From NCBI GenBank assembly GCA_037927135.1, contig JAXSPP010000001.1, forward strand, positions 192,001-256,000: a DNA stretch of 64,000 nt. The letters are read 5' to 3'. The stretch comes from Candidatus Pampinifervens sinense. GTDB lineage: Bacteria > Aquificota > Aquificia > Aquificales > Aquificaceae. This document shows positions 1 to 64,000 of this stretch, in pieces (within the stretch, counting starts at the first letter, position 1; each line of letters opens with the position of its first letter). Under the pieces are notes generated by a model. The model did not search any database. It was not told where the DNA came from and saw only the letters and a list, made by a program, of their open reading frames with translations. The translations under genes and the position numbers were made by a program.

Positions 1-1
1 C

Positions 2-283
2 GGTTGTAGTACAACAGATGGCAAAGCCTTTTTAATAAACAACTTTTCCTGCACACCCATAGCTGAAGGTAAGGAGGTGCCTGTAAGGGAGGTTCAAGAG
101 GCAATCTATCGTGTGCGGGTGGTTGGTGAAGATTGTATAGCTTACATAAGAGCTAAGAAAAAAGTTAAGGTTTTATATACAAGGGATTATGGATCCTACC
201 ACGATGTGGGTATAAAAACCGATGAGGATACTATAAGGGATATTAGGACTATGGGCTGTGTTAAAAGCGTAGAAAGAGAATAA
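2..283 (+). CDS. Hypothetical protein, 5'-truncated by window edge
   Basis: The frame of ORF 77..283 is open back to position 2 (GCSTTDGKAFLINN...). No recognisable family. Confidence 0.55.
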   Translation, partial: GCSTTDGKAFLINNFSCTPIAEGKEVPVREVQEAIYRVRVVGEDCIAYIRAKKKVKVLYTRDYGSYHDVGIKTDEDTIRDIRTMGCVKSVERE

Positions 284-433
284 ATAACTAAAAAATCGCT
301 TTATAAAGGAGTAGGAAAAACTTAAACGAGCTAATTTTGAGCATATTCTGTTAAAAATTTGTGCAAGAAGGGTGAGTTAAAGTGTCGTTTTTCATAGAAA
401 AAAGGAAAATCAAGGGGATAAAAACTATAATAC

Positions 434-449
434 TGGCACAAAAATTGCA
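434..449 (+). promoter_or_regulatory. Sigma54 (-24/-12) promoter of aioBA
   Basis: TGGCAC-AAAAA-TTGCA is a perfect match to TGGCAC-N5-TTGCW, 37 nt upstream of the aioB ATG. Confidence 0.85.
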
Positions 450-485
450 ATAAAGGATAGTGGAAAAAATCAGGAGGTGTAAGTT

Positions 486-1001
486 ATGAAAAAACAGAGG
501 TCTAAATGTGGTATTTCTCTGGATAGGAGAGACTTTTTAAAACTTTCTGGAGCTACAACCTTTTTGGTGGGTGCATCAGCTGGTAAGGCGCGGGCCTTCT
601 ATGCTCCCTCCTTGCCTTACAAGAGAGTAAAGGTGGCAAATATCAAAGACCTCAAAGAGGATCAGCCTGTCCTCTTTAACTATCCTGATGAGTCAAGTCC
701 TGCCATACTGGTAAAGCTAGGAAAGGAAGCCATCGGAGGTGTTGGACCACAAAGGGATATTGTGGCCTTTTCCGCCCTTTGTACACATCAAGGCTGTCCT
801 GTGAGCTATGAAAAGAAGAGGTTTATCTGCAGATGCCATTACAGCATGTTTGACCCAGCAAAGAATGGACAGACATATCAAGGGCATGCCTCACAGTGGC
901 TACCGCAGATCATCTTAAGGTTTGAGCCTACCACAGGAGATATATATGCGGAAGGTATTGAAGGCCTTATCTGGGGCAGAGCAAAGAACATCATCAAATA
1001 A
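486..1001 (+). CDS. aioB: Arsenite oxidase small (Rieske) subunit
   Basis: Tat motif DRRDFLK; Rieske motifs CTHQGC and CRCH; GGVGPQRDIVAFS segment; directly precedes the large subunit. Confidence 0.95.
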   Translation: MKKQRSKCGISLDRRDFLKLSGATTFLVGASAGKARAFYAPSLPYKRVKVANIKDLKEDQPVLFNYPDESSPAILVKLGKEAIGGVGPQRDIVAFSALCTHQGCPVSYEKKRFICRCHYSMFDPAKNGQTYQGHASQWLPQIILRFEPTTGDIYAEGIEGLIWGRAKNIIK

Positions 1002-1017
1002 AAAAGGAGGTAAAACC

Positions 1018-3633
1018 ATGGCTTTGTTCGCAAGAAAGGACCAAATACCTATACCACCAAAAAATGCAGAAAAGTATACCACTGTTTGTCAGTATTGCAA
1101 TGTGGGCTGTGGTTATGATGTTTACGTTTGGCCAGTAGGGAAAGATGGAGGACCAAAACCCAACGAAAACGCTCTAGGAATTGATTTTACAAAACAACAG
1201 CAGGCTTTGGTAGGTCAATCCATCATAGAAAACATGCACTCTGTGATAATAAAAAATGGCAAGCCTCACCATGTGTTGATCATTCCCTCTAAGGATTCAC
1301 CCATAAACAGAGGAAATTACTCTATAAGGGGTGGCACAAACGCCCAGACTACATACTCTCCTACAAAGCCTACAAGGGCAAGGCTACACCATCCTATGAT
1401 AAGGGTGGGTGATGAGTTCATGCCTGTAAGCTGGGATGAGGCCATAGACCTTATAGCGAGGGTTGTAAAGGGTGTAAAGGATACCTATGGTCCAGACTCT
1501 ATAGCCATGAAGATACACGACCATGGTGGCTCTGGTTCTGGCTTTGAAGACAACTGGGCAGTTGGTAAGTTCTTCTTTGTGGCTGTAGGTACAAGGATGC
1601 TATCTATCCACAATAGGCCCGCTTACAATTCAGAAGTTTGGGGTCAAAGGGAAAGGGGCGTACATGAACTAAATTACACTTATGAGGATGCAAGGCTTGC
1701 GGATACCATAGTTCTGTGGGGTGCCAACTCCTTTGAAACAGCTACAGTATTCTACACAGAGCATATGCTAGCCAACTTCCAAGGAGCAACGGTTGAAGAA
1801 AAGAAGAAGGAATTTTTGAAGGGTGAGCCCATAGAGCCTACGAGGATGATCATAATAGACCCAAGGAGGACAGCAAGCGTAACGGTGGCAGAAGCCATAG
1901 ACAAGAGCAGGGTACTCCATCTTCGTCCAAACCTTGGAACGGACTACGTTTTGGCCAATGCTATAGCAAGGGCAGTTTGGGAAAAGGGCTGGCATGATGA
2001 AAAATTCATTAAGGAAAGAACAGACCTCAAAACCTTTGAAGACTATAAAAAGAAGTCTCTTATGTTAGATGTGCCCTACGATGAGTTTATGAGGAGGGTG
2101 GAAAAGCTCACCGGTGTCTCAAGGGCAGATATAGAAAAGGCTGCCGAATGGATAGCAAAGCCGAAGGCTGGAGGGTTTAGAAGAAGGACACTCATCATCT
2201 ATGAAAAGGGTGTCATATGGAACTATAAGAACTACGACACAATAGCAGCCATAGCCCAGCTTGCAGCCTTGACAGGAAACTACGGAAAGCCTGGAACAGG
2301 ATGTGGAAGGCAGGGAGGACACCAAGAAGGTTATGTAAGACCTCATAGCAAATCAAGGGCAAAGCTTGTAGGTTCCATATACGCAGGAGGACCTCCACCC
2401 AATGTGGATGAATATGTTAAGAATGACCTTAGGGCCAAAGTCTACTTCGTATCCGGAACAGACCCATACCTTTCTACGCCAAACGCTCAGGAGTATAAGA
2501 AAAGGGTGCATGAGAGGACCTTCGCTCTTACTAAGTACCTTTCAGAGTATGCTGGCTTTGCAGGAGAGCCAGCAGGATCAGAGGAGAGAGCAAAACGCAT
2601 ACTTGAAGGACTTGCCAAAACGGATGGACTCTTCCTTGTGGTCATAAATATGTATGAAACGGAAATAGGAAGGGATGCTCATGTGATACTTCCTGCAGCT
2701 GGATGGGGTGAAACACCCACCACTTATATAAACTGCAACAGCAGGCTCTTGAGGATAGCTGATCAGTTTATGGACCCACCCGGGGATGCAAAGCCAGACT
2801 GGTGGATATGGGGAAGGATAGCTACAAGGATGAAAGAGCTTTACGAAGCGGAAGGAAACTTTGAAGAGGCAAAGTACTGCTCTGGAATGGACTGGAAGAC
2901 TGCAGAGGAGGTATTCTTGGACGGTGCGAGCGAGTTTCCAGACAACAGGGTGCCAGAAGAAGATGAAGCCTTACTTCCTGCAGAGTGCTATAAGGGTGTT
3001 ACCTACGAATACCTAAGGAAGGTAGGACAGAAAGGTATACAGGTTCCAGTAAGGATAGATCCTAAGACGGGTCAATTGGTTGGTACAAAGAGAAGGTATG
3101 TTCACAAGTTTGGCACACCCGATGGAAAGTTCAAGTGGTACGGTACTGATCCATGGGATCCTGACCCCATGAAGTTCTATCCACCTCAAATCACAAAGTA
3201 CTTCAAAGATGGTAATGACAAGAAGTTCCCCTTCTGGTTTACCAACGGAAGGACACAGATAATCTGGCAAACAGGCTATCACGATAGATATCTGCCGGAA
3301 AAGGTCTACAGCCTACCACTACCTTACATAGAGATAAACCCAGTAGATGCGGAAAAGCTTGGTATAAAGAGTGGAGACCTTGTGGAAGTGTATAACTTAG
3401 AAGGAAATGTGGTAGCCCTAGCCATCGTAAACGATGCACCACCTCCCGGAATGGTCTTTGGGCTCATGTACAGATGGAAGGAGTCTTTAAACCACCTCAC
3501 TACCAGCTACACCGATCCGAAGACCACCATACCCTGGTATAAAGCTTCAAGGGTTGGCATAAGGAAGCTAAAGGGAAGCCTAGAAAGCGTTCTAAAGTAC
3601 ACCTCCCTTCTCCCCAACAACGACTTCACCTGA
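1018..3633 (+). CDS. aioA: Arsenite oxidase large molybdopterin subunit
   Basis: CQYCNVGCG [3Fe-4S] motif, SIRGG, HNRPAYNSE, YEKG and GGHQEG. Start placed at ATG 1018 after AAGGAGG. Confidence 0.96.
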   Translation: MALFARKDQIPIPPKNAEKYTTVCQYCNVGCGYDVYVWPVGKDGGPKPNENALGIDFTKQQQALVGQSIIENMHSVIIKNGKPHHVLIIPSKDSPINRGNYSIRGGTNAQTTYSPTKPTRARLHHPMIRVGDEFMPVSWDEAIDLIARVVKGVKDTYGPDSIAMKIHDHGGSGSGFEDNWAVGKFFFVAVGTRMLSIHNRPAYNSEVWGQRERGVHELNYTYEDARLADTIVLWGANSFETATVFYTEHMLANFQGATVEEKKKEFLKGEPIEPTRMIIIDPRRTASVTVAEAIDKSRVLHLRPNLGTDYVLANAIARAVWEKGWHDEKFIKERTDLKTFEDYKKKSLMLDVPYDEFMRRVEKLTGVSRADIEKAAEWIAKPKAGGFRRRTLIIYEKGVIWNYKNYDTIAAIAQLAALTGNYGKPGTGCGRQGGHQEGYVRPHSKSRAKLVGSIYAGGPPPNVDEYVKNDLRAKVYFVSGTDPYLSTPNAQEYKKRVHERTFALTKYLSEYAGFAGEPAGSEERAKRILEGLAKTDGLFLVVINMYETEIGRDAHVILPAAGWGETPTTYINCNSRLLRIADQFMDPPGDAKPDWWIWGRIATRMKELYEAEGNFEEAKYCSGMDWKTAEEVFLDGASEFPDNRVPEEDEALLPAECYKGVTYEYLRKVGQKGIQVPVRIDPKTGQLVGTKRRYVHKFGTPDGKFKWYGTDPWDPDPMKFYPPQITKYFKDGNDKKFPFWFTNGRTQIIWQTGYHDRYLPEKVYSLPLPYIEINPVDAEKLGIKSGDLVEVYNLEGNVVALAIVNDAPPPGMVFGLMYRWKESLNHLTTSYTDPKTTIPWYKASRVGIRKLKGSLESVLKYTSLLPNNDFT

Positions 3634-3634
3634 T

Positions 3635-3660
3635 AGGGGGCCCCGCCCCCCTTTATTTTT
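3635..3660 (+). terminator. Intrinsic terminator after aioA
   Basis: GGGGGC-CCC-GCCCCC hairpin followed by TTTATTTTT. Confidence 0.7.
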
Positions 3661-3705
3661 ATTCTCTTCTTTACCAAACCTTCTCAAAGGGATTATTATA
3701 TTCTC

Positions 3706-7543
<3,838 letters not shown>

Positions 7544-7573
7544 AGGAATAAATATAGTGCTATAATAATTGCC

Positions 7574-7993
7574 ATGAAGGAACTACACCATCCCCATAAA
7601 GATGATGCCCTTGAGGTTTTAAAGAATGCAAAGGTGGTGGCCGTAGTAGGCATATCTCCAGATAAGGAAAGACCCTCTTATTATGTGAGCGAGAGGGTGA
7701 TAGCTAAAGGGCTTCACAAGATCTATTTTGTAAATCCAAAGTACGCAGACCAGGAGATATTAGGTATAAAGGTCCTCTCCTCCCTTGAAGAGATACCAGA
7801 ACCGGTGGATATAGTTAACGTTTTTAGAAACCCAGCCCATATAGAACCTATTGTTCAAGAGGCTATTAAGATAGGTGCCAAGTGTGTATGGCTACAGCCT
7901 GGCTGTGAAAACATGGAGGTGATTGAAAGATATAAAGATAAGATAAAGATAGTGTGGGATGCTTGTATAGGTGTGGAAGCTGGCTACCTTTAG
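7574..7993 (+). CDS. CoA-binding domain protein (YccU-like)
   Basis: VAVVGISPDKERPSY, VDIVNVFR and VWLQPG. Start moved to ATG 7574. Confidence 0.85.
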   Translation: MKELHHPHKDDALEVLKNAKVVAVVGISPDKERPSYYVSERVIAKGLHKIYFVNPKYADQEILGIKVLSSLEEIPEPVDIVNVFRNPAHIEPIVQEAIKIGAKCVWLQPGCENMEVIERYKDKIKIVWDACIGVEAGYL

Positions 7994-9051
7994 AAGACAA
8001 CCAGCTTGTCCGCGTGTATAACCTCTTCAATGTTGGTCTTAAGCTTTCTCTTTACCTCTTCTCCCTTGCTACCCATTATCTTCTTTATTTCTTCGGAGGA
8101 GAAGTTTGTCTTACCTTTGCCCACTAGAAAACCGGCAGGGTTGTAAAGAACAACCACATCACCCCTTTGAAAGACACCTTCCACTCTAAAAACGCCCGCT
8201 GGCAAAAGGCTCTTTCCTTGTTTTATAGCCCTGTAAGCACCCTCATCAATGTAGAGTGCTCCTTTAGGCTCCTCAAGCATAGCGAGGGCTTTTTTCCCTT
8301 CCCTCAGAGGCTTTGAAGAAGCTTTAAAATATGTCCCCTTTGTCCTCCCATCAACTATATCAAGAAGACTGTCTTCCTTACCGGTTATAACCACAGGAAT
8401 ACCTAGCTTTGTAGCAATACGGGTAGCAGTTATCTTGCTTAGCATACCACCCGTTCCAAACTCCGAATTTACTCCCTTTACCAGGTGTAAAACGCCATCA
8501 ATATCTTCCACAAAAGGTACTATATTTCCCCCCTCATCCAGAAGACCACCTGCCGTAGAGAAGATAACTACTAGCTTTGCATTCATCATGTAAGCTGTGT
8601 AGATTGCGAGGTAATCATTATCTCCAAAAAGGAGCTCTGATATGGCTACAGTATCGTTCTCATTTATTATAGGAACAATGCCCAAAGACAACATACTACT
8701 AAGGGCGTTCTTTGTATTTTGAAACTTTACCTTGTCTCTGAAGATGTCTGCAGTAAGAAGTGCTTGACCTACAGTCAAGCCATAGTTGGAAAAAACCATA
8801 TCGTAAATATGCATGAGATAGGCTTGGCCCACACCAGCTACAGCCTGTTTAACGTTTAAATCTCTAGGTCTTTCCTTCAAACCGAGCTTTTTGACACCAC
8901 AAAGCACTGCGCCCGATGAAACGATTAGAATGTCTACATTTCTCTCCCTAAGAATTTTTATCTCATTGGCTAGCCTGGAGAGAAAAGCTAAATCTATATC
9001 ACTTTTATGTGTTTGTATAAGGTTGGAACCTATCTTTACAACTAGCAGCAT
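7990..9051 (-). CDS. proB: Glutamate 5-kinase
   Basis: VVKIGS, VSSGAV, INENDTV, FGDND, GTGGMLSK and a PUA domain. Start at MLLVVKIG. Confidence 0.95.
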   Translation of the reverse strand: MLLVVKIGSNLIQTHKSDIDLAFLSRLANEIKILRERNVDILIVSSGAVLCGVKKLGLKERPRDLNVKQAVAGVGQAYLMHIYDMVFSNYGLTVGQALLTADIFRDKVKFQNTKNALSSMLSLGIVPIINENDTVAISELLFGDNDYLAIYTAYMMNAKLVVIFSTAGGLLDEGGNIVPFVEDIDGVLHLVKGVNSEFGTGGMLSKITATRIATKLGIPVVITGKEDSLLDIVDGRTKGTYFKASSKPLREGKKALAMLEEPKGALYIDEGAYRAIKQGKSLLPAGVFRVEGVFQRGDVVVLYNPAGFLVGKGKTNFSSEEIKKIMGSKGEEVKRKLKTNIEEVIHADKLVVF

Positions 9052-9097
9052 AATTCGGACTAAATTATAATATAATATGAAGGGAAGGGGGAAATAG

Positions 9098-10009
9098 ATG
9101 TTGCAAAGTTTAAGAGGTATACTATGGGAGAAAGGTTTTAGAAGACCATCATTAAAACTTCCATACCTTTCTTTAAGAAACATATCTAGAAAGAGTATAA
9201 TAGGTTTACATCTAACAAATAGCAGGATAAGGATCCTTGGCTTGAAAGGAGATAAAACGCTGCTTTTTGAACCTGTAGAGGTTACCTTTAAAAACGATAG
9301 GGCAAAGGTTTTAAAAGAACTAGTAGATAGATATAAACTTAGAGGTTATGATGTTATTGCAAGCCTTTCAGTAAATGAAGGTCTTATGAAGTTTTACACA
9401 TATCCTTCAGCTTTGAGTAAGAAGGATCTTGAAAATGCTATAGAATGGGCTATAAAAAGGGAATTGGTAACCTTGAAGGAGGAAGCTTATTATGACTATC
9501 ATATAATTGACTCCTTAGGGGATCCTAGAAAGTTAGGAGTTATAGCTGTTATAGCCCGTAAAGAAACGGTGGAAAGTGTTAAAAAAACTATACAAGATGC
9601 AGGATTAAATTTAAAAATACTTGATTATGAGGTCCTTGCTATAATAAACTATGGACTATATAATAAACTTCCATTGCCTTTCTCCATATTGCACGTGGAT
9701 TATGATTACTCTATTCTTGTAAGCTATTCGCAATCTAGCATTAATTATTATGTGGGTCAGTGGAGTTTAGCAGAATACTTGGAAACAAAAAATGAGGAAT
9801 CATTTGATTCTTTTATTTCTGAAATATTAAATTTAGTTGTTCTTAATAACATAACTAGCTTATACATAGCAGGCCCTGTTTTACTTTATGAAGATGTAAC
9901 CACACGGATTATGGAGAACGTTCCCATTTTTGGTTTGCTCGATCTTGAAAGCATCCCCTCCAATTTCTTTATAGCACACAGCCTTTGCATAAGGGGGTTA
10001 GAAGGATGA
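9098..10009 (+). CDS. pilM: Type IV pilus assembly protein PilM (divergent)
   Basis: PilM-like segments (AIEWAI...YYDYHII...AGLNLKILDYE); first gene of the pilMNO-Q array. Confidence 0.7.
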   Translation: MLQSLRGILWEKGFRRPSLKLPYLSLRNISRKSIIGLHLTNSRIRILGLKGDKTLLFEPVEVTFKNDRAKVLKELVDRYKLRGYDVIASLSVNEGLMKFYTYPSALSKKDLENAIEWAIKRELVTLKEEAYYDYHIIDSLGDPRKLGVIAVIARKETVESVKKTIQDAGLNLKILDYEVLAIINYGLYNKLPLPFSILHVDYDYSILVSYSQSSINYYVGQWSLAEYLETKNEESFDSFISEILNLVVLNNITSLYIAGPVLLYEDVTTRIMENVPIFGLLDLESIPSNFFIAHSLCIRGLEG

Positions 10010-10650
10010 TTAAAATAAACCTTCTAAGAGGTGAAAAGAAGAAAAAGTCTGTAAGTATTGATTTATCCGCTTTAAAAACTGTTAAGATTCAGGATCTTTT
10101 TAAAATAGGTTCGTTGTACTATGCTGGTGGATTTCTTTGGTTAGTTACACTTTTGATTTTAGGTTATTACTTCAAACTGAATCAAGAAAAAAAGGAGCTA
10201 AGCTTAAAATTGGAAGAGCTTAACATGGAAAGGCTAAAGCTTCAGGCGCAAGCAAAAAGATTTTCTGAAGAAAAGAAATTATTAGAGGGAGAGATAGAAC
10301 GTTTAAAAGCGCAAATACAGGATATAGATAGAGGTAAAGATATAATACTTGGTCTAAAATCCTACCATTATCCATTTAACAAAAGTCTTGATGCTTACAT
10401 CATGTCTTTACCTAGAGTTTCTTGGATAAGCAATTATAAACAGAGCTTGGATATTAGCACACAAACTGTAAAATCAGAACTGGTTATAAACACTTTTGAT
10501 TATCAAAGTCTTGGTGTTTATGGCAGATTGATAAAAGCCACCTCACAAAAAATAGCTATAAGCCCTGTAGAAAGAAAGACAACACCCAGTGGGTTTGAGT
10601 ATTACACCGCCAAACTTTCCATAGAGAAGCCTATTCAGGAGGGGAGATAG
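10006..10650 (+). CDS. pilN: Type IV pilus assembly protein PilN
   Basis: N-terminal MIKINLL motif, one TM helix and a coiled coil. Confidence 0.75.
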   Translation: MIKINLLRGEKKKKSVSIDLSALKTVKIQDLFKIGSLYYAGGFLWLVTLLILGYYFKLNQEKKELSLKLEELNMERLKLQAQAKRFSEEKKLLEGEIERLKAQIQDIDRGKDIILGLKSYHYPFNKSLDAYIMSLPRVSWISNYKQSLDISTQTVKSELVINTFDYQSLGVYGRLIKATSQKIAISPVERKTTPSGFEYYTAKLSIEKPIQEGR

Positions 10651-10652
10651 TT

Positions 10653-11348
10653 ATGGAAAATATAAAGACACAGTTTAAAAATCTTCCAACTTGGCAGAAG
10701 TACTTTCTAATAATAGGCTTACCTATTTTTGTTTCCTTATACATCTGGTTTATACTCATATCACCATTAATGGATGAAATAAACAGATTGAAACTAGAAA
10801 AGGATCAGGCAGAACGGGAAATAGCAAACCTAAAGAACAGCATGAGACCGGCTGTGTTGAACAATTTAAGAAGGGAAAAGGAAAGGTTAGAACAGGAGTA
10901 TGAGCAAAGATATAAAGAGCTAACAAGTATGGTGGGAGAGATTCCAACGGAAGGTGATGTACCAAAGATAATAAGAAATATAGGCAGTTTAGCTATGAAA
11001 AGTAGGGTGGTTATATTAAACCTTCAGATGTCCTCTCCTCAAAAGGTAAGTTATGAGCTTATACAAGAGGGTAACAGAAAGGTGGTCAAAGAAGTGCAAC
11101 AGCAACAACAAACTCAACAAAAACAACAGAAGCAACAGCAAAAACAAACACAAGGTGTATCCTTTTTAAGAAGTGAGATGAAGATAGTAGCGTCTGGTTC
11201 TTACAATTCTATAAGAAAATTTCTAGATATGCTTGCTAGAGAAGGGGTAGTATCTTATCCATCTAATATAGTTTTAACGCCTGAAGAAGGTAACAAGGTA
11301 AAGGCAGAGATTACACTATTCTTAATAATGAAAGAGGAGGGACAGTGA
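10653..11348 (+). CDS. pilO: Type IV pilus assembly protein PilO
   Basis: N-terminal TM, coiled coil, IPTEGDVP and GSYNSIRKFL; contains a Gln-rich insert. Confidence 0.8.
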   Translation: MENIKTQFKNLPTWQKYFLIIGLPIFVSLYIWFILISPLMDEINRLKLEKDQAEREIANLKNSMRPAVLNNLRREKERLEQEYEQRYKELTSMVGEIPTEGDVPKIIRNIGSLAMKSRVVILNLQMSSPQKVSYELIQEGNRKVVKEVQQQQQTQQKQQKQQQKQTQGVSFLRSEMKIVASGSYNSIRKFLDMLAREGVVSYPSNIVLTPEEGNKVKAEITLFLIMKEEGQ

Positions 11349-11566
11349 TGAGGTATATAGTATGTTTAGCATTGATAAGTTTGTCCTATGCACAAAGCGT
11401 TTTTCAAAACCTTGAGGGTGTAGTAGGATATATAGTGATAGAAAAGAAGGGGAAGGTGGAAAACTACCTTGTGGTAGAAGAAAAAAACGGCTCTGTAAAA
11501 ACCCTAAAAGTGGACCGTAAACCTGCCGATTTTCTAAAAAGGGTAGAGGAAGGAGGGAAGAAATGA
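11345..11566 (+). CDS. Small secreted protein in the PilP position
   Basis: Signal-peptide-like N-terminus; overlapping start/stop codons with pilO and pilQ. Confidence 0.55.
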   Translation: MMRYIVCLALISLSYAQSVFQNLEGVVGYIVIEKKGKVENYLVVEEKNGSVKTLKVDRKPADFLKRVEEGGKK

Positions 11567-13281
11567 GAAAGGCTCTTTATCTGTTTTTGCTGTTACTAAT
11601 TGTGCACGTCTCCCAGGCACAGATAATCAGAGAGATGAAGTTTGAGAACGTAAAGCTGGAAACGGTGCTAAAGGCTTTGGCAGAAGTATCCCAGATGAAC
11701 CTTGTCTTTGATCCGGCTATCTCTCAAGACCTTCAAAAAACGGTAAGTGTAGCCATATACAAACCTGTACCTGTAGGAGAAGCTTTTAATATCATTCTGA
11801 AGGAGAACAATCTTATAGCTGTAGCGGTAGATAGGAAGGTTTATCGTATTACAAAAGCCGGAAGCATAACTGTAAATGTAGCCGGACTGGAGGAAAGAGA
11901 GATAAGAGAGATAATAAACTTTTTAAAGGCAAGAGTAAGTTCTTCTGCGGAGATAGTATGGGATAAAACTTTACAGACTATATATGTAAGGGACGAAGAG
12001 GCGAATATAAAAAGACTTGAACCTGTCTTAAAAGACTACAGAAGGCTTGCACAAGCTTTAGTGCCAAGAGAAGAGGTACAGACAAAAGTTTTTTATTTAA
12101 GATTCATAGATTTAGATGAGGCAGAAAGGAGGATAAAGCCTCATATCTCTCAAGACACTCTTATTACGAAGGCTTACGATTTTAACGCCTTAGTTATAAG
12201 GGATACACCAAAAAAGTTGGAAGAATACGAAAGGATACTAAAGCCTTATTTAACTACTACACCTACGGAAAGAAAACCTGTCACGAAGATCTTTTACCTT
12301 AAGTATGTAAGCCCAGAAGAGTTCATAAAGATGATAGAGCCTTATAGGTCAGAGGTCGGAATGGTCTTAAGCGGTGGCGTGGAAAGGCCCACACAACCAC
12401 AAACACCACAACAACCACAACAGCAAACTGCTCCAACTCCCATAATAAGAGAATTTAACGCTGTAATGATCACGGATTACCCAGATGTTCTACAGAGAAT
12501 AAAAGAAATTTTTAAAGAATACATAAGCGAAACACCAGTGAGGATAGCTATAGAAGCCCGCATTGTAGAGATATCTTCTGAAGCTTTAAGAGAACTTGGT
12601 ATAAATTGGAATGTTCTTCTGTCTCAGGCAAGTGTGCCACAATTTTGGCAAGGGGGTATAAGCACCAATATGGGCTTGCCCCCAAACCCTGCAGGATCAC
12701 CCCTTTTAGTGCCTGGTCCTTCGCCAAACCCCGGTGGCCTTTTTGTGTTTACTTATCAAAGGGGTATGTTAAATGCCCTCAATCTTAGAATTTCTGCCCT
12801 TGAAAGGATAAATAAGGCAAGAAGTATAGCAAAGCCTATGGTGGTAGCCATAAATGGACAAAAGGCTACCATAAGGCAAGGAATACAAGTACCCTATTTG
12901 ACCGCTTCACCAGGACCTGGAGCTACCGCTGTTCAAAATGTCCAGTTTAAAGACGTTGTTTTGGAACTAGATGTGACACCAATAGTGTCTCCAGATGGAA
13001 GGATTTTGATAGATTTAGCTTTGAGAAGAGACACGCTTGGTGTGCAAACGCCTCAAGGACCAGCTATAAATACAAGGGAGGTAAAGACAAAGATAATAGT
13101 AGAAAGTGGCCAAACCGCTGTGCTAGGGGGTATAATAGATAGTCAAGATAGTCAGACCAATGAAGGTCTGCCTGGCCTTATAAGAGTGCCAATTCTCAAG
13201 TATCTCTTTGGTCAAGAGAGGATAAACACAGCCGACAGGGAACTTTTAATATTCATTACTCCCACTCTGCTAACCCAATGA
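11563..13281 (+). CDS. pilQ: Type IV pilus secretin PilQ
   Basis: Repeated secretin N domains, IEARIVE, LGINW, LELDVTP, GGII, PGLIRVPILKYLF and ELLIFITP. Confidence 0.9.
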   Translation: MRKALYLFLLLLIVHVSQAQIIREMKFENVKLETVLKALAEVSQMNLVFDPAISQDLQKTVSVAIYKPVPVGEAFNIILKENNLIAVAVDRKVYRITKAGSITVNVAGLEEREIREIINFLKARVSSSAEIVWDKTLQTIYVRDEEANIKRLEPVLKDYRRLAQALVPREEVQTKVFYLRFIDLDEAERRIKPHISQDTLITKAYDFNALVIRDTPKKLEEYERILKPYLTTTPTERKPVTKIFYLKYVSPEEFIKMIEPYRSEVGMVLSGGVERPTQPQTPQQPQQQTAPTPIIREFNAVMITDYPDVLQRIKEIFKEYISETPVRIAIEARIVEISSEALRELGINWNVLLSQASVPQFWQGGISTNMGLPPNPAGSPLLVPGPSPNPGGLFVFTYQRGMLNALNLRISALERINKARSIAKPMVVAINGQKATIRQGIQVPYLTASPGPGATAVQNVQFKDVVLELDVTPIVSPDGRILIDLALRRDTLGVQTPQGPAINTREVKTKIIVESGQTAVLGGIIDSQDSQTNEGLPGLIRVPILKYLFGQERINTADRELLIFITPTLLTQ

Positions 13282-13892
13282 TGAGAGTTTTGATAAAAGG
13301 AATAAATGAAGGCAACGTGGATAAGGTTTTTGAATCTTTTACCAACCTTGGCTTGAGCCCTACACCTCTTTACAGGAATCTTTCAAAGGGAATGGACCAA
13401 GTGATAATAGAATGCAAGGAAGACCAGTTTTTGAAGCTTAAGAATGACCTAAACGGCGTATGCGAAGTTATTCCGATAGAAAGCAAAGAAAGCCCTCCCC
13501 TTCCTGCCCTATCTTTAGTCTCCCTCTTTTTAGATAACCTTTTGCTTTTCTATATACTAAAACTCTCCATATACTCTTCGGATTTTAGGATTATGCTTGG
13601 CTACCTATTTTCCTCTTCAAAGTCACAAGCCTACTTTCAACTTATACTTTCTCTACTTTTGATAGTTGGCTACTACTATGCCTTTATAACAACAAAAGAA
13701 GCACCACCAATTGCCAAGTTCCTTGAAATAAGATACCCAAAAGACAAAAACTGGATAATCCTTGCCTATAGTCTTCCCCTTATAGGCCTTTATCTTATAT
13801 CCAGCGGAATACCTTTTGGAAGGCTTTTGGGCTTGGCTATGCTTTCCTTTAGCGTGGGTATATTGGTTTATTCAAGCGTGAAGTTTTCGTGA
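13278..13892 (+). CDS. Hypothetical membrane protein (about 4 TM)
   Basis: ORF coupled to the pilQ stop; hydrophobic C-terminal half. Confidence 0.6.
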   Translation: MMRVLIKGINEGNVDKVFESFTNLGLSPTPLYRNLSKGMDQVIIECKEDQFLKLKNDLNGVCEVIPIESKESPPLPALSLVSLFLDNLLLFYILKLSIYSSDFRIMLGYLFSSSKSQAYFQLILSLLLIVGYYYAFITTKEAPPIAKFLEIRYPKDKNWIILAYSLPLIGLYLISSGIPFGRLLGLAMLSFSVGILVYSSVKFS

Positions 13893-13979
13893 AGATGCTT
13901 GACATGTGTGTAAAAAGTGATAAAAATATACCTATCCTCCTCTAAAAGAGGAGGAAATACTTTAAAGGAGGGTTTAGTC

Positions 13980-14510
13980 ATGAGAAACCTTTACCAAGCC
14001 ACAAGCAAAGCGGTAAGGCTCAACAGCTCAAAGGGTTTTACCCTCATTGAGCTCCTTGTAGTCATAGCCATCATAGCCATCTTGGCATCCTTGGCCATAC
14101 CGCAGTATCTCAGGTATCAAAGAAAAGCAAAGGTTAGCTCTTATGCAGAACCTATAGCAAGGGGTTGTATGATGGATATAGCGGCATTTTGTATGGAGAA
14201 TCCTACGATTGCAGGCCAGCAAACCTCTACAATAAATGCAGATGGAACAGCTACTATAAAACCAACTGCAGGTGATCCAACAACTATAACACTGAGAAAC
14301 TGCAACGATGGCGATCAGGTTTTCCCATCAGCTGGTGGAAATGTTACACTTCAAATAGTTAATGCTGGTAACTGTACAGAAGATGGTCAACCACCAAAAA
14401 ACATACAAGTAATCGCGACACTGCCACAGAATGTCGTTCCTGATTTCAGGGCCGTATGTTCTTACCCTCAAGGTCAGCAAAGCGTAAGGTGCACAGTAGA
14501 AACACAATAA
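13980..14510 (+). CDS. Type IV pilin, probable major pilin
   Basis: Prepilin site [19 protein letters not shown]; strong SD AAGGAGG at 13965-13971; followed by a terminator. Confidence 0.9.
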
Positions 14511-14519
14511 TATACTTAT

Positions 14520-14541
14520 AGCCCCCTCTTGGGGGGCTTTT
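14520..14541 (+). terminator. Hairpin terminator/attenuator between the two pilin genes
   Basis: AGCCCCC-TCTTG-GGGGGCT followed by TTT. Confidence 0.7.
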
Positions 14542-14544
14542 GCT

Positions 14545-14952
14545 ATGAGGAGGGGCTTTTCTCTTATAGAACTTTTGGTAGTGATTGCCATTTTGGCAGT
14601 GCTTGCCTCCATAGCTATTCCTTCCTACCTAAACTACCGAACAAAAGCTATGGTTGCATCTTATGCTCTTCCCTTGGCAAGGGCTTGTATGAACGATATA
14701 GCTTCCTATTGTAGTGCAGAAGCAAAGGATGAGACTTATAACAATCCAATAGGAGACTCAAGGTTTCCAAACTGTAGAGAAAACAATCAAGTGGCCGGTG
14801 GGAATGTAAAAATAAGTGTATTGACCACTCCTATCTGCAGTAATTCTGGCCTCTTGTCCCAAGGTGTTATAGTAGCCTACATTGAGGAATATGACAGCTA
14901 CAAAGCTTATTGCACTGTAGATGTTAGGCCTTTTAGGTGTTATATAGAGTAG
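14545..14952 (+). CDS. Second type IV pilin paralog
   Basis: [21 protein letters not shown]; shares six Cys and AGGNV with the upstream pilin. Confidence 0.88.
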
Positions 14953-15020
14953 AAAGAAGGGAAGGGGCAAAGCCCCAAAGAGGTGTGCTATGAAGGCGCA
15001 CGAGGGAAGGAGGCGCACCG
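14953..15020 (-). ncRNA. Candidate small RNA (~68 nt) with three anti-SD-like motifs
   Basis: Lies downstream of a near-consensus minus-strand promoter and ends in a GGGGC-TTT-GCCCC hairpin plus pyrimidine tract; no ATG-initiated ORF inside. Confidence 0.5.
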
Positions 15021-15026
15021 GTTGAT

Positions 15027-15055
15027 AATATAACATAAAATTCACACCATTTCAA
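15027..15055 (-). promoter_or_regulatory. Sigma70-type promoter on the minus strand
   Basis: TTGAAA-17 nt-TATATT with an extended -10 TG. Confidence 0.6.
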
Positions 15056-15121
15056 CGTGATATAAATCATATAATTTCTGTGGTAAAATTTTCTTCCCTA
15101 AAAAACTCAAGAGGTGGAAGT

Positions 15122-16384
15122 ATGAAGTGGGACAATGTGTATCCTTGGGAAGGAAAGGCAAACATACCACAGGAAGGCCAGTTTATAAAACTTAAAGAGG
15201 ACAAAAGCCTTGAGGTGCCGGACAATCCCATAATCCCTTACATTGAAGGAGATGGCATAGGTCCAGAGATCGCACCTGCCATGATACATGTGGTAAACAC
15301 GGCTGTAGAGAGGGCCTATGGAGGAAAGAGAAGAATATACTGGGTTGAACTCCTTGCGGGTGATAAGGCTGAGGAGAAAACGGGCAAGCGTATGCCAGAG
15401 GAGACCCTTGAGGTGTTAAAGACCGCCATAGTCTCCATAAAGGGACCTCTTGGCACACCAGTAGGAAAGGGTGGAAAGTCTCTTAACGCCATCCTTCGCC
15501 AGTCTATGGACTTTTATTCTGCCATAAGGCCAGTCTATTGGCTTGGACAGCCTGCACCCATACCAAACCCCGAAAGGGTCAATGTGGCCGTCTTTAGGGA
15601 AAACTCTGACGACGTTTATATGAGCATAGAATACATGCCAAGGGCGGAAAATACACAAAAGGTAAGAGAATTCTTTATAAAGGAGATGGGCGTTTCTGAG
15701 TATGCTCTTCCCGAGGATTGCGGTATAACGGTAAAGCCTATGAGTGAATACAAGACAAAAAGACACGTGAGGAAGGCCTTAAGGTGGGCTTTGGAAAACA
15801 ACAAGAAGGTGGTGGCTGTGGTAGGAAAAGGGAACATAATGAAGGCCACGGAAGGAGCCTTTATGAACTGGGCCTTTGAAGTGGCAAAGGAGCCAGAGTT
15901 TGAAGGAAGGGTTATAACGGAGGGTGAGCCAAAGGAAGGACAGGTTTTGATGGTAAGGGTTATAACAGACCAGATGTTAATGCAGTTGGTCCTAAGGCCT
16001 GAGGCTTATGATGTGATAATTACACAAAACCTTAACGGTGATTATATATCCGACCTTGCCTCTGCTTTGGTGGGTGGACCGGGCTTTGTGCCAAGCGGAA
16101 ACATAGGCGATGGCTATGCCCTCTTTGAAAGCACTCACGGAACGGCCTACGATATAGCGGGCAAAGGCATTGCCAATCCCATATCCTTGACCCTTTCCGG
16201 TGCCATGATGCTAGAGTACCTTGGATGGAAAGAGGCTGCAAACCTTATCTATCAAGCGGTAAGGAAGGCTATAGAAGACAGGCTTGGAACTCCAGACATA
16301 GCCAACGGCTTTAGAAAAATGGGCCTTGAGGCAAAGGAGCTAAGCACCTTTGACTTTGCAAAGGCTATTGCAGAGAGAATATGA
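15122..16384 (+). CDS. icd: Isocitrate dehydrogenase
   Basis: IEGDGIGPEI, KGPLGTPVG, SLNAILRQ, FRENSDD, KGNIMK, NLNGDYISD and FESTHGTA. Confidence 0.95.
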   Translation: MKWDNVYPWEGKANIPQEGQFIKLKEDKSLEVPDNPIIPYIEGDGIGPEIAPAMIHVVNTAVERAYGGKRRIYWVELLAGDKAEEKTGKRMPEETLEVLKTAIVSIKGPLGTPVGKGGKSLNAILRQSMDFYSAIRPVYWLGQPAPIPNPERVNVAVFRENSDDVYMSIEYMPRAENTQKVREFFIKEMGVSEYALPEDCGITVKPMSEYKTKRHVRKALRWALENNKKVVAVVGKGNIMKATEGAFMNWAFEVAKEPEFEGRVITEGEPKEGQVLMVRVITDQMLMQLVLRPEAYDVIITQNLNGDYISDLASALVGGPGFVPSGNIGDGYALFESTHGTAYDIAGKGIANPISLTLSGAMMLEYLGWKEAANLIYQAVRKAIEDRLGTPDIANGFRKMGLEAKELSTFDFAKAIAERI

Positions 16385-17612
16385 GTTCCTTGAACCTCTC
16401 CCCCCTTTCCTTGTAATCCCTGAACATATCAAAGGAGGCACAGGCTGGAGAAAAGAGGATAATATCTCCCGGGCTTGAAAGCTCAAAGGCTTTATTTACG
16501 GCCTCCTCCAAGCTTTGGAGAAGATAGACATCACAGCCCTTCCATGCCTTGGCTATTCTTTCCCTTGCCTCACCTATAAGCAAGCATGCTTTTGTTTTTC
16601 TTTTTACAAGGTCCCTTATACTTTCAAAATCTCCCCCCTTGTCCCTTCCGCCCGCAATAAGCACCACCCTTCCATCCTCAAAGCTCTCAAGGGCAGATTT
16701 CAAAGCGTTTACGGTGGTAGATTTAGAATCGTTATAGACCTCTCTACCCCCAAAGCTTCCAAGGTATTCCATCCTGTAAGGAAGGCCATTAAAGCTATAG
16801 AGTACCTCTTGGATTATCTCCAAAGGCACATCCATGAGCCTTGCCATGGCGCTGGCAAAGAGGGCATTCTGATAGTTGTGCTTCCCTTTTATCTTTAACC
16901 TTTCCACTTCAAAGAGAGGCTCACCAAGGAAGTAAGCCCTTCCATCTTTTATGTAGCCATCTGCACCTTCCTTAAAAAGGTAAAACTTCTTAGCCTTGTT
17001 CTCTGTAGCCCTTACCCTTTCATCAAGGCCGTTTAGTAAAAGAAAATCTTCTTCCTCTTGTCTCATAAAGATATTTCTTTTGCTCCACAGATAGTCCTCA
17101 AGGCTTTCATGCCAGTCAAGGTGGTCCTCGGAGAAGTTCAAAAAGGCACCTATATGGGGCCTAAAGCTTTTAAGGGTCTTGCCTTGAAAGGAAGATACCT
17201 CAAGCACCGCAATGCAAGAAGGGTTTCTTAGAACTATTTGAGACAAGGGAACTCCAGCATTGGCGCCCTCCTCCACATTGGCATAGTACTCTCTTAGCAT
17301 AAGGTAGGTGAGCCTTGTAGTGGTAGATTTGCCGTCGGTGCCCGTTATGGCCAAGGCTATACCCTTAAAGAACCTCCAAGCGAGCTCTAGCTCTCCTATA
17401 ACCTCTAGCCCTCTCCTTTCCGCCTCTTTCCATAAGGGATGCCTTGGTGGAATGCCGGGAGAAAGAACTACTGTGTCTACAATGTCTAAATACTCTCTGA
17501 AGTCATCACCTTTTGCATCATCACCGCTGTAGACCTCAAAGCCCTTTGCCTTCAAAAGCTCCACCGTAGACCTTCCGCTAACACCAAGGCCCCAAACAAG
17601 GAACTTTTTCAT
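16365..17612 (-). CDS. murD: UDP-MurNAc-L-Ala:D-Glu ligase
   Basis: GLGVSG, AITGTDGKSTT, EVSSFQ, NDSKST and FSPACASFD. Confidence 0.95.
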   Translation of the reverse strand: MKKFLVWGLGVSGRSTVELLKAKGFEVYSGDDAKGDDFREYLDIVDTVVLSPGIPPRHPLWKEAERRGLEVIGELELAWRFFKGIALAITGTDGKSTTTRLTYLMLREYYANVEEGANAGVPLSQIVLRNPSCIAVLEVSSFQGKTLKSFRPHIGAFLNFSEDHLDWHESLEDYLWSKRNIFMRQEEEDFLLLNGLDERVRATENKAKKFYLFKEGADGYIKDGRAYFLGEPLFEVERLKIKGKHNYQNALFASAMARLMDVPLEIIQEVLYSFNGLPYRMEYLGSFGGREVYNDSKSTTVNALKSALESFEDGRVVLIAGGRDKGGDFESIRDLVKRKTKACLLIGEARERIAKAWKGCDVYLLQSLEEAVNKAFELSSPGDIILFSPACASFDMFRDYKERGERFKELIFSLQ

Positions 17613-17614
17613 AT

Positions 17615-19381
17615 CTATAGCTCCTTATGTATTCCTTCTATATAAATCCTTTCAAGTATCCTTCTCGCTATAGGCGCTGCAGCAGAACCGCCAGAGCCAC
17701 CGTGTTCCACAAGCACACCGATTACAAAAACAGGGTCCCTGTAGGGTGCAAAGCCTATAAACCATGCATGGTCTCTAAGATGGTAGGGTAAGTTTTTCCG
17801 CCTTGCGCTATGCACGGATATTTGTGCCGTTCCTGTCTTTCCCGCTATATCCACTATGCTTGAGTAGGCGGAGGTAGCTGTGCCTTTTCTTACCACATCC
17901 CTAAGAGCTTCCCTCACCAAAGCAAAGTATTCTGGCTTTGTCCTCACCACTTTATACACACTTTTCTTTGCCTTCCATACTACATTCCCATTAGCATCCC
18001 TCTTTTCTCTTACCAATATAGGCCTATATATAACACCATCGTTCACAATTGCCATCATCATTAAAGTTTGTTCAAAAAGGGTAGCTTTCATAAAACCCTG
18101 TCCTATGGACATATTGACCGTATCACCACCATACCAAGGCTCTTTAAGCTTACTCCTTTTCCACTGTGGAGTGGGTATAAAGCCCTTTGAAAGGGGAAGG
18201 TCAAAGGGTATCTCCTCCCCGTAAGAAAAACTTCTTAAGACCCTTTCTATCTCCCTTGGGCCAAGCTTGTAATATCCATAATGGTAAAAGTAAACATCAC
18301 AGGAATCTTCTATGGCCTTGTGTAGGTTTACCCATCCATGGCCAGACCTATTCCAGCAAAGAAACTTCCTATTTCCAAGCTCAAAGCTTCCATGACATAC
18401 CACCCCTTCTTTGGGAGACACACCTTTTTCAAGGAGTGCCACGCCAAGGGCAGTCTTTATAACAGAGGCCGGTGGATATTTGGCATACAAGACTCTGTTA
18501 AAAAGAGGCTTTAGGCTGTCTTTTGAGTAAAGCTCCCACAGGTCGGAGATTTTGTTTGGATCAAAGGATGGATAGCTAAGAAGAGTTAGTACTTCACCAT
18601 TTCTTGCATCAAGGATAAGCACAGCACCAGCCTTATGCCCAGACTCTTTGAAAACTTCATAGGCTATCTTCTGTATCCTAATATCTATACTTAGCACAAG
18701 GGTATACCCCTTTTGAGGCTCCACATAGCCTATATTTCTTATCACCTTTCCTACAGCATTTACCATAACCTCCTCCGCACCTATCTTGCCCAAAAGATCT
18801 TGATCAAAGGCCTTTTCAACACCGTATAAACCTACAAGACTCTGTGTGCTTATTCTGTCTTTATATTTCTCCAGATGCTTCTCCGTAGGATAGCCCACAT
18901 AACCAATTACATGGGCGCAGTACTCTCCGTATGGATAGAACCTTGAGGGCACTGTGTTGATAAAAACTCCCGGAAGCTTATAGCTATTGTTGTAGAACTT
19001 ATCTATATCCTCTTGACTTTTCAGTTCCATAAGAAGTATAGGCTCTATACCTTTTTTCCTTTTTAAACCCTCGTAGTTAAGATCTATGCCGAACAATTCT
19101 TTAAGATTCCTTAAAACTTCCTTTAAATCCTTTTCCTCTTGAAGCTTTTGATTGTCTAAGAATAGCATATACTTTGGTGTATCCTGTGCAAGCTTTTCAC
19201 CCCTTCTGTCCAAAATATCACCTCTCTGAGGATATATTATCCTCCTCCTCACATAGTTTTTTTGAGAAAGCTCTTTATATAAACCACCCTTTATAATTTG
19301 AAGATAGAATAGCCTTATGATAACTGTAAGATACAGAAACACACCAATGATAAGCAGAAATATAAATCTTCTTCTACTCAT
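17615..19381 (-). CDS. mrdA: Penicillin-binding protein 2
   Basis: PQRGDILDR, SxxK (SVIK), SCD and KTGTAQ; sits in the mreBCD operon. Confidence 0.93.
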   Translation of the reverse strand: MSRRRFIFLLIIGVFLYLTVIIRLFYLQIIKGGLYKELSQKNYVRRRIIYPQRGDILDRRGEKLAQDTPKYMLFLDNQKLQEEKDLKEVLRNLKELFGIDLNYEGLKRKKGIEPILLMELKSQEDIDKFYNNSYKLPGVFINTVPSRFYPYGEYCAHVIGYVGYPTEKHLEKYKDRISTQSLVGLYGVEKAFDQDLLGKIGAEEVMVNAVGKVIRNIGYVEPQKGYTLVLSIDIRIQKIAYEVFKESGHKAGAVLILDARNGEVLTLLSYPSFDPNKISDLWELYSKDSLKPLFNRVLYAKYPPASVIKTALGVALLEKGVSPKEGVVCHGSFELGNRKFLCWNRSGHGWVNLHKAIEDSCDVYFYHYGYYKLGPREIERVLRSFSYGEEIPFDLPLSKGFIPTPQWKRSKLKEPWYGGDTVNMSIGQGFMKATLFEQTLMMMAIVNDGVIYRPILVREKRDANGNVVWKAKKSVYKVVRTKPEYFALVREALRDVVRKGTATSAYSSIVDIAGKTGTAQISVHSARRKNLPYHLRDHAWFIGFAPYRDPVFVIGVLVEHGGSGGSAAAPIARRILERIYIEGIHKEL

Positions 19382-19826
19382 GCTTATATACCATGTATCT
19401 TCTTATAATTAGCATAGCAAAGGTTAGTTCTATAGCAAGCCCTAGGAAAAGCAGTATAGGATCAATCCCTGCATAATACCTTAATCTAAAGAAGAACAAA
19501 ATCCATAGCTTCTCCAAGATGGATAAAAAGGCATAAACTAGAAATAAGGATACTATATTTGGAAACTCAAACCTAGCTTTAAGCAAGCTTAACACTATTG
19601 AAAAGAAAATATGACCGGAAATATGCAGACCTAATGAGTCTTGGAAAAGGTCTAAAAATAAGCCTGATAGAACCGCTTTCTTAAGAAGACACTCTTCTTC
19701 CCTTACAAGGTTTATAAAAAGATACACAAGAAGAAGGTTTGGTGCTGTAAGAAAGTTATGAAAAATTGCCAACAAGATAGAACTTTGAAAAAAGGCAATG
19801 ATGAAAGCAAAAAGGTAAAACCTCAT
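19374..19826 (-). CDS. mreD: Rod shape-determining protein MreD
   Basis: Hydrophobic protein with GLFLDL between mreC and mrdA. Confidence 0.75.
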   Translation of the reverse strand: MRFYLFAFIIAFFQSSILLAIFHNFLTAPNLLLVYLFINLVREEECLLKKAVLSGLFLDLFQDSLGLHISGHIFFSIVLSLLKARFEFPNIVSLFLVYAFLSILEKLWILFFFRLRYYAGIDPILLFLGLAIELTFAMLIIRRYMVYKHE

Positions 19827-20611
19827 AGCTTTTCCTTTATCAATATACAATAAGAGATTCTTCTTATGTCTACAGCCGGCTTTACCTCTACCCTTTTAAA
19901 AAAACCCTTATCCTCTTCCGAAATCCTACTAACTTTACCTATTGTAAAGCTTGGAATGTTGCCCAAAGGAGACCTTAAAAGAACCACATCCCCTACCTTA
20001 ATAGGATCTTCAAGGCCAACGTGCAACAAGAAGCCATAAGGATACCCTCCTTTGTATATATAGGCCTTACTGTTAGCCATCGCACTAATAGAAAAGTCCT
20101 TAGAAAAGACGGTTCTAATACGGGCTGAACTTCCATAAACTCTATCCACAATACCTATTAGCTTATCTTCATAAAAGGCTATCATACCCTCTGACAGGCC
20201 AGCATCTTGGCCTTTATTAATAAGTATAAAGGTGTCGTTGCCCGAGGGATCATAGGCTATAATACCTGCATAAACTATAGAAAGCCTTTTCACCTCTAAA
20301 GGTAGGTTTATAATCCTGCTTACTGATAGTAGATTGTTTTCACACGTGGATAACTGCACCTTATAAAGATTACATGCTTGCAGTTCCTTTTTAAGTTCTT
20401 GGTTTTCTTTACTTACGTTCACAAGAATCACATAGGTATTTATCATACTTTTTGTAAATTCAATTAAATTCCCTTTAAACTCAAAGAGGGGCTGGACCAG
20501 CGTTTTCAACGTATTATGAAAAAAACCGATATAAGGCAAGGCAGACAGGTTAACAAAGTAGATAAAAAGGCTTACAACTAAAGCAAAAAGTTGAATTAAA
20601 TACCTTTTCAT
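19823..20611 (-). CDS. mreC: Rod shape-determining protein MreC
   Basis: TM, coiled coil (ENQELKKEL), [10 protein letters not shown] and VKPAVD. Confidence 0.9.
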
Positions 20612-21639
20612 ATCATGGATACTTTCCTTATCAGCTCTATGTTATCAAGCACTTTACCAACTCCCCTTGCTACGGCAGTTATAGGATCTTCGCAATATTG
20701 CGTTTTTATACCGGTTTCCCTTTCTATCCTTACATTGAGGTTTCTAAGGAGGGATCCCCCACCGGCCAAAGTTATCCCCCTTTCTGCTATGTCAGAAGCA
20801 AGCTCTGGTGGCGTCCTTTCCAATGTTGTCCTTATGGCGTTTACTATGGAAGAAATCACATCCTCCAGCGCCTCTGTAACGTCCCTGTTGCTTATACTTA
20901 CTACCTTAGGCAATCCCGTTACATCCCTACCTTTTATCTCCATAAACCTTTCCTCTTCTTCGTATATAGCACTTCCCAACTCTATCTTCACCCTTTCTGC
21001 CGTTTGTTCCCCTATCAGAAGATGGTACTTTTTCTTCACATGCTGAATTATAGATTCGGTCATTTCATCCCCAGCAACCCTTATGGAATTGGATACAACT
21101 ATGCCAGCAAGGGATATGACAGCTATTTCCGTAGTTCCTCCACCAATGTCTACCACCATATTACCTATAGGCTCTTCTATTGGAAGGTCTGCGCCTATGG
21201 CTGCGGCCATAGGTTCTGCTATAAGATAAACCTCCCTTGCGCCAGCGCTCTTTGCTGCATCTATCACAGCCCTTTTTTCCACTTGTGTGACCCCGGAAGG
21301 CACCCCTATGACTACCCTAGGCTTTGCTCTAAAGATACTTCCCCCTATGGCCTTGTTTATGAAGTAAGAAAGCATAACCTTTGTGGCTTCAAAGTCTGTG
21401 ATTACTCCGTCTCTTAGAGGCCTTATGGTTTGTATGGTCCCAGGAGTTTTACCAAGCATTTCCTTTGCCTCTTTGCCAACTGCAAGCACTTTCCCATTCC
21501 TTACATCAATGGCCACTATGGAAGGTTCATAAAGGACTATGCCTTTGCCTTGCACATAAACAACCGTGTTGGCAGTGCCAAGGTCAATGCCTATGTTGCT
21601 AGGGATAAATCCAAAAAGGTTTGCTAATTTGCTTAACAT
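20608..21639 (-). CDS. mreB: Rod shape-determining protein MreB
   Basis: [26 protein letters not shown] and GGGSLL. Confidence 0.97.
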
Positions 21640-21656
21640 CCCTAATATTATAAACT

Positions 21657-23753
21657 ATGGATGCTATTTTGACTAAAAAACAGGAAGAAAAGCTTATTAA
21701 AATCCTGGGTGGGGAAGATGAGTCTATAAGAAGGGCCCTAGAATTTATAGAAGAAAAGCATGCAGGGCAGTATAGAAAGTCTGGCGAACCTTATGTGATC
21801 CATCCCATAGAAGTGGCCATAACCCTTGCAGAGCTTGGTATGGATAAAAGCACCATAATAGCTGGCCTGTTGCATGATGTTTTGGAGGATACACAAACCA
21901 CCTATGAAGAAATAAAGCAAAAGTTTGGAAAGGAAGTGGCAGACCTGGTAGAGGGTGTTACAAAGCTTAGTAAGATACACTTTAAAGACATTCAAACGCA
22001 AAAGGCGGAAAACTACAGAAAGTTAATACTTGCCTTTTCAAAGGACCTAAGGGTTATCTTTATAAAACTTGCTGACAGGCTTCACAATATGAAAACCCTT
22101 CAATGTTTTAGTAGGGAAAAACAGGTAAGGATAGCAAGGGAAACACTTGAAATATATGTGCCTATAGCCAACAGGCTTGGCCTTTGGAAAGTAAAAACGG
22201 AGCTTGAGGACCTTTGTTTTATGTATTTATATCCAAAGGAGTATGAAGAGGTAAAAAACTTTGTAGGAAAAAGCAGGAAGGACCTGGAGGACTACCTAAA
22301 AAGGTTATTTATACCAAAGCTGAAAGAAGAACTGAAAAAAGCTGGTATTGAGGCCCACATAACCTATAGGCCAAAGCACCTTTATGGAATATGGCAAAAG
22401 ACCTTACGCAAAGGTATAAGGCTTGAAGATGTGCATGATATTCTCGGGGTAAGGGTTATAGTGAATACAGTTCAAGAGTGCTACCTTGTGCTTGGCTTGG
22501 TGCATAGCATCTTTAAGCCTGTGCCAGGAAAGTTTGACGATTATATATCCTTACCTAAACCAAACCTTTACCAGTCTCTTCATACGGCGGTGATAGGTCC
22601 AAAGGGTAGGATGGTGGAGGTGCAGATAAGGACTTGGGAGATGCATGAAAGGGCTGAGAAGGGTATTGCTGCCCACTGGGCCTATAAGGAAGGAAAGATT
22701 GTAAACGATGATAACAGTATATACTCCTGGTTGAAGAGCTTGGTGGAGAGCGTGCAAGGAAGCAAAAACCCAGAAGAGCTTTTGGAGAACTTAAAGCTAG
22801 AACTCTTTTCTGAGGAAGTTTTTGTCTTCACTCCAAAGGGGGACCTGGTGGTGCTTCCAAAGGGTGCCACGCCTGTGGACTTTGCCTACTATATACATAC
22901 AGATATAGGCAATCATTGTGCGGGAGCAAAGGTAAACGGTAGGATAGTGCCGTTGAACTACAGGCTTCAAAACGGTGATATTGTGGAGATAATAACAAAC
23001 CCAAACAAAAGGCCCAATCCAGAATGGCTAAACTTTGTGGTCACTTCAAAGGCAAAAAGCAGGATAAAAGCAGTCCTCAAAGAGCTTGAAAGGGAAAGGT
23101 ATATACAGATAGGTAGGGAGAGGTTTGAGCTTTATCTTCAGAGGCTTGGTATAGATAGGGAAAGCTTCATGAAAAAGCTTATGGAGGAAGCTAAGGTTAA
23201 GGACGAGGAAGAGCTCTTCTTTCTTTTGGGTAGTGGTAGACTTCCAAAGGAGAGGATATACGCCTTATTCAGGAAAAAGGATAAGGAGAGGGGTTATGAA
23301 AGGGTTGAAGATGTCATTCATATTGATGGCCTTGGCAATGTGCTACATGGGCTTGCAGAATGTTGTAATCCCTTGCCGGGAGAAGAGGTTTACGGTGTGA
23401 TCTCAAAAGGAAGGGGTCTTATCATCCACTCAAAGGAGTGTCCGAATATAGCCTATTTGCAAAAGGTGTCTCCGGAAAAGGTCATTAAAGTCCAATGGAA
23501 CAGGGCACAAGGATTGCACACCACCAGGATAAGGATCGTGGTGAAGGATAGGGTAGGTATATTGGCTGAGGTAACATCCGCCATATCAAAGATGGGTGCC
23601 AACATAACAGAAGCCAGGACAAAGAGCTTACCCTCTGGAGAGGCCATTATGGATTTTACTATACAGGTCAAAAACTATGAAGAGTTTTTAAGGGTTTTGA
23701 GCGCTGTAAGGACTATAGAAGGTGTGGAGGATTGTCGTCGGCTCTTTTCTTAA
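21657..23753 (+). CDS. spoT: Bifunctional (p)ppGpp synthetase/hydrolase
   Basis: HD domain (LHDVLEDT), KLADRLHNM, YQSLHT, TGS and ACT domains. Confidence 0.95.
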   Translation: MDAILTKKQEEKLIKILGGEDESIRRALEFIEEKHAGQYRKSGEPYVIHPIEVAITLAELGMDKSTIIAGLLHDVLEDTQTTYEEIKQKFGKEVADLVEGVTKLSKIHFKDIQTQKAENYRKLILAFSKDLRVIFIKLADRLHNMKTLQCFSREKQVRIARETLEIYVPIANRLGLWKVKTELEDLCFMYLYPKEYEEVKNFVGKSRKDLEDYLKRLFIPKLKEELKKAGIEAHITYRPKHLYGIWQKTLRKGIRLEDVHDILGVRVIVNTVQECYLVLGLVHSIFKPVPGKFDDYISLPKPNLYQSLHTAVIGPKGRMVEVQIRTWEMHERAEKGIAAHWAYKEGKIVNDDNSIYSWLKSLVESVQGSKNPEELLENLKLELFSEEVFVFTPKGDLVVLPKGATPVDFAYYIHTDIGNHCAGAKVNGRIVPLNYRLQNGDIVEIITNPNKRPNPEWLNFVVTSKAKSRIKAVLKELERERYIQIGRERFELYLQRLGIDRESFMKKLMEEAKVKDEEELFFLLGSGRLPKERIYALFRKKDKERGYERVEDVIHIDGLGNVLHGLAECCNPLPGEEVYGVISKGRGLIIHSKECPNIAYLQKVSPEKVIKVQWNRAQGLHTTRIRIVVKDRVGILAEVTSAISKMGANITEARTKSLPSGEAIMDFTIQVKNYEEFLRVLSAVRTIEGVEDCRRLFS

Positions 23754-23768
23754 ATTAAAATAACTCCT

Positions 23769-24368
23769 ATGAGCACAAAAAGGAAGGAATTAAAAGAGCA
23801 AAAAAGGCTTGAAATTATAAGGGCAGCTTGTAAACTCTTTGCAGAAAAAGGCTACTACAACACAACCATACCCCACATAGCCCAGGCTGTTGGCATGAGC
23901 GTTGGAAATATATACAACTACTTTGAGTCTAAGGAGGCGTTGGCAAAGGAGATAATGATAACAGTCTCCAATTGGGTAGCGGAAAGGCTAAGGAAGATAG
24001 AAGAGATGGATGTGGATTATAGGGAAAAGATAAGGCTTTTTGTAAAGAGTTTTTTTGAAATAGCCTTAGAGGAGCCAGAACTTATAAACTACTTTCTAAA
24101 GGTCTTTTTGGTAAACAGGGAGGTCTTTAGCGAAGGCTGTGAGGGCTTTGCCTGTGTGGCAAGCGTTATAACAGAGGTTATGGTCTTTTTGAGCAACGGT
24201 ATAGAAAGGGGGGAGCTTAGAAATCAGAGTTTTTATCCAGCCTTTACCACCATAATGGGCCCCCTTGGTGGTATGGTCTTTTTACACAGCGAGGGCCTTC
24301 TTGATAAATCCCTTATGGACTATGTGGATGAGGTTTCAGAAAACCTTTGGAGGGCTTTGAAAGCTTAG
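23769..24368 (+). CDS. TetR/AcrR family regulator
   Basis: N-terminal HTH (LFAEKGYYNTT...GNIYNYFESKE). Confidence 0.9.
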   Translation: MSTKRKELKEQKRLEIIRAACKLFAEKGYYNTTIPHIAQAVGMSVGNIYNYFESKEALAKEIMITVSNWVAERLRKIEEMDVDYREKIRLFVKSFFEIALEEPELINYFLKVFLVNREVFSEGCEGFACVASVITEVMVFLSNGIERGELRNQSFYPAFTTIMGPLGGMVFLHSEGLLDKSLMDYVDEVSENLWRALKA

Positions 24369-26042
24369 TCTTCTGTGTATGGCAAGGTAAGGTGGTGTTC
24401 TAAAGGGTAGGTGCCTTCGCACAAAGTAGTAGCGTGCTATGTGATAGCTTGGGTCAAAGCCATAAAAGTTTAGCCTCATCCTTTCAAGCTCTTCCTCTCT
24501 GTAGGCCTTAAGGGGCTTTATGGACCAGTCTCTTAGCCTTTCTTCCCTTTTGCTTTTTATGAAGCTTTCAAAATCTTTTGAATTCACAAAGGATAGAACA
24601 AACTCCCTTAGCTTGTTTAAAAACTCCTCCGGGCTTTTGCCAAAAACACCATCCAAAAGGCCAAGTTCAAAGGCCCTTTTTGAACTTATGGGCATCCTGT
24701 TTTCCATTATCTCCCTTCCCCTTTCCCATCCTACCCTTTTGGGCAAGGTATAGGTCCAAAATTCAGAACCATAGAGGTTTCCAATGTTTTTGTAATGAGG
24801 GTTAAGGACCACACCCTCCCTTGCAAAAACCATGTCGCAAGTAAGTGCTAAGAAGACGCCGCCAGCGCCCGCATTCCCCCTTATGCCAGCCACCGTGAGT
24901 TTGTCAAGGGTGGTAAGGATTTCTTCGCAAAGGTCATCCATGGCGTTTATATTCCTCCAAGACTCATCGGCTGGGCTGTCCGAGGCCTCTATGGTGTTTA
25001 GGTTCATGCCATTGGAGAAAAAGTCTTCACCACCCAGCAAAACTATAACCTTCACAGGCCTTAGCTTGGCATACCTTATGACCTCCAAAAGCCTCTCGCA
25101 ATCCTCTGTGGACATGGCACCGTTGTAAAACTCAAACTCTATAAAGGCCACGCCCTTTTCTTCTCTGTAGACTATCTCCCTGTATGTGGGAAAATCCACA
25201 AACTCCCAAGGCTTTATAGCCTCTTCCCTTAGTCTTTCTACTATCCTTTGAGGAAGGACCTTTATGGCAGGAAGCTTTATAGAATGCTTTTCTCTCCTTC
25301 TCATATGGCCTATCCAAAGGGCACCATCCTTTGTTCCTATGCATACGGCATTGTCCCTCCTTGCTATAAGCCTGCCGGGTTCTCCCTTAAGAAAGGCTTC
25401 AGGATGCGCATTAAAGAGGTAGTACTCCTCTCCTTCTATGCTTGCCAAGGCGCCGGGCTGGCTGTCGCTTGCGTATATCTTTTTTAAGACCTCCTCCGTA
25501 GAATCCCTATGCCAGTCTATCTTCCTCAAGCTTATATCTACCTTTGGGTTAAACACACCATCCTCTTGTGGCCTTCCCCTCCTCTCTCCCCTTTCTATCT
25601 TCTCCAAAGCCTCCCAAAGGGCCTCCACGGCCCCTTCCGTTGTCTCCCTCCTGTATAGGCTTGCCTTCCTTGCCCTCCTCATGGGAAAGGCCCTGTGGGC
25701 CCACACATCACCCGCATCGTAGTCTTCTACCGCTGAAAGGATGCAAACTCCCCACTCCTTTTCACCTCTAAGGATGGCCCAATCTAAGGCGTTTGGCCCC
25801 CTGTCCCCCGGTGGCCCGGGATGCACAACAAGGGTCAAGTGCTTCTCCCAAACCTCTTTTGGTATCTTCCTCTTTAAAAAGGGTGCTATGATAAGATCTG
25901 GCTTGTATAGGTTTACTGCTTCTATGGTTAGTTCTGGATGAACGTCAAGCTCCACCGATACCTCATGGCCCCTTTCGGAGAGTTCACAGTAGAACCTCTG
26001 AGACAAAGAGTTGAAGCGATGGCAAAGTAAAAGGATTCTCAT
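24336..26042 (-). CDS. hypX: Hydrogenase maturation factor HypX/HoxX
   Basis: Formyltransferase domain (HPGPPGDRG) plus crotonase-like domain (NGAMST, GNLYGSEFWTY); downstream of hypCD. Confidence 0.92.
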   Translation of the reverse strand: MRILLLCHRFNSLSQRFYCELSERGHEVSVELDVHPELTIEAVNLYKPDLIIAPFLKRKIPKEVWEKHLTLVVHPGPPGDRGPNALDWAILRGEKEWGVCILSAVEDYDAGDVWAHRAFPMRRARKASLYRRETTEGAVEALWEALEKIERGERRGRPQEDGVFNPKVDISLRKIDWHRDSTEEVLKKIYASDSQPGALASIEGEEYYLFNAHPEAFLKGEPGRLIARRDNAVCIGTKDGALWIGHMRRREKHSIKLPAIKVLPQRIVERLREEAIKPWEFVDFPTYREIVYREEKGVAFIEFEFYNGAMSTEDCERLLEVIRYAKLRPVKVIVLLGGEDFFSNGMNLNTIEASDSPADESWRNINAMDDLCEEILTTLDKLTVAGIRGNAGAGGVFLALTCDMVFAREGVVLNPHYKNIGNLYGSEFWTYTLPKRVGWERGREIMENRMPISSKRAFELGLLDGVFGKSPEEFLNKLREFVLSFVNSKDFESFIKSKREERLRDWSIKPLKAYREEELERMRLNFYGFDPSYHIARYYFVRRHLPFRTPPYLAIHRRLSFQSPPKVF

Positions 26043-27160
26043 CTTAGCCCCCTGTATTTAAAGTAGGCGTTGCAAGCACCCTCAGAAGAGACCATGCAGG
26101 ACCCAAGAGGGTTGGAGGGTGTGCAAACACTTCCAAAGAGTTTGCAGTCTGTAGGCCTTGCTATCCCTCTTATGACCTTACCGCATATGCAGGCCGGATG
26201 CTCTTTTGCCTCTGGAAGTCTTACCTCAAACCTCTTTTCCGCGTCAAAGTCCTCATAAAAGGAGTTTATTTTGAGGGCGCTGTAAGGAACTTTGCCAAGG
26301 CCCCTCCACTCAAACTCCTTCCTTAGTTCAAAGACCTCTGCCACAAGCCTTTGTGCCTTTATGTTCCCTTCCCTGCTTACAGCCCTTTTATATTGGTTTT
26401 CCACAAAGGCCTTCCTTTCCCTTATCTGCCTTGCTATCATATAAACGGACTGCATCACATCAATGGGCTCAAAGCCCGATATGACCACTGGCTTTAAAAA
26501 CTCCTCCGCAAAGTATTCATAAGGCCTTGTGCCTATTATTACGCTCACATGGCCCGGCCCTATGAAGGCGTCTATATGCACCTTCCCATAGTCCCTTAGC
26601 TCTGGTGCGTTAAGTATATGTTGTATGGCCGCCGGCGTTATAACATGGTTGCATACCACAGAGAGGTTCTTTAGTCCAAGCTCCTTTGCCCTCTTTATAA
26701 GCACCGCCGTCTGCGGTGTGGTGGTCTCAAAGCCTATGGCAAAAAAGACCACCTCTTTATGTGGATTTTCTTGTGCAATGCCAATAGCGTCAAGGCATGA
26801 ATAGACCATTCTAATGTCCCTACCCTCAGCCCTTATATCCATAAGGCTCTTCCTTTGAGAACCAGGAACTCTAAGCACATCCCCGTAGGTGCAAAGTATT
26901 ACATTCTCTTTTCTTGCCAGTTCAATGGCCAAGTCTACCCTGCTTATGGGAAGGACGCATACAGGACAGCCCGGGCCATGAACAAAGATAACATAGTCTT
27001 CCAAAAGCTGGTCTATTCCGTATTTTACTATGGTATGCGTGTGGCCCCCACAGAACTCCATTATCCTTATAGGCCTTCCTATCTCTTCCACCTTTTTCTT
27101 TATGGCCTTCTGTAGTCTTTTTATACCTTCCGCTTCCCTAAGGGCAGTGTTAAGGCTCAT
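26039..27160 (-). CDS. hypD: Hydrogenase maturation protein HypD
   Basis: CGGHTH, GPGCPVC, GFETT, PGHVS and CMVSSEGAC. Confidence 0.96.
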   Translation of the reverse strand: MSLNTALREAEGIKRLQKAIKKKVEEIGRPIRIMEFCGGHTHTIVKYGIDQLLEDYVIFVHGPGCPVCVLPISRVDLAIELARKENVILCTYGDVLRVPGSQRKSLMDIRAEGRDIRMVYSCLDAIGIAQENPHKEVVFFAIGFETTTPQTAVLIKRAKELGLKNLSVVCNHVITPAAIQHILNAPELRDYGKVHIDAFIGPGHVSVIIGTRPYEYFAEEFLKPVVISGFEPIDVMQSVYMIARQIRERKAFVENQYKRAVSREGNIKAQRLVAEVFELRKEFEWRGLGKVPYSALKINSFYEDFDAEKRFEVRLPEAKEHPACICGKVIRGIARPTDCKLFGSVCTPSNPLGSCMVSSEGACNAYFKYRGLR

Positions 27161-27383
27161 TTTCCTCCTCCAATAGCTCTTCAAAAAGCCTTAGGCTTTC
27201 AAGGGCATAGTCTGGGTCCAGCTTTTGTATGGCAAAGCCCACATGCACAAGCACCCAATCGCCCACCTTTACATCCTCCTGCAAAAGGTCAAGGGAAACA
27301 AGCCTTCTTGCCCCAAAAACCTCCACCACCGCCGTGTTGTCTTCCTTTATTTCAACCACCCTTGAAGGCACCGAGAGACACAT
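27150..27383 (-). CDS. hypC: Hydrogenase chaperone HypC
   Basis: MCLSVP and GDWVLVHVGFA. Confidence 0.96.
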   Translation of the reverse strand: MCLSVPSRVVEIKEDNTAVVEVFGARRLVSLDLLQEDVKVGDWVLVHVGFAIQKLDPDYALESLRLFEELLEEENEP

Positions 27384-27458
27384 GCCATCCTCCTGAATGC
27401 TTTTTCATTCATACTAAAGATATGCCATAGTTCCAATTATGCAATATAATAAAAAGCC

Positions 27459-28142
27459 ATGGAATCAAGGATAAAAGCCCTGCTCATAGACATAGAAGGC
27501 ACCACCTCTTCCCTCTCTTATGTAAAAGATGTTATGTTCCCATACTCTAAGCAAAGATTAAGAGACTTTCTATCAAAGCATTGGCAGGAGGGAAGGGTAA
27601 GCTCTATCATAAAAAGGCTGGAAGAAAAGCTGGGGAAAAGGCTTGACCTTGAAGAGGTGGTAAAGGTCTTTGAAGATTGGATAGACAGGGACCTAAAGGA
27701 GCCTTTGCTTAAAGAGCTTCAAGGGCACATATGGGAGGAGGGTTTTCTATCTGGAGAGTTAAGGGGGCATATATACGAGGATGCATACAAAAGGTTAAAA
27801 GAGTGGAAAGAAAAGGGCTATAAACTCTACATATTCTCCTCTGGATCTGTAAAGGCTCAAAAGCTCTTTTTTGGACACACGGATTATGGAGACCTCACAG
27901 GCCTTTTTGACGGCTTTTTTGATACAACCATAGGAAGCAAAAAGGAGAAAGGGTCTTATGAAAGGATAGCAAAGGAGGTGGGTTTAGAACCAAAAGAATT
28001 CCTCTTTTTGTCCGATGTGGAAGAGGAATTAAACGCGGCAAGGGATGCGGGCATGAACACCATAAAGCTTGACAGGTATGACAGCAAAGAGCCTTCCTCC
28101 CATAGGGTAGTTAAGAGCTTTCTTGAGATTGACCTCCCTTGA
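27459..28142 (+). CDS. mtnC: Enolase-phosphatase E1 (methionine salvage)
   Basis: DIEGTT, LKELQGHIW, FSSGSVKAQKL and FLSD. Confidence 0.92.
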   Translation: MESRIKALLIDIEGTTSSLSYVKDVMFPYSKQRLRDFLSKHWQEGRVSSIIKRLEEKLGKRLDLEEVVKVFEDWIDRDLKEPLLKELQGHIWEEGFLSGELRGHIYEDAYKRLKEWKEKGYKLYIFSSGSVKAQKLFFGHTDYGDLTGLFDGFFDTTIGSKKEKGSYERIAKEVGLEPKEFLFLSDVEEELNAARDAGMNTIKLDRYDSKEPSSHRVVKSFLEIDLP

Positions 28143-29442
28143 GGACTACTTTTAAGGCATACAGCACAAAAATCACACCGCCCGCAACGGCCAAAAGGGT
28201 GCCTACACCCATCAGAGACAGATAAAAGATCACCATAGGGTCCTGGGTAAAGCCAGTGCCGTATGTCTTGCGCGGAGCGCCCTTTAGGCCTGCAAAAAAG
28301 AGTCCAAGGACAAAGAGGACCATGCCAACGCCGTAGAGATAGACCTGTGGTAAGGCCACTTTGCTTAGCTTTTTAACATATCCATAGGACAAAAAGAGGC
28401 TGTAGGCTACGGCCATGAAAGCAAGGGTTTGGCTTGTGATAACTCCATGGTAGTGGGCTGGTATGCTGAGGTTTGAGGACATGCCTATGTATTCTCCCTC
28501 TGGGTTAAGGGCGTAAGAGACCAAAGAAGGAAGGACTCCTGCATAGGCTATAAAGACGCCAAGAAGATAGAGGATTACGGATATGAGGAGGGTTGTGGAG
28601 GGAAGGTTTTTGAGGTCAAGCTTTGAGTTTTTGAGAATGTTGAAAAGATGGAAGAATATGGGGAGGCCAAGGCCTATGGCATAGCCCATATCTGTAAACC
28701 TTCTTGCACCTTCTGATACAGGGTTGCCAAAGATGATGGGCAAAAGCACATACATAAAGCTAAAGGAAAGAAAAAGAAAGCTAAGGTATTTTAGTCTTCC
28801 AATCTGCACCTTTATTCCCTGTTTTTCAAGGAGAAAATACCACGCATAGAGTAGCATGGTGCCGTTTATAAACTGGTGAATATGCCCTGGCGCCCAATAG
28901 AGCCTTTCATAGAATAGGTAAAGCTCTTCTTTTGATCCAGCCTTTGGTATGGAGGTGAGGAAGGCAAAGAACATAAGAATGGAAAGAAGCACCGCCACAG
29001 AGGCAAGGTGTTCCTTTGGTTCTTCCGAAAAAAGGCCTCTTTCTGCACTTTTTAGAAGGCTAAAGGCACCAAGCCAAAAGCCAGAAAAGAAAAGAAGGGC
29101 GCCAAGCCAAAAGATAGGATGGTCAATTGTAGGTAGATAATTATTGGAAACGGCCTTCCCCACACCAAGCAAGGAAACCAAGGCTATTAGCACAATGCCA
29201 CCAAGGGAAAGGTAAAAGGGAGCTTTTAGCTCCTTTTTAAAGCTTATCTGCCAAAGCAAGAGGGTAAAGGTGAGGAAAAAGCCCACTATGGCAAGGTCCA
29301 CATGGCCTATTATGGAATGGTAAAAGTAGCCTGGGGGAACAAGCTTGTATATGGCAGGTGTTCGGGCTATGGCTGCCACAAGGGCAAGAAAGCCTCCAAG
29401 TCCAAGGGAAACTACAGAGAGCAAAAGCCACCTTTTTTCCAT
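28111..29442 (-). CDS. Degenerate heme-copper oxidase subunit I-like membrane protein
   Basis: About 12 TM; GHVD, YWAPGH, PAHYHG and GAPRK resemble COX1 motifs; no helix VII His-His pair. Confidence 0.7.
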   Translation of the reverse strand: MEKRWLLLSVVSLGLGGFLALVAAIARTPAIYKLVPPGYFYHSIIGHVDLAIVGFFLTFTLLLWQISFKKELKAPFYLSLGGIVLIALVSLLGVGKAVSNNYLPTIDHPIFWLGALLFFSGFWLGAFSLLKSAERGLFSEEPKEHLASVAVLLSILMFFAFLTSIPKAGSKEELYLFYERLYWAPGHIHQFINGTMLLYAWYFLLEKQGIKVQIGRLKYLSFLFLSFSFMYVLLPIIFGNPVSEGARRFTDMGYAIGLGLPIFFHLFNILKNSKLDLKNLPSTTLLISVILYLLGVFIAYAGVLPSLVSYALNPEGEYIGMSSNLSIPAHYHGVITSQTLAFMAVAYSLFLSYGYVKKLSKVALPQVYLYGVGMVLFVLGLFFAGLKGAPRKTYGTGFTQDPMVIFYLSLMGVGTLLAVAGGVIFVLYALKVVLKGGQSQESS

Positions 29443-29443
29443 C

Positions 29444-30322
29444 TTATCTCCTCATGTCAAAAACCATTACAGAAAAGAGCAAGGCTATGTATAGCACGGA
29501 GTAGAAAAAGAGGAACATACCGTTGGGCTTTTTGGAAAGGACAAACTTGAAGGTGAGTATAAGATAGAGGGAGCTAAGTATTAAGGCAGAAACAAAGTAT
29601 ATATGGCCTGCGATGCCGTATATGGAAGGAAGGAGGCTTAGGGGCAAAAGGCTTGCGGTGTAAATGAGCGTTTTTATTTTTGTGTGCTTTATGCCCTTTG
29701 CTACAGGGAGGGTTGGTATGCCCGCACGCCTATAATCTTCCGCATACTTTATGGCCAGCACCCAAAAGTGGGGTGGTTGCCACATGAACATTATGAGGAA
29801 GAGTATTAGAGCTTCAAAACCTACTTCTCCTCTAACGGCAGCGTAACCTATCACAGGCGGCAAAGATCCAGATATGCCACCTATCTCCGTAGCAAGGGGG
29901 CTTTTTCTCTTTAGAGCAAGGGTATAAACTACCACATAAAAGAAGGAGGCTAAGAAAACGAAAAAGGTAGCAAGAAGGTTGACCTTTGAGGAGAGAACAA
30001 GGAAGGAGGTCAAAAGTAGAAAAGAACCAAATATGAAGGCATTTTTAGGGTTTATACTTCCGCTCGGCAAGGGCCTATTTTTAGTCCTACTCATAAGGGC
30101 ATCTATGTCTTTGTCAAAAAAGTGGTTTAGGACTGCAGAACCCGCCGAAGCCAAGCCAGTACCCCAAAGGGTCCAAAAGACGAGCCATGGGTCTGGAAAG
30201 CCCCTTTGTGCAAAGTACATACCCGTAAGGGTTGTTATCAAAACAAGTAGAACTATGCCAGGCTTTGTAAGGATTAGATAGTCCTTTAGCACACCGCTGT
30301 ATGTTAAAGCTTTGCTCACCAT
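29444..30322 (-). CDS. ctaB: Heme O synthase (protoheme IX farnesyltransferase)
   Basis: LTKPGI, DKDIDALMSRTKNRPLPSG and WQPPHFW. Confidence 0.95.
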   Translation of the reverse strand: MVSKALTYSGVLKDYLILTKPGIVLLVLITTLTGMYFAQRGFPDPWLVFWTLWGTGLASAGSAVLNHFFDKDIDALMSRTKNRPLPSGSINPKNAFIFGSFLLLTSFLVLSSKVNLLATFFVFLASFFYVVVYTLALKRKSPLATEIGGISGSLPPVIGYAAVRGEVGFEALILFLIMFMWQPPHFWVLAIKYAEDYRRAGIPTLPVAKGIKHTKIKTLIYTASLLPLSLLPSIYGIAGHIYFVSALILSSLYLILTFKFVLSKKPNGMFLFFYSVLYIALLFSVMVFDMRR

Positions 30323-31179
30323 GCAGGCCTTAACCTTGCCTCATAGGATCTTAGTTGAAGGTTGTAAGTGAGCCATGCAAAGAGGAAAAAGCCCATGGCA
30401 GTGTCTAAAAAGACTAAAGGTAGAAAGAATCCTGTTAGCACCATGGATATGGCAAAGACAAATTGGATGTTTATAAGGATGAAGGCGGTCAAAGTGGTCC
30501 TGTTAAAGTTGGAAACCATGGCCAAGAGGAAGGAAAGCCATGTTACGTAGGCTATATTCCTGTGAGCAAACTGGAGAGCCACTTGCCAATTGTTAAGATC
30601 TGGTATGAGCTTGCCGTTGCAAAGGGGCCACTCATGGCCACAGGCCTCACCGGAGCCCGTATACCTTACCAACACACCAGTTATCATAGTGGTTATGGCA
30701 AAAAGGTAGGCCCACCAAGGCACACCACCTTCACCTTCCCTTTTCCATAGAAATCTATAAGTGAGAATGAGAGAACCAAGTATGATCATGGACTCATATA
30801 TGTGGAAAGACTCTAAAAGCATATGGGAAAAGTACTTCAAATGGGGTGTTTCCATCTTTATCATCTTCATACCAGTTAAGGCCGCGGAAAGGGTGAATAT
30901 TAGAGCTATGAGGGATGCTATCTTGGCTGGTTTTGGAGAGTTTTTGTTCTTAAACCACACGAATAAAAAGGTAAGGAGGACGAATATACCAGCAAGACCG
31001 CTTACCGTTCTGTGCCCCATCTCTAGCTTGGCAGAAGTCTCCTTTGGAAGGCTAAAATCTCCGTAGCATAGAGGCCAATCTGGACAGGCAAGACCTGAAT
31101 CGGTTGACCTTACCAGCCCTCCCCATATCATAACCGCGTAGGTAAAGAGTATGGCAAGTATCAATAAAATTCTGAGCAT
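30316..31179 (-). CDS. ctaA: Heme A synthase (COX15/CtaA family)
   Basis: SGLACPDWPLC, EMGHR, a second CGHEWPLCNG and QFAHR. Confidence 0.88.
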   Translation of the reverse strand: MLRILLILAILFTYAVMIWGGLVRSTDSGLACPDWPLCYGDFSLPKETSAKLEMGHRTVSGLAGIFVLLTFLFVWFKNKNSPKPAKIASLIALIFTLSAALTGMKMIKMETPHLKYFSHMLLESFHIYESMIILGSLILTYRFLWKREGEGGVPWWAYLFAITTMITGVLVRYTGSGEACGHEWPLCNGKLIPDLNNWQVALQFAHRNIAYVTWLSFLLAMVSNFNRTTLTAFILINIQFVFAISMVLTGFFLPLVFLDTAMGFFLFAWLTYNLQLRSYEARLRPAW

Positions 31180-31190
31180 AGTACATTAAA

Positions 31191-32057
31191 TTATATATCA
31201 AGTAATCTAATCCAAATTGGTATTGTTATGAAGCTAAGTATCATACCCACACCAGCGCTGGCAAGGGCAAGGCTGTAATTTAGCCCATACTTCAACATCA
31301 AAAGGCTGGCAGTTATCATGGTAGGCATGGCGGACTCAAGCACAGAGACTTTATAGGCCAAGCCCCCCACTGGTAAAAGCTTAAAGATCATCAAAGCCAA
31401 AAATGGTGAAACAAAAAGCTTTAAAAATAAGGCAGTAATCAAAAGTCTAAGATCCCTTTTTACATTAGAAAGTTCTAGGGAGAGCCCTAAGGAAAAGAGG
31501 ACCACTGGCAAAAGGGAGGCTATAGAAAAGTCTATGAACTTCCAAAGGTAGTCCGGAAGGCTTATACCCCTTGTCAAAAAGCCTAGAGTTAATCCCAAAA
31601 AGGGTGGAAAGAAGAGCACAGATCTGAGGCTTAACTTACCATTTATGATCAAAAAGCCCAAAGAAGAGACGGCAAGAAAGGAACCCATGCTATCGTATAT
31701 GACGGCATACTTTAGACCTTCTAAGCCAAAGTAAGAAAAGGTATAAGGATATCCTAGAAAAGCCGTATTTCCAAAGGCGGAAACTACCATGAGACTTCTA
31801 AGATCAATAGTGTCTAGCTTCAAAAGCCTTCCTACTATGAAGGCACACGCTATGGAAAGGACTATAACTATCCAGGCACCAAGGCCTATGAAGAACACCT
31901 CCTTTGAAAAACCCAAGTGGTAGGCTGTTTTAAAGCTGAGCTGTGGTAAGGCAAAGTAGAGCACATAGTTTACAAGCACTTTAGAGTGGTCGCTAGAGAA
32001 TATACCCCCTTTTTTGAAAAGATAGGCTAGGCTTACAGTTAAGAAGACCTCAAGCAT
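31191..32057 (-). CDS. AEC (auxin efflux carrier) family transporter
   Basis: YFALP, FGNTAFLGYP, LFSLG and ESAMP; multi-TM. Confidence 0.85.
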   Translation of the reverse strand: MLEVFLTVSLAYLFKKGGIFSSDHSKVLVNYVLYFALPQLSFKTAYHLGFSKEVFFIGLGAWIVIVLSIACAFIVGRLLKLDTIDLRSLMVVSAFGNTAFLGYPYTFSYFGLEGLKYAVIYDSMGSFLAVSSLGFLIINGKLSLRSVLFFPPFLGLTLGFLTRGISLPDYLWKFIDFSIASLLPVVLFSLGLSLELSNVKRDLRLLITALFLKLFVSPFLALMIFKLLPVGGLAYKVSVLESAMPTMITASLLMLKYGLNYSLALASAGVGMILSFITIPIWIRLLDI

Positions 32058-32991
32058 GCAAAAAGCTTTCTATCTGTCTTCTTATTATGCCATAGGCTCC
32101 AAGGTGCAATCTTAAAAACTTTTCAAGCCTGCCTATAGGTAATAGGTTTTGGGGAGACCTCTTATCCTGGAAAGCCTTGCTGGCAAAAAGGGGCAAAAGT
32201 CCAGCGGACAAATCTGCAAGTCTCTTTACCTTTTCAAAGTTCTCCTGAGGAAAGATCTCCACCCTTGCAATGCCATGAAGACCTTCATAATCGTTCAGCT
32301 TTACATACCAGGTAAGCTTATCCACTTTTTCCTTTTCTTCTTGCCTTTGTTGATAGTGTAGCTTTATTATCGGGCTCCTCTGGCCGGGCTTTAAAGAATA
32401 AAGAAGGTTCAAATACCTTTTATCAAAGTACAGTCTTTTTATGCTCTTTACAAATCCCAAGGCGGGTGTATTCCTAAGCTTGTAGCTAAGCGTTCCATCA
32501 CAAAGGATTAAATCTTCTGGAAATTTCTTGAGAGCTTGTAGGGCTATGCTGGCTTCCAGCTCCTCCCTCATGTACCTGTTTATCTCAACAGATATTTCCC
32601 CATTTACAGGAAAAGGCCTGAAGTTGAGAAGGCTTTGAAGCAGAAAACTTCCCCTGAAAGCCATCAACCTTTCTACAGTGCTCAGGATCAGAGACTCCTC
32701 CACATGGTTTAACCTTCCATACTCTACCCTTAAAGCACCAGCACCTAAAGAAACAAAGGCTCCTTCGGAGCTCTCACCAGTCTCCTCATCCCTTATATAC
32801 ACCAAACACTCCGTCCTTCTAACACCGTCTATAAAGATCAGGCTAAAAAATCCTTCAGGCTTTACACCATCATAAACCTTTGGCTCTTCTGCAAAATCTA
32901 AAAACTGTTCGGACTCTTCCACCTCAACCTGCTCTATCTCCACAGGCTGTTGGGGGCTTAGGGATATGCTGTACCTTCCTAAAAGCTTCAT
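32050..32991 (-). CDS. NurA-like nuclease domain protein
   Basis: FIDGVRR, DGTL, GFVKS, L-x-PGQRSP and RSPQNLLPIGRLEKFL. Confidence 0.7.
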   Translation of the reverse strand: MKLLGRYSISLSPQQPVEIEQVEVEESEQFLDFAEEPKVYDGVKPEGFFSLIFIDGVRRTECLVYIRDEETGESSEGAFVSLGAGALRVEYGRLNHVEESLILSTVERLMAFRGSFLLQSLLNFRPFPVNGEISVEINRYMREELEASIALQALKKFPEDLILCDGTLSYKLRNTPALGFVKSIKRLYFDKRYLNLLYSLKPGQRSPIIKLHYQQRQEEKEKVDKLTWYVKLNDYEGLHGIARVEIFPQENFEKVKRLADLSAGLLPLFASKAFQDKRSPQNLLPIGRLEKFLRLHLGAYGIIRRQIESFLHA

Positions 32992-33991
32992 GGCCTAACT
33001 CCTTAAGCTTTTCCACTATAAGGTATTTTAGTTTATCAAGGTTTTCACCCGTTATGGCCGAGATGGCCAAAAAGGGATAACCTCTGGAGCTAAACTCTTT
33101 TTCCAACAGACCTACATAGGATCTATCTGTGAGGGCATCCAGCTTAGTGCCCACCACTATCTGTGGCTTTTTTAGCAGGTCTTTGCTATAGCTTTCCATC
33201 TCTTTATTTACCACCTCAAAGGCTCTTATGGGATCTTCGCTCCTTCCATCAGAGATGTCTATAAGGTGCAAGATTAGCTTTGTCCTCTCTATGTGTCTTA
33301 GAAACTCATGACCAAGACCTCTTCCTTGACTTGCACCTTCTATAAGCCCGGGTATATCTGCAAGGACAACCTGAGTTTCTTCATCCACTTCCATTACACC
33401 CAAAACGGGCGAAAGGGTTGTAAAGGGATAATCCGCTATCTTTGGCCTTGCCTTTGTAAGCCTTGATATGAGAGTAGATTTCCCCGCGTTTGGAAGGCCA
33501 ACAAGACCCACATCGGCTATAAGCTTTAGCTCAAGTATGAGCCATTTTTCCTCTCCCTTTTCTCCCTTCTCCGCATACCTGGGCGTTTGATTTGTAGGCG
33601 TAGCAAAGCGAGCATTTCCCCTTCCACCCCTTCCACCCCTTGCCACTACACACCTCTGACCATCCTCCACAAGATCGCATATCACCTGTCCCGTTTCCGC
33701 ATCTATAACTACAGTGCCCACAGGCACATAGATGATGAGATCTTCACCGTTTTTACCATGCTGGTTTTTACCCTTTCCATGTTCTCCTCTTTGTGCTCTA
33801 AAGTGTGCCTGAAATTTAAAGTCGTAAAGGGTATGTTTACGGCTTGTGGCCACCAAGATAACATCTCCACCCTTTCCCCCATCACCACCCGCTGGTCCAC
33901 CAAAGGGCCTATACTTCTCCCTTAAGAAGGCTACAGCACCATCTCCACCATCTCCAGCCTTGACATAGATCTTTACCCTATCAACGAACAT
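32924..33991 (-). CDS. obgE: GTPase ObgE/CgtA
   Basis: MFVD, Gly-rich Obg fold, GLPNAGKST, DYPFTTL and DIPG. Confidence 0.97.
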   Translation of the reverse strand: MFVDRVKIYVKAGDGGDGAVAFLREKYRPFGGPAGGDGGKGGDVILVATSRKHTLYDFKFQAHFRAQRGEHGKGKNQHGKNGEDLIIYVPVGTVVIDAETGQVICDLVEDGQRCVVARGGRGGRGNARFATPTNQTPRYAEKGEKGEEKWLILELKLIADVGLVGLPNAGKSTLISRLTKARPKIADYPFTTLSPVLGVMEVDEETQVVLADIPGLIEGASQGRGLGHEFLRHIERTKLILHLIDISDGRSEDPIRAFEVVNKEMESYSKDLLKKPQIVVGTKLDALTDRSYVGLLEKEFSSRGYPFLAISAITGENLDKLKYLIVEKLKELGHEAFRKVQHIPKPPTACGDRAG

Positions 33992-34020
33992 AAAGTTAAG
34001 TATATGCTATAATTGAAGGC

Positions 34021-34656
34021 ATGAAAAGAGCGATGCTATACCTATTAGCAGTTCTAAGCCTTTTTAGCACTTCTTATGCCCAGCAGGCAAACATCTTCCT
34101 CACACCAGAGAGGGCAAACGCCCGCATAAACGCCAGCGTGGAGATAGCAAAACTACTCAAGGCTATGGGCTATAACCGCATAGCGGTGGTGTATATGGAG
34201 AGTGCAGACCTTTGTGCCCTCTTTGCTGCTTCTTTAGTGGCATCTTTGAAAAGCCTCGGGATAGAAGCCTACTATGTGAAGGGTGGTGAGGGTTTGGAAA
34301 ACAGGCTAAAGCTAATAGAGCCTTTTTATGTCTACATGGCCTACTACGGAGAAAGACCCCATGAGGAAGTGCAATCTCAACTCAACCAAGACCTTAAAAG
34401 AGTACTTGCATATAATCCAAAACCAAGCCTCATACTTCAGGCTCCGCTGCTTGGCTTTGGCTTTGTGAGCGGTCTGCTGGCAGACGAAGAGCTATCTTCC
34501 AAGCTTGAAAACCTCCCCATGCTAAGCTTTGTCTTTGAGGAAGGAAAGCCAAAGCCCGCAAGGGTAGTTATTAAGGACTTTGAAGTAAAGGTTTCCATCT
34601 TGGAACCGAAGCCTTCTGAAACCAAACCTACTAAGACCCAAAGAAGAAAGAAGTGA
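34021..34656 (+). CDS. Hypothetical secreted protein
   Basis: Signal peptide (SYA|Q); coupled to apbE. Confidence 0.6.
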   Translation: MKRAMLYLLAVLSLFSTSYAQQANIFLTPERANARINASVEIAKLLKAMGYNRIAVVYMESADLCALFAASLVASLKSLGIEAYYVKGGEGLENRLKLIEPFYVYMAYYGERPHEEVQSQLNQDLKRVLAYNPKPSLILQAPLLGFGFVSGLLADEELSSKLENLPMLSFVFEEGKPKPARVVIKDFEVKVSILEPKPSETKPTKTQRRKK

Positions 34657-35528
34657 AACTGCTTATACTTTTAGCTTTCATCTCCCTCTCCTTTTCTCAA
34701 GAGAAGCTTTTCCATCTTATGGGTACCTATGCACTCATAGAACTCCCAGAGGGCAAAGAATACCAGGCCTATAGGTATATGAGAAGCCTTGAGGAGAAGC
34801 TATCAGACTATATGGAAAACTCGGAGATATTAAGGATAAATAAGAGTGCTGGCCTTGGCTGTGAAAAGGCCTCAGAGGAGACCCTTGAGGTGATCAAAAA
34901 AGCCCTTGAAATCTCTAAAAAAACCTATGGCTTTTTTGATATAACGGTTGGTGCCTACACCATAAACTACAGAAGGAAAGGGCTAATAGGTGAAGAGGAG
35001 GCAAAAAGGCTAATAGACTACAGAAAGGTAAAAGTAGAAGATGATAGGGTTTGTCTTTTGGAGAAGGGTATGGCCATAGACCTTGGGGGCATAGGTAAAG
35101 GTTATGCAGTGCAAAAGGTCTATGAGAGGTTTAAAACACCTTGGGGCTTTATCTCCATAGCTGGAGACCTAAGGGTGTGGGGCCACAAAAGGCTTCTTGC
35201 CATCTTTAACCCTATAAACAACAGCCTTCTTGCCGAAGGCTACAACTCAAAGGACCTGTGCCTTTCCACTGGAGGCAACTACCTTAGAAAACACATAATA
35301 GGAAAGGAAAACAGCCTTCTTCAGGCAACGGTGGCATACCACGATTGCACCATAACGGACGCCTTAGAGACAGCCCTATTGGCAATGGACGATGAGAGCA
35401 GAGAAAGGTTCATAAGAGAAAACCCACATATAGGAGTGTTCTTGCTTTTTAAAGATGGAAGCTTTTTTATAAACAGGGCCTTTATGGAATACTTTGAAAG
35501 CCTTAAGATATACCCAGCAAGTCCTTAA
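34653..35528 (+). CDS. apbE: FAD:protein FMN transferase
   Basis: MGT, FDITVG, DLGGIGKGYA and STGGNY. Confidence 0.88.
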   Translation: MKLLILLAFISLSFSQEKLFHLMGTYALIELPEGKEYQAYRYMRSLEEKLSDYMENSEILRINKSAGLGCEKASEETLEVIKKALEISKKTYGFFDITVGAYTINYRRKGLIGEEEAKRLIDYRKVKVEDDRVCLLEKGMAIDLGGIGKGYAVQKVYERFKTPWGFISIAGDLRVWGHKRLLAIFNPINNSLLAEGYNSKDLCLSTGGNYLRKHIIGKENSLLQATVAYHDCTITDALETALLAMDDESRERFIRENPHIGVFLLFKDGSFFINRAFMEYFESLKIYPASP

Positions 35529-36609
35529 AAAGCTCCTCATACTTATCCACAGTCCTTTCTATGGAATATTGCTGTGCCGTCTCTATGGCTCTCTTTGAAA
35601 GTCTTTCCCTTTCCTCCTCCGAAAGGTCAAGGGCCCTTTTTAACCTATCCACAAAGCCCTCAAGGTCTCCCACATCTACCGCAAAGCCATTTTCTCCATC
35701 CTTCAAGTAATCCCTTATACCACCCGCAAGAGTGGATATGACCACCTTACCGCAAGCCATAGCTTGAAGTAGGGCTCCAGCAATACCCTCAAAGTAGGAG
35801 GAAAAGACAAAGTAATCCGCCATGTTGAGGAGTTCTGGCACATCCTCTCTAAAGCCAAGGCCTATAAGCCTTTCACCAAGGCCGTACCTTTGGGCATACT
35901 TGGGCGCTTCTTTGTCTGTATTTATGCCTACCAGAAGGAGAAGGCACTGCGGGCAGTTTAGCCTACGAAAGGCTTCTATAAGAAAAGGCTGGCCCTTATG
36001 TTGTGGGTTCCAGTTAGCCACGTTTATAAAGACCTTTTTGTTTGGGTCTATACCAAGCTCCCTTCTCTTTGCCAAAGCCATCTCCTTACCCATAGGCTTG
36101 AACCTACTAAGGTCAAGACCGCTTGGTATATAAACCAGCTTCTCTGGAAAAAAGCCATCTTCTTTTAACCTTTCAAAGGTTGCCCTATCAACCACCACTA
36201 TCCTATCCGCAAAAGAATACTTGAAAAGCTTGGAAAAAAAGTTGGACCCTCTTCCAGTCCTTTTGTAGGCCACAAGCTTTGGCTTAGTTTTAAGAAAACT
36301 CATGGCAGTCCTTACAAAATCAAGGGCATGTGGAGAATTGGCTATCACTATGTCAAAGTTCTCCTCTCTCATTATCTTCCAAAGCCTGTAGTAGTTAAAA
36401 GGGTGAAACCTTGAGAGTTTATTATGGTTCTCAAAAAAATGAAGCTTTACATCATAACCCTTTAACTTGCTTACCATAAGGTCATACTGGAAGGAGAGGG
36501 CCATATGAACCCTAAAGCCCCTTTTGGATAGCTCCCTTGTTATGAGGTAGGTCTGCTCCTTTGTGCCGCCCCAACCTACACCGTCCACCACTTGCAGTAG
36601 CTTAACCAT
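35503..36609 (-). CDS. Glycosyltransferase family 4
   Basis: GWGGT, QHKGQ, GFREDV and EGIAGALLQAMACG. Start at MVKLLQ. Confidence 0.88.
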   Translation of the reverse strand: MVKLLQVVDGVGWGGTKEQTYLITRELSKRGFRVHMALSFQYDLMVSKLKGYDVKLHFFENHNKLSRFHPFNYYRLWKIMREENFDIVIANSPHALDFVRTAMSFLKTKPKLVAYKRTGRGSNFFSKLFKYSFADRIVVVDRATFERLKEDGFFPEKLVYIPSGLDLSRFKPMGKEMALAKRRELGIDPNKKVFINVANWNPQHKGQPFLIEAFRRLNCPQCLLLLVGINTDKEAPKYAQRYGLGERLIGLGFREDVPELLNMADYFVFSSYFEGIAGALLQAMACGKVVISTLAGGIRDYLKDGENGFAVDVGDLEGFVDRLKRALDLSEEERERLSKRAIETAQQYSIERTVDKYEELFKDLLGIS

Positions 36610-37513
36610 CCACCTTCTTTTTGACCACCAAAGAGGCCACTGCGGATACAAAGATGGCACTACCAATCAAAAGTAAGGAGACCTCTGCGGGTATCTTATA
36701 AAAGTCTGAGAGGATCATCTTTACACCGATAAATCCAAGGATAAAGGAAAGGCCGTAGTGTAGGTAGTGGAAAAGGGGCAGAATGCCTGCGGCGGCAAAG
36801 TAAAGGGATCTGAGGCCCAGTATGGCAAAGATGTTGGAAGTGTATACCACAAAGGGGTCTCTTGATATGGCTAATATGGCGGGCACCGAATCTATGGCAA
36901 ACATAATATCTGAACTTTCTACAAAGAGAAGGGCAAGGAACAATGGAGTGGCATAAATCTTTTTGCCTTCCCTTATGAAAAACTTACCATCTGCGCTGTT
37001 AGGCCTTAGAGGAATGACCCTCTTGGCTATCCTATAAACAAGGGTTTCCTCCGGGTGAAACTCCTTCTCCTCCGTGGTCAAAAGCTTTATAGCTGATATG
37101 ATAAGTATTATTCCAAAGACGTAGACCATCCAATGAAAGTGTTTTATCAGCTCAAGACCTGTAAAGATGAAGATGGCTCTAAAGACTATGGCACCCAAAA
37201 CGCCCCAAAAGAGGACCTTATGCCTATATTCTTCCGGTATCTTAAAATAGGAGAAGATAAGTATAAAGACAAAGATGTTGTCAAGGCTCAAAGACTTTTC
37301 AAGGAGGTAGCCAGTAAGGTATTCTACCGTTCTGTCATAGCCCCTTGTATAATACACAAAACCTGCAAAGGCAAGCCCAATGGCTATCCAAAAGGCGGAA
37401 AGCCATAGAGACTCCTTTATGGATATCTTGTGAGGATGTCTATGAAAGACAAAAAGGTCCAAAAAGAGGGCGACAAGCACCACAGTTCCAAAGACAAGCC
37501 AGCTTAGCTCCAT
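36602..37513 (-). CDS. TerC/Alx family membrane protein
   Basis: EKSLSLDNIFVF, FAIDSVPA and SNIFAILGLRSLYF. Confidence 0.92.
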   Translation of the reverse strand: MELSWLVFGTVVLVALFLDLFVFHRHPHKISIKESLWLSAFWIAIGLAFAGFVYYTRGYDRTVEYLTGYLLEKSLSLDNIFVFILIFSYFKIPEEYRHKVLFWGVLGAIVFRAIFIFTGLELIKHFHWMVYVFGIILIISAIKLLTTEEKEFHPEETLVYRIAKRVIPLRPNSADGKFFIREGKKIYATPLFLALLFVESSDIMFAIDSVPAILAISRDPFVVYTSNIFAILGLRSLYFAAAGILPLFHYLHYGLSFILGFIGVKMILSDFYKIPAEVSLLLIGSAIFVSAVASLVVKKKVDG

Positions 37514-37521
37514 GCTCTCAA

Positions 37522-38466
37522 TTATACCACGCTACTCTTTATAAAGTCTATGACCCTTACTGGCAATGGGTCCTGCCCATATAGCTCCGCCAAGTAAAGG
37601 CTTGTCCAATCGCCAAGATAGGTAAGATAAAGAAGTCTTTCCATTAAATTCTGCCCTTCTCCTTCTATAACCTTTAGAACCACTCCCAGCTCTTTAAAAA
37701 TAGACTCTGTTATCTCAACCCTTTTTATCACCCTTGGATGATCCTGTGGGTCATAGAGTAAAAGAAAGCTACATAGGCTCCTTATCTGCGGGTTGTCTAG
37801 GCCCACCACCTCGTTATGATGCATCTCTGGAAGACAGGCGTTATAACAGAGGGTTTTTGAATTTTCGTTTATCTGGGTCTTCCACCTAAAGGCCACTGGC
37901 TCTGTAAGGGGTGTGCCATAAACCACGGGAAGGTAAGAAAAGAAAGATTGGGCTATGCCCTTTGCCTCCGACTTTATCCTTTCCTTCTGTGCTTTAAGAT
38001 GCTCTCCTATTCTTTCTACCTCTTCCTTCATTCCAAAAAGGCACATAAGGGCAGAAAGCATAAAGCCAAGGGCATACCTTGGTGCGTACCCTGTGGGCAA
38101 AGGAATATGCATTAGACCTTCCCTTTGGGCTATCTCCTTTATCTTTCCACCCGAGCTTACACATATAGGTTTTAGACCCTTTTTTAAAGCCTCCTCAAGC
38201 ACGCTTATGGTCTCTTCCGTGTTTCCACTGTAGCTTGTGCAAACCAGCAACCAACCTTTTTTAATAAAGGGTGGAAGCTCATAACCCCTTAGGGAAAGCA
38301 CAGGCCTGTCTGTTTTCAAAAAGGTTCTCATAAAGTCCCCCACTATGCCAGACCCTCCCATGCCACTGAAGGCCACACCTTCATAATCTTCAAGGTTTAT
38401 AGTTTCGACCTCAACCACTTTAAACTGTTCTGGAAAGCTCTCCAGCATATCCAAGGCATCCATCAT
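37522..38466 (-). CDS. Bifunctional phosphoglucose/phosphomannose isomerase
   Basis: GMGGSG, SYSGNTEET, RWKTQINENSK and PEMHHNE. Confidence 0.92.
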   Translation of the reverse strand: MMDALDMLESFPEQFKVVEVETINLEDYEGVAFSGMGGSGIVGDFMRTFLKTDRPVLSLRGYELPPFIKKGWLLVCTSYSGNTEETISVLEEALKKGLKPICVSSGGKIKEIAQREGLMHIPLPTGYAPRYALGFMLSALMCLFGMKEEVERIGEHLKAQKERIKSEAKGIAQSFFSYLPVVYGTPLTEPVAFRWKTQINENSKTLCYNACLPEMHHNEVVGLDNPQIRSLCSFLLLYDPQDHPRVIKRVEITESIFKELGVVLKVIEGEGQNLMERLLYLTYLGDWTSLYLAELYGQDPLPVRVIDFIKSSVV

Positions 38467-38499
38467 CCTTGACCTCCTTTAATCTTTGCTAAAATTATA

Positions 38500-39378
38500 A
38501 TGGTGGTAAGTGTAATCATTCCACTCTATAACGGTGAGAGGTTTATTAGAAAAACTATACAATCTGTTTTAAATCAAACCTATAAAGATGTGGAAGTTGT
38601 TATAGTAGATGACTGTTCTACAGACAATTCTAAGGAAGTCATTTTTAATGAATTTGGTGATCTTATAGGGAAAAAGATAATTTATGTGAGAAACCAGAAA
38701 AATATGGAAAGGTCCTACACCAGAAATAAAGGCTTTGAAGTTAGCAAAGGGGAGTATATTTTCTTTTTGGATCAAGACGATGAATGGGAAGAAGACTACA
38801 TTGAAAGTTCTTTGAAAGAGCTTGAAAAACATCATATTGTATATTCTGTGCCAAGAACTTTTATAGATCAAGGCTCAAGGGTAATAAGAGTATCAAAGAA
38901 AAGGATTCCAGAGGACGTTGGGAAGTTAATATTCTCTGGCCAGATTGGCTATCCTTCCGCAAGCGCCTTTAGAAGGGAAGCTTTCTTAGGTTATAGAGAT
39001 GAGGCATCATACCGAGATGATTGGGAAATATACATAAGAAGCTATCTTTCTGGCCTAAAGATAAAGGTGCTTGATAACAACAAGGTTAGGATAAGGGAGC
39101 ATCCCTACAGGAGCAGTAAAAATATGAGAAAATTCTTCCTTGCCACTATGAAAGTTTATCAAGAATACAAAGAAAGGGTGCCTTTGGAGTATAAAAAGGA
39201 TTTTTTGTTTCATATGGCTGATATTAGCTTCCGTGCAGGAAACCTTCCCCTTGGCTGGAAGTTCTTTTTTGAATCTTTGAGCCTTGAGGTGATGAAAAAT
39301 CCGAGGAACATTCTTACCCTTCTGAAGCGCGGCTTTAGGATAGATAGGTATGTGGATTATTTGAGAGAGGGTATATAA
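38500..39378 (+). CDS. Glycosyltransferase family 2
   Basis: SVIIPLYN, DDCSTD and FLDQDD. Confidence 0.9.
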   Translation: MVVSVIIPLYNGERFIRKTIQSVLNQTYKDVEVVIVDDCSTDNSKEVIFNEFGDLIGKKIIYVRNQKNMERSYTRNKGFEVSKGEYIFFLDQDDEWEEDYIESSLKELEKHHIVYSVPRTFIDQGSRVIRVSKKRIPEDVGKLIFSGQIGYPSASAFRREAFLGYRDEASYRDDWEIYIRSYLSGLKIKVLDNNKVRIREHPYRSSKNMRKFFLATMKVYQEYKERVPLEYKKDFLFHMADISFRAGNLPLGWKFFFESLSLEVMKNPRNILTLLKRGFRIDRYVDYLREGI

Positions 39379-39386
39379 TTAAAACT

Positions 39387-39737
39387 ATGAAGAAATTTTT
39401 AGTCTTAGTATTCCTACTGGGATTTATTGCTTCCTCCTTTCCTCGTGAAACAAGTTTGGAGCTTAAGGTTGAACGATTTGATGTAAAGTTGGAAGAGGGC
39501 TTTAAGGCAGTCAATCAGAGAATGGATGATATGAATAAGAGGATTGACGATATAAATAGGAGGATTGACGATACAAACAAAAGGATTGATGACCTTCAGA
39601 CTATAATGCTTTGGGGCTTTGGTGTGCTTTTTAGCGGTATGGGAATTCTTATAGGTCTTGTAATTTGGGATAGAAGGACAGCCATTTCGCCCGTAGTTAA
39701 GAAGGCTAAAGACCTTAATCTTAAAATTGCCTTATAA
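39387..39737 (+). CDS. Small membrane-anchored heptad-repeat coiled-coil protein (possibly truncated)
   Basis: Signal-like N-terminus, four R[MI]DDxxx heptads and a C-terminal TM followed by WDRRTA. Confidence 0.6.
   Translation: MKKFLVLVFLLGFIASSFPRETSLELKVERFDVKLEEGFKAVNQRMDDMNKRIDDINRRIDDTNKRIDDLQTIMLWGFGVLFSGMGILIGLVIWDRRTAISPVVKKAKDLNLKIAL
39519..39602 (+). repeat. Four degenerate 21-bp tandem repeats
   Basis: AGAATGGATGATATGAATAAG / AGGATTGACGATATAAATAGG / AGGATTGACGATACAAACAAA / AGGATTGATGACCTTCAGACT. Confidence 0.85.
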
Positions 39738-39744
39738 TAGCTTT

Positions 39745-40920
39745 ATGCTTGCAAAGAGAGTCTCCCACATAAAGCCAGCGCCTACCCTTGCCCTCACAGC
39801 CAAAGTAAATCAGTTAAAAGCTCAAGGTGTGGATATAATAGGCTTTGGTGCCGGTGAGCCAGACTTTGACACACCAGACTTTATAAAGGAAGCCTGTATA
39901 AAGGCTTTAAAGGATGGCAAGACTAAATATGCGCCTTCCGCAGGCCTGCCTGAACTGAGAGAGGCCATCGCAGAAAAGCTTTTGAAGGAAAACTCCGTAG
40001 AGTATAAGCCTTCGGAGATTGTGGTAACAGCGGGTGCCAAGATGGCCCTCTTTTTGGTCATGCTTGCCGTCCTTGAAGAGGGAGATGAGGTATTGCTTCC
40101 CTCACCCTACTGGGTTAGCTACCCAGAGCAGATACTTTTATGTGGTGCCAAGGTGGTGGAAGTGCCGCTAAAGGAAGAGGAAGGCTTTGTGCTAAAAGCT
40201 GATATGCTAAAGGATTACATAACACCAAGGACCAAGATGCTAATACTCAACTCACCTTCCAACCCAACGGGTGCGGTGGTGCCGGAAGAAGAACAAAGAA
40301 AGATAGCCCAGCTTTGTCTTGAAAGGGGTATATTTTTGGTCTCCGATGAGTGCTACGAGGCCTTTCTCTACGATGGTGAGAGGTTTGTGAGCCCAGCCAG
40401 CTTTTCAAAGGAGGTAAGAGAAATTACTTTTACCATAAATGCCTTTTCAAAGACCTTTTCTATGACAGGCTGGAGGGTGGGATATGTGGCCTGCCCAGAA
40501 AAGTATGCCAAAGTGATAGCGGACCTAAACAGCCAAAGCATATCTAATGCCACCACCTTTGCCCAGTATGGGGCCCTAGAGGCCCTAAAAAACCCAAAAG
40601 CTAAGGAGTTTGTGGAGAATATGAGAAGGACCTTTGAAAGGCGAAGGGATCTAGCTTATGAACTTCTGAAGGAAATACCAAAGGTGAGCGTGGTAAAGCC
40701 CAAGGGGGCCTTTTATATATTTCCAAACCTCAAGGCCTACTCTGAGAAGCTTGGCTCCGACCTGAGGCTTGCGGACTACCTTATAGAAAAGGGAAGAGTT
40801 GCTGGCGTGCCAGGCTCTGCCTTTGGTGCAGAAGGATACTTGAGGCTTTCTTACTGTGTTTCAGAGGACCACATAAAGGAAGGCATAAAAAGGTTAGGAG
40901 AAGCCCTAGCCCTGCTTTAG
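39745..40920 (+). CDS. aspC: Aspartate aminotransferase (class I PLP enzyme)
   Basis: GAGEPDF, NSPSNPTG, DECY and FSKTFSMTGWRVG. Confidence 0.9.
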   Translation: MLAKRVSHIKPAPTLALTAKVNQLKAQGVDIIGFGAGEPDFDTPDFIKEACIKALKDGKTKYAPSAGLPELREAIAEKLLKENSVEYKPSEIVVTAGAKMALFLVMLAVLEEGDEVLLPSPYWVSYPEQILLCGAKVVEVPLKEEEGFVLKADMLKDYITPRTKMLILNSPSNPTGAVVPEEEQRKIAQLCLERGIFLVSDECYEAFLYDGERFVSPASFSKEVREITFTINAFSKTFSMTGWRVGYVACPEKYAKVIADLNSQSISNATTFAQYGALEALKNPKAKEFVENMRRTFERRRDLAYELLKEIPKVSVVKPKGAFYIFPNLKAYSEKLGSDLRLADYLIEKGRVAGVPGSAFGAEGYLRLSYCVSEDHIKEGIKRLGEALALL

Positions 40921-40938
40921 GTGCTATAATTAAATCTT

Positions 40939-41490
40939 ATGGAAGAAATGGAAAAGAAAGAGGAAGCTTTAGAACAGACAGCGGAAGCACCTGTAGAGGA
41001 TGAAAAGGATATTAGGATAAAGGAGCTGGAAGAGAAGGTTTTAAAGCTTGAGAATACCGCAAGGGTTATAAACCAAAGATACATGGAGCTTCAAAGGGAG
41101 ACAGAATACCTCAAGGAAAGATACAGGAGAGATCTTGAGGAGCTAAGAAAGTATGGCCATGAAAAGCTTGCCCTTGACCTCCTTGAGATAGTGGATAACT
41201 TTGAAAGGGCCTTCCAGTATGAGGGTACAGACTTGGAGGGCTTTAAAAGGGGCTTTGAACTCATATACAAAGAACTACTTAGAATACTGGAAAAGCATGG
41301 CATAAGGCCTATGGAACTGGAAGGGAAGGAGTTTGACCCATACCTTGCAGAGGCTGTGGATAAAGAATACAATCAAGATGTGCCACCCAATACTATAATA
41401 AGGGTTGAAAGGAAGGGCTATATGCTGTACGACAAGGTTTTAAGGCCCGCAAGGGTGGTAGTATCTTACTACGAAGAGGAAATTACCTGA
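40939..41490 (+). CDS. grpE: Nucleotide exchange factor GrpE
   Basis: DNFERA, FDPYLAEAV and KGYMLYDKVLRPARVVV. Confidence 0.95.
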   Translation: MEEMEKKEEALEQTAEAPVEDEKDIRIKELEEKVLKLENTARVINQRYMELQRETEYLKERYRRDLEELRKYGHEKLALDLLEIVDNFERAFQYEGTDLEGFKRGFELIYKELLRILEKHGIRPMELEGKEFDPYLAEAVDKEYNQDVPPNTIIRVERKGYMLYDKVLRPARVVVSYYEEEIT

Positions 41491-41681
41491 TGGAGCTAAG
41501 ATTTAAGGATTTTTATAGAAAGCTTACACCTTTTAAGGATGAGAGTATGGAACAGCTCCTTGAGGAGCAGGTAAACCAATGGATAAAACTGAATAAGCCT
41601 AAGATAGTCAGCGTGGAAACCCTTTGGGAAAGGAATTCGCATGTCTCGGTGGGGATAAGGATATGGTATATCCAGGAATAA
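41490..41681 (+). CDS. Hypothetical 63-aa protein
   Basis: TGATG coupling to grpE with an upstream GAGG. Confidence 0.6.
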   Translation: MELRFKDFYRKLTPFKDESMEQLLEEQVNQWIKLNKPKIVSVETLWERNSHVSVGIRIWYIQE

Positions 41682-42175
41682 GGAGAAGGGCATGCATATT
41701 TATTGATGGACCAAACTTTTATTTTATACAGAAGAACATACTCCATCAAAGGATTGACCTTGTAAAGCTTGTAAACTACTTCAAAGTGGAGTTTGACATA
41801 TACAACACCTTTTTTTATCTTGCCTACAGGGAAGGGGATGAAAAGCAGGAAGACTTTGTAAAGACCTTAATCTTTAGCGGTATAACCGTGGTGAAAAAAC
41901 CCATAAAACAGCTAAAGGATGGTACATATAAGGGTGATATTGATGTGGATCTAACTATAGATGCCCTCTTGACAAGGGATAACTACCATACGGCCATACT
42001 TTGCACAGGCGATGGGGACTTTGAAAGGCTTGTGTGGACCTTAAGGAACTTTGGCAAAGAAATAATATGCCTTTCTACAAAGGAGGCCACGGCCGTTGAG
42101 CTTGTAAACGCCTGCGACAGATACATAGACCTAAGGGACCTCCTACCTCTTGTAAAGCTGGAGGAAAGGGAATGA
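41663..42175 (+). CDS. NYN domain (LabA/DUF88) protein
   Basis: FIDGPN, KGDIDVDL, TGDGDF and ELVNACDRYIDL. Confidence 0.9.
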   Translation: MVYPGIRRRACIFIDGPNFYFIQKNILHQRIDLVKLVNYFKVEFDIYNTFFYLAYREGDEKQEDFVKTLIFSGITVVKKPIKQLKDGTYKGDIDVDLTIDALLTRDNYHTAILCTGDGDFERLVWTLRNFGKEIICLSTKEATAVELVNACDRYIDLRDLLPLVKLEERE

Positions 42176-43095
42176 ACTTTTTGATAGTGGGTGTGGGTGC
42201 CCTTGGGAGCACCTACCTTGCCTTTTTAAGCAAGGCTGGACACAGGGCTGTGGGGCTTTTAAAGAAGGGAAGGAGTCTAAACAGAATAAGGGTGGAGGGC
42301 CTATGGGGAGAGTTTGAACAAGAGGTAAAAGCCATAGACTCTTTGGAACTTCTTGACTTTGAACCAGACCTAATAATCCTTACAGTGAAGAGCTATGACA
42401 CAGAGAGGGCTTTGAAGGATATAGAGCCTTTAAGCAAAGGGAAAAGCCTTTTGATGGTAGCCCAAAACGGCTATGGCAACTACGAGAAGGCTGTAAAGTA
42501 TTTTGGAAAGGGTAAAGTTATTCTCTCTAGGGTAATCTTTGGTGCCAAGCTTTTGGAGTGGGGCCATGTGAGGATAACGGTGTGCGCCGATGATGTGGTG
42601 ATAGGAGACCCTTCTGGCATTTTGGAAGAAGGATTTTTGAAAGATCTGGCAGACCTTTTTTCCAAGGCTGGCATACCCACAAGGTATGAGAAGGAGGTTT
42701 ATAAATACCTCTGGGACAAGATACTATATAACTGCGCCTTGAACCCTCTTGGAGCCCTCTTTGAAAGAAGCTACGGAGACCTTGCAAAGAATCCATACAC
42801 AAAGGAGATTATGGACAGGATAATAGAGGAGGCCTTTGAGGTCCTAAGGGCAAACTCCATAGAGACCTTTTGGAAGGACCCAGAAGATTACAAAAGGCAC
42901 TTTTATGAGAGGCTCATACCGCCAACGACGGACCACTTCCCTTCCATGCTGGAGGATGTAAAGAGGGGCAAAACGGAGATAGACGCCTTAAACGGTGCCT
43001 TGGTAGAGCTTGCAAAGGAAAAGGGAATAAGGGTGCCTACAAACGAGATGATAGTAAAGCTTATAAAAGCGAAGGAAAGGTTTAATCTACCTTAA
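42172..43095 (+). CDS. panE: 2-dehydropantoate 2-reductase
   Basis: GVGALG, VKSYDT, QNG, WDKILYN, SMLED and TEIDALNG. Confidence 0.92.
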
Positions 43096-44881
43096 GCACA
43101 GTTAAAAAGGCCTCCTGAGGAAGTTCTACCTTCCCAAACTGCTTTAGCCTCTTCTTTCCTTCCTTTTGCTTTTCCAAGAGCTTTTTCTTCCTTGTCACAT
43201 CTCCACCGTAGCACTTGGCTGTCACGTTTGCCCTAAGGGGTGGAATTCTTTCTGAGGCTATGATCTTTGAGCCTATACCAGCCTGAACCTTTACCTCAAA
43301 GAGCTGTCTTGGTATGACTTCCTTTAGCTTTTCTACAAGCTGTCTTGCCCTCCTGTAGGCCTTGTCCCTGTGAACTATAAAGGATAAGGCATCCACTGGC
43401 TCGTTGTTTATGAAAACATTTAGCCTTACAAGGTCCTCTTCTCTAAAACCTATAAACTCATAATCGTAGGAGGCATAGCCCCTTGAAAGGCTCTTTACCT
43501 TATCATGAAAGTCCATGATTATCTCACTCAAAGGCATTTCATACTCAAGCATCACCGTGTTTGGGTCAAGGTATATGAACTTCTTCTGAATGCCCCTTTT
43601 TTCTTGGCAGAGGTTCATTATGTTGCCTACGTAGTCCTTAGGAGTGATGATGGTAAGGAGCACAAAGGGTTCCTCTATGGCCTCTATTAGGCCCCAGTTT
43701 TCTGGAAGTTCGGAAGGGTTCCTTATCTCCTTTACTTGACCGTTCCTGAATCTGACCCTGTATACCACGCTTGGTGCGGTGGTCACTATACTTACACCAT
43801 ACTCCCTTTCAAGCCTCTCTTGCACTATCTCCATGTGCAGAAGGCCCAAAAAGCCAACTCTGAAGCCAAGGCCAAGGGCTGGAGAGGTCTCAGGCTCAAA
43901 CTGTATGGCCGCATCGTTTATGGCGTATTTTTCTAAAGCATCCCTTAATTCTTCGTAGGTGTAGCCCTCGGAGGGGTATATGCCTGCATAGACCATGGGC
44001 TTGGCAGGCCTAAAGCCAGGCACAGGTTCCGGAGTTGGATTTTTGGCATCGGTTATGGTATCACCTACCCTTATGTCTCTCACATCTTTTATGGAGGCCG
44101 CAAGGTATCCCACGTCTCCCGCAGAAAGCTTTTCAAACTTTGTGAGCTTTGGCGTTTGGGCACCCACCTCTGTCACTTCAAACTCTTTGCCTGTAGAAAA
44201 GAGCCTTATGCGCATGCCCGGCCTTACCTCACCGTCAAAGACCCTAACAAAGGCTACCGCACCCCTGTATTGGTCATAGTAGGAGTCAAAGATGAGGGCT
44301 TTTAGAGGCTTTGTAGGGTCTCCCTTGGGTGGTGGTATCCTTTTCACTATGGCTTCCAACACCTCTTCTATGCCTATGCCTTCCTTTGCTGAGGCAAGGA
44401 TTACCTCCTCCGATGGAAGCCCCAACACTTCTTCTATCTGCCTTTTTACCCTCTCTGGGTCTGCCGCCGGAAGGTCTATCTTGTTTATGACTGGTATGAT
44501 CACAAGGCCCTGCTCTACAGCCTTCCAGAAGTTGGCAACCGTTTGGGCCTCTATGCCCTGGGTTGCATCCACCAAGAGCAAGGCTCCTTCGCATGCGGCC
44601 AAAGCCCTTGAAACCTCATAGGAAAAGTCCACGTGCCCCGGTGTATCTATAAGGTGCAAGGTATATACCTCACCATCCTTTGCCCTGTAAAACATCCTTA
44701 CGGCCTGGAGCTTTATGGTTATGCCCCTCTCCCTCTCAATCTCCAAAGTGTCCAGCATCTGCTCCCTTAGCTCTCTCCTAGATACTGCACCGGTGAATTC
44801 TAAAAGCCTGTCCGCAAGGGTAGACTTACCGTGGTCCACATGGGCTATGATGGAAAAGTTCCTTATCTTGCTTAGGTCCAT
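43082..44881 (-). CDS. lepA: Elongation factor 4
   Basis: [27 protein letters not shown] and [10 protein letters not shown]. Confidence 0.98.
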
Positions 44882-44891
44882 AATTTATATT

Positions 44892-47378
44892 TTAAGCCTC
44901 CAAAAGCCTTTCAACCTCTTTCCTTACCTCTTCCACAATCTCCTCGTAGCTTTTGCCTTCCGGATAAATGGGCCTTCCAAAGATAACCTCAATCTTCTTT
45001 GGTCTTGGTAGTTTGTGGTAGATGGACATGGCTTCATAGGTTCCCTTTATGGCCACTGGCACCACCGGCACGGACAGTTCTTTGCTCAGTATGGCAAAGC
45101 CTTTTCTAAAGGGCAAAAGCCTGCCGTCCCTTGTCCTTGCACCCTCTGGAAATATGACCACCACCCTTCCAAGCCTTAAAGCCCATGCGGTCTTTTGCAA
45201 AGATTCTTTTAGCCTTTTGTCAAGGTTTACCGTTATCACATGGGCAAGCCTTCCAAAAAGGGAAGTTAAAGGATTTTTAAAGTATTCCTCCGCACCTAAA
45301 AAGTAGGTCCTTTCCGCTACGGAAGGTGGAAGGGCGCTGGCTATCACAAAGCCATCCAAGTAGCTGGCGTGGTTTGGAGCAAGGATAAAGGGCGCCTTCG
45401 GCAGGTTTTCCAAGCCTTTTACACTAAGCCTGTTGTAGAGTTTAAAAAAGAGCTTTAAAAGAAGCCTACCAGCATGGAAAATAGGAGCATAGTCCTTTAA
45501 AGCGTATGGCTGTGCTTCCAAGAGTATGTCCTTCCAACTTTTTTCTGAAACCTCCACCTTTTCCTTTTTTTCTATTATGAGTCCTACAATCTGGTCCACC
45601 CTTGGGTTTTGGGCTAGGTCCTCCTCTGTAAGCCTTATGCCAAAGGAAGACTCAAGGAAGCTCAAAAACTCCACCTTACCCAAAGAGTCAAGGCCAAGGT
45701 CAAGCTCTACATGGTGGTGGCCCTTTACCTTCCTCTGGGTGGCCTTTTCAAGGTAGGACCTTATTATCATACCTTCCTGAGTGTTCAAAAGGGGGCTTTC
45801 TTCTTCTCTTTCTAAGGCTTCCTCTTGGGAAAGGTATATCTGTGGCAATAAAAACCTTCTTATCTTCCCAAGCCTTGTCTTTGGAAGTTCTTCTTTGATG
45901 ATTTTAAACCCTGTTATCCTTTTCCAATCGGGTAGTTTTTGATTTACCTTGTCTATTACTTGCCATCTTATGTACTCTTCTATGTTTAGAATGCCTTGGC
46001 TCCTTAGCCTTTCAAAGTCTGGAAGCACAAGGGCCTTTACATAGCCGTCTATTTCTAAGACCGCCACCTCCTTTATGCCTATGCCTTCTTTCATAATTAG
46101 AGCTTCCAGCTCCTCCGGGTTTACCTTTTTGCCACCGGAAAGCACAAGAACTTCTTTTTTTCTGCCCGTTATGTACAGGTAGCCCTCTTGGTCAAGGTAG
46201 CCCAGGTCTCCCGTCATAAGCCAGCCGTCTTTGAAGGCTTTCTTTGTCTCCTCTGGCTTTTTGTAATAGCCCTGCATCACATTTACACCCCTTACAAGCA
46301 CCTCTCCCTCTTCGGATATCTTTACATAAACCTCCTCTATGGGAAGGCCTACAGAGCCAAGCTTGGGCCTTTGGGGTGGGTTAAAGGAGACTATGGGAGA
46401 GGTTTCTGTAAGGCCATAGCCTTCAAGTATGGTAAATCCAAGCCTATTTAGGTCAAGGGCTATATCTAAGGGGAGCTTGGATCCACCACTCACAAGGTAC
46501 TTTATCCTTCCGCCGAAGGCTTTATGAACCTTTTTAAAAAGGAGCCGTCTTAAAGGTGGGTTAAGGAAAGGAGATATGGCAAAAAGTAACCTGCCTGCTG
46601 GGTTTGACCTTATGCCTTCCATGATCCTTTGGTGCAAAAGCTGGTATAGCCTTGGCACTCCCACAAGTATGGTTATTTTGTGTTCTTGCAGAGCCTTTAT
46701 GAGTTCTTCAGAGCTTAGCCTTTCCAAAAAGACTATGGTGGCACCAAGGTAAAGTGGCACAAGCATGGTGACCATAAGGGGGTAAGAGTGATGAAAGGGC
46801 AAAAGGGCAAGGGTTATGTCCTCTTTTCCCGCCACTCCCACCTTTTCTATAGCCTTTATGTTGGAAAGTAGGTTTTTAAAGCTTAGCATGACGCCCTTTG
46901 GCTCTCCGGTGGTGCCAGAGGTATAAAGTATTAGGGCTGTCTCATGAAGGGACCTGCTAAGGACTTTGCCAAAGGGCTTGGGAAGGATAAGGTCATCAAA
47001 GTTGTAAATGGTAGCCTTTATACCAGACCTTTCAAGGGCTTCCCTTATGGTCCTTTGAGTTTGGTTTGAACAAAAGACTACCGCAGGTTCAACTTCCTTG
47101 ACTATGTAATGAGCCTCCTCCACAGAGGCCATATAGTCTATGGGAACCACTATGCCCCCCCTTTGCCATGCGCCATAAAAGGCATAGATCCACTCTGGCC
47201 TGTTTTCCGCGCATATTACCACCCTCTCTCCGGGCAGTATGTCCACCAAGCTGGCAAAGCTTGATATGCTTTCAATGAGCTCCCTGTAGCTTATCCTTTT
47301 ATCTCCCTTTATGAGGGCAGTTTTTCCAAAGTCTTCTATCTCTGGAAGGACCACCCCCTCCTCTAAGAGTAGCTTCAT
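44892..47378 (-). CDS. Acyl-CoA/ACP synthetase-ACP-acyltransferase fusion
   Basis: YTSGTTG, GYGLTE, TGDLG; carrier motif DLGLDSL; PlsC motifs NHASYLD and FPEGARTRDG. Confidence 0.88.
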   Translation of the reverse strand: MKLLLEEGVVLPEIEDFGKTALIKGDKRISYRELIESISSFASLVDILPGERVVICAENRPEWIYAFYGAWQRGGIVVPIDYMASVEEAHYIVKEVEPAVVFCSNQTQRTIREALERSGIKATIYNFDDLILPKPFGKVLSRSLHETALILYTSGTTGEPKGVMLSFKNLLSNIKAIEKVGVAGKEDITLALLPFHHSYPLMVTMLVPLYLGATIVFLERLSSEELIKALQEHKITILVGVPRLYQLLHQRIMEGIRSNPAGRLLFAISPFLNPPLRRLLFKKVHKAFGGRIKYLVSGGSKLPLDIALDLNRLGFTILEGYGLTETSPIVSFNPPQRPKLGSVGLPIEEVYVKISEEGEVLVRGVNVMQGYYKKPEETKKAFKDGWLMTGDLGYLDQEGYLYITGRKKEVLVLSGGKKVNPEELEALIMKEGIGIKEVAVLEIDGYVKALVLPDFERLRSQGILNIEEYIRWQVIDKVNQKLPDWKRITGFKIIKEELPKTRLGKIRRFLLPQIYLSQEEALEREEESPLLNTQEGMIIRSYLEKATQRKVKGHHHVELDLGLDSLGKVEFLSFLESSFGIRLTEEDLAQNPRVDQIVGLIIEKKEKVEVSEKSWKDILLEAQPYALKDYAPIFHAGRLLLKLFFKLYNRLSVKGLENLPKAPFILAPNHASYLDGFVIASALPPSVAERTYFLGAEEYFKNPLTSLFGRLAHVITVNLDKRLKESLQKTAWALRLGRVVVIFPEGARTRDGRLLPFRKGFAILSKELSVPVVPVAIKGTYEAMSIYHKLPRPKKIEVIFGRPIYPEGKSYEEIVEEVRKEVERLLEA

Positions 47379-47388
47379 AGGAAAAAAT

Positions 47389-47730
47389 TTACTCTTCCTT
47401 TTCCTTTTCTTCCCTCTTGTAGCCTGGCTGGTAGTGGGATATGGCCTCTTTGGTAAAGGTTATCCTCGTGTTGGCATCCACTTTGAGAGTGACAGTCTCA
47501 TCCCCTATCTCTACCACCGTGCCCCATATGCCACCGCTGGTGACCACCCTGTCTCCCTTCTTTAAGTTCTTCAAAAACTCCTGATGCCTTTTCCTCACCT
47601 TCACCTGTGGCCTTATAAGCAAGAAGTAAAACAGGACAAAGAGTAGGATGAGGAAGATAAACTGAAAAAGTAGGGCTTCTACAGCATTTGAACCATGTCC
47701 TGTCTGCTGTGCAAAGGCTATGTCTATCAT
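47389..47730 (-). CDS. yajC: Preprotein translocase subunit YajC
   Basis: FYFLLIRPQ and LKKGDRVVTSGGIWG. Confidence 0.95.
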   Translation of the reverse strand: MIDIAFAQQTGHGSNAVEALLFQFIFLILLFVLFYFLLIRPQVKVRKRHQEFLKNLKKGDRVVTSGGIWGTVVEIGDETVTLKVDANTRITFTKEAISHYQPGYKREEKEKEE

Positions 47731-47787
47731 GGTGTTTAATTATAACATTAACCCACGTAGAAGTAGAATGCTAAATAAAATACTAAT

Positions 47788-50700
47788 ATGGGGATGGAAA
47801 TAAAAAAGGGAAGTGTCCTTAGGGGGCCTTTTTGGTCTGAGCCTGTAGAGGTTATTTATACGGAGGACCAAGGTAATTATGTGTTAATTATCACAAAAGG
47901 TAAGAATACGGGCGGAATTGATAACAGATTAATTCCTAAGGATGAATTGCCTAAGGTGGAAGTTATAGGTGGTGAATTAAGCTTTTCTGAAGAGACGTGG
48001 AAGGTATTTCTTGCCCTTGAAACCATACGGTATAGGTATGCCTCTGTGTATGACCCTCTGTTGGCTGTAAATGTATCAAAGATTGACCCACTTCCACACC
48101 AAATAGAGGCTGTGTATGGTTATGTTCTTAAACTTCCAAGGATAAGGTTTATGATAGCGGATGACCCTGGTGCTGGGAAGACCATTATGGCCGGCTTAAT
48201 CATAAAGGAGCTAAAGCTTCGCCATCTTATAAAGAGAATTTTGATTGTGGTGCCCGGACATCTCAGAGATCAGTGGCAGAGGGAGCTTTCTGAAAAATTT
48301 GACGAGCATTTTGAGATAGTGGATAGAGGGAGGTTTAATTCCAACTTTGGTATAAACCCCTGGCAAAAGTATTCTCAAATCATCACTTCCATGGACTTTG
48401 CCAAAAAGAAAGAAGTGCTTGAATCTTTGGAAGATGCTGATTTTGACCTTGTTATAGTGGATGAGGCTCACAAGATGAGCGCTTATAGGTATGGCAATAA
48501 AACGGAAAAGACTGACAGATATAAGCTTGGAGAAGTGCTTTCCAAAATAAGCAACCACCTGCTTTTCCTTACAGCCACGCCACACAAGGGAGACCCGGAG
48601 AATTTCAGATTACTTCTTGACCTGCTTGAACGGGGCTTTTTTGCAAACGAGGAGATTATGAGGGAGGCAATACAGAGTGGAAACAATCCTTTGTTTATAA
48701 GAAGGTTAAAGGAGGACCTAAAGGATTTTGAGGGTAGGCCCTTGTTCCTACCAAGGCGTGTTAATACAGTTCCTTTAGAACTTAGCGATAGGGAGATGGA
48801 GCTTTATAATGAGCTTTCAAGGTATGTAAAAAGCCAGTATGATAAGGCTATAAAAAGAGACAGAAGGAGGAATGTGGCCTTTGCCCTTGTTATTTTGCAA
48901 AGAAGGTTCTCTTCCAGTGTTTATGCTTTGCTTGAGTCTTTGAAAAGAAGGAAAAAAAGACTTGAAGAGCTTAAAAGCAGTGCATACCAACAAAGAGAGC
49001 CTGAAGAGGTCATTAACTTTGAAGAAGTGGAGGATATGTCCGAGAGTGAGAGGTGGGCCGAAGAGATCAAATGGGAAACCATAACCCTTTCTGAAAATAT
49101 GAAGGAGTTGGAGGAAGAGATAAGGACGGTGGACGAGCTTATAAGGAGGGCCGAGGATATATTAAGGAATGAAGAAGAGACAAAGCTTAAGGAGCTTAAA
49201 GAGACGCTTCTTGGACTTAAAGAGGAGTTTAAAGATTTCAAAATTATCATATTTACAGAGTCAAAGGATACGCTTGAATACTTGAATGAAAAGGTAAAAA
49301 GCTGGGGTTTTTCAACGGTTATCATCCATGGGGGTATGAATCTATACGAAAGGATAGACGCGGAGAAAAGGTTTAAGAATGAGGCAGAGGTTTTGATAGC
49401 TACAGAGGCGGCTGGAGAGGGTATAAATCTTCAGTTTTGCAATCTTATGATTAACTATGACCTACCATGGAATCCAAACAGGCTTGAGCAAAGGATGGGA
49501 AGGATACATCGCTACGGACAGCAAAGGGAGGTGCATATATACAATCTTGTGGCAAGAAGAACCAGGGAAGGAAAAGTTCTTTACAATCTCCTTGAAAAGC
49601 TTAATAAGATAAGGGAAGCACTTGGTAGTGATAAGGTTTTTGATGTGATAGGGGAGATTTTGCTTAATAAAAACCTTTCACAGCTTTTGGTGGAGGCTGC
49701 TGTGAACGCAAGGGATATGGATGAGATTCTGAAGGAGATTGATATAAAGGTTGATGAGGAGTATATAAACAGAATAAAGGAGAGCTTGGGGGAGGCTCTT
49801 GCCACAAGACATATTGACTTGACAAGGATAAGGGAGCTGGCACAAAAGGCCAAGGAAGAGCGCCTAATTCCAGAATATACGGAAAACTACTTTAAGAAGG
49901 CTTTTGAGAAGGCTGGTGGAAAGATAAGGGAACGCAAGGATGGTTTTTTGAGTGTGGAAAGCATTCCACTGGATATAAGACGGGTTGCCGAGGAGGAGGA
50001 ATTTAAAAGGAGCTTTGGACAGCTTCAGAGCAAATATCCTAAGATCACCTTTGATAAGGAGAAGGCCTTTAGAACGCCCGATGCGGAGTTTGTATCCTTT
50101 GGGCATCCACTTTTTGAAGCTGTTATGAGGTGGGTAGAAAAGCATTTAAGGGATAGTCTTTTGAAGGGTGCGGTATTTTTTGACCCAGATGGGAGGCTGG
50201 ACGGTTATATGCTTTTTTATGAGGGTGAGGTGAGGGACGGAACGGGGTCCATAGTAGGCAAAAGGCTTTTTGCTTTTTATGATGATGGAAGGAAGGTGGT
50301 GGAAGTTTCTCCTGCTATCTTGTGGGACCTGGCGGAAGGTTTTACTACAGAAAAGGAAGCTGTGAATATGGAGGAGTTAAGGAAAAGGGTGGAAGATGTT
50401 GTTATTAAAGGGCTTGAAAGATATAAGGAGGAGCTTTTAAAGGAAAGGCTAAGGCAGGTGGAGATAAAAGAAAGGTATGGTGTTAAATCCTTGGAATATT
50501 TGATCTATCAATTGGATGGGGAGATTTTGGACCTTTATGGAAAAAAGGATAAGGGCGAGGATGTGGATAAGATGATAAACAGAAAAAGGGAGAAAAAGCA
50601 CGAGTATGAAAGGGGTTTGGAGGAGCTAAAAGAAAGATTGGAAAGGGAAAAGGCCCTGTCTCTTTCTCCACCAAACTTTTTGGGAGTCATAAGGATAAAG

Positions 50701-51114
50701 CCTATGAGGGAAAGGATTGGTGTGGAAGGTGATCCGGAAGTGGAAGCCGTAGGTATGAAGGTGGCTATGGAGTATGAGATAAGGGAAGGTAGAAGACCGG
50801 AGGATGTTTCTTCTCAAAACCTTGGCTTTGATATAAGGTCTGTGGATAGGGATGGAAGGGTGAGGTATATTGAAGTGAAGGCAAGGGCTGGTGTGGGAGA
50901 GGTGGCTTTAACTCAAAACGAGTGGTTTAAGGCCCAAAGGCTGAAGGATGATTACTACCTTTATGTGGTCTTTAATGCAGTAAGTTCTCCACGGCTTATC
51001 ATAATCCAAAACCCCGCAGAGAGGTTAAAACCCCAAGAGAAGGTGGAGGTGGTAAGATATATTGTGGATGAGAGGGAAATTTTGAAGTATGTGGGAGGAA
51101 AGGATGAGCCATAG
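47788..51114 (+). CDS. SNF2-family helicase with C-terminal DUF3883 (PD-(D/E)XK-like) nuclease domain
   Basis: [24 protein letters not shown] and [16 protein letters not shown]-terminal GFDIRS...YIEVKAR...LTQNE. Confidence 0.9.
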
Positions 51115-52705
51115 GCGCTTTATAGAGGAGTCTTTTCCTGTAAAGGAGGTCGGTCAAGAGTCCGCAAGGGAGAAAAACATACGCCATGGACATATTTCTA
51201 CCCTTCATATTTGGTGGGCAAGGAGGCCCTTGGCAGCTTCCAGAGCCACCATATACGCAAGCCTTATACCCGCACCAAAGGATGAGCTGGAACGCAACAA
51301 CCGGCTTGCCTTTATTATAGACCTTTGTAAGTGGGAGAATTCTTTAAACAGGACCATTATAGAGAAGGCGAGGAGGGATATTCTTGCCTCTAATGGAGGA
51401 AGGCCCCCGAGAGTTCTGGACCCCTTTGGAGGAGGTGGTTCCATACCCCTTGAAGCCTTGCGCCTTGGCTGTGAAGTCTATTCGGGTGATTATAATCCTG
51501 TGGCCGTTTTGATACAAAAATGCACCCTTGAATACCCTCAAAAGTATGGAAAGCCGGGAGAGGTAGAGATAGAGGTGGAAGAGTTTGGTAAGAAGGTAAG
51601 GAGAAAGGTAAGGGTTGAGAATGTGCTATTGGAGGATGTAAAAAGATGGGGGGAGTGGGTTTTGGAGCTTGCAAAAGAGGAAATAGGTAGGTTCTATCCG
51701 GCAGAGGAGGATGGTTCTATACCGGTTGGATACCTTTGGGCAAGGACTATACCCTGCCAAAACCCTAACTGTGGAGCGGAAATTCCTTTGATGAGACAAT
51801 ACTGGCTGGCAAAGAAGGATAAGAAGAAAGTAGCCCTATACCCCTATAAGGAGGGCAATAAGGTGCTTTTTAAAATAGTGGGAGATGGATATGAGCCTAT
51901 GCCAAAGGATTTTGACCCAGAGGAAGGCACCATTTCAAGGGCTGTGGCGGTATGTCCTGTGTGTGGTTCTGCTATTGATGACAAAGATGTGAGAAAGCTA
52001 TTTCAAGAGGGAAAGGCGGGTCAAAGGATGGTGGCAGTGGTTTTGCATCATCCAAACAAAGAAGGAAAAAGCTACAGGCTGGCAACGGAGAAAGACTTGG
52101 ATGTTTTTAAAGAGGCAGAAAAATACCTTGAGGAGAAAAGGAAAAAGCTTATGGAAGAATGGGGAATAGACCCTGTGCCGGATGAACCGTTGCCGCCAAA
52201 GGAGACTCTTGGTTTCCGTGTTCAAAGATACGGTATGCTCAAATGGGGCGACCTTTTTAATTCTCGCCAAAAATTGGCTTTGATTACCTTTACGGAAAAG
52301 GTAAGGCTGGCTTACAAAAGAATGGTTGAAGAAGGCTATGATGAAGAATATGCAAAGGCAGTGGTGAGTTATTTGGCGTTGGGAGTGGATAGGTTGGCGG
52401 ACTATAACTCAATTCTGTGTGTTTGGGCTGTGGCAGGAGAATTTGTGGCACACACTTTTGGGCGACAGGCTCTTCCTATGATATGGGACTATTTTGAGCT
52501 TTGTCCTTGGAGTGGATCAACAGGAGACTGGAACTCAGCTATGGATTGGATTTTGAGAGTTTTAGAACACACTTCTCGCATCAATTCAATCACCCACTTT
52601 TCCACCCCACCTTTACCCAATGAAGAAGATGAGGAAGAAGATAAATCAAAGAACTTGATAAAAGCAGGTGGTCTATATATGAAACTAATAGAGGAAGGGC
52701 TATGA
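51104..52705 (+). CDS. DUF1156 DNA methyltransferase, N-terminal part (SAM-binding motif, Zn finger)
   Basis: [35 protein letters not shown]...CPVC and LFNSRQ. Confidence 0.88.
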
Positions 52706-53931
52706 AAAGCTTACACATTCCAGTCATCACCCAATTCTCCGCCACCTCTCTACCCTATCCAGACAACTACTTTGATGCAGTCATTACAGACCCACCTTAT
52801 TATGATAATGTGAATTATGCAGAGCTTTCTGACTTCTTTTATGTATGGCTAAAAAGAAGTATTGGAGATTTATATCCTGAACTATTTTCCACTCCACTCA
52901 CTCCAAAATCTCAAGAGATTGTAGCAAATCCTATTAGACATGAAAGACAAGATAGAGCAAAAAAATTCTTTGAAGATATGCTTAAAAAAGCCTTTCAAGA
53001 GATACACCGAGTTTTAAAGCCCTATGGCATTGCGGTAATTGTATATGCCCATAAATCTACGGAGGGATGGGAAACGCTTATAAACTCTCTTTTGGATTCT
53101 GGCTTGGTTATAACGGGCGCATGGCCCATAAATACGGAGATGCAGGCAAGGTTAAATGCTAAGGAGACGGCTTCTCTTTCATCATCCATCTACATAGTTG
53201 CCAGAAAGATGGAGCGCGAGCCTATTGGTATGTATAATGAGGTTAAGCATCAATTGAAAGAGCATTTGAATAGAAGGCTTGAAAGGTTATGGCAGGAGGG
53301 GATAGGTGGGGCTGACTTTTTTATATCGGCCATTGGTTCCGCCATAGAGGTCTTTGGAAAGTATGAAAAGGTTATGGACTATGAGGGCAAGCTTATACGG
53401 GCGGATAGGCTGTTGGAAGATGTGAGGAAGATAGTCACAGACTTTGTCATAAGGCAAATACTCCACAATGGTTTTTCTGGGGAGATCTCCGAGCTTACCA
53501 TGTTTTATGTGCTATACAGGTGGAACTACGGTGAGGCAAAGGTGCCTTTTGATGAGGCAAGAAAGCTTGCCACCAGTTGTGGTATAGACCTTGCCACCCA
53601 TTGGAACAAAAATAGCTTTATAAAAAAGGAGAAGGAATTTATAAAGGTGCTGGGGCCACAGGACAGGAAGATGGAAGAGCTTGAGGGTTCTACGGAGCTT
53701 GTTGATGTTTTGCATCTTGTCCTTTTGTTGTGGGAGAAGGGAAGAAGGGACGAGATGATCAGGGTGCTAAGGGAGACGGGCTTTGGAGATAGGGAGGTTT
53801 TTTACAGGGTGGCCCAAGCCATATCTGAAACATTACCGCAGGAGAGTAAAGAGAAAAAGCTTCTTGACGGCTTTTTGGTTGGAAGAGAAAGATTAAAAGA
53901 AGAGATTAGAAAGCAAGGGAGGTTGTTCTGA
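52702..53931 (+). CDS. DUF1156 DNA methyltransferase, C-terminal part (DPPY catalytic motif)
   Basis: [30 protein letters not shown] and WPINTE; ATGA overlap with the upstream part. Confidence 0.88.
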
Positions 53932-56486
53932 TGAGGCCCTTTCATACCATAGCCATACCACACAAAGACATCCTTGAAGGAAGGCTTGAGCAGGATGTTT
54001 TTGCTGCAGACCTATACGAGGTAAGTCAAGGTAGGGGCCCAGAAGAGTATAAGGACCCAGACATCTTTTTCCAAAGGACCTACCTTACGGAGGGACTAAG
54101 GAACCTTTTGAGCATGGTGGAGAGAAGATTAAAAGGCGAAGGCGGGGACCATATTATTCAGATTCAAACACCCTTTGGAGGTGGAAAAACCCACAGCCTT
54201 ATAGCCCTCTATCACAAGGCAAGGGAATGGAAAGCCAAGCCTGTGGTAATAGTAGGAACTGTTTTGGGACCGCGGGATACTCTGTGGGGAGCCTTGGAAA
54301 GGGGACTAACGGGTCAAAACACAAGGCTTACTGGCTATACTTCACCGGGTAGAGAGGCCATAAGGGAACTTCTCTTAAGCCATGAGCCTGTGCTTATTCT
54401 TATGGATGAAGTGCTTGAGTATGCGGTAAAGGCTGCCGGTCAAAGGGTGGGTGATAGCACCCTTTACGCCCAAAGCCTTGCCTTTATGCAGGAGCTTACA
54501 GAAGCGGTAAAAACCTTGGATAAAGTTTGTCTTGTGATAACTCTTCCATCCAGCCTTTTGGAACACTACGATGAGAACGCAGAAAGGTTTTATAATCAAC
54601 TTCAGAAGGTAATAGGAAGGGTAGAAAAGGTATATACACCAGTGCAAGAAGGAGAAATAGCCAAGGTTATAAAAAGGAGGCTTTTTAGCCATATTGACGA
54701 AGAGGAAGCTAAGAAGATAGTTCAGATGTTTGTGGATTATGCCCAAAAGGAAAATATACTTCCCGCGGGTATGGAGCCAAGCGAATACAGAGACAAATTT
54801 CTTGATTCCTATCCTTTTATGCCAGAGGTTTTGGATGTTCTATATCATCGTTGGGGGAGCATTCATACCTTTCAAAGAACGAGGGGTGTCTTAAGGCTTT
54901 TGTCCTTGGTCGTATATTCTTTAAAAGACAAAAACATACCCTATATCAGCCTTGCGGATTTTGACCTTTCAAACCAAGAGCTACGCCAAGAGCTTATAAA
55001 ACACATAGGAAATGAGTATAACAGCATATTGGACCAAGATATTACTGGCCATTCTGCTGGTGCCAAAAGGGTGGATAGGTCCTTGGGGAATGCCTATCAA
55101 GGTTTGAAGCTTGGAACAAGGTCTGCAAGGGTTATATTCCTTTATTCCTTTTCCAGTGGTCAGTCAAAGGGTGCTACCTTGGGAGAGATAAAAAGGTCTG
55201 CCACCACAATGAACAACCCAGCCAGCGCCGTGGTAGAAGCGGTAGAACAGCTAAAAAATAACCTCTTCTATTTACAAGCTACGGAGGATAGATACTTCTT
55301 TTCCAACATTCCTAACCTAAACAGAATATTGCTTACCAAAATGGAGAATGTAAAGGATGAGGATATAGAAAAGCTGGAAAGCGAACTGCTAAGAGGTAGA
55401 TTAAAGGGAGAAAAGCTAAAGGTATATATTTGGGTGGAGAACTCTGTCAATATTCCGGATACAGAAGACCTAAAGCTTGTAGTTTTGAGGAAAGATGATA
55501 GAAGTTTGATTGACAGTATATTAAAGAACAAGGGGTCCTCTCCGCGCATAAACAGGAATACTCTGTTCTTCCTTGTGCCTATGGAGGGGGAGAGAAATAA
55601 CTTTGAGAGAGAGGCAAGAAAAAGGATAGCTTATCAATCTATTGAAAAGGACAAGAGCCTAAACCTAAGGGAAGAACAGAAAAAGGATTTAAAGGACAAA
55701 CTAAGTAAAACGGAGGAAGTTCTTAAGGAGCTTATAAGGAAGTTATACAGGATGGTCCTTATACCCTCTAAGGATGGGGTCAAAGAGCTGGACCTTGGAG
55801 TGCCAACTTATGGGGACTCAAGGGGTATTGATGAGGAGATATATGATGCGCTAAAGACGGAAAATGAAATCATTGAAAGGCTTGACCCTTTGGTGATAAG
55901 GGAAAAGTATCTTAGGGATAATGATTTCCTTTATACGGGTAAGCTTTATGAGGCTTTCCTTAGGACGCCGGGAGAGCCAAGGCCTGTAGATAAAGAGGTT
56001 ATAGAAAGGTCCATATCTGAGGGAGTGGCCAAGGGGCTGTTTGGGCTTGGAGAGATGCTTGAGGATGGAAGGGTGGAATGCAGGTATTTTAAAGAGAGTG
56101 CGTCAGTCTATTTTTCTGAAAGAGAGGTTATTGTAAGGGCAGAGCTTTGTAAAAAGGAAGAGGAGGAAGGGGAGATAGGTTGTAGAATACCAGTAGGATC
56201 GCCGGATGTAAAAATAGATAATAAACCAGTAGAAACTATAAAACAGCCTGTAGGTAGTGCATTACTTGAAAAAAAAGCTATAAGTGGGCTTTCTTTGAGC
56301 TTTGTAATTCCAAGGGGTAAGTTGTCGGATGTGATGGGTGTGTTGAGGCTTTTAAGCGAGAGGTTTCAAAGGATTGAGTTTGAGCTTAGGGCGGTTGAGG
56401 GAGAAATATCTGAGAATGAGATAGAGGAAAGGATAAAAGAGGCCTTTAACCAGATGAAGATTGAGGTTAATATCACTCCACACTAA
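53931..56486 (+). CDS. DUF499 AAA+ ATPase
   Basis: FAADL, QTPFGGGKTHSL (Walker A), ILMDE (Walker B), SYPFMPE and FQRTRGVLRLL. Confidence 0.9.
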   Translation: MRPFHTIAIPHKDILEGRLEQDVFAADLYEVSQGRGPEEYKDPDIFFQRTYLTEGLRNLLSMVERRLKGEGGDHIIQIQTPFGGGKTHSLIALYHKAREWKAKPVVIVGTVLGPRDTLWGALERGLTGQNTRLTGYTSPGREAIRELLLSHEPVLILMDEVLEYAVKAAGQRVGDSTLYAQSLAFMQELTEAVKTLDKVCLVITLPSSLLEHYDENAERFYNQLQKVIGRVEKVYTPVQEGEIAKVIKRRLFSHIDEEEAKKIVQMFVDYAQKENILPAGMEPSEYRDKFLDSYPFMPEVLDVLYHRWGSIHTFQRTRGVLRLLSLVVYSLKDKNIPYISLADFDLSNQELRQELIKHIGNEYNSILDQDITGHSAGAKRVDRSLGNAYQGLKLGTRSARVIFLYSFSSGQSKGATLGEIKRSATTMNNPASAVVEAVEQLKNNLFYLQATEDRYFFSNIPNLNRILLTKMENVKDEDIEKLESELLRGRLKGEKLKVYIWVENSVNIPDTEDLKLVVLRKDDRSLIDSILKNKGSSPRINRNTLFFLVPMEGERNNFEREARKRIAYQSIEKDKSLNLREEQKKDLKDKLSKTEEVLKELIRKLYRMVLIPSKDGVKELDLGVPTYGDSRGIDEEIYDALKTENEIIERLDPLVIREKYLRDNDFLYTGKLYEAFLRTPGEPRPVDKEVIERSISEGVAKGLFGLGEMLEDGRVECRYFKESASVYFSEREVIVRAELCKKEEEEGEIGCRIPVGSPDVKIDNKPVETIKQPVGSALLEKKAISGLSLSFVIPRGKLSDVMGVLRLLSERFQRIEFELRAVEGEISENEIEERIKEAFNQMKIEVNITPH

Positions 56487-56961
56487 ACTTTACAGGCCTT
56501 CCCTCTTGGTCTCTTATCTCAAAAAGTAGGCCACAGCCTTCCCTATCTTCTCCCACCCTGCCTAAGGGCTGGCTTTTCTTTACCCACTCACCCCTTTTTA
56601 CCAATAGGCTACCAGCCTTTGCATAAACGTAGACAAATCTTTCATCGCTTTCTACCATAACCACCCAGCCGTAGTTTTTAATATCGTTTCCCGCATACAG
56701 AACTTTGCCCTCGCCCACGGACCTAAAATACTCTCCGCAGGCTGTGTTTATATAGTAGCCCCTATCTGTGGGCATAGCCTTTCCCTTTACTGGCAAAGGA
56801 ACCTTAAGGGCTTCCGCTGGTGGCTGATAGGTTCTCTGTGGAGCTTCCACCCTTCTTTGTGGCCTTTGCACCTCCCTTTTTGGCGTTTTGTCCCTTATCT
56901 CTATATGCACTATGCCACAGCCACTAAGGAATATAAGAGATAGGGCTATCAAAGGCTTCAT
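56473..56961 (-). CDS. Lipoprotein with degenerate M23 (NlpD-like) domain
   Basis: Lipobox LSGC; GKVLYAG, YG-x-[11 protein letters not shown] and LLFEIR; no catalytic His motifs. Confidence 0.78.
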
Positions 56962-58447
56962 TTTCAATAAGATTATAAGCCTCTGGAATAGCTTCCACAA
57001 GGTCAAGGGCCCTTAGGCTCTCCTTGTGCCTTTTCCTTTCCGCTATCTCTCCAGCCAAGCCGTGTAAAAAGACTCCAAGCCGTAGGGCCTCTTCCGTTGG
57101 CATGCCCCTGCCAAGGAGGGCCACAAGGATGCCAGATAACACATCTCCCACTCCCCCCTTTGCCATGGCTGGTGTGCCTCTGATGGAAAGGTAGGCCCTT
57201 CCCTCCGGTGTGGCTATGACGGTCCTTGAAGACTTTAGCACAAGGTAGCATCCGTATTTTACCGCAAAGTCTTGGGCCACATCTATTAGGTTTTCCACTA
57301 TGTAATCCTTCCTTAGCCCGCTTAGCCTTTCAAACTCTCCCACATGGGGCGTCAAAACAGTGATGCCCTTCCTCTCTTTTAGCACTTCCACGCCAAGGTC
57401 CGCAAGGTTGTTAAGGCCATCTGCGTCTATAAGAAGGGGCCTCTCAAGGCCAAGCAAAAGCTCTCTTATGATAAGCCTTCCCTCTTGGTATCTGTCCATG
57501 CCCATGCCAACGGCCACGGCGGAAAACCTGCTTTGGATTTCAAGCACCTCTTTTACAGCCTCCACCGAAAGCCTTCCCTTGCCCCCTAATGGTATGCTCA
57601 TCTCCTCCACAAGGCTTGATTCAAAGATGGAGTTTAAATCTTCTGGGATGCCAACGCTTACAAGCCCAGCACCTGTCCTTGTGGAGGCCCTTGCGCTCAT
57701 GATCACCGCCCCAGTCTTTCCAGTGCTTCCCCCAATTATAAGCACATGGCCCATAAGGCCCTTATGCACGTCTGGTTCCCTTTTGGGTGGGTTTGTCTTC
57801 AAAAGCACTTCCCTCTTTATCTCCTGCGCAAGCCATGTGGGTATGCCTATGTTTGCCACATAAAGCCTTCCACACCTTTTGGCAGAAGGATATAGAAGGT
57901 GGCACACCTTAGGAAATTGGAAGGTAACGGTTATGTCTGCCTTTACAGAAGGCTCGTATTCCTTTGCGCTGTCTGCGGAGAGGCCAGAGGGTATGTCTAC
58001 GGAGACCACGGGAAGGTGAGAGTTGTTTATAAGTTCAATCCATCTGAGGGCCTCTCCCCTCACGGGTGGTTCAAAGCCTGTGCCAAAGAGGGCATCCACC
58101 ACAAGGTCAAAGTCTTTAAAATCCACCTCTCTTAGAGGCTCAAGACCAAGGCTTTTTAGGATTTTTAGCTGTAGGCCTGCATCTCCCTTTAAATCCTCTC
58201 CCAGGGCAAGCACATAGCCCACCTTGTAGCCCAAAAGGTATAAGTGCCTTGCCACCACAAGTCCATCTCCGCCGTTGTTGCCCTTGCCTGCCACCACAAG
58301 TACCCTTTTTACATGCGGAAACTCACGCCTTATGGCTTCAACTACTGAGAGGCCAGCCTTTTCCATAAGCAAAATAGAAGGCACACCAAGGCCCTCTATG
58401 GTCCTTTGGTCCAAAAGTTGCATCTCTTTGGCCTTTAGGACCTTCAT
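56924..58447 (-). CDS. nnr: Bifunctional NAD(P)H-hydrate repair enzyme
   Basis: [32 protein letters not shown] and GGVGDVLSG. Confidence 0.93.
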
Positions 58448-60504
58448 CAGACCTTTATTGGCAGTCTGTTTACCTTTATGCCGTAGGCCCAAAGCAAGGC
58501 GTTGGCTACCGCCGGTGCTATGGGTGGGAGTCCCGGCTCTCCCACTCCACCCATCTCACGCTTAGAGTTGAGTATATACACCTCCACCTTGGGGGCCTCA
58601 TCCATCCTCAGTATTTCATACCCGCTGAAGTTGGTGTTTGCCACACCACCACCTTTAAAGCTTACTCCCTCCTTCAAGGCCATGCTGAGGCCCATCATTA
58701 TGGCACCTTCCACTTGAGATTTAATCAGGTCCGGATGGACCGTTATGGGACCCACATCTATTACAGCCACCACCCTATGGACCCTTACCTTTCCCTTTTC
58801 AAGGGACACCTCCGCCACATGGCAGGCATGACTTCCGAAAGAGTAGTGGTAGGCTATGCCAAGGTTTCTTTTCTTGCCCCAGCCCGACTTTTCCATGGCA
58901 GTTTGGACCACCCTGTAGGCCACAGGGTTATGCTTCAAAAGCCTTAGCCTAAGCTCTGCAGGGTCCTGTCTTGTCTGGTAGGCTATACGGTCAATCATGG
59001 TTTCAAGGCTAAAGGCGTTATGGGTGGAGCCCACAGACCTCCAAAACCAAACGCTCACCGGAAGCTCCACATCCACCCTTTCCACATATAGGTTTGGTAT
59101 CTGATAGGGTGTGTTTGCCACACCTTCCACAGAGGCCCTGCCACCAAGCAAGGGTTGGACCGCTATCTTAAAGATCAAGGAGTTCAAGTTTCCGTCTTTG
59201 TCCGCCGAGGCCTTAATGTGGGTTATGCTGTAGGGCCTAAAGTAGCCAGACCTTATATCGTCCTCCCTTGTGTATATGAGCTTTACTGGCCTTTTTAGCC
59301 TTTTGGATATCTCAAGGGCTTCCGCCACAAACTCCACGTTTGCCTTCCTCCCAAAGCCACCACCCAAGTATGTGGTCATTATCTTTATCTTGCTCTCTGG
59401 AAGCCCGCTTATCCTCTTGGCAGTCTCTAAAGCCCATGTCTGGGACTGAATGGGTGCATAGACTATGCATTCATCCTCCTTCACCCAGGCAAGGCAGGCC
59501 ATAGGCTCCATGGTAGCATGGTATAGGTAGGGCTGTATGTAGGTCTCCTCCACCTTTATGGGTGATTCTTCAAAGACCTTTTGCGGGCTTCCCTTTACCC
59601 TTACCACTTCCCCCCTATCCTTTAGCTTTTGCAAAAAGTATCTTTCAAAGTCCCTGTCTTCCCAGCCCTTTACAAAGCTCTCGCTCCACTCTACTTTTAG
59701 GCTCTGCCTTGCCTTCTGGCATGCCCAAAAGGACTCTCCGCATATTGCTACGCCTGTGGAAATAGGGAATATATCTACCACCTCCGGCAGTCTCCTTGCA
59801 GATGTGGCATCTACCTTCAAAGGTCTTGCGCCAAAGTAGGGAGGCCTTTCCACTACCGCATAGACCATGCCCTCCAAAAAGCTGTCTATGCCGAATATAG
59901 CACTCCCTTCCACCTTCTCTGGCACATCAACCCTTGGTACAGATTTACCTATGTATATAAACTCCTCAGGTGTCTTTAGCCTTGGCTTGGGTGGTATGGG
60001 TTCTTTTATGGCAAGGTCCACAAAGTCCCCGTAAGGGTAGCTTTTTCCCTCCACCATTATAAAGCCATTTTTTGCATTTATCTTTTCCCTTGGCACTTTT
60101 AGGCTTTTGCTGGCAGAGGTTATTATCATCTCCCTCATGCTTGCGCCCGCAAGCCTTAGCACCTCATACATGTTCCTCACGCTTGTGCTTCCACCAGTTA
60201 GCTGTATGCCCATCTTTGGGTCCACATAGGCCCTTCCCGCCGGCGCAGGCCTAACTCTTACCCTCTCCCAAGGAAAGTCCAGCTCTTCTGCCACAAGCAT
60301 GGCAAGGCCTGTATAAACACCCTGCCCCATCTCAGACTTGTTTACAAAGACTGTAAGGTAGTTGTCCCTTGATATGTTTACCCATAGGTTGGGTGCATAC
60401 CTTCTGGGAAGCTCCTGTGCCTTTAAAACCTTGTATCCTTCCGGAGTTAGCATTACACAAAGGGTCAAGCCACCAGCCTTTATAAGGTCTCTCCTTGTAA
60501 TCAT
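58447..60504 (-). CDS. Molybdopterin-binding subunit, isoquinoline 1-oxidoreductase beta (IorB) family, Tat signal
   Basis: TRRDLIK, KSEMGQG, TGGSTS, HATMEP, GGGFGR, WRSV and GGVGEPG. Confidence 0.88.
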
Positions 60505-60962
60505 GCCTTACCTCCCCTTATTGCCCTTTCTACCGCGCTTATTATCCTGTTGTAGGTCCCGCACCTACAGATATGGGATGAGAGCCTTTGGACTATCTGG
60601 TCCCTTGTGGGTCTTGGGTTTTCAAGAAGCAAAGCATAAGCCTCCATTATCTGTCCTGGCTGGCAGTAGCCACATTGGGGCACCTGAAGCTCTATCCAAG
60701 CCCGTTTTAGAGGGTGGTTTGAGGGAATGCCCTCTATGGTTATTATCTCCTTTCCTACAGCGGAAGACACTGGCACAAGGCAGGACCTTTGGGCCCTTTT
60801 GTCTATAAGCACAGTACAGGCACCGCACAGGCCCATGCCACAGCCAAACTTGGTGCCTGTAAGCCTTAGCCTCTCCCTTATGACCCAAAGAAGAGGCTCA
60901 TCCTCGTAGGCTTTCACTTTGTATAGCTTGCCGTTTATCTTTAGCTCAAAATTCTTCACCAT
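60501..60962 (-). CDS. (2Fe-2S) subunit, IorA family
   Basis: GTKFGCGMGLCGAC, QCGYCQPGQ and CRCGTY. Confidence 0.92.
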   Translation of the reverse strand: MVKNFELKINGKLYKVKAYEDEPLLWVIRERLRLTGTKFGCGMGLCGACTVLIDKRAQRSCLVPVSSAVGKEIITIEGIPSNHPLKRAWIELQVPQCGYCQPGQIMEAYALLLENPRPTRDQIVQRLSSHICRCGTYNRIISAVERAIRGGKA

Positions 60963-61513
60963 GGAAACTTACCCCCAAAGCTTCTTATATGTTCTATAAG
61001 CTCCTTCCTTCCATCGTGAAGGACTGCCACATACTGGGCAAGCCTCTCACCAAGCCTCATACAGGCTTCCTTTTCTTCCTCCGTCCTTGGCTCTCCAGCC
61101 ACCACAGCCCCATAATGCAAGGTGAACTTTTTCCCCACATAGTCTGTGAGGCCAAAGACCAAAAAACCGTAGTTTATGAGCATATATAGGACAGAAAGAC
61201 AGGCCACTTCATTGCCACCGCCCCAACCGCCGGAGGAGGAGAAGGCACAGCCTATCTTGCCGTCAATGGTGCCCCAAAGGTCTCCCATCACATCATCAAA
61301 GAACCTCTTTAGCCTCCAAGAGACTATGCCCATATGGGTTGGCGTGCCTACCGCAAGACCATGGCACCAAAGGATATCTTCCTTTGTGGCCTCCTCCACA
61401 TACTTTAGTCTTACTTCTGTACCTTCCACCCTTCTTGCCCCCTCTGCTACAAGCTCGGCCATCCTTTTTGTATTCCCAGTTCTGCTATCGTAGATAATTA
61501 GTACGTTGCCCAT
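60956..61513 (-). CDS. Flavodoxin/WrbA-like protein
   Basis: YDSRTGNT, GTPTHMG and FSSSGGWGGG. Start after AAGGAGG. Confidence 0.85.
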   Translation of the reverse strand: MGNVLIIYDSRTGNTKRMAELVAEGARRVEGTEVRLKYVEEATKEDILWCHGLAVGTPTHMGIVSWRLKRFFDDVMGDLWGTIDGKIGCAFSSSGGWGGGNEVACLSVLYMLINYGFLVFGLTDYVGKKFTLHYGAVVAGEPRTEEEKEACMRLGERLAQYVAVLHDGRKELIEHIRSFGGKFPW

Positions 61514-61547
61514 CCTTTCCCTCCTTTGCCTTATAATTTTAATCAAA

Positions 61548-61619
61548 GGGGACGTAGCTCAGTGGGAGAGCGCCTGCATCGCAAGCAGGAGGTCGGGGGT
61601 TCAAATCCCCTCGTCTCCA
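61548..61619 (+). tRNA. tRNA-Ala (anticodon CGC), CCA not encoded
   Basis: Cloverleaf with acceptor GGGGACG/CGTCTCC carrying G3:U70, anticodon arm CCTGC-ATCGCAA-GCAGG and T loop TTCAAAT. Confidence 0.96.
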
Positions 61620-61620
61620 C

Positions 61621-62634
61621 TTATAAACACATGTAATAGGACCCACTCCTGAATATCTTCCCATCCATCTCAAGCTGTAAAAGCCTTGCAGATAGCTCGG
61701 AGGGTGAAAGCCTTGTAATCTCCAATAGCTCATCAAAGGTTTTAGGTGTTGTCAAGAGGTCAATTAAAGGGTCGTCAAAGGATGAAGAGGAGGGGAGGTC
61801 TTCAAAGAGAAGGGCTGGGCTATACAGAACCTTAGCCTTCCCTTCATTGACAAGCTTTATACATCCAATCCACCTCTGACTTAAGACGTTGCCTATGTAT
61901 ACCCACAGTGGCCTTCTCTGTCTTACAGCATAGTTGGCTGTTATCAAGGCTCCACTCTTTTCTCCTGCCTCTGCTACCACCAGCGCCTTTGAAATACCGC
62001 TTATAAGCCTGTTCCTCCTTGGGAAGGTGTATTCTTCAGGTGGTGTATCGGGTAAGAATTCGGAAAAGAAGAGTATATTGTCCCCCTCAAGCCTTTTAAG
62101 GTAGGGTGGCATCCTTAGTATGCCCATACCAAGAAAGCATACCGTATAACCACCACAGGCCAAACACTCCTTGTGGCTATAAAAATCACAGCCTATAGCA
62201 CCACCAGAACACACACCATACCCCCTTCTTACAACCTCTTTAACCAAGCCTCTTATAAAGCCTAAGCTTTGGCCGTCTGGCCTCCTTGTGCCCACCACAC
62301 CAATAAGCGGTATGCTTCTGATATTACCCCTGTAGAAGAGTACAGGGGGTGGGTCTTCTATCTCCTTAAGGGAGGAGGGATATTCCTCGTCCTCTAAGGT
62401 AAGCCAGCCTATCTCCTCCCTTTCCACCACCTTTATGACCTCTTCAGGGTCAAAGGTAAGCTCCTTCCTCTCTATGGCCTTTGCCTTTTCTTCACCTACC
62501 ACCACCCTTAGATCTTCGTAGGTTGCAGAAAGTATTTCCTGCGCTGATCCAAAGTAAAGCCAAAGCTTTTTTATTGATACCTCCCCAAGCCCCCTTATGG
62601 CCTTCAAAAAAAGCCAACTATAAAGCCTCTGCAT
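61621..62634 (-). CDS. dprA: DNA-processing protein DprA
   Basis: YPSSLKEIEDPPPVLFYRG, VVGTR, FPRRNRLISG and EAGEKSGALITA. Confidence 0.93.
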   Translation of the reverse strand: MQRLYSWLFLKAIRGLGEVSIKKLWLYFGSAQEILSATYEDLRVVVGEEKAKAIERKELTFDPEEVIKVVEREEIGWLTLEDEEYPSSLKEIEDPPPVLFYRGNIRSIPLIGVVGTRRPDGQSLGFIRGLVKEVVRRGYGVCSGGAIGCDFYSHKECLACGGYTVCFLGMGILRMPPYLKRLEGDNILFFSEFLPDTPPEEYTFPRRNRLISGISKALVVAEAGEKSGALITANYAVRQRRPLWVYIGNVLSQRWIGCIKLVNEGKAKVLYSPALLFEDLPSSSSFDDPLIDLLTTPKTFDELLEITRLSPSELSARLLQLEMDGKIFRSGSYYMCL

Positions 62635-63382
62635 CTATCCAACAGCCTAAAAGATGGCCAAAGCTGTCAAAAAAGGATCTTACAACCCACTCATCCTCTT
62701 GAATCTCCACACATAGCCTACCCTCTAGCCTCCCAACCCTCACACCCTCCTTTAGCCTCTCTGGCACCAAAGAAAACAGCTTCTGATTTATGGCATGGGA
62801 CACTCCCCAAACTTCGGAAAGGTCAAGCCTTTTTGTGCTCACTATGAGTTTGAAGCCATCTTCCGTAAGGAAGGCACCTAAGGCCAAAAGCCTATCTTTT
62901 ATATAATCCCCTATGCTACCTTCCGACAACACCTTCACACCAACCCCATCAAGGCCTTTGGCCCATTGGGATTTACCACCAGACTTTTCCAAAAGCCTTA
63001 CCTCCTCTATAACCATGCTATCATCCATCCCCTTACACATATCGTATATGGTAAGAAGGGCTACACTTACAGCGGTCAAGGCCTCCATCTCGTAGCCTGT
63101 CATGTTAACACCCTTTACGAAGGAGAAAACCTCTATAAAATCCTTTCCTACCTTCACTTCCAGCTCCACATGCTGAAAGCTTACAGGATGACAGAAGGGT
63201 AAAAGCTCAGAGGTCTTCTTTGAAGCCATAATACCCGCAAGCCTACAGGAGGAAAGCACATCACCCTTAGGCACCCTCCCTTCCCTTATTGCCCTAACCG
63301 TCTCCTCCTTTAGTCTTATCCTACCGTAGGCCTTTGCAGACCTTAACGTTTCTGGCTTTAGGCTGACGTCTATCGTCTTCAT
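62618..63382 (-). CDS. moaC: Cyclic pyranopterin monophosphate synthase MoaC with C-terminal extension
   Basis: KGDVL, LPFCHP, TGYEMEAL, IYDMCK and KSGGKS. Confidence 0.9.
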   Translation of the reverse strand: MKTIDVSLKPETLRSAKAYGRIRLKEETVRAIREGRVPKGDVLSSCRLAGIMASKKTSELLPFCHPVSFQHVELEVKVGKDFIEVFSFVKGVNMTGYEMEALTAVSVALLTIYDMCKGMDDSMVIEEVRLLEKSGGKSQWAKGLDGVGVKVLSEGSIGDYIKDRLLALGAFLTEDGFKLIVSTKRLDLSEVWGVSHAINQKLFSLVPERLKEGVRVGRLEGRLCVEIQEDEWVVRSFFDSFGHLLGCWIDAEAL

Positions 63383-64000
63383 TGTGAGAAGAGGAATTTA
63401 AGAAGGGCTTTTTGGGTGTGTAGCCTGTTCTCGGCCTGTGTGAATATAAAGTCCGCATGCGCCTCAAAGATATCCTCCGTTATCTCTTCCCCCTTTTTGG
63501 CAGGAAGGCAGTGCATGACTTTGACCTCGGGCCTTGCATGAGAAAGAAGGTTAGCATTTACCTGATAAGGCATTAAAGCCTGGATCTTTTCTTCATCTCT
63601 GTTTTGGTTCATGCTTACCCAGACATCCGTATACACCACATGGGCTTCCTTTACCGCCTCAATGGGGTTTGTGGTAAGGTATATGCTTCCGCCCGTTATC
63701 TTACAAAGGTCCTCCCCCGCCTGATAGTATAGACTGCTTGGCTCATAACCCTCAGGAGTGGCCACAAATAGGTTTAGGCCAAAGAGGCCTGCACCCACAA
63801 GCCAAGTGTTGCACACATTGTTCCCATCTCCCACATAAGCTATCTTTATGTTTCTTATATCTTCTCCAAAGACCTCATAAAGGGTAAAAACATCGCTCAG
63901 TATCTGACAGGGATGGGACATATCGGTAAGGGCGTTTATAACAGGAATGTCCGCATACTTGGCAAACTCCTCCAGCTTTTTATGAGAGTCTGTCCTTATG
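63379..64000 (-). CDS. argF: Ornithine carbamoyltransferase, 5' part outside the window
   Basis: HPCQILSD, YVGDGNNV, YTDVWVSM, HCLPA and QAENRLH. Confidence 0.95.
   Translation of the reverse strand, partial: IRTDSHKKLEEFAKYADIPVINALTDMSHPCQILSDVFTLYEVFGEDIRNIKIAYVGDGNNVCNTWLVGAGLFGLNLFVATPEGYEPSSLYYQAGEDLCKITGGSIYLTTNPIEAVKEAHVVYTDVWVSMNQNRDEEKIQALMPYQVNANLLSHARPEVKVMHCLPAKKGEEITEDIFEAHADFIFTQAENRLHTQKALLKFLFSQ

Follow-up and report, generated by a model that had tools for sequence, protein, structure and literature searches.

A split hmaB methylase gene at a recurrent insertion site in the Hma operon of Candidatus Pampinifervens sinense

Results

Organization of the hma operon

The 64,000-nucleotide stretch of the Candidatus Pampinifervens sinense genome (G000) analyzed in this work, referred to as the window, includes an operon of the Hma system, which is also called the type-1 DUF499-centred BREX-related system. 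The hma genes are located on one strand (plus), abut or overlap each other, and are found in the order helicase-nuclease, DUF1156 methylase, DUF499 ATPase. The hmaA gene (47788..51114) codes for an SNF2 helicase with a C-terminal NOV_C nuclease of the PD-(D/E)xK type, as identified by PADLOC (HmaA, 3.8e-207) and Pfam (Helicase_C, 2.1e-27; SNF2-rel_dom, 2.9e-14; NOV_C, 2.3e-24). The hmaC gene (53931..56486) codes for a DUF499 ATPase of the AAA+/STAND type (PADLOC HmaC, 5.1e-137; Pfam DUF499, 2.1e-41). The two open reading frames located between them, ORF1 and ORF2, are, judging by their profile matches, the two halves of hmaB, the gene for the DUF1156 N6-adenine methylase of Hma or type-1 BREX-related operons. 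All three components of the system were detected by PADLOC, with HmaB as two pieces, and Pfam was in agreement.

ORF1 (51089..52705, plus strand, 538 amino acids) is the N-terminal half. It has 533 amino acids when read from the ATG at 51104, the start used by most relatives, such as P0123, P0196, and the one in the same-genus genome G015. It matches Pfam DUF1156 (1.5e-24) and PADLOC HmaB (PDLC00661, 4e-90), and includes, in this order, the DUF1156 helical domain, motif I, core strands 1 and 2, the TRD insert, a relic of core strand 3, and a tail. The SAM-binding motif I, DPFGGGGS, occupies residues 111-118 (51419..51442, plus strand), of which D111, F113, and G115-G117 are invariant in an alignment of 16 N-terminal halves. 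ORF2 (52702..53931, plus strand, 409 amino acids) matches PADLOC HmaB (3.1e-54) and Pfam Methyltransf_11 (27.7 bits, cut-off 21.2), while Pfam N6_N4_Mtase stayed below its cut-off (18.7 vs 26.7 bits). It contains core strand 3, motif IV, the remaining methylase core, and then the C-terminal helical domains. Its catalytic motif IV, DPPY (residues 30-33; 52789..52800, plus strand), is invariant in all 27 aligned C-terminal halves. On the 973 positions of the PADLOC HmaB profile the two pieces abut, with ORF1 covering 6-552 and ORF2 covering 571-849. Both motifs expected of an N6-adenine methyltransferase were found, motif I in ORF1 and motif IV in ORF2, and the translations agree with a previous interpretation made from the nucleotide sequence alone (the sequence-only reading), which had placed the SAM-binding motif and the catalytic DPPY on separate chains.

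The two frames overlap by the sequence ATGA, and a purine-rich, Shine-Dalgarno-like sequence, GAGGAAGGG (52691..52699, plus strand), precedes the start of ORF2; both elements had been reported in the sequence-only reading and are present at these positions. A scan for promoters and terminators identified none between ORF1 and ORF2. Two weak terminator-like hairpins were noticed inside ORF1 (52236-52278), in a scan with a yield below that of shuffled sequences (5 vs 10.3). A programmed frameshift joining the two frames was also considered and discarded: no slippery heptamer was seen in the last codons of ORF1, and the product would hold both copies of strand 3. The genome contains a single N-terminal half and a single C-terminal half.

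A duplicated strand-3 segment at the break

Two direct repeats flank the break. The first copy (52589..52618, plus strand) lies at the end of ORF1 and is a degenerate strand-3 relic, and the second (52726..52755, plus strand) is the working core strand 3 of ORF2. As had been described, each copy is in frame with its ORF, 23 of the 30 positions are identical, and the starts are 137 nucleotides apart. The match can be extended to 28/38, and its longest exact run is 8 nucleotides. Also as proposed, removal of one copy plus the spacer leaves an open frame, of 896 amino acids from the ATG at 51104 or 901 from 51089. No other pair reaches 23/30 in the 2.8-kb hmaB region, and no other notable repeat was found within 51000-54000. 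When the codons were shuffled (n = 300), a pair of at least 23/30 appeared anywhere in the region in 13 shuffles and within 300 nucleotides in two. In tblastn comparisons, ORF1 residues ~493-515 and ORF2 residues ~2-18 align to one shared stretch of the fused homologues, and the alignments of the two ORFs overlap by 32-59 nucleotides in many loci (L033, L034, L053, and L132 are examples). Because both halves align to the same stretch, the repeat represents a real duplication of the strand-3 segment. Within this segment, S13 and L17 of ORF2 do not vary among the 27 C-terminal halves, and A14 and T15 hardly do.

The relic is followed by a tail of 28 codons, beginning with an acidic run, and a stop codon (52619..52705, plus strand). 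Searches with the tail and with the C-terminal region found it in near-identical relatives of ORF1 only. The sister N-terminal alleles P0196 (18 member sequences) and P0197 have the same relic, FSTSPLP, followed by the acidic end NEESEEEDE and a stop codon located 20 residues earlier than that of ORF1. The tail may have been the 3' end of a cargo gene since lost, and several searches addressed its origin. The sole candidate (1/1) among short proteins compared with ORF1 residues 499-538 at E <= 10 was a contig-cut fragment of the same ORF1. The genome has no second copy of 52612-52705, the next best match having an E value of 0.019 over 30 nucleotides. Comparison of 52619-52761 with the 110 nucleotides upstream of 13 other C-half starts revealed neither upstream similarity nor a matching cargo 3' end; the likeness was limited to the coding part past the ATG and the purine-rich ribosome site. 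Alignment of the G000 junction with the 3' end of the G005 HepT gene showed no convincing likeness. Local alignments of the junctions of L022, L024, L025, and L026 produced no cargo-flanking direct repeat longer than 16 nucleotides, and the long duplication is therefore particular to the G000 lineage and L061.

The break coincides with a recurrent insertion place

In Hma and type-1 BREX-related methylases the TRD insert follows core strand 2 (PMC12839542). The break in the window sits in the surface linker between this insert and core strand 3, exactly where the fused HmaB proteins vary in length and sequence. Among 178 genomes of the phylum, 14 had a match, at 16 places: four fused, nine split at the linker, one degenerate, and two not assessable. 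The best 80 metagenome loci included 53 fused and 19 split genes, and the best 80 species genomes included 72 fused and two split; one locus (L156), with two cargo genes in 937 bp, was moved by hand from 'other' to split. A comparison with homologues had been suggested in the sequence-only reading, and both the phylum places and the metagenome loci show many relatives split at this same linker. Of 27 stand-alone C-terminal halves (407-430 amino acids) drawn from different clusters, 25 have a short N-terminal leader that precedes the conserved strand-3 block, the exceptions being P0038, which begins at the block, and P0009, which lacks the IP motif. At least 20 of them share the start of ORF2.

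Most split relatives carry cargo at the site, and the locus in the window holds none. MNT genes, with or without HepT/HEPN, were confirmed by Pfam between the halves in eight loci. Other cargo found in this position comprises PIN/RHH, a DarT-Macro fusion, MazE, and AAA_15/21 genes, and in some split loci oppositely oriented arrays of genes for coiled-coil membrane proteins. Loci L118, L157, and L167 combine complete operons with cargo. On these predicted gene contents, the linker is a recurrent insertion place in the HmaB family, occupied mostly by toxin-antitoxin-like pairs. In a tree of C-terminal halves, from which L040 and L115 (internal stops), rows below 55% identity, rows of incomplete coverage, and contig-cut rows were left out, the state changes between split and fused at least four times on well-supported branches. 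The presence of cargo genes exactly at this place in relatives, together with the relic and acidic end shared by P0196 and P0197, favors the origin by insertion with duplication that had been put forward from the sequence.

Split and fused alleles

Contigs from two other studies, of 407 nucleotides (run X2) and 508 nucleotides (run X3), cross the junction with no differences, and the misassembly considered in the sequence-only reading is excluded. At least 0.81 of the sampled words were present in the contigs of 14 DNA runs from about ten studies, and a contig of an RNA library covers 52640-52867. These contigs, and the stand-alone C-terminal halves that begin at the same point, bear out the view that the split is a maintained one and not the result of a frameshift.

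A block of the window (47688..56493, plus strand) is base-for-base equal in G000 and G015 except for two single differences and a central mosaic patch of ~0.87 kb (52307..53175, plus strand), delimited by blastn and mismatch positions. Inside the patch, 52377-52731 cannot be aligned to G015, and 53156-53175 is a separate micro-patch. The hmaB gene of G015 is fused at this place. Fused and split alleles were found together in the metagenome run X2. The fused allele of G015 and X2 is not the product of a collapse between the repeats because its sequence upstream of the join differs; it is another allele of the whole patch. Both alleles, fused and split, were found in one hot-spring community. 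Around the break the sequence is a mosaic made of discrete alleles, several of them in one community, and fused genes are mosaic too. Swapping of halves had been proposed, and exchange does occur, as the central patch in an otherwise identical operon indicates; what is exchanged are not whole halves, and the G000 genome has one N-terminal and one C-terminal half only. The collapse joint, 52588>52726, was absent from the four runs compared, all of which consist of contigs, in which rare variants are dropped. A phase-variable methylase would be expected to have long exact repeats, a simple-sequence tract, or an invertase acting reversibly on the frame, whereas the two copies here are exact over at most 8 bases and the surrounding 51000-54000 has no other notable repeat.

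Selection on the two halves

In distant split pairs, both halves showed pN of 0.21-0.25 versus pS of 0.68-0.85. In the close pair G096/G094, dN/dS was 0.12 for the C-terminal half and 0.475 for the N-terminal half. The lineages compared in these pairs may have spent part of their history with a fused gene, and L115, with a stop at codon 23 of the C-terminal half and a short N-terminal frame, was left out of the dN/dS calculation. This is the comparison of both halves that the sequence-only reading had advised, made on split relatives. Selection is not measurable on the allele in the window because it differs from the fused G015 gene in the patch only. Splitting can accompany decay: besides L115, decaying split loci are G092 (frameshift), L061 (fragmentary), and G068 (truncated).

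Model of the two-chain assembly

Modeling of the ORF1-ORF2 complex produced an ipSAE of 0.94 in three of three runs, and the best of three controls had 0.29. Among solved complexes 116 of 157 attained the ipSAE mark, compared with 2 of 215 mismatched pairs. The score expresses the confidence of a model, and because the complex was modeled from alignments built for this analysis, the calibration applies to it only roughly. Contact agreement between the runs is at least 92%, and the partner pLDDT is at least 79. The modeled pairing joins ORF1 residues 108-111 with ORF2 residues 24-29, and ORF1 residue 131, in the strand-2 region, with ORF2 residue 8. The model places strand 1 of ORF1 next to ORF2's strand 4 and strand 2 of ORF1 next to ORF2's own strand 3, which is the one used to restore the Rossmann sheet. 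Residues 4-14 of ORF2 are at the modeled interface, and ORF1 residues 501-538, the part with relic and tail, are away from it. ORF1 folded alone reached a mediocre mean pLDDT of 61.6, with values below 50 at residues 107-138 (strands 1 and 2) and 499-527. A search of solved structures with the C-half profile gave no matches, and the N-half profile gave one weak match (1ws6_A, E 0.0009, 54 residues); no solved relative was found by sequence. Support for the heterodimeric methyltransferase proposed in the sequence-only reading comes from this complex model (ipSAE of 0.94 versus 0.29), and ORF1 and ORF2 probably still function as a pair.

Discussion

The interpretation that we favor, with a probability of about 0.65, is that the window contains a two-piece HmaB methylase at an emptied insertion site, i.e., a split gene that bears the scar of cargo loss and specifies two chains that reassemble into one fold. 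An insertion past the strand-3 codons would have brought an acidic end with a stop codon, the cargo, and a new Met-Lys start followed by its own copy of strand 3. We infer that the cargo was later lost, which would have left the degenerate relic and the 28-residue tail on ORF1. The 30-bp repeat would then be the footprint of that insertion, and the site in the window its empty state. ORF1 and ORF2 would share a transcript, and the ATGA overlap would couple their translation. In the modeled assembly, ORF1 would contribute strands 1 and 2 and the SAM site, ORF2 would contribute strand 3, DPPY, and strands 4-7, and together they would form one Rossmann-fold methylase.

It is unlikely that the locus is a fresh pseudogene, i.e., that a broken patch recombined very recently into a working fused gene, the pieces are inactive, and the operon is heading for decay. 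The identity to G015 outside the patch would make the event recent and untried by selection, split loci have decayed elsewhere (L115, G092, L061, and G068), and ORF1 bears a useless relic and tail. Nonetheless, both reading frames are intact; the same allele is present in contigs of 14 DNA runs from about ten studies, with no difference at the junction in the two compared; split homologues with complete operons persist with pN far below pS; and the complex model beats its controls. In addition, if the system restricts unmethylated DNA, an inactive methylase alongside a functional HmaA nuclease would presumably carry a cost. We find it improbable that the split is kept as a division of labor between a specificity and SAM chain (ORF1, with the TRD) and a catalytic chain (ORF2), in which case assembly could be regulated or specificity could be changed by replacing one part. 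The location of the TRD insert after core strand 2, hence within ORF1 (PMC12839542), the mosaic of discrete alleles around the break with several in one community, and the four or more changes of state on well-supported branches fit such an arrangement, but a genome with one N-terminal and one C-terminal half has nothing to swap within the cell, most family members are fused, and fused genes are mosaic as well.

The two remaining alternatives concern the repeat itself. A genetic switch, in which recombination between the copies deletes 137 bp and turns the enzyme on or off by creating an 896-amino acid fused methylase, had been raised as a possibility in the sequence-only reading and would be compatible with the in-frame collapse and with the coexistence of fused and split alleles in X2. 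We regard it as very improbable: the copies are 77% alike and share at most 8 exact bases, and the fused allele observed in G015 and X2, having a different sequence upstream of the join, is not what a collapse would generate. Still harder to sustain is an explanation by chance similarity or assembly error. While 13 of 300 codon shuffles gave an equally good pair somewhere in the gene, only two did so within 300 nucleotides, both copies map to one segment of the fused homologues, and independent contigs span the junction.

The emptied-site reading could be part of a wider one, which we advance tentatively and with well under even odds: that the linker between the TRD and strand 3 is a docking site for cassettes, the methylase is an addiction clamp, and the gene cycles through three states. 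Recombination in the conserved methylase sequence on both flanks would bring toxin-antitoxin and abortive-infection cassettes in, exchange them, and remove them again. Both halves would be needed to shield the cell's own DNA from HmaA; the methylase would act as a clamp for the cargo because its imprecise loss would be lethal. The cycle would run through fused, split-with-cargo, and split-empty genes and leave short duplicated strand-3 scars. Within the split-rich clade, the sequence of fused proteins, ...IPPVE-linker-IIPxVxQ, looks re-joined, and the window and its sister genome would represent the empty and the fused state of an operon that is otherwise identical; both observations fit this cycle.

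Natural DNA methyltransferases made of two polypeptides include M.AquI and M.EcoHK31I, C5-cytosine enzymes whose break falls within or close to the variable region. As in these cases, in the window neighboring or overlapping genes would each supply a separately translated chain to one methylase fold; in contrast, it is a predicted N6-adenine enzyme, cut between Rossmann strands 2 and 3 after an insert of ~400 residues. In phage Aeh1, nrdA is split by mobE, a free-standing mobile gene, and the halves reassemble. There too inserted DNA divides an enzyme gene, in that case essential, without the loss of either piece, but no homing endonuclease was seen in HmaB relatives, where the cargo is toxin-antitoxin-like and varies by locus. 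Embedding of defense genes in methylase-containing loci is also known; PrrC sits inside the EcoprrI type I locus. Septu and other systems are embedded inside hma operons (PMC11232893), and HEPN/MNT genes were described as 'auxiliary and backup effectors' in BREX and BR operons (PMC12839542). Cargo of these kinds (MNT-HEPN, PIN, ATPases) is also found in the HmaB relatives, inside a methylase-containing defense operon. However, the embedded genes in those systems lie between genes, whereas in HmaB relatives the methylase gene itself holds them, at a single linker, and is divided by them into two working frames; the window has the division without the cargo.

HmaA has been described as a nickase that defends against T4 in Halomonas, and Halomonas HmaB as giving T4 no measurable protection from HmaA (PMC11232893). 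The Hma system has the same three components as the window, in one operon and in the same gene order, the difference being that its HmaB is described as one protein. A word search of the main text of PMC12839542 for split genes gave no hits, and its supplements may show split forms.

Hma and BREX-related systems are widespread, and a natural two-piece HmaB would mark where the enzyme tolerates a cut. The split parts the SAM-binding and TRD portion from the catalytic portion, which is convenient for biochemistry and specificity-swap experiments, and G000 and G015, with operons that are equal but for a fused or split patch, are a ready-made natural experiment. The broader picture would give defense islands a new type of location, one methylase-gene linker that repeatedly hosts MNT-HepT, PIN, DarT, and other cassettes, and it also suggests that the methylase and the embedded abortive-infection modules are functionally linked.

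Organization of the Two Halves of hmaB

The hmaB gene, which codes for the DUF1156 N6-adenine methylase of the Hma operon hmaA-hmaB-hmaC, is present as two plus-strand genes overlapping by ATGA: ORF1 (N-half, 51089-52705, 538 aa) and ORF2 (C-half, 52702-53931, 409 aa). An SNF2 helicase with a NOV_C nuclease (1108 aa, 47788-51114; PADLOC HmaA, 3.8e-207) is encoded upstream, overlapping ORF1, and a DUF499 ATPase (851 aa, 53931-56486; PADLOC HmaC, 5.1e-137) is encoded downstream, abutting ORF2. Since ORF1 covers positions 6-552 (4e-90) and ORF2 positions 571-849 (3.1e-54) of the PADLOC HmaB profile (973 positions), they are consecutive parts of one known protein, with motif I (DPFGGGGS) on ORF1 and DPPY on ORF2. 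Sequencing runs containing the hmaB sequence were mostly hot-spring metagenomes, and a nearly identical protein carries the label Aquificaceae. Hma, or type-1 BREX-related system, is described in PMC11232893 and PMC12839542, which both report defence genes inserted in Hma-type operons. The words split, fission, fragmented and disrupted do not occur in the main text of PMC12839542, and a DUF1156 methylase in two pieces was not encountered in the literature on DUF1156/DUF499 and on split methyltransferases with toxin-antitoxin genes.

The 30-bp direct repeat noted at the break in the sequence-only reading was confirmed: the two 30-mers (52589-52618 and 52726-52755) are each in frame and 23/30 identical, and the match can be extended to 28/38. 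They are the sole pair of such similarity within hmaB; of 300 codon shuffles, 13 produced a comparable pair somewhere, and 2 had one less than 300 nt apart. The end of ORF1 and the start of ORF2 align to identical residues of fused homologues: both are copies of the segment with core strand 3, just ahead of DPPY. Insertion with duplication, the origin that had been put forward, is upheld by the alignment of both copies to one segment and by the cargo genes found between the halves in relatives. Collapse of the repeat would yield a frame of 896 aa, or of 901 aa if the first ATG is used. The suggestion that the gene is switchable does not hold, because the longest exact run common to both copies is at most 8 bases and the fused allele that was observed is not the collapse product.

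The split junction is not an artefact. In 14 DNA runs, drawn from some ten studies, at least 0.81 of the sampled words of the region 52200-53300 were present, and contigs from two studies other than the possible source span the junction with 0 differences (run X2, 407 nt, 52347-52753; run X3, 508 nt, 52347-52854). A 229-nt contig (52640-52867) from a metatranscriptome library, which may contain DNA, crosses the ORF1 stop and the ORF2 start.

Modelled Interaction of the Two Halves

The proposal that the split is maintained was sustained by these independent contigs, by the start that stand-alone C-halves have in common, and by distant split pairs, in which both halves are constrained (pN 0.21-0.25 versus pS 0.68-0.85). 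Between genomes G096 and G094, the C-half had a dN/dS of 0.12, and the N-half, where the mosaic lies, one of 0.475. The heterodimer that had been predicted stands as a modelled complex: ORF1-ORF2 scored 0.94 in three runs, and the best of three controls scored 0.29. Among solved complexes, 116 of 157 attained this mark, as did 2 of 215 mismatched pairs; since own alignments were used, these counts are only approximate here. The runs share at least 92% of contacts, with a partner pLDDT of at least 79. The model places strand 1 of ORF1 (108-111) against strand 4 of ORF2 (24-29, FDAVIT), and ORF1 residue 131, in the strand-2 region, against ORF2 residue 8. The latter belongs to the ORF2 interface stretch 4-14, which we take to be strand 3. 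ORF1 501-538 falls outside the interface, and ORF1 folded alone was poorly defined at strands 1-2 and the tail. The methylase fold itself is well known. By sequence there is no solved relative, so the model pass is unlikely to reflect memory of a like complex. Systems for comparison are M.AquI, M.EcoHK31I, PrrC/EcoprrI and Aeh1 nrdA.

Cargo between the Halves in Relatives

In homologous loci, MNT lies alone between the halves in L115 and L118, with a broken copy in L147, and MNT accompanied by HepT or HEPN does so in L003 (genome G005), L130, L134, L150, L157, L061 and L063; Pfam confirmed MNT, with or without its partner, in 8 loci. The cargo of L133 consists of several PIN and ribbon-helix-helix genes. 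A 4.8-kb block inside hmaB of genome G059 (L022, 3597-8250) encodes DarT and Macro fused in a single protein of 390 aa, pieces of AAA_15/AAA_21, and MazE, alongside three unknown proteins (173, 168 and 162 aa) that recur in both hmaB copies of G047; L022 additionally has a PIN gene separating hmaA from the N-half. In G092, G094, G096, L156, L159, L160 and L167 the cargo is a tandem set of one to five coiled-coil genes on the opposite strand. Such minus-strand sets (L024 3803-5899, L025 1806-3719, L026 2415-2954, L167 4615-6940) sit within the split hmaB of a single genus and of several contigs from metagenomes. Their products, of 110-230 aa, start with MARAIDLELLQLLEDKLGKE and end in a hydrophobic segment, and a Pfam search gave no family beyond coiled-coil noise.

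The flanking hma genes are intact in L118, L157, L167 and L134. Same-strand cargo is closely packed: in L118, L150 and L061 the start of MNT overlaps the stop of the N-half, and the stop of the last cargo gene overlaps the C-half ATG in L003, L118, L130, L150, L061 and L157, the same arrangement as that of ORF1/ORF2. L138 (5294-14826) is a second split that lacks cargo, its halves being 163 bp apart. The gene order in L138 differs, being hmaB, hmaC and then hmaA.

Break Site and Proposed Origin of the Split Allele

According to PMC12839542, the TRD insert of such methylases comes after core strand 2, and therefore the break sits between the end of the insert and strand 3. Fused proteins vary in length and sequence precisely at this point, as is expected of an exposed linker: the majority read ...HCSQ...PATVTQSSAT, and a minority ...HLSQIPPVE, 3-10 variable residues, then IIPxVxQxSAT. 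The usual split N-halves terminate in ...IPPVE(A/V)EE and a stop. ORF1 continues through a degenerate strand-3 copy (the relic, repeat copy 1), collinear with IPATVIQFSATELP of G015, a genome of the same genus with a fused hmaB, and then through an acidic run and 20 further residues. Sequence searches with this 28-codon tail gave no counterpart. The N-half clusters P0196 (18 members) and P0197, 86% identical to ORF1, share its relic and acidic run (...NFSTSPLPNEESEEEDE) and then stop.

We propose that an insertion after the strand-3 codons supplied a stop and cargo, together with a new start that had a strand 3 of its own, and that the relic drifted afterwards. The lineage of the window's genome, G000, would later have lost the cargo, with the acidic run joined in frame to the last codons of the sequence preceding the C-half. 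The degraded locus L061 has a like duplication (IPKNTQSSATSLFYPDDYFD ahead of EEEE-stop) around its MNT-HepT pair. In five fused loci of a split-rich clade (L145, L030, L177, L117 and L174), ...IPPVE is followed by a short linker and (K)LIPxVxQ, and these genes resemble split ones that lost their cargo and were joined again.

Patch Exchange and Mosaicism

In G000 and in G015, a different species from the same genus, the operon occupies the same chromosomal place. Together with the 100 bp upstream of it (47688-56493), it is identical in both apart from a central patch, 52307-53175, and 2 differences (0 over 47688-52306, 2 over 53176-56493). The chromosomal flanks are about 5-6% different (left, 189 in 3.0 kb; right, 162 in 3.4 kb), and this comparison points to a very recent, operon-precise interspecies exchange. 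The edges of the patch are dense in mismatches, 52377-52731 is unalignable, and a 20-nt micro-patch (53156-53175) holds 8 differences within otherwise identical sequence (LNAKETAS versus LRAKESAT). The G015 protein is fused and has 900 aa. In X2, one contig carries G015-type sequence as far as 52732 and then joins shared sequence, and at the micro-patch a second contig is of G015 type at the same eight positions; both alleles therefore inhabit one community.

A tree built from 83 C-halves without the junction region places G000 and G015 as sisters (100), inside a clade that holds 38 fused rows and 2 split ones. The split/fused state changes 10 times, with at least 4 changes falling on well-supported branches, versus 19.5 in shuffles. 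The G000 patch at the C-half 5' end is closest to a mix of split alleles (L118, 83%) and fused ones (L031, 87% over 97 residues), and the remainder of the C-half to fused alleles only. This pattern fits a fused backbone that took up a split-type patch, although the direction is not proven. The break had also been suggested as a recombination point, which is right in another sense: the centre of hmaB is a mosaic, exchanged as a patch.

Other variable stretches were observed. C-halves (P0003-P0121; 52800-53010, ORF2 residues ~35-100) fall into discrete, co-varying allele classes (NVNYAEL with IVANPxRxG; NVPYSYL with IVAYSxxEGGF or IVAYTNERSW; NNVPYADL with EMxxWDxxRY), shuffled among otherwise similar proteins, which could be a specificity or anti-inhibitor determinant. 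At N-half residues ~350-395, P0124 has PTPEGKGRGAERAFSVRNYGLNTY and P0001 a different 20 residues; the patch recurs in unrelated N-halves, and thus the TRD region is mosaic too.

Distribution of the Split

Of 27 stand-alone C-halves examined (407-430 aa, from different 90% clusters, some on contigs longer than 100 kb), 25 begin with a short leader, typically MK.LHIP.V, ahead of the conserved strand-3 block; P0038 begins at this block and P0009 is without the IP motif. Across the phylum, matches were found in 14 of 178 genomes, at 16 places. hmaB is fused at four (G015, G088 and G113, twice), split at the ORF1/ORF2 site at nine (G000, G005, G059, G047 twice, G096, G094, G092 and G097), too cut for judgement at two, and degenerate at one, in G068 (L021, 5172-7078), where an hmaA fragment (residues 5-261) directly abuts the hmaB C-half and the remainder of hmaA and the entire N-half are missing. 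The split is a trait of the family, at a single site. Among the best 80 of 604 matches in species genomes, 72 have a fused gene and 2 a split one, the rest being odd (2) or cut (4); among the best 80 of 551 in metagenomes, 53 are fused and 19 are split, with 6 cut and 2 odd. Split genes are thus in the minority overall, yet common in thermophile samples.
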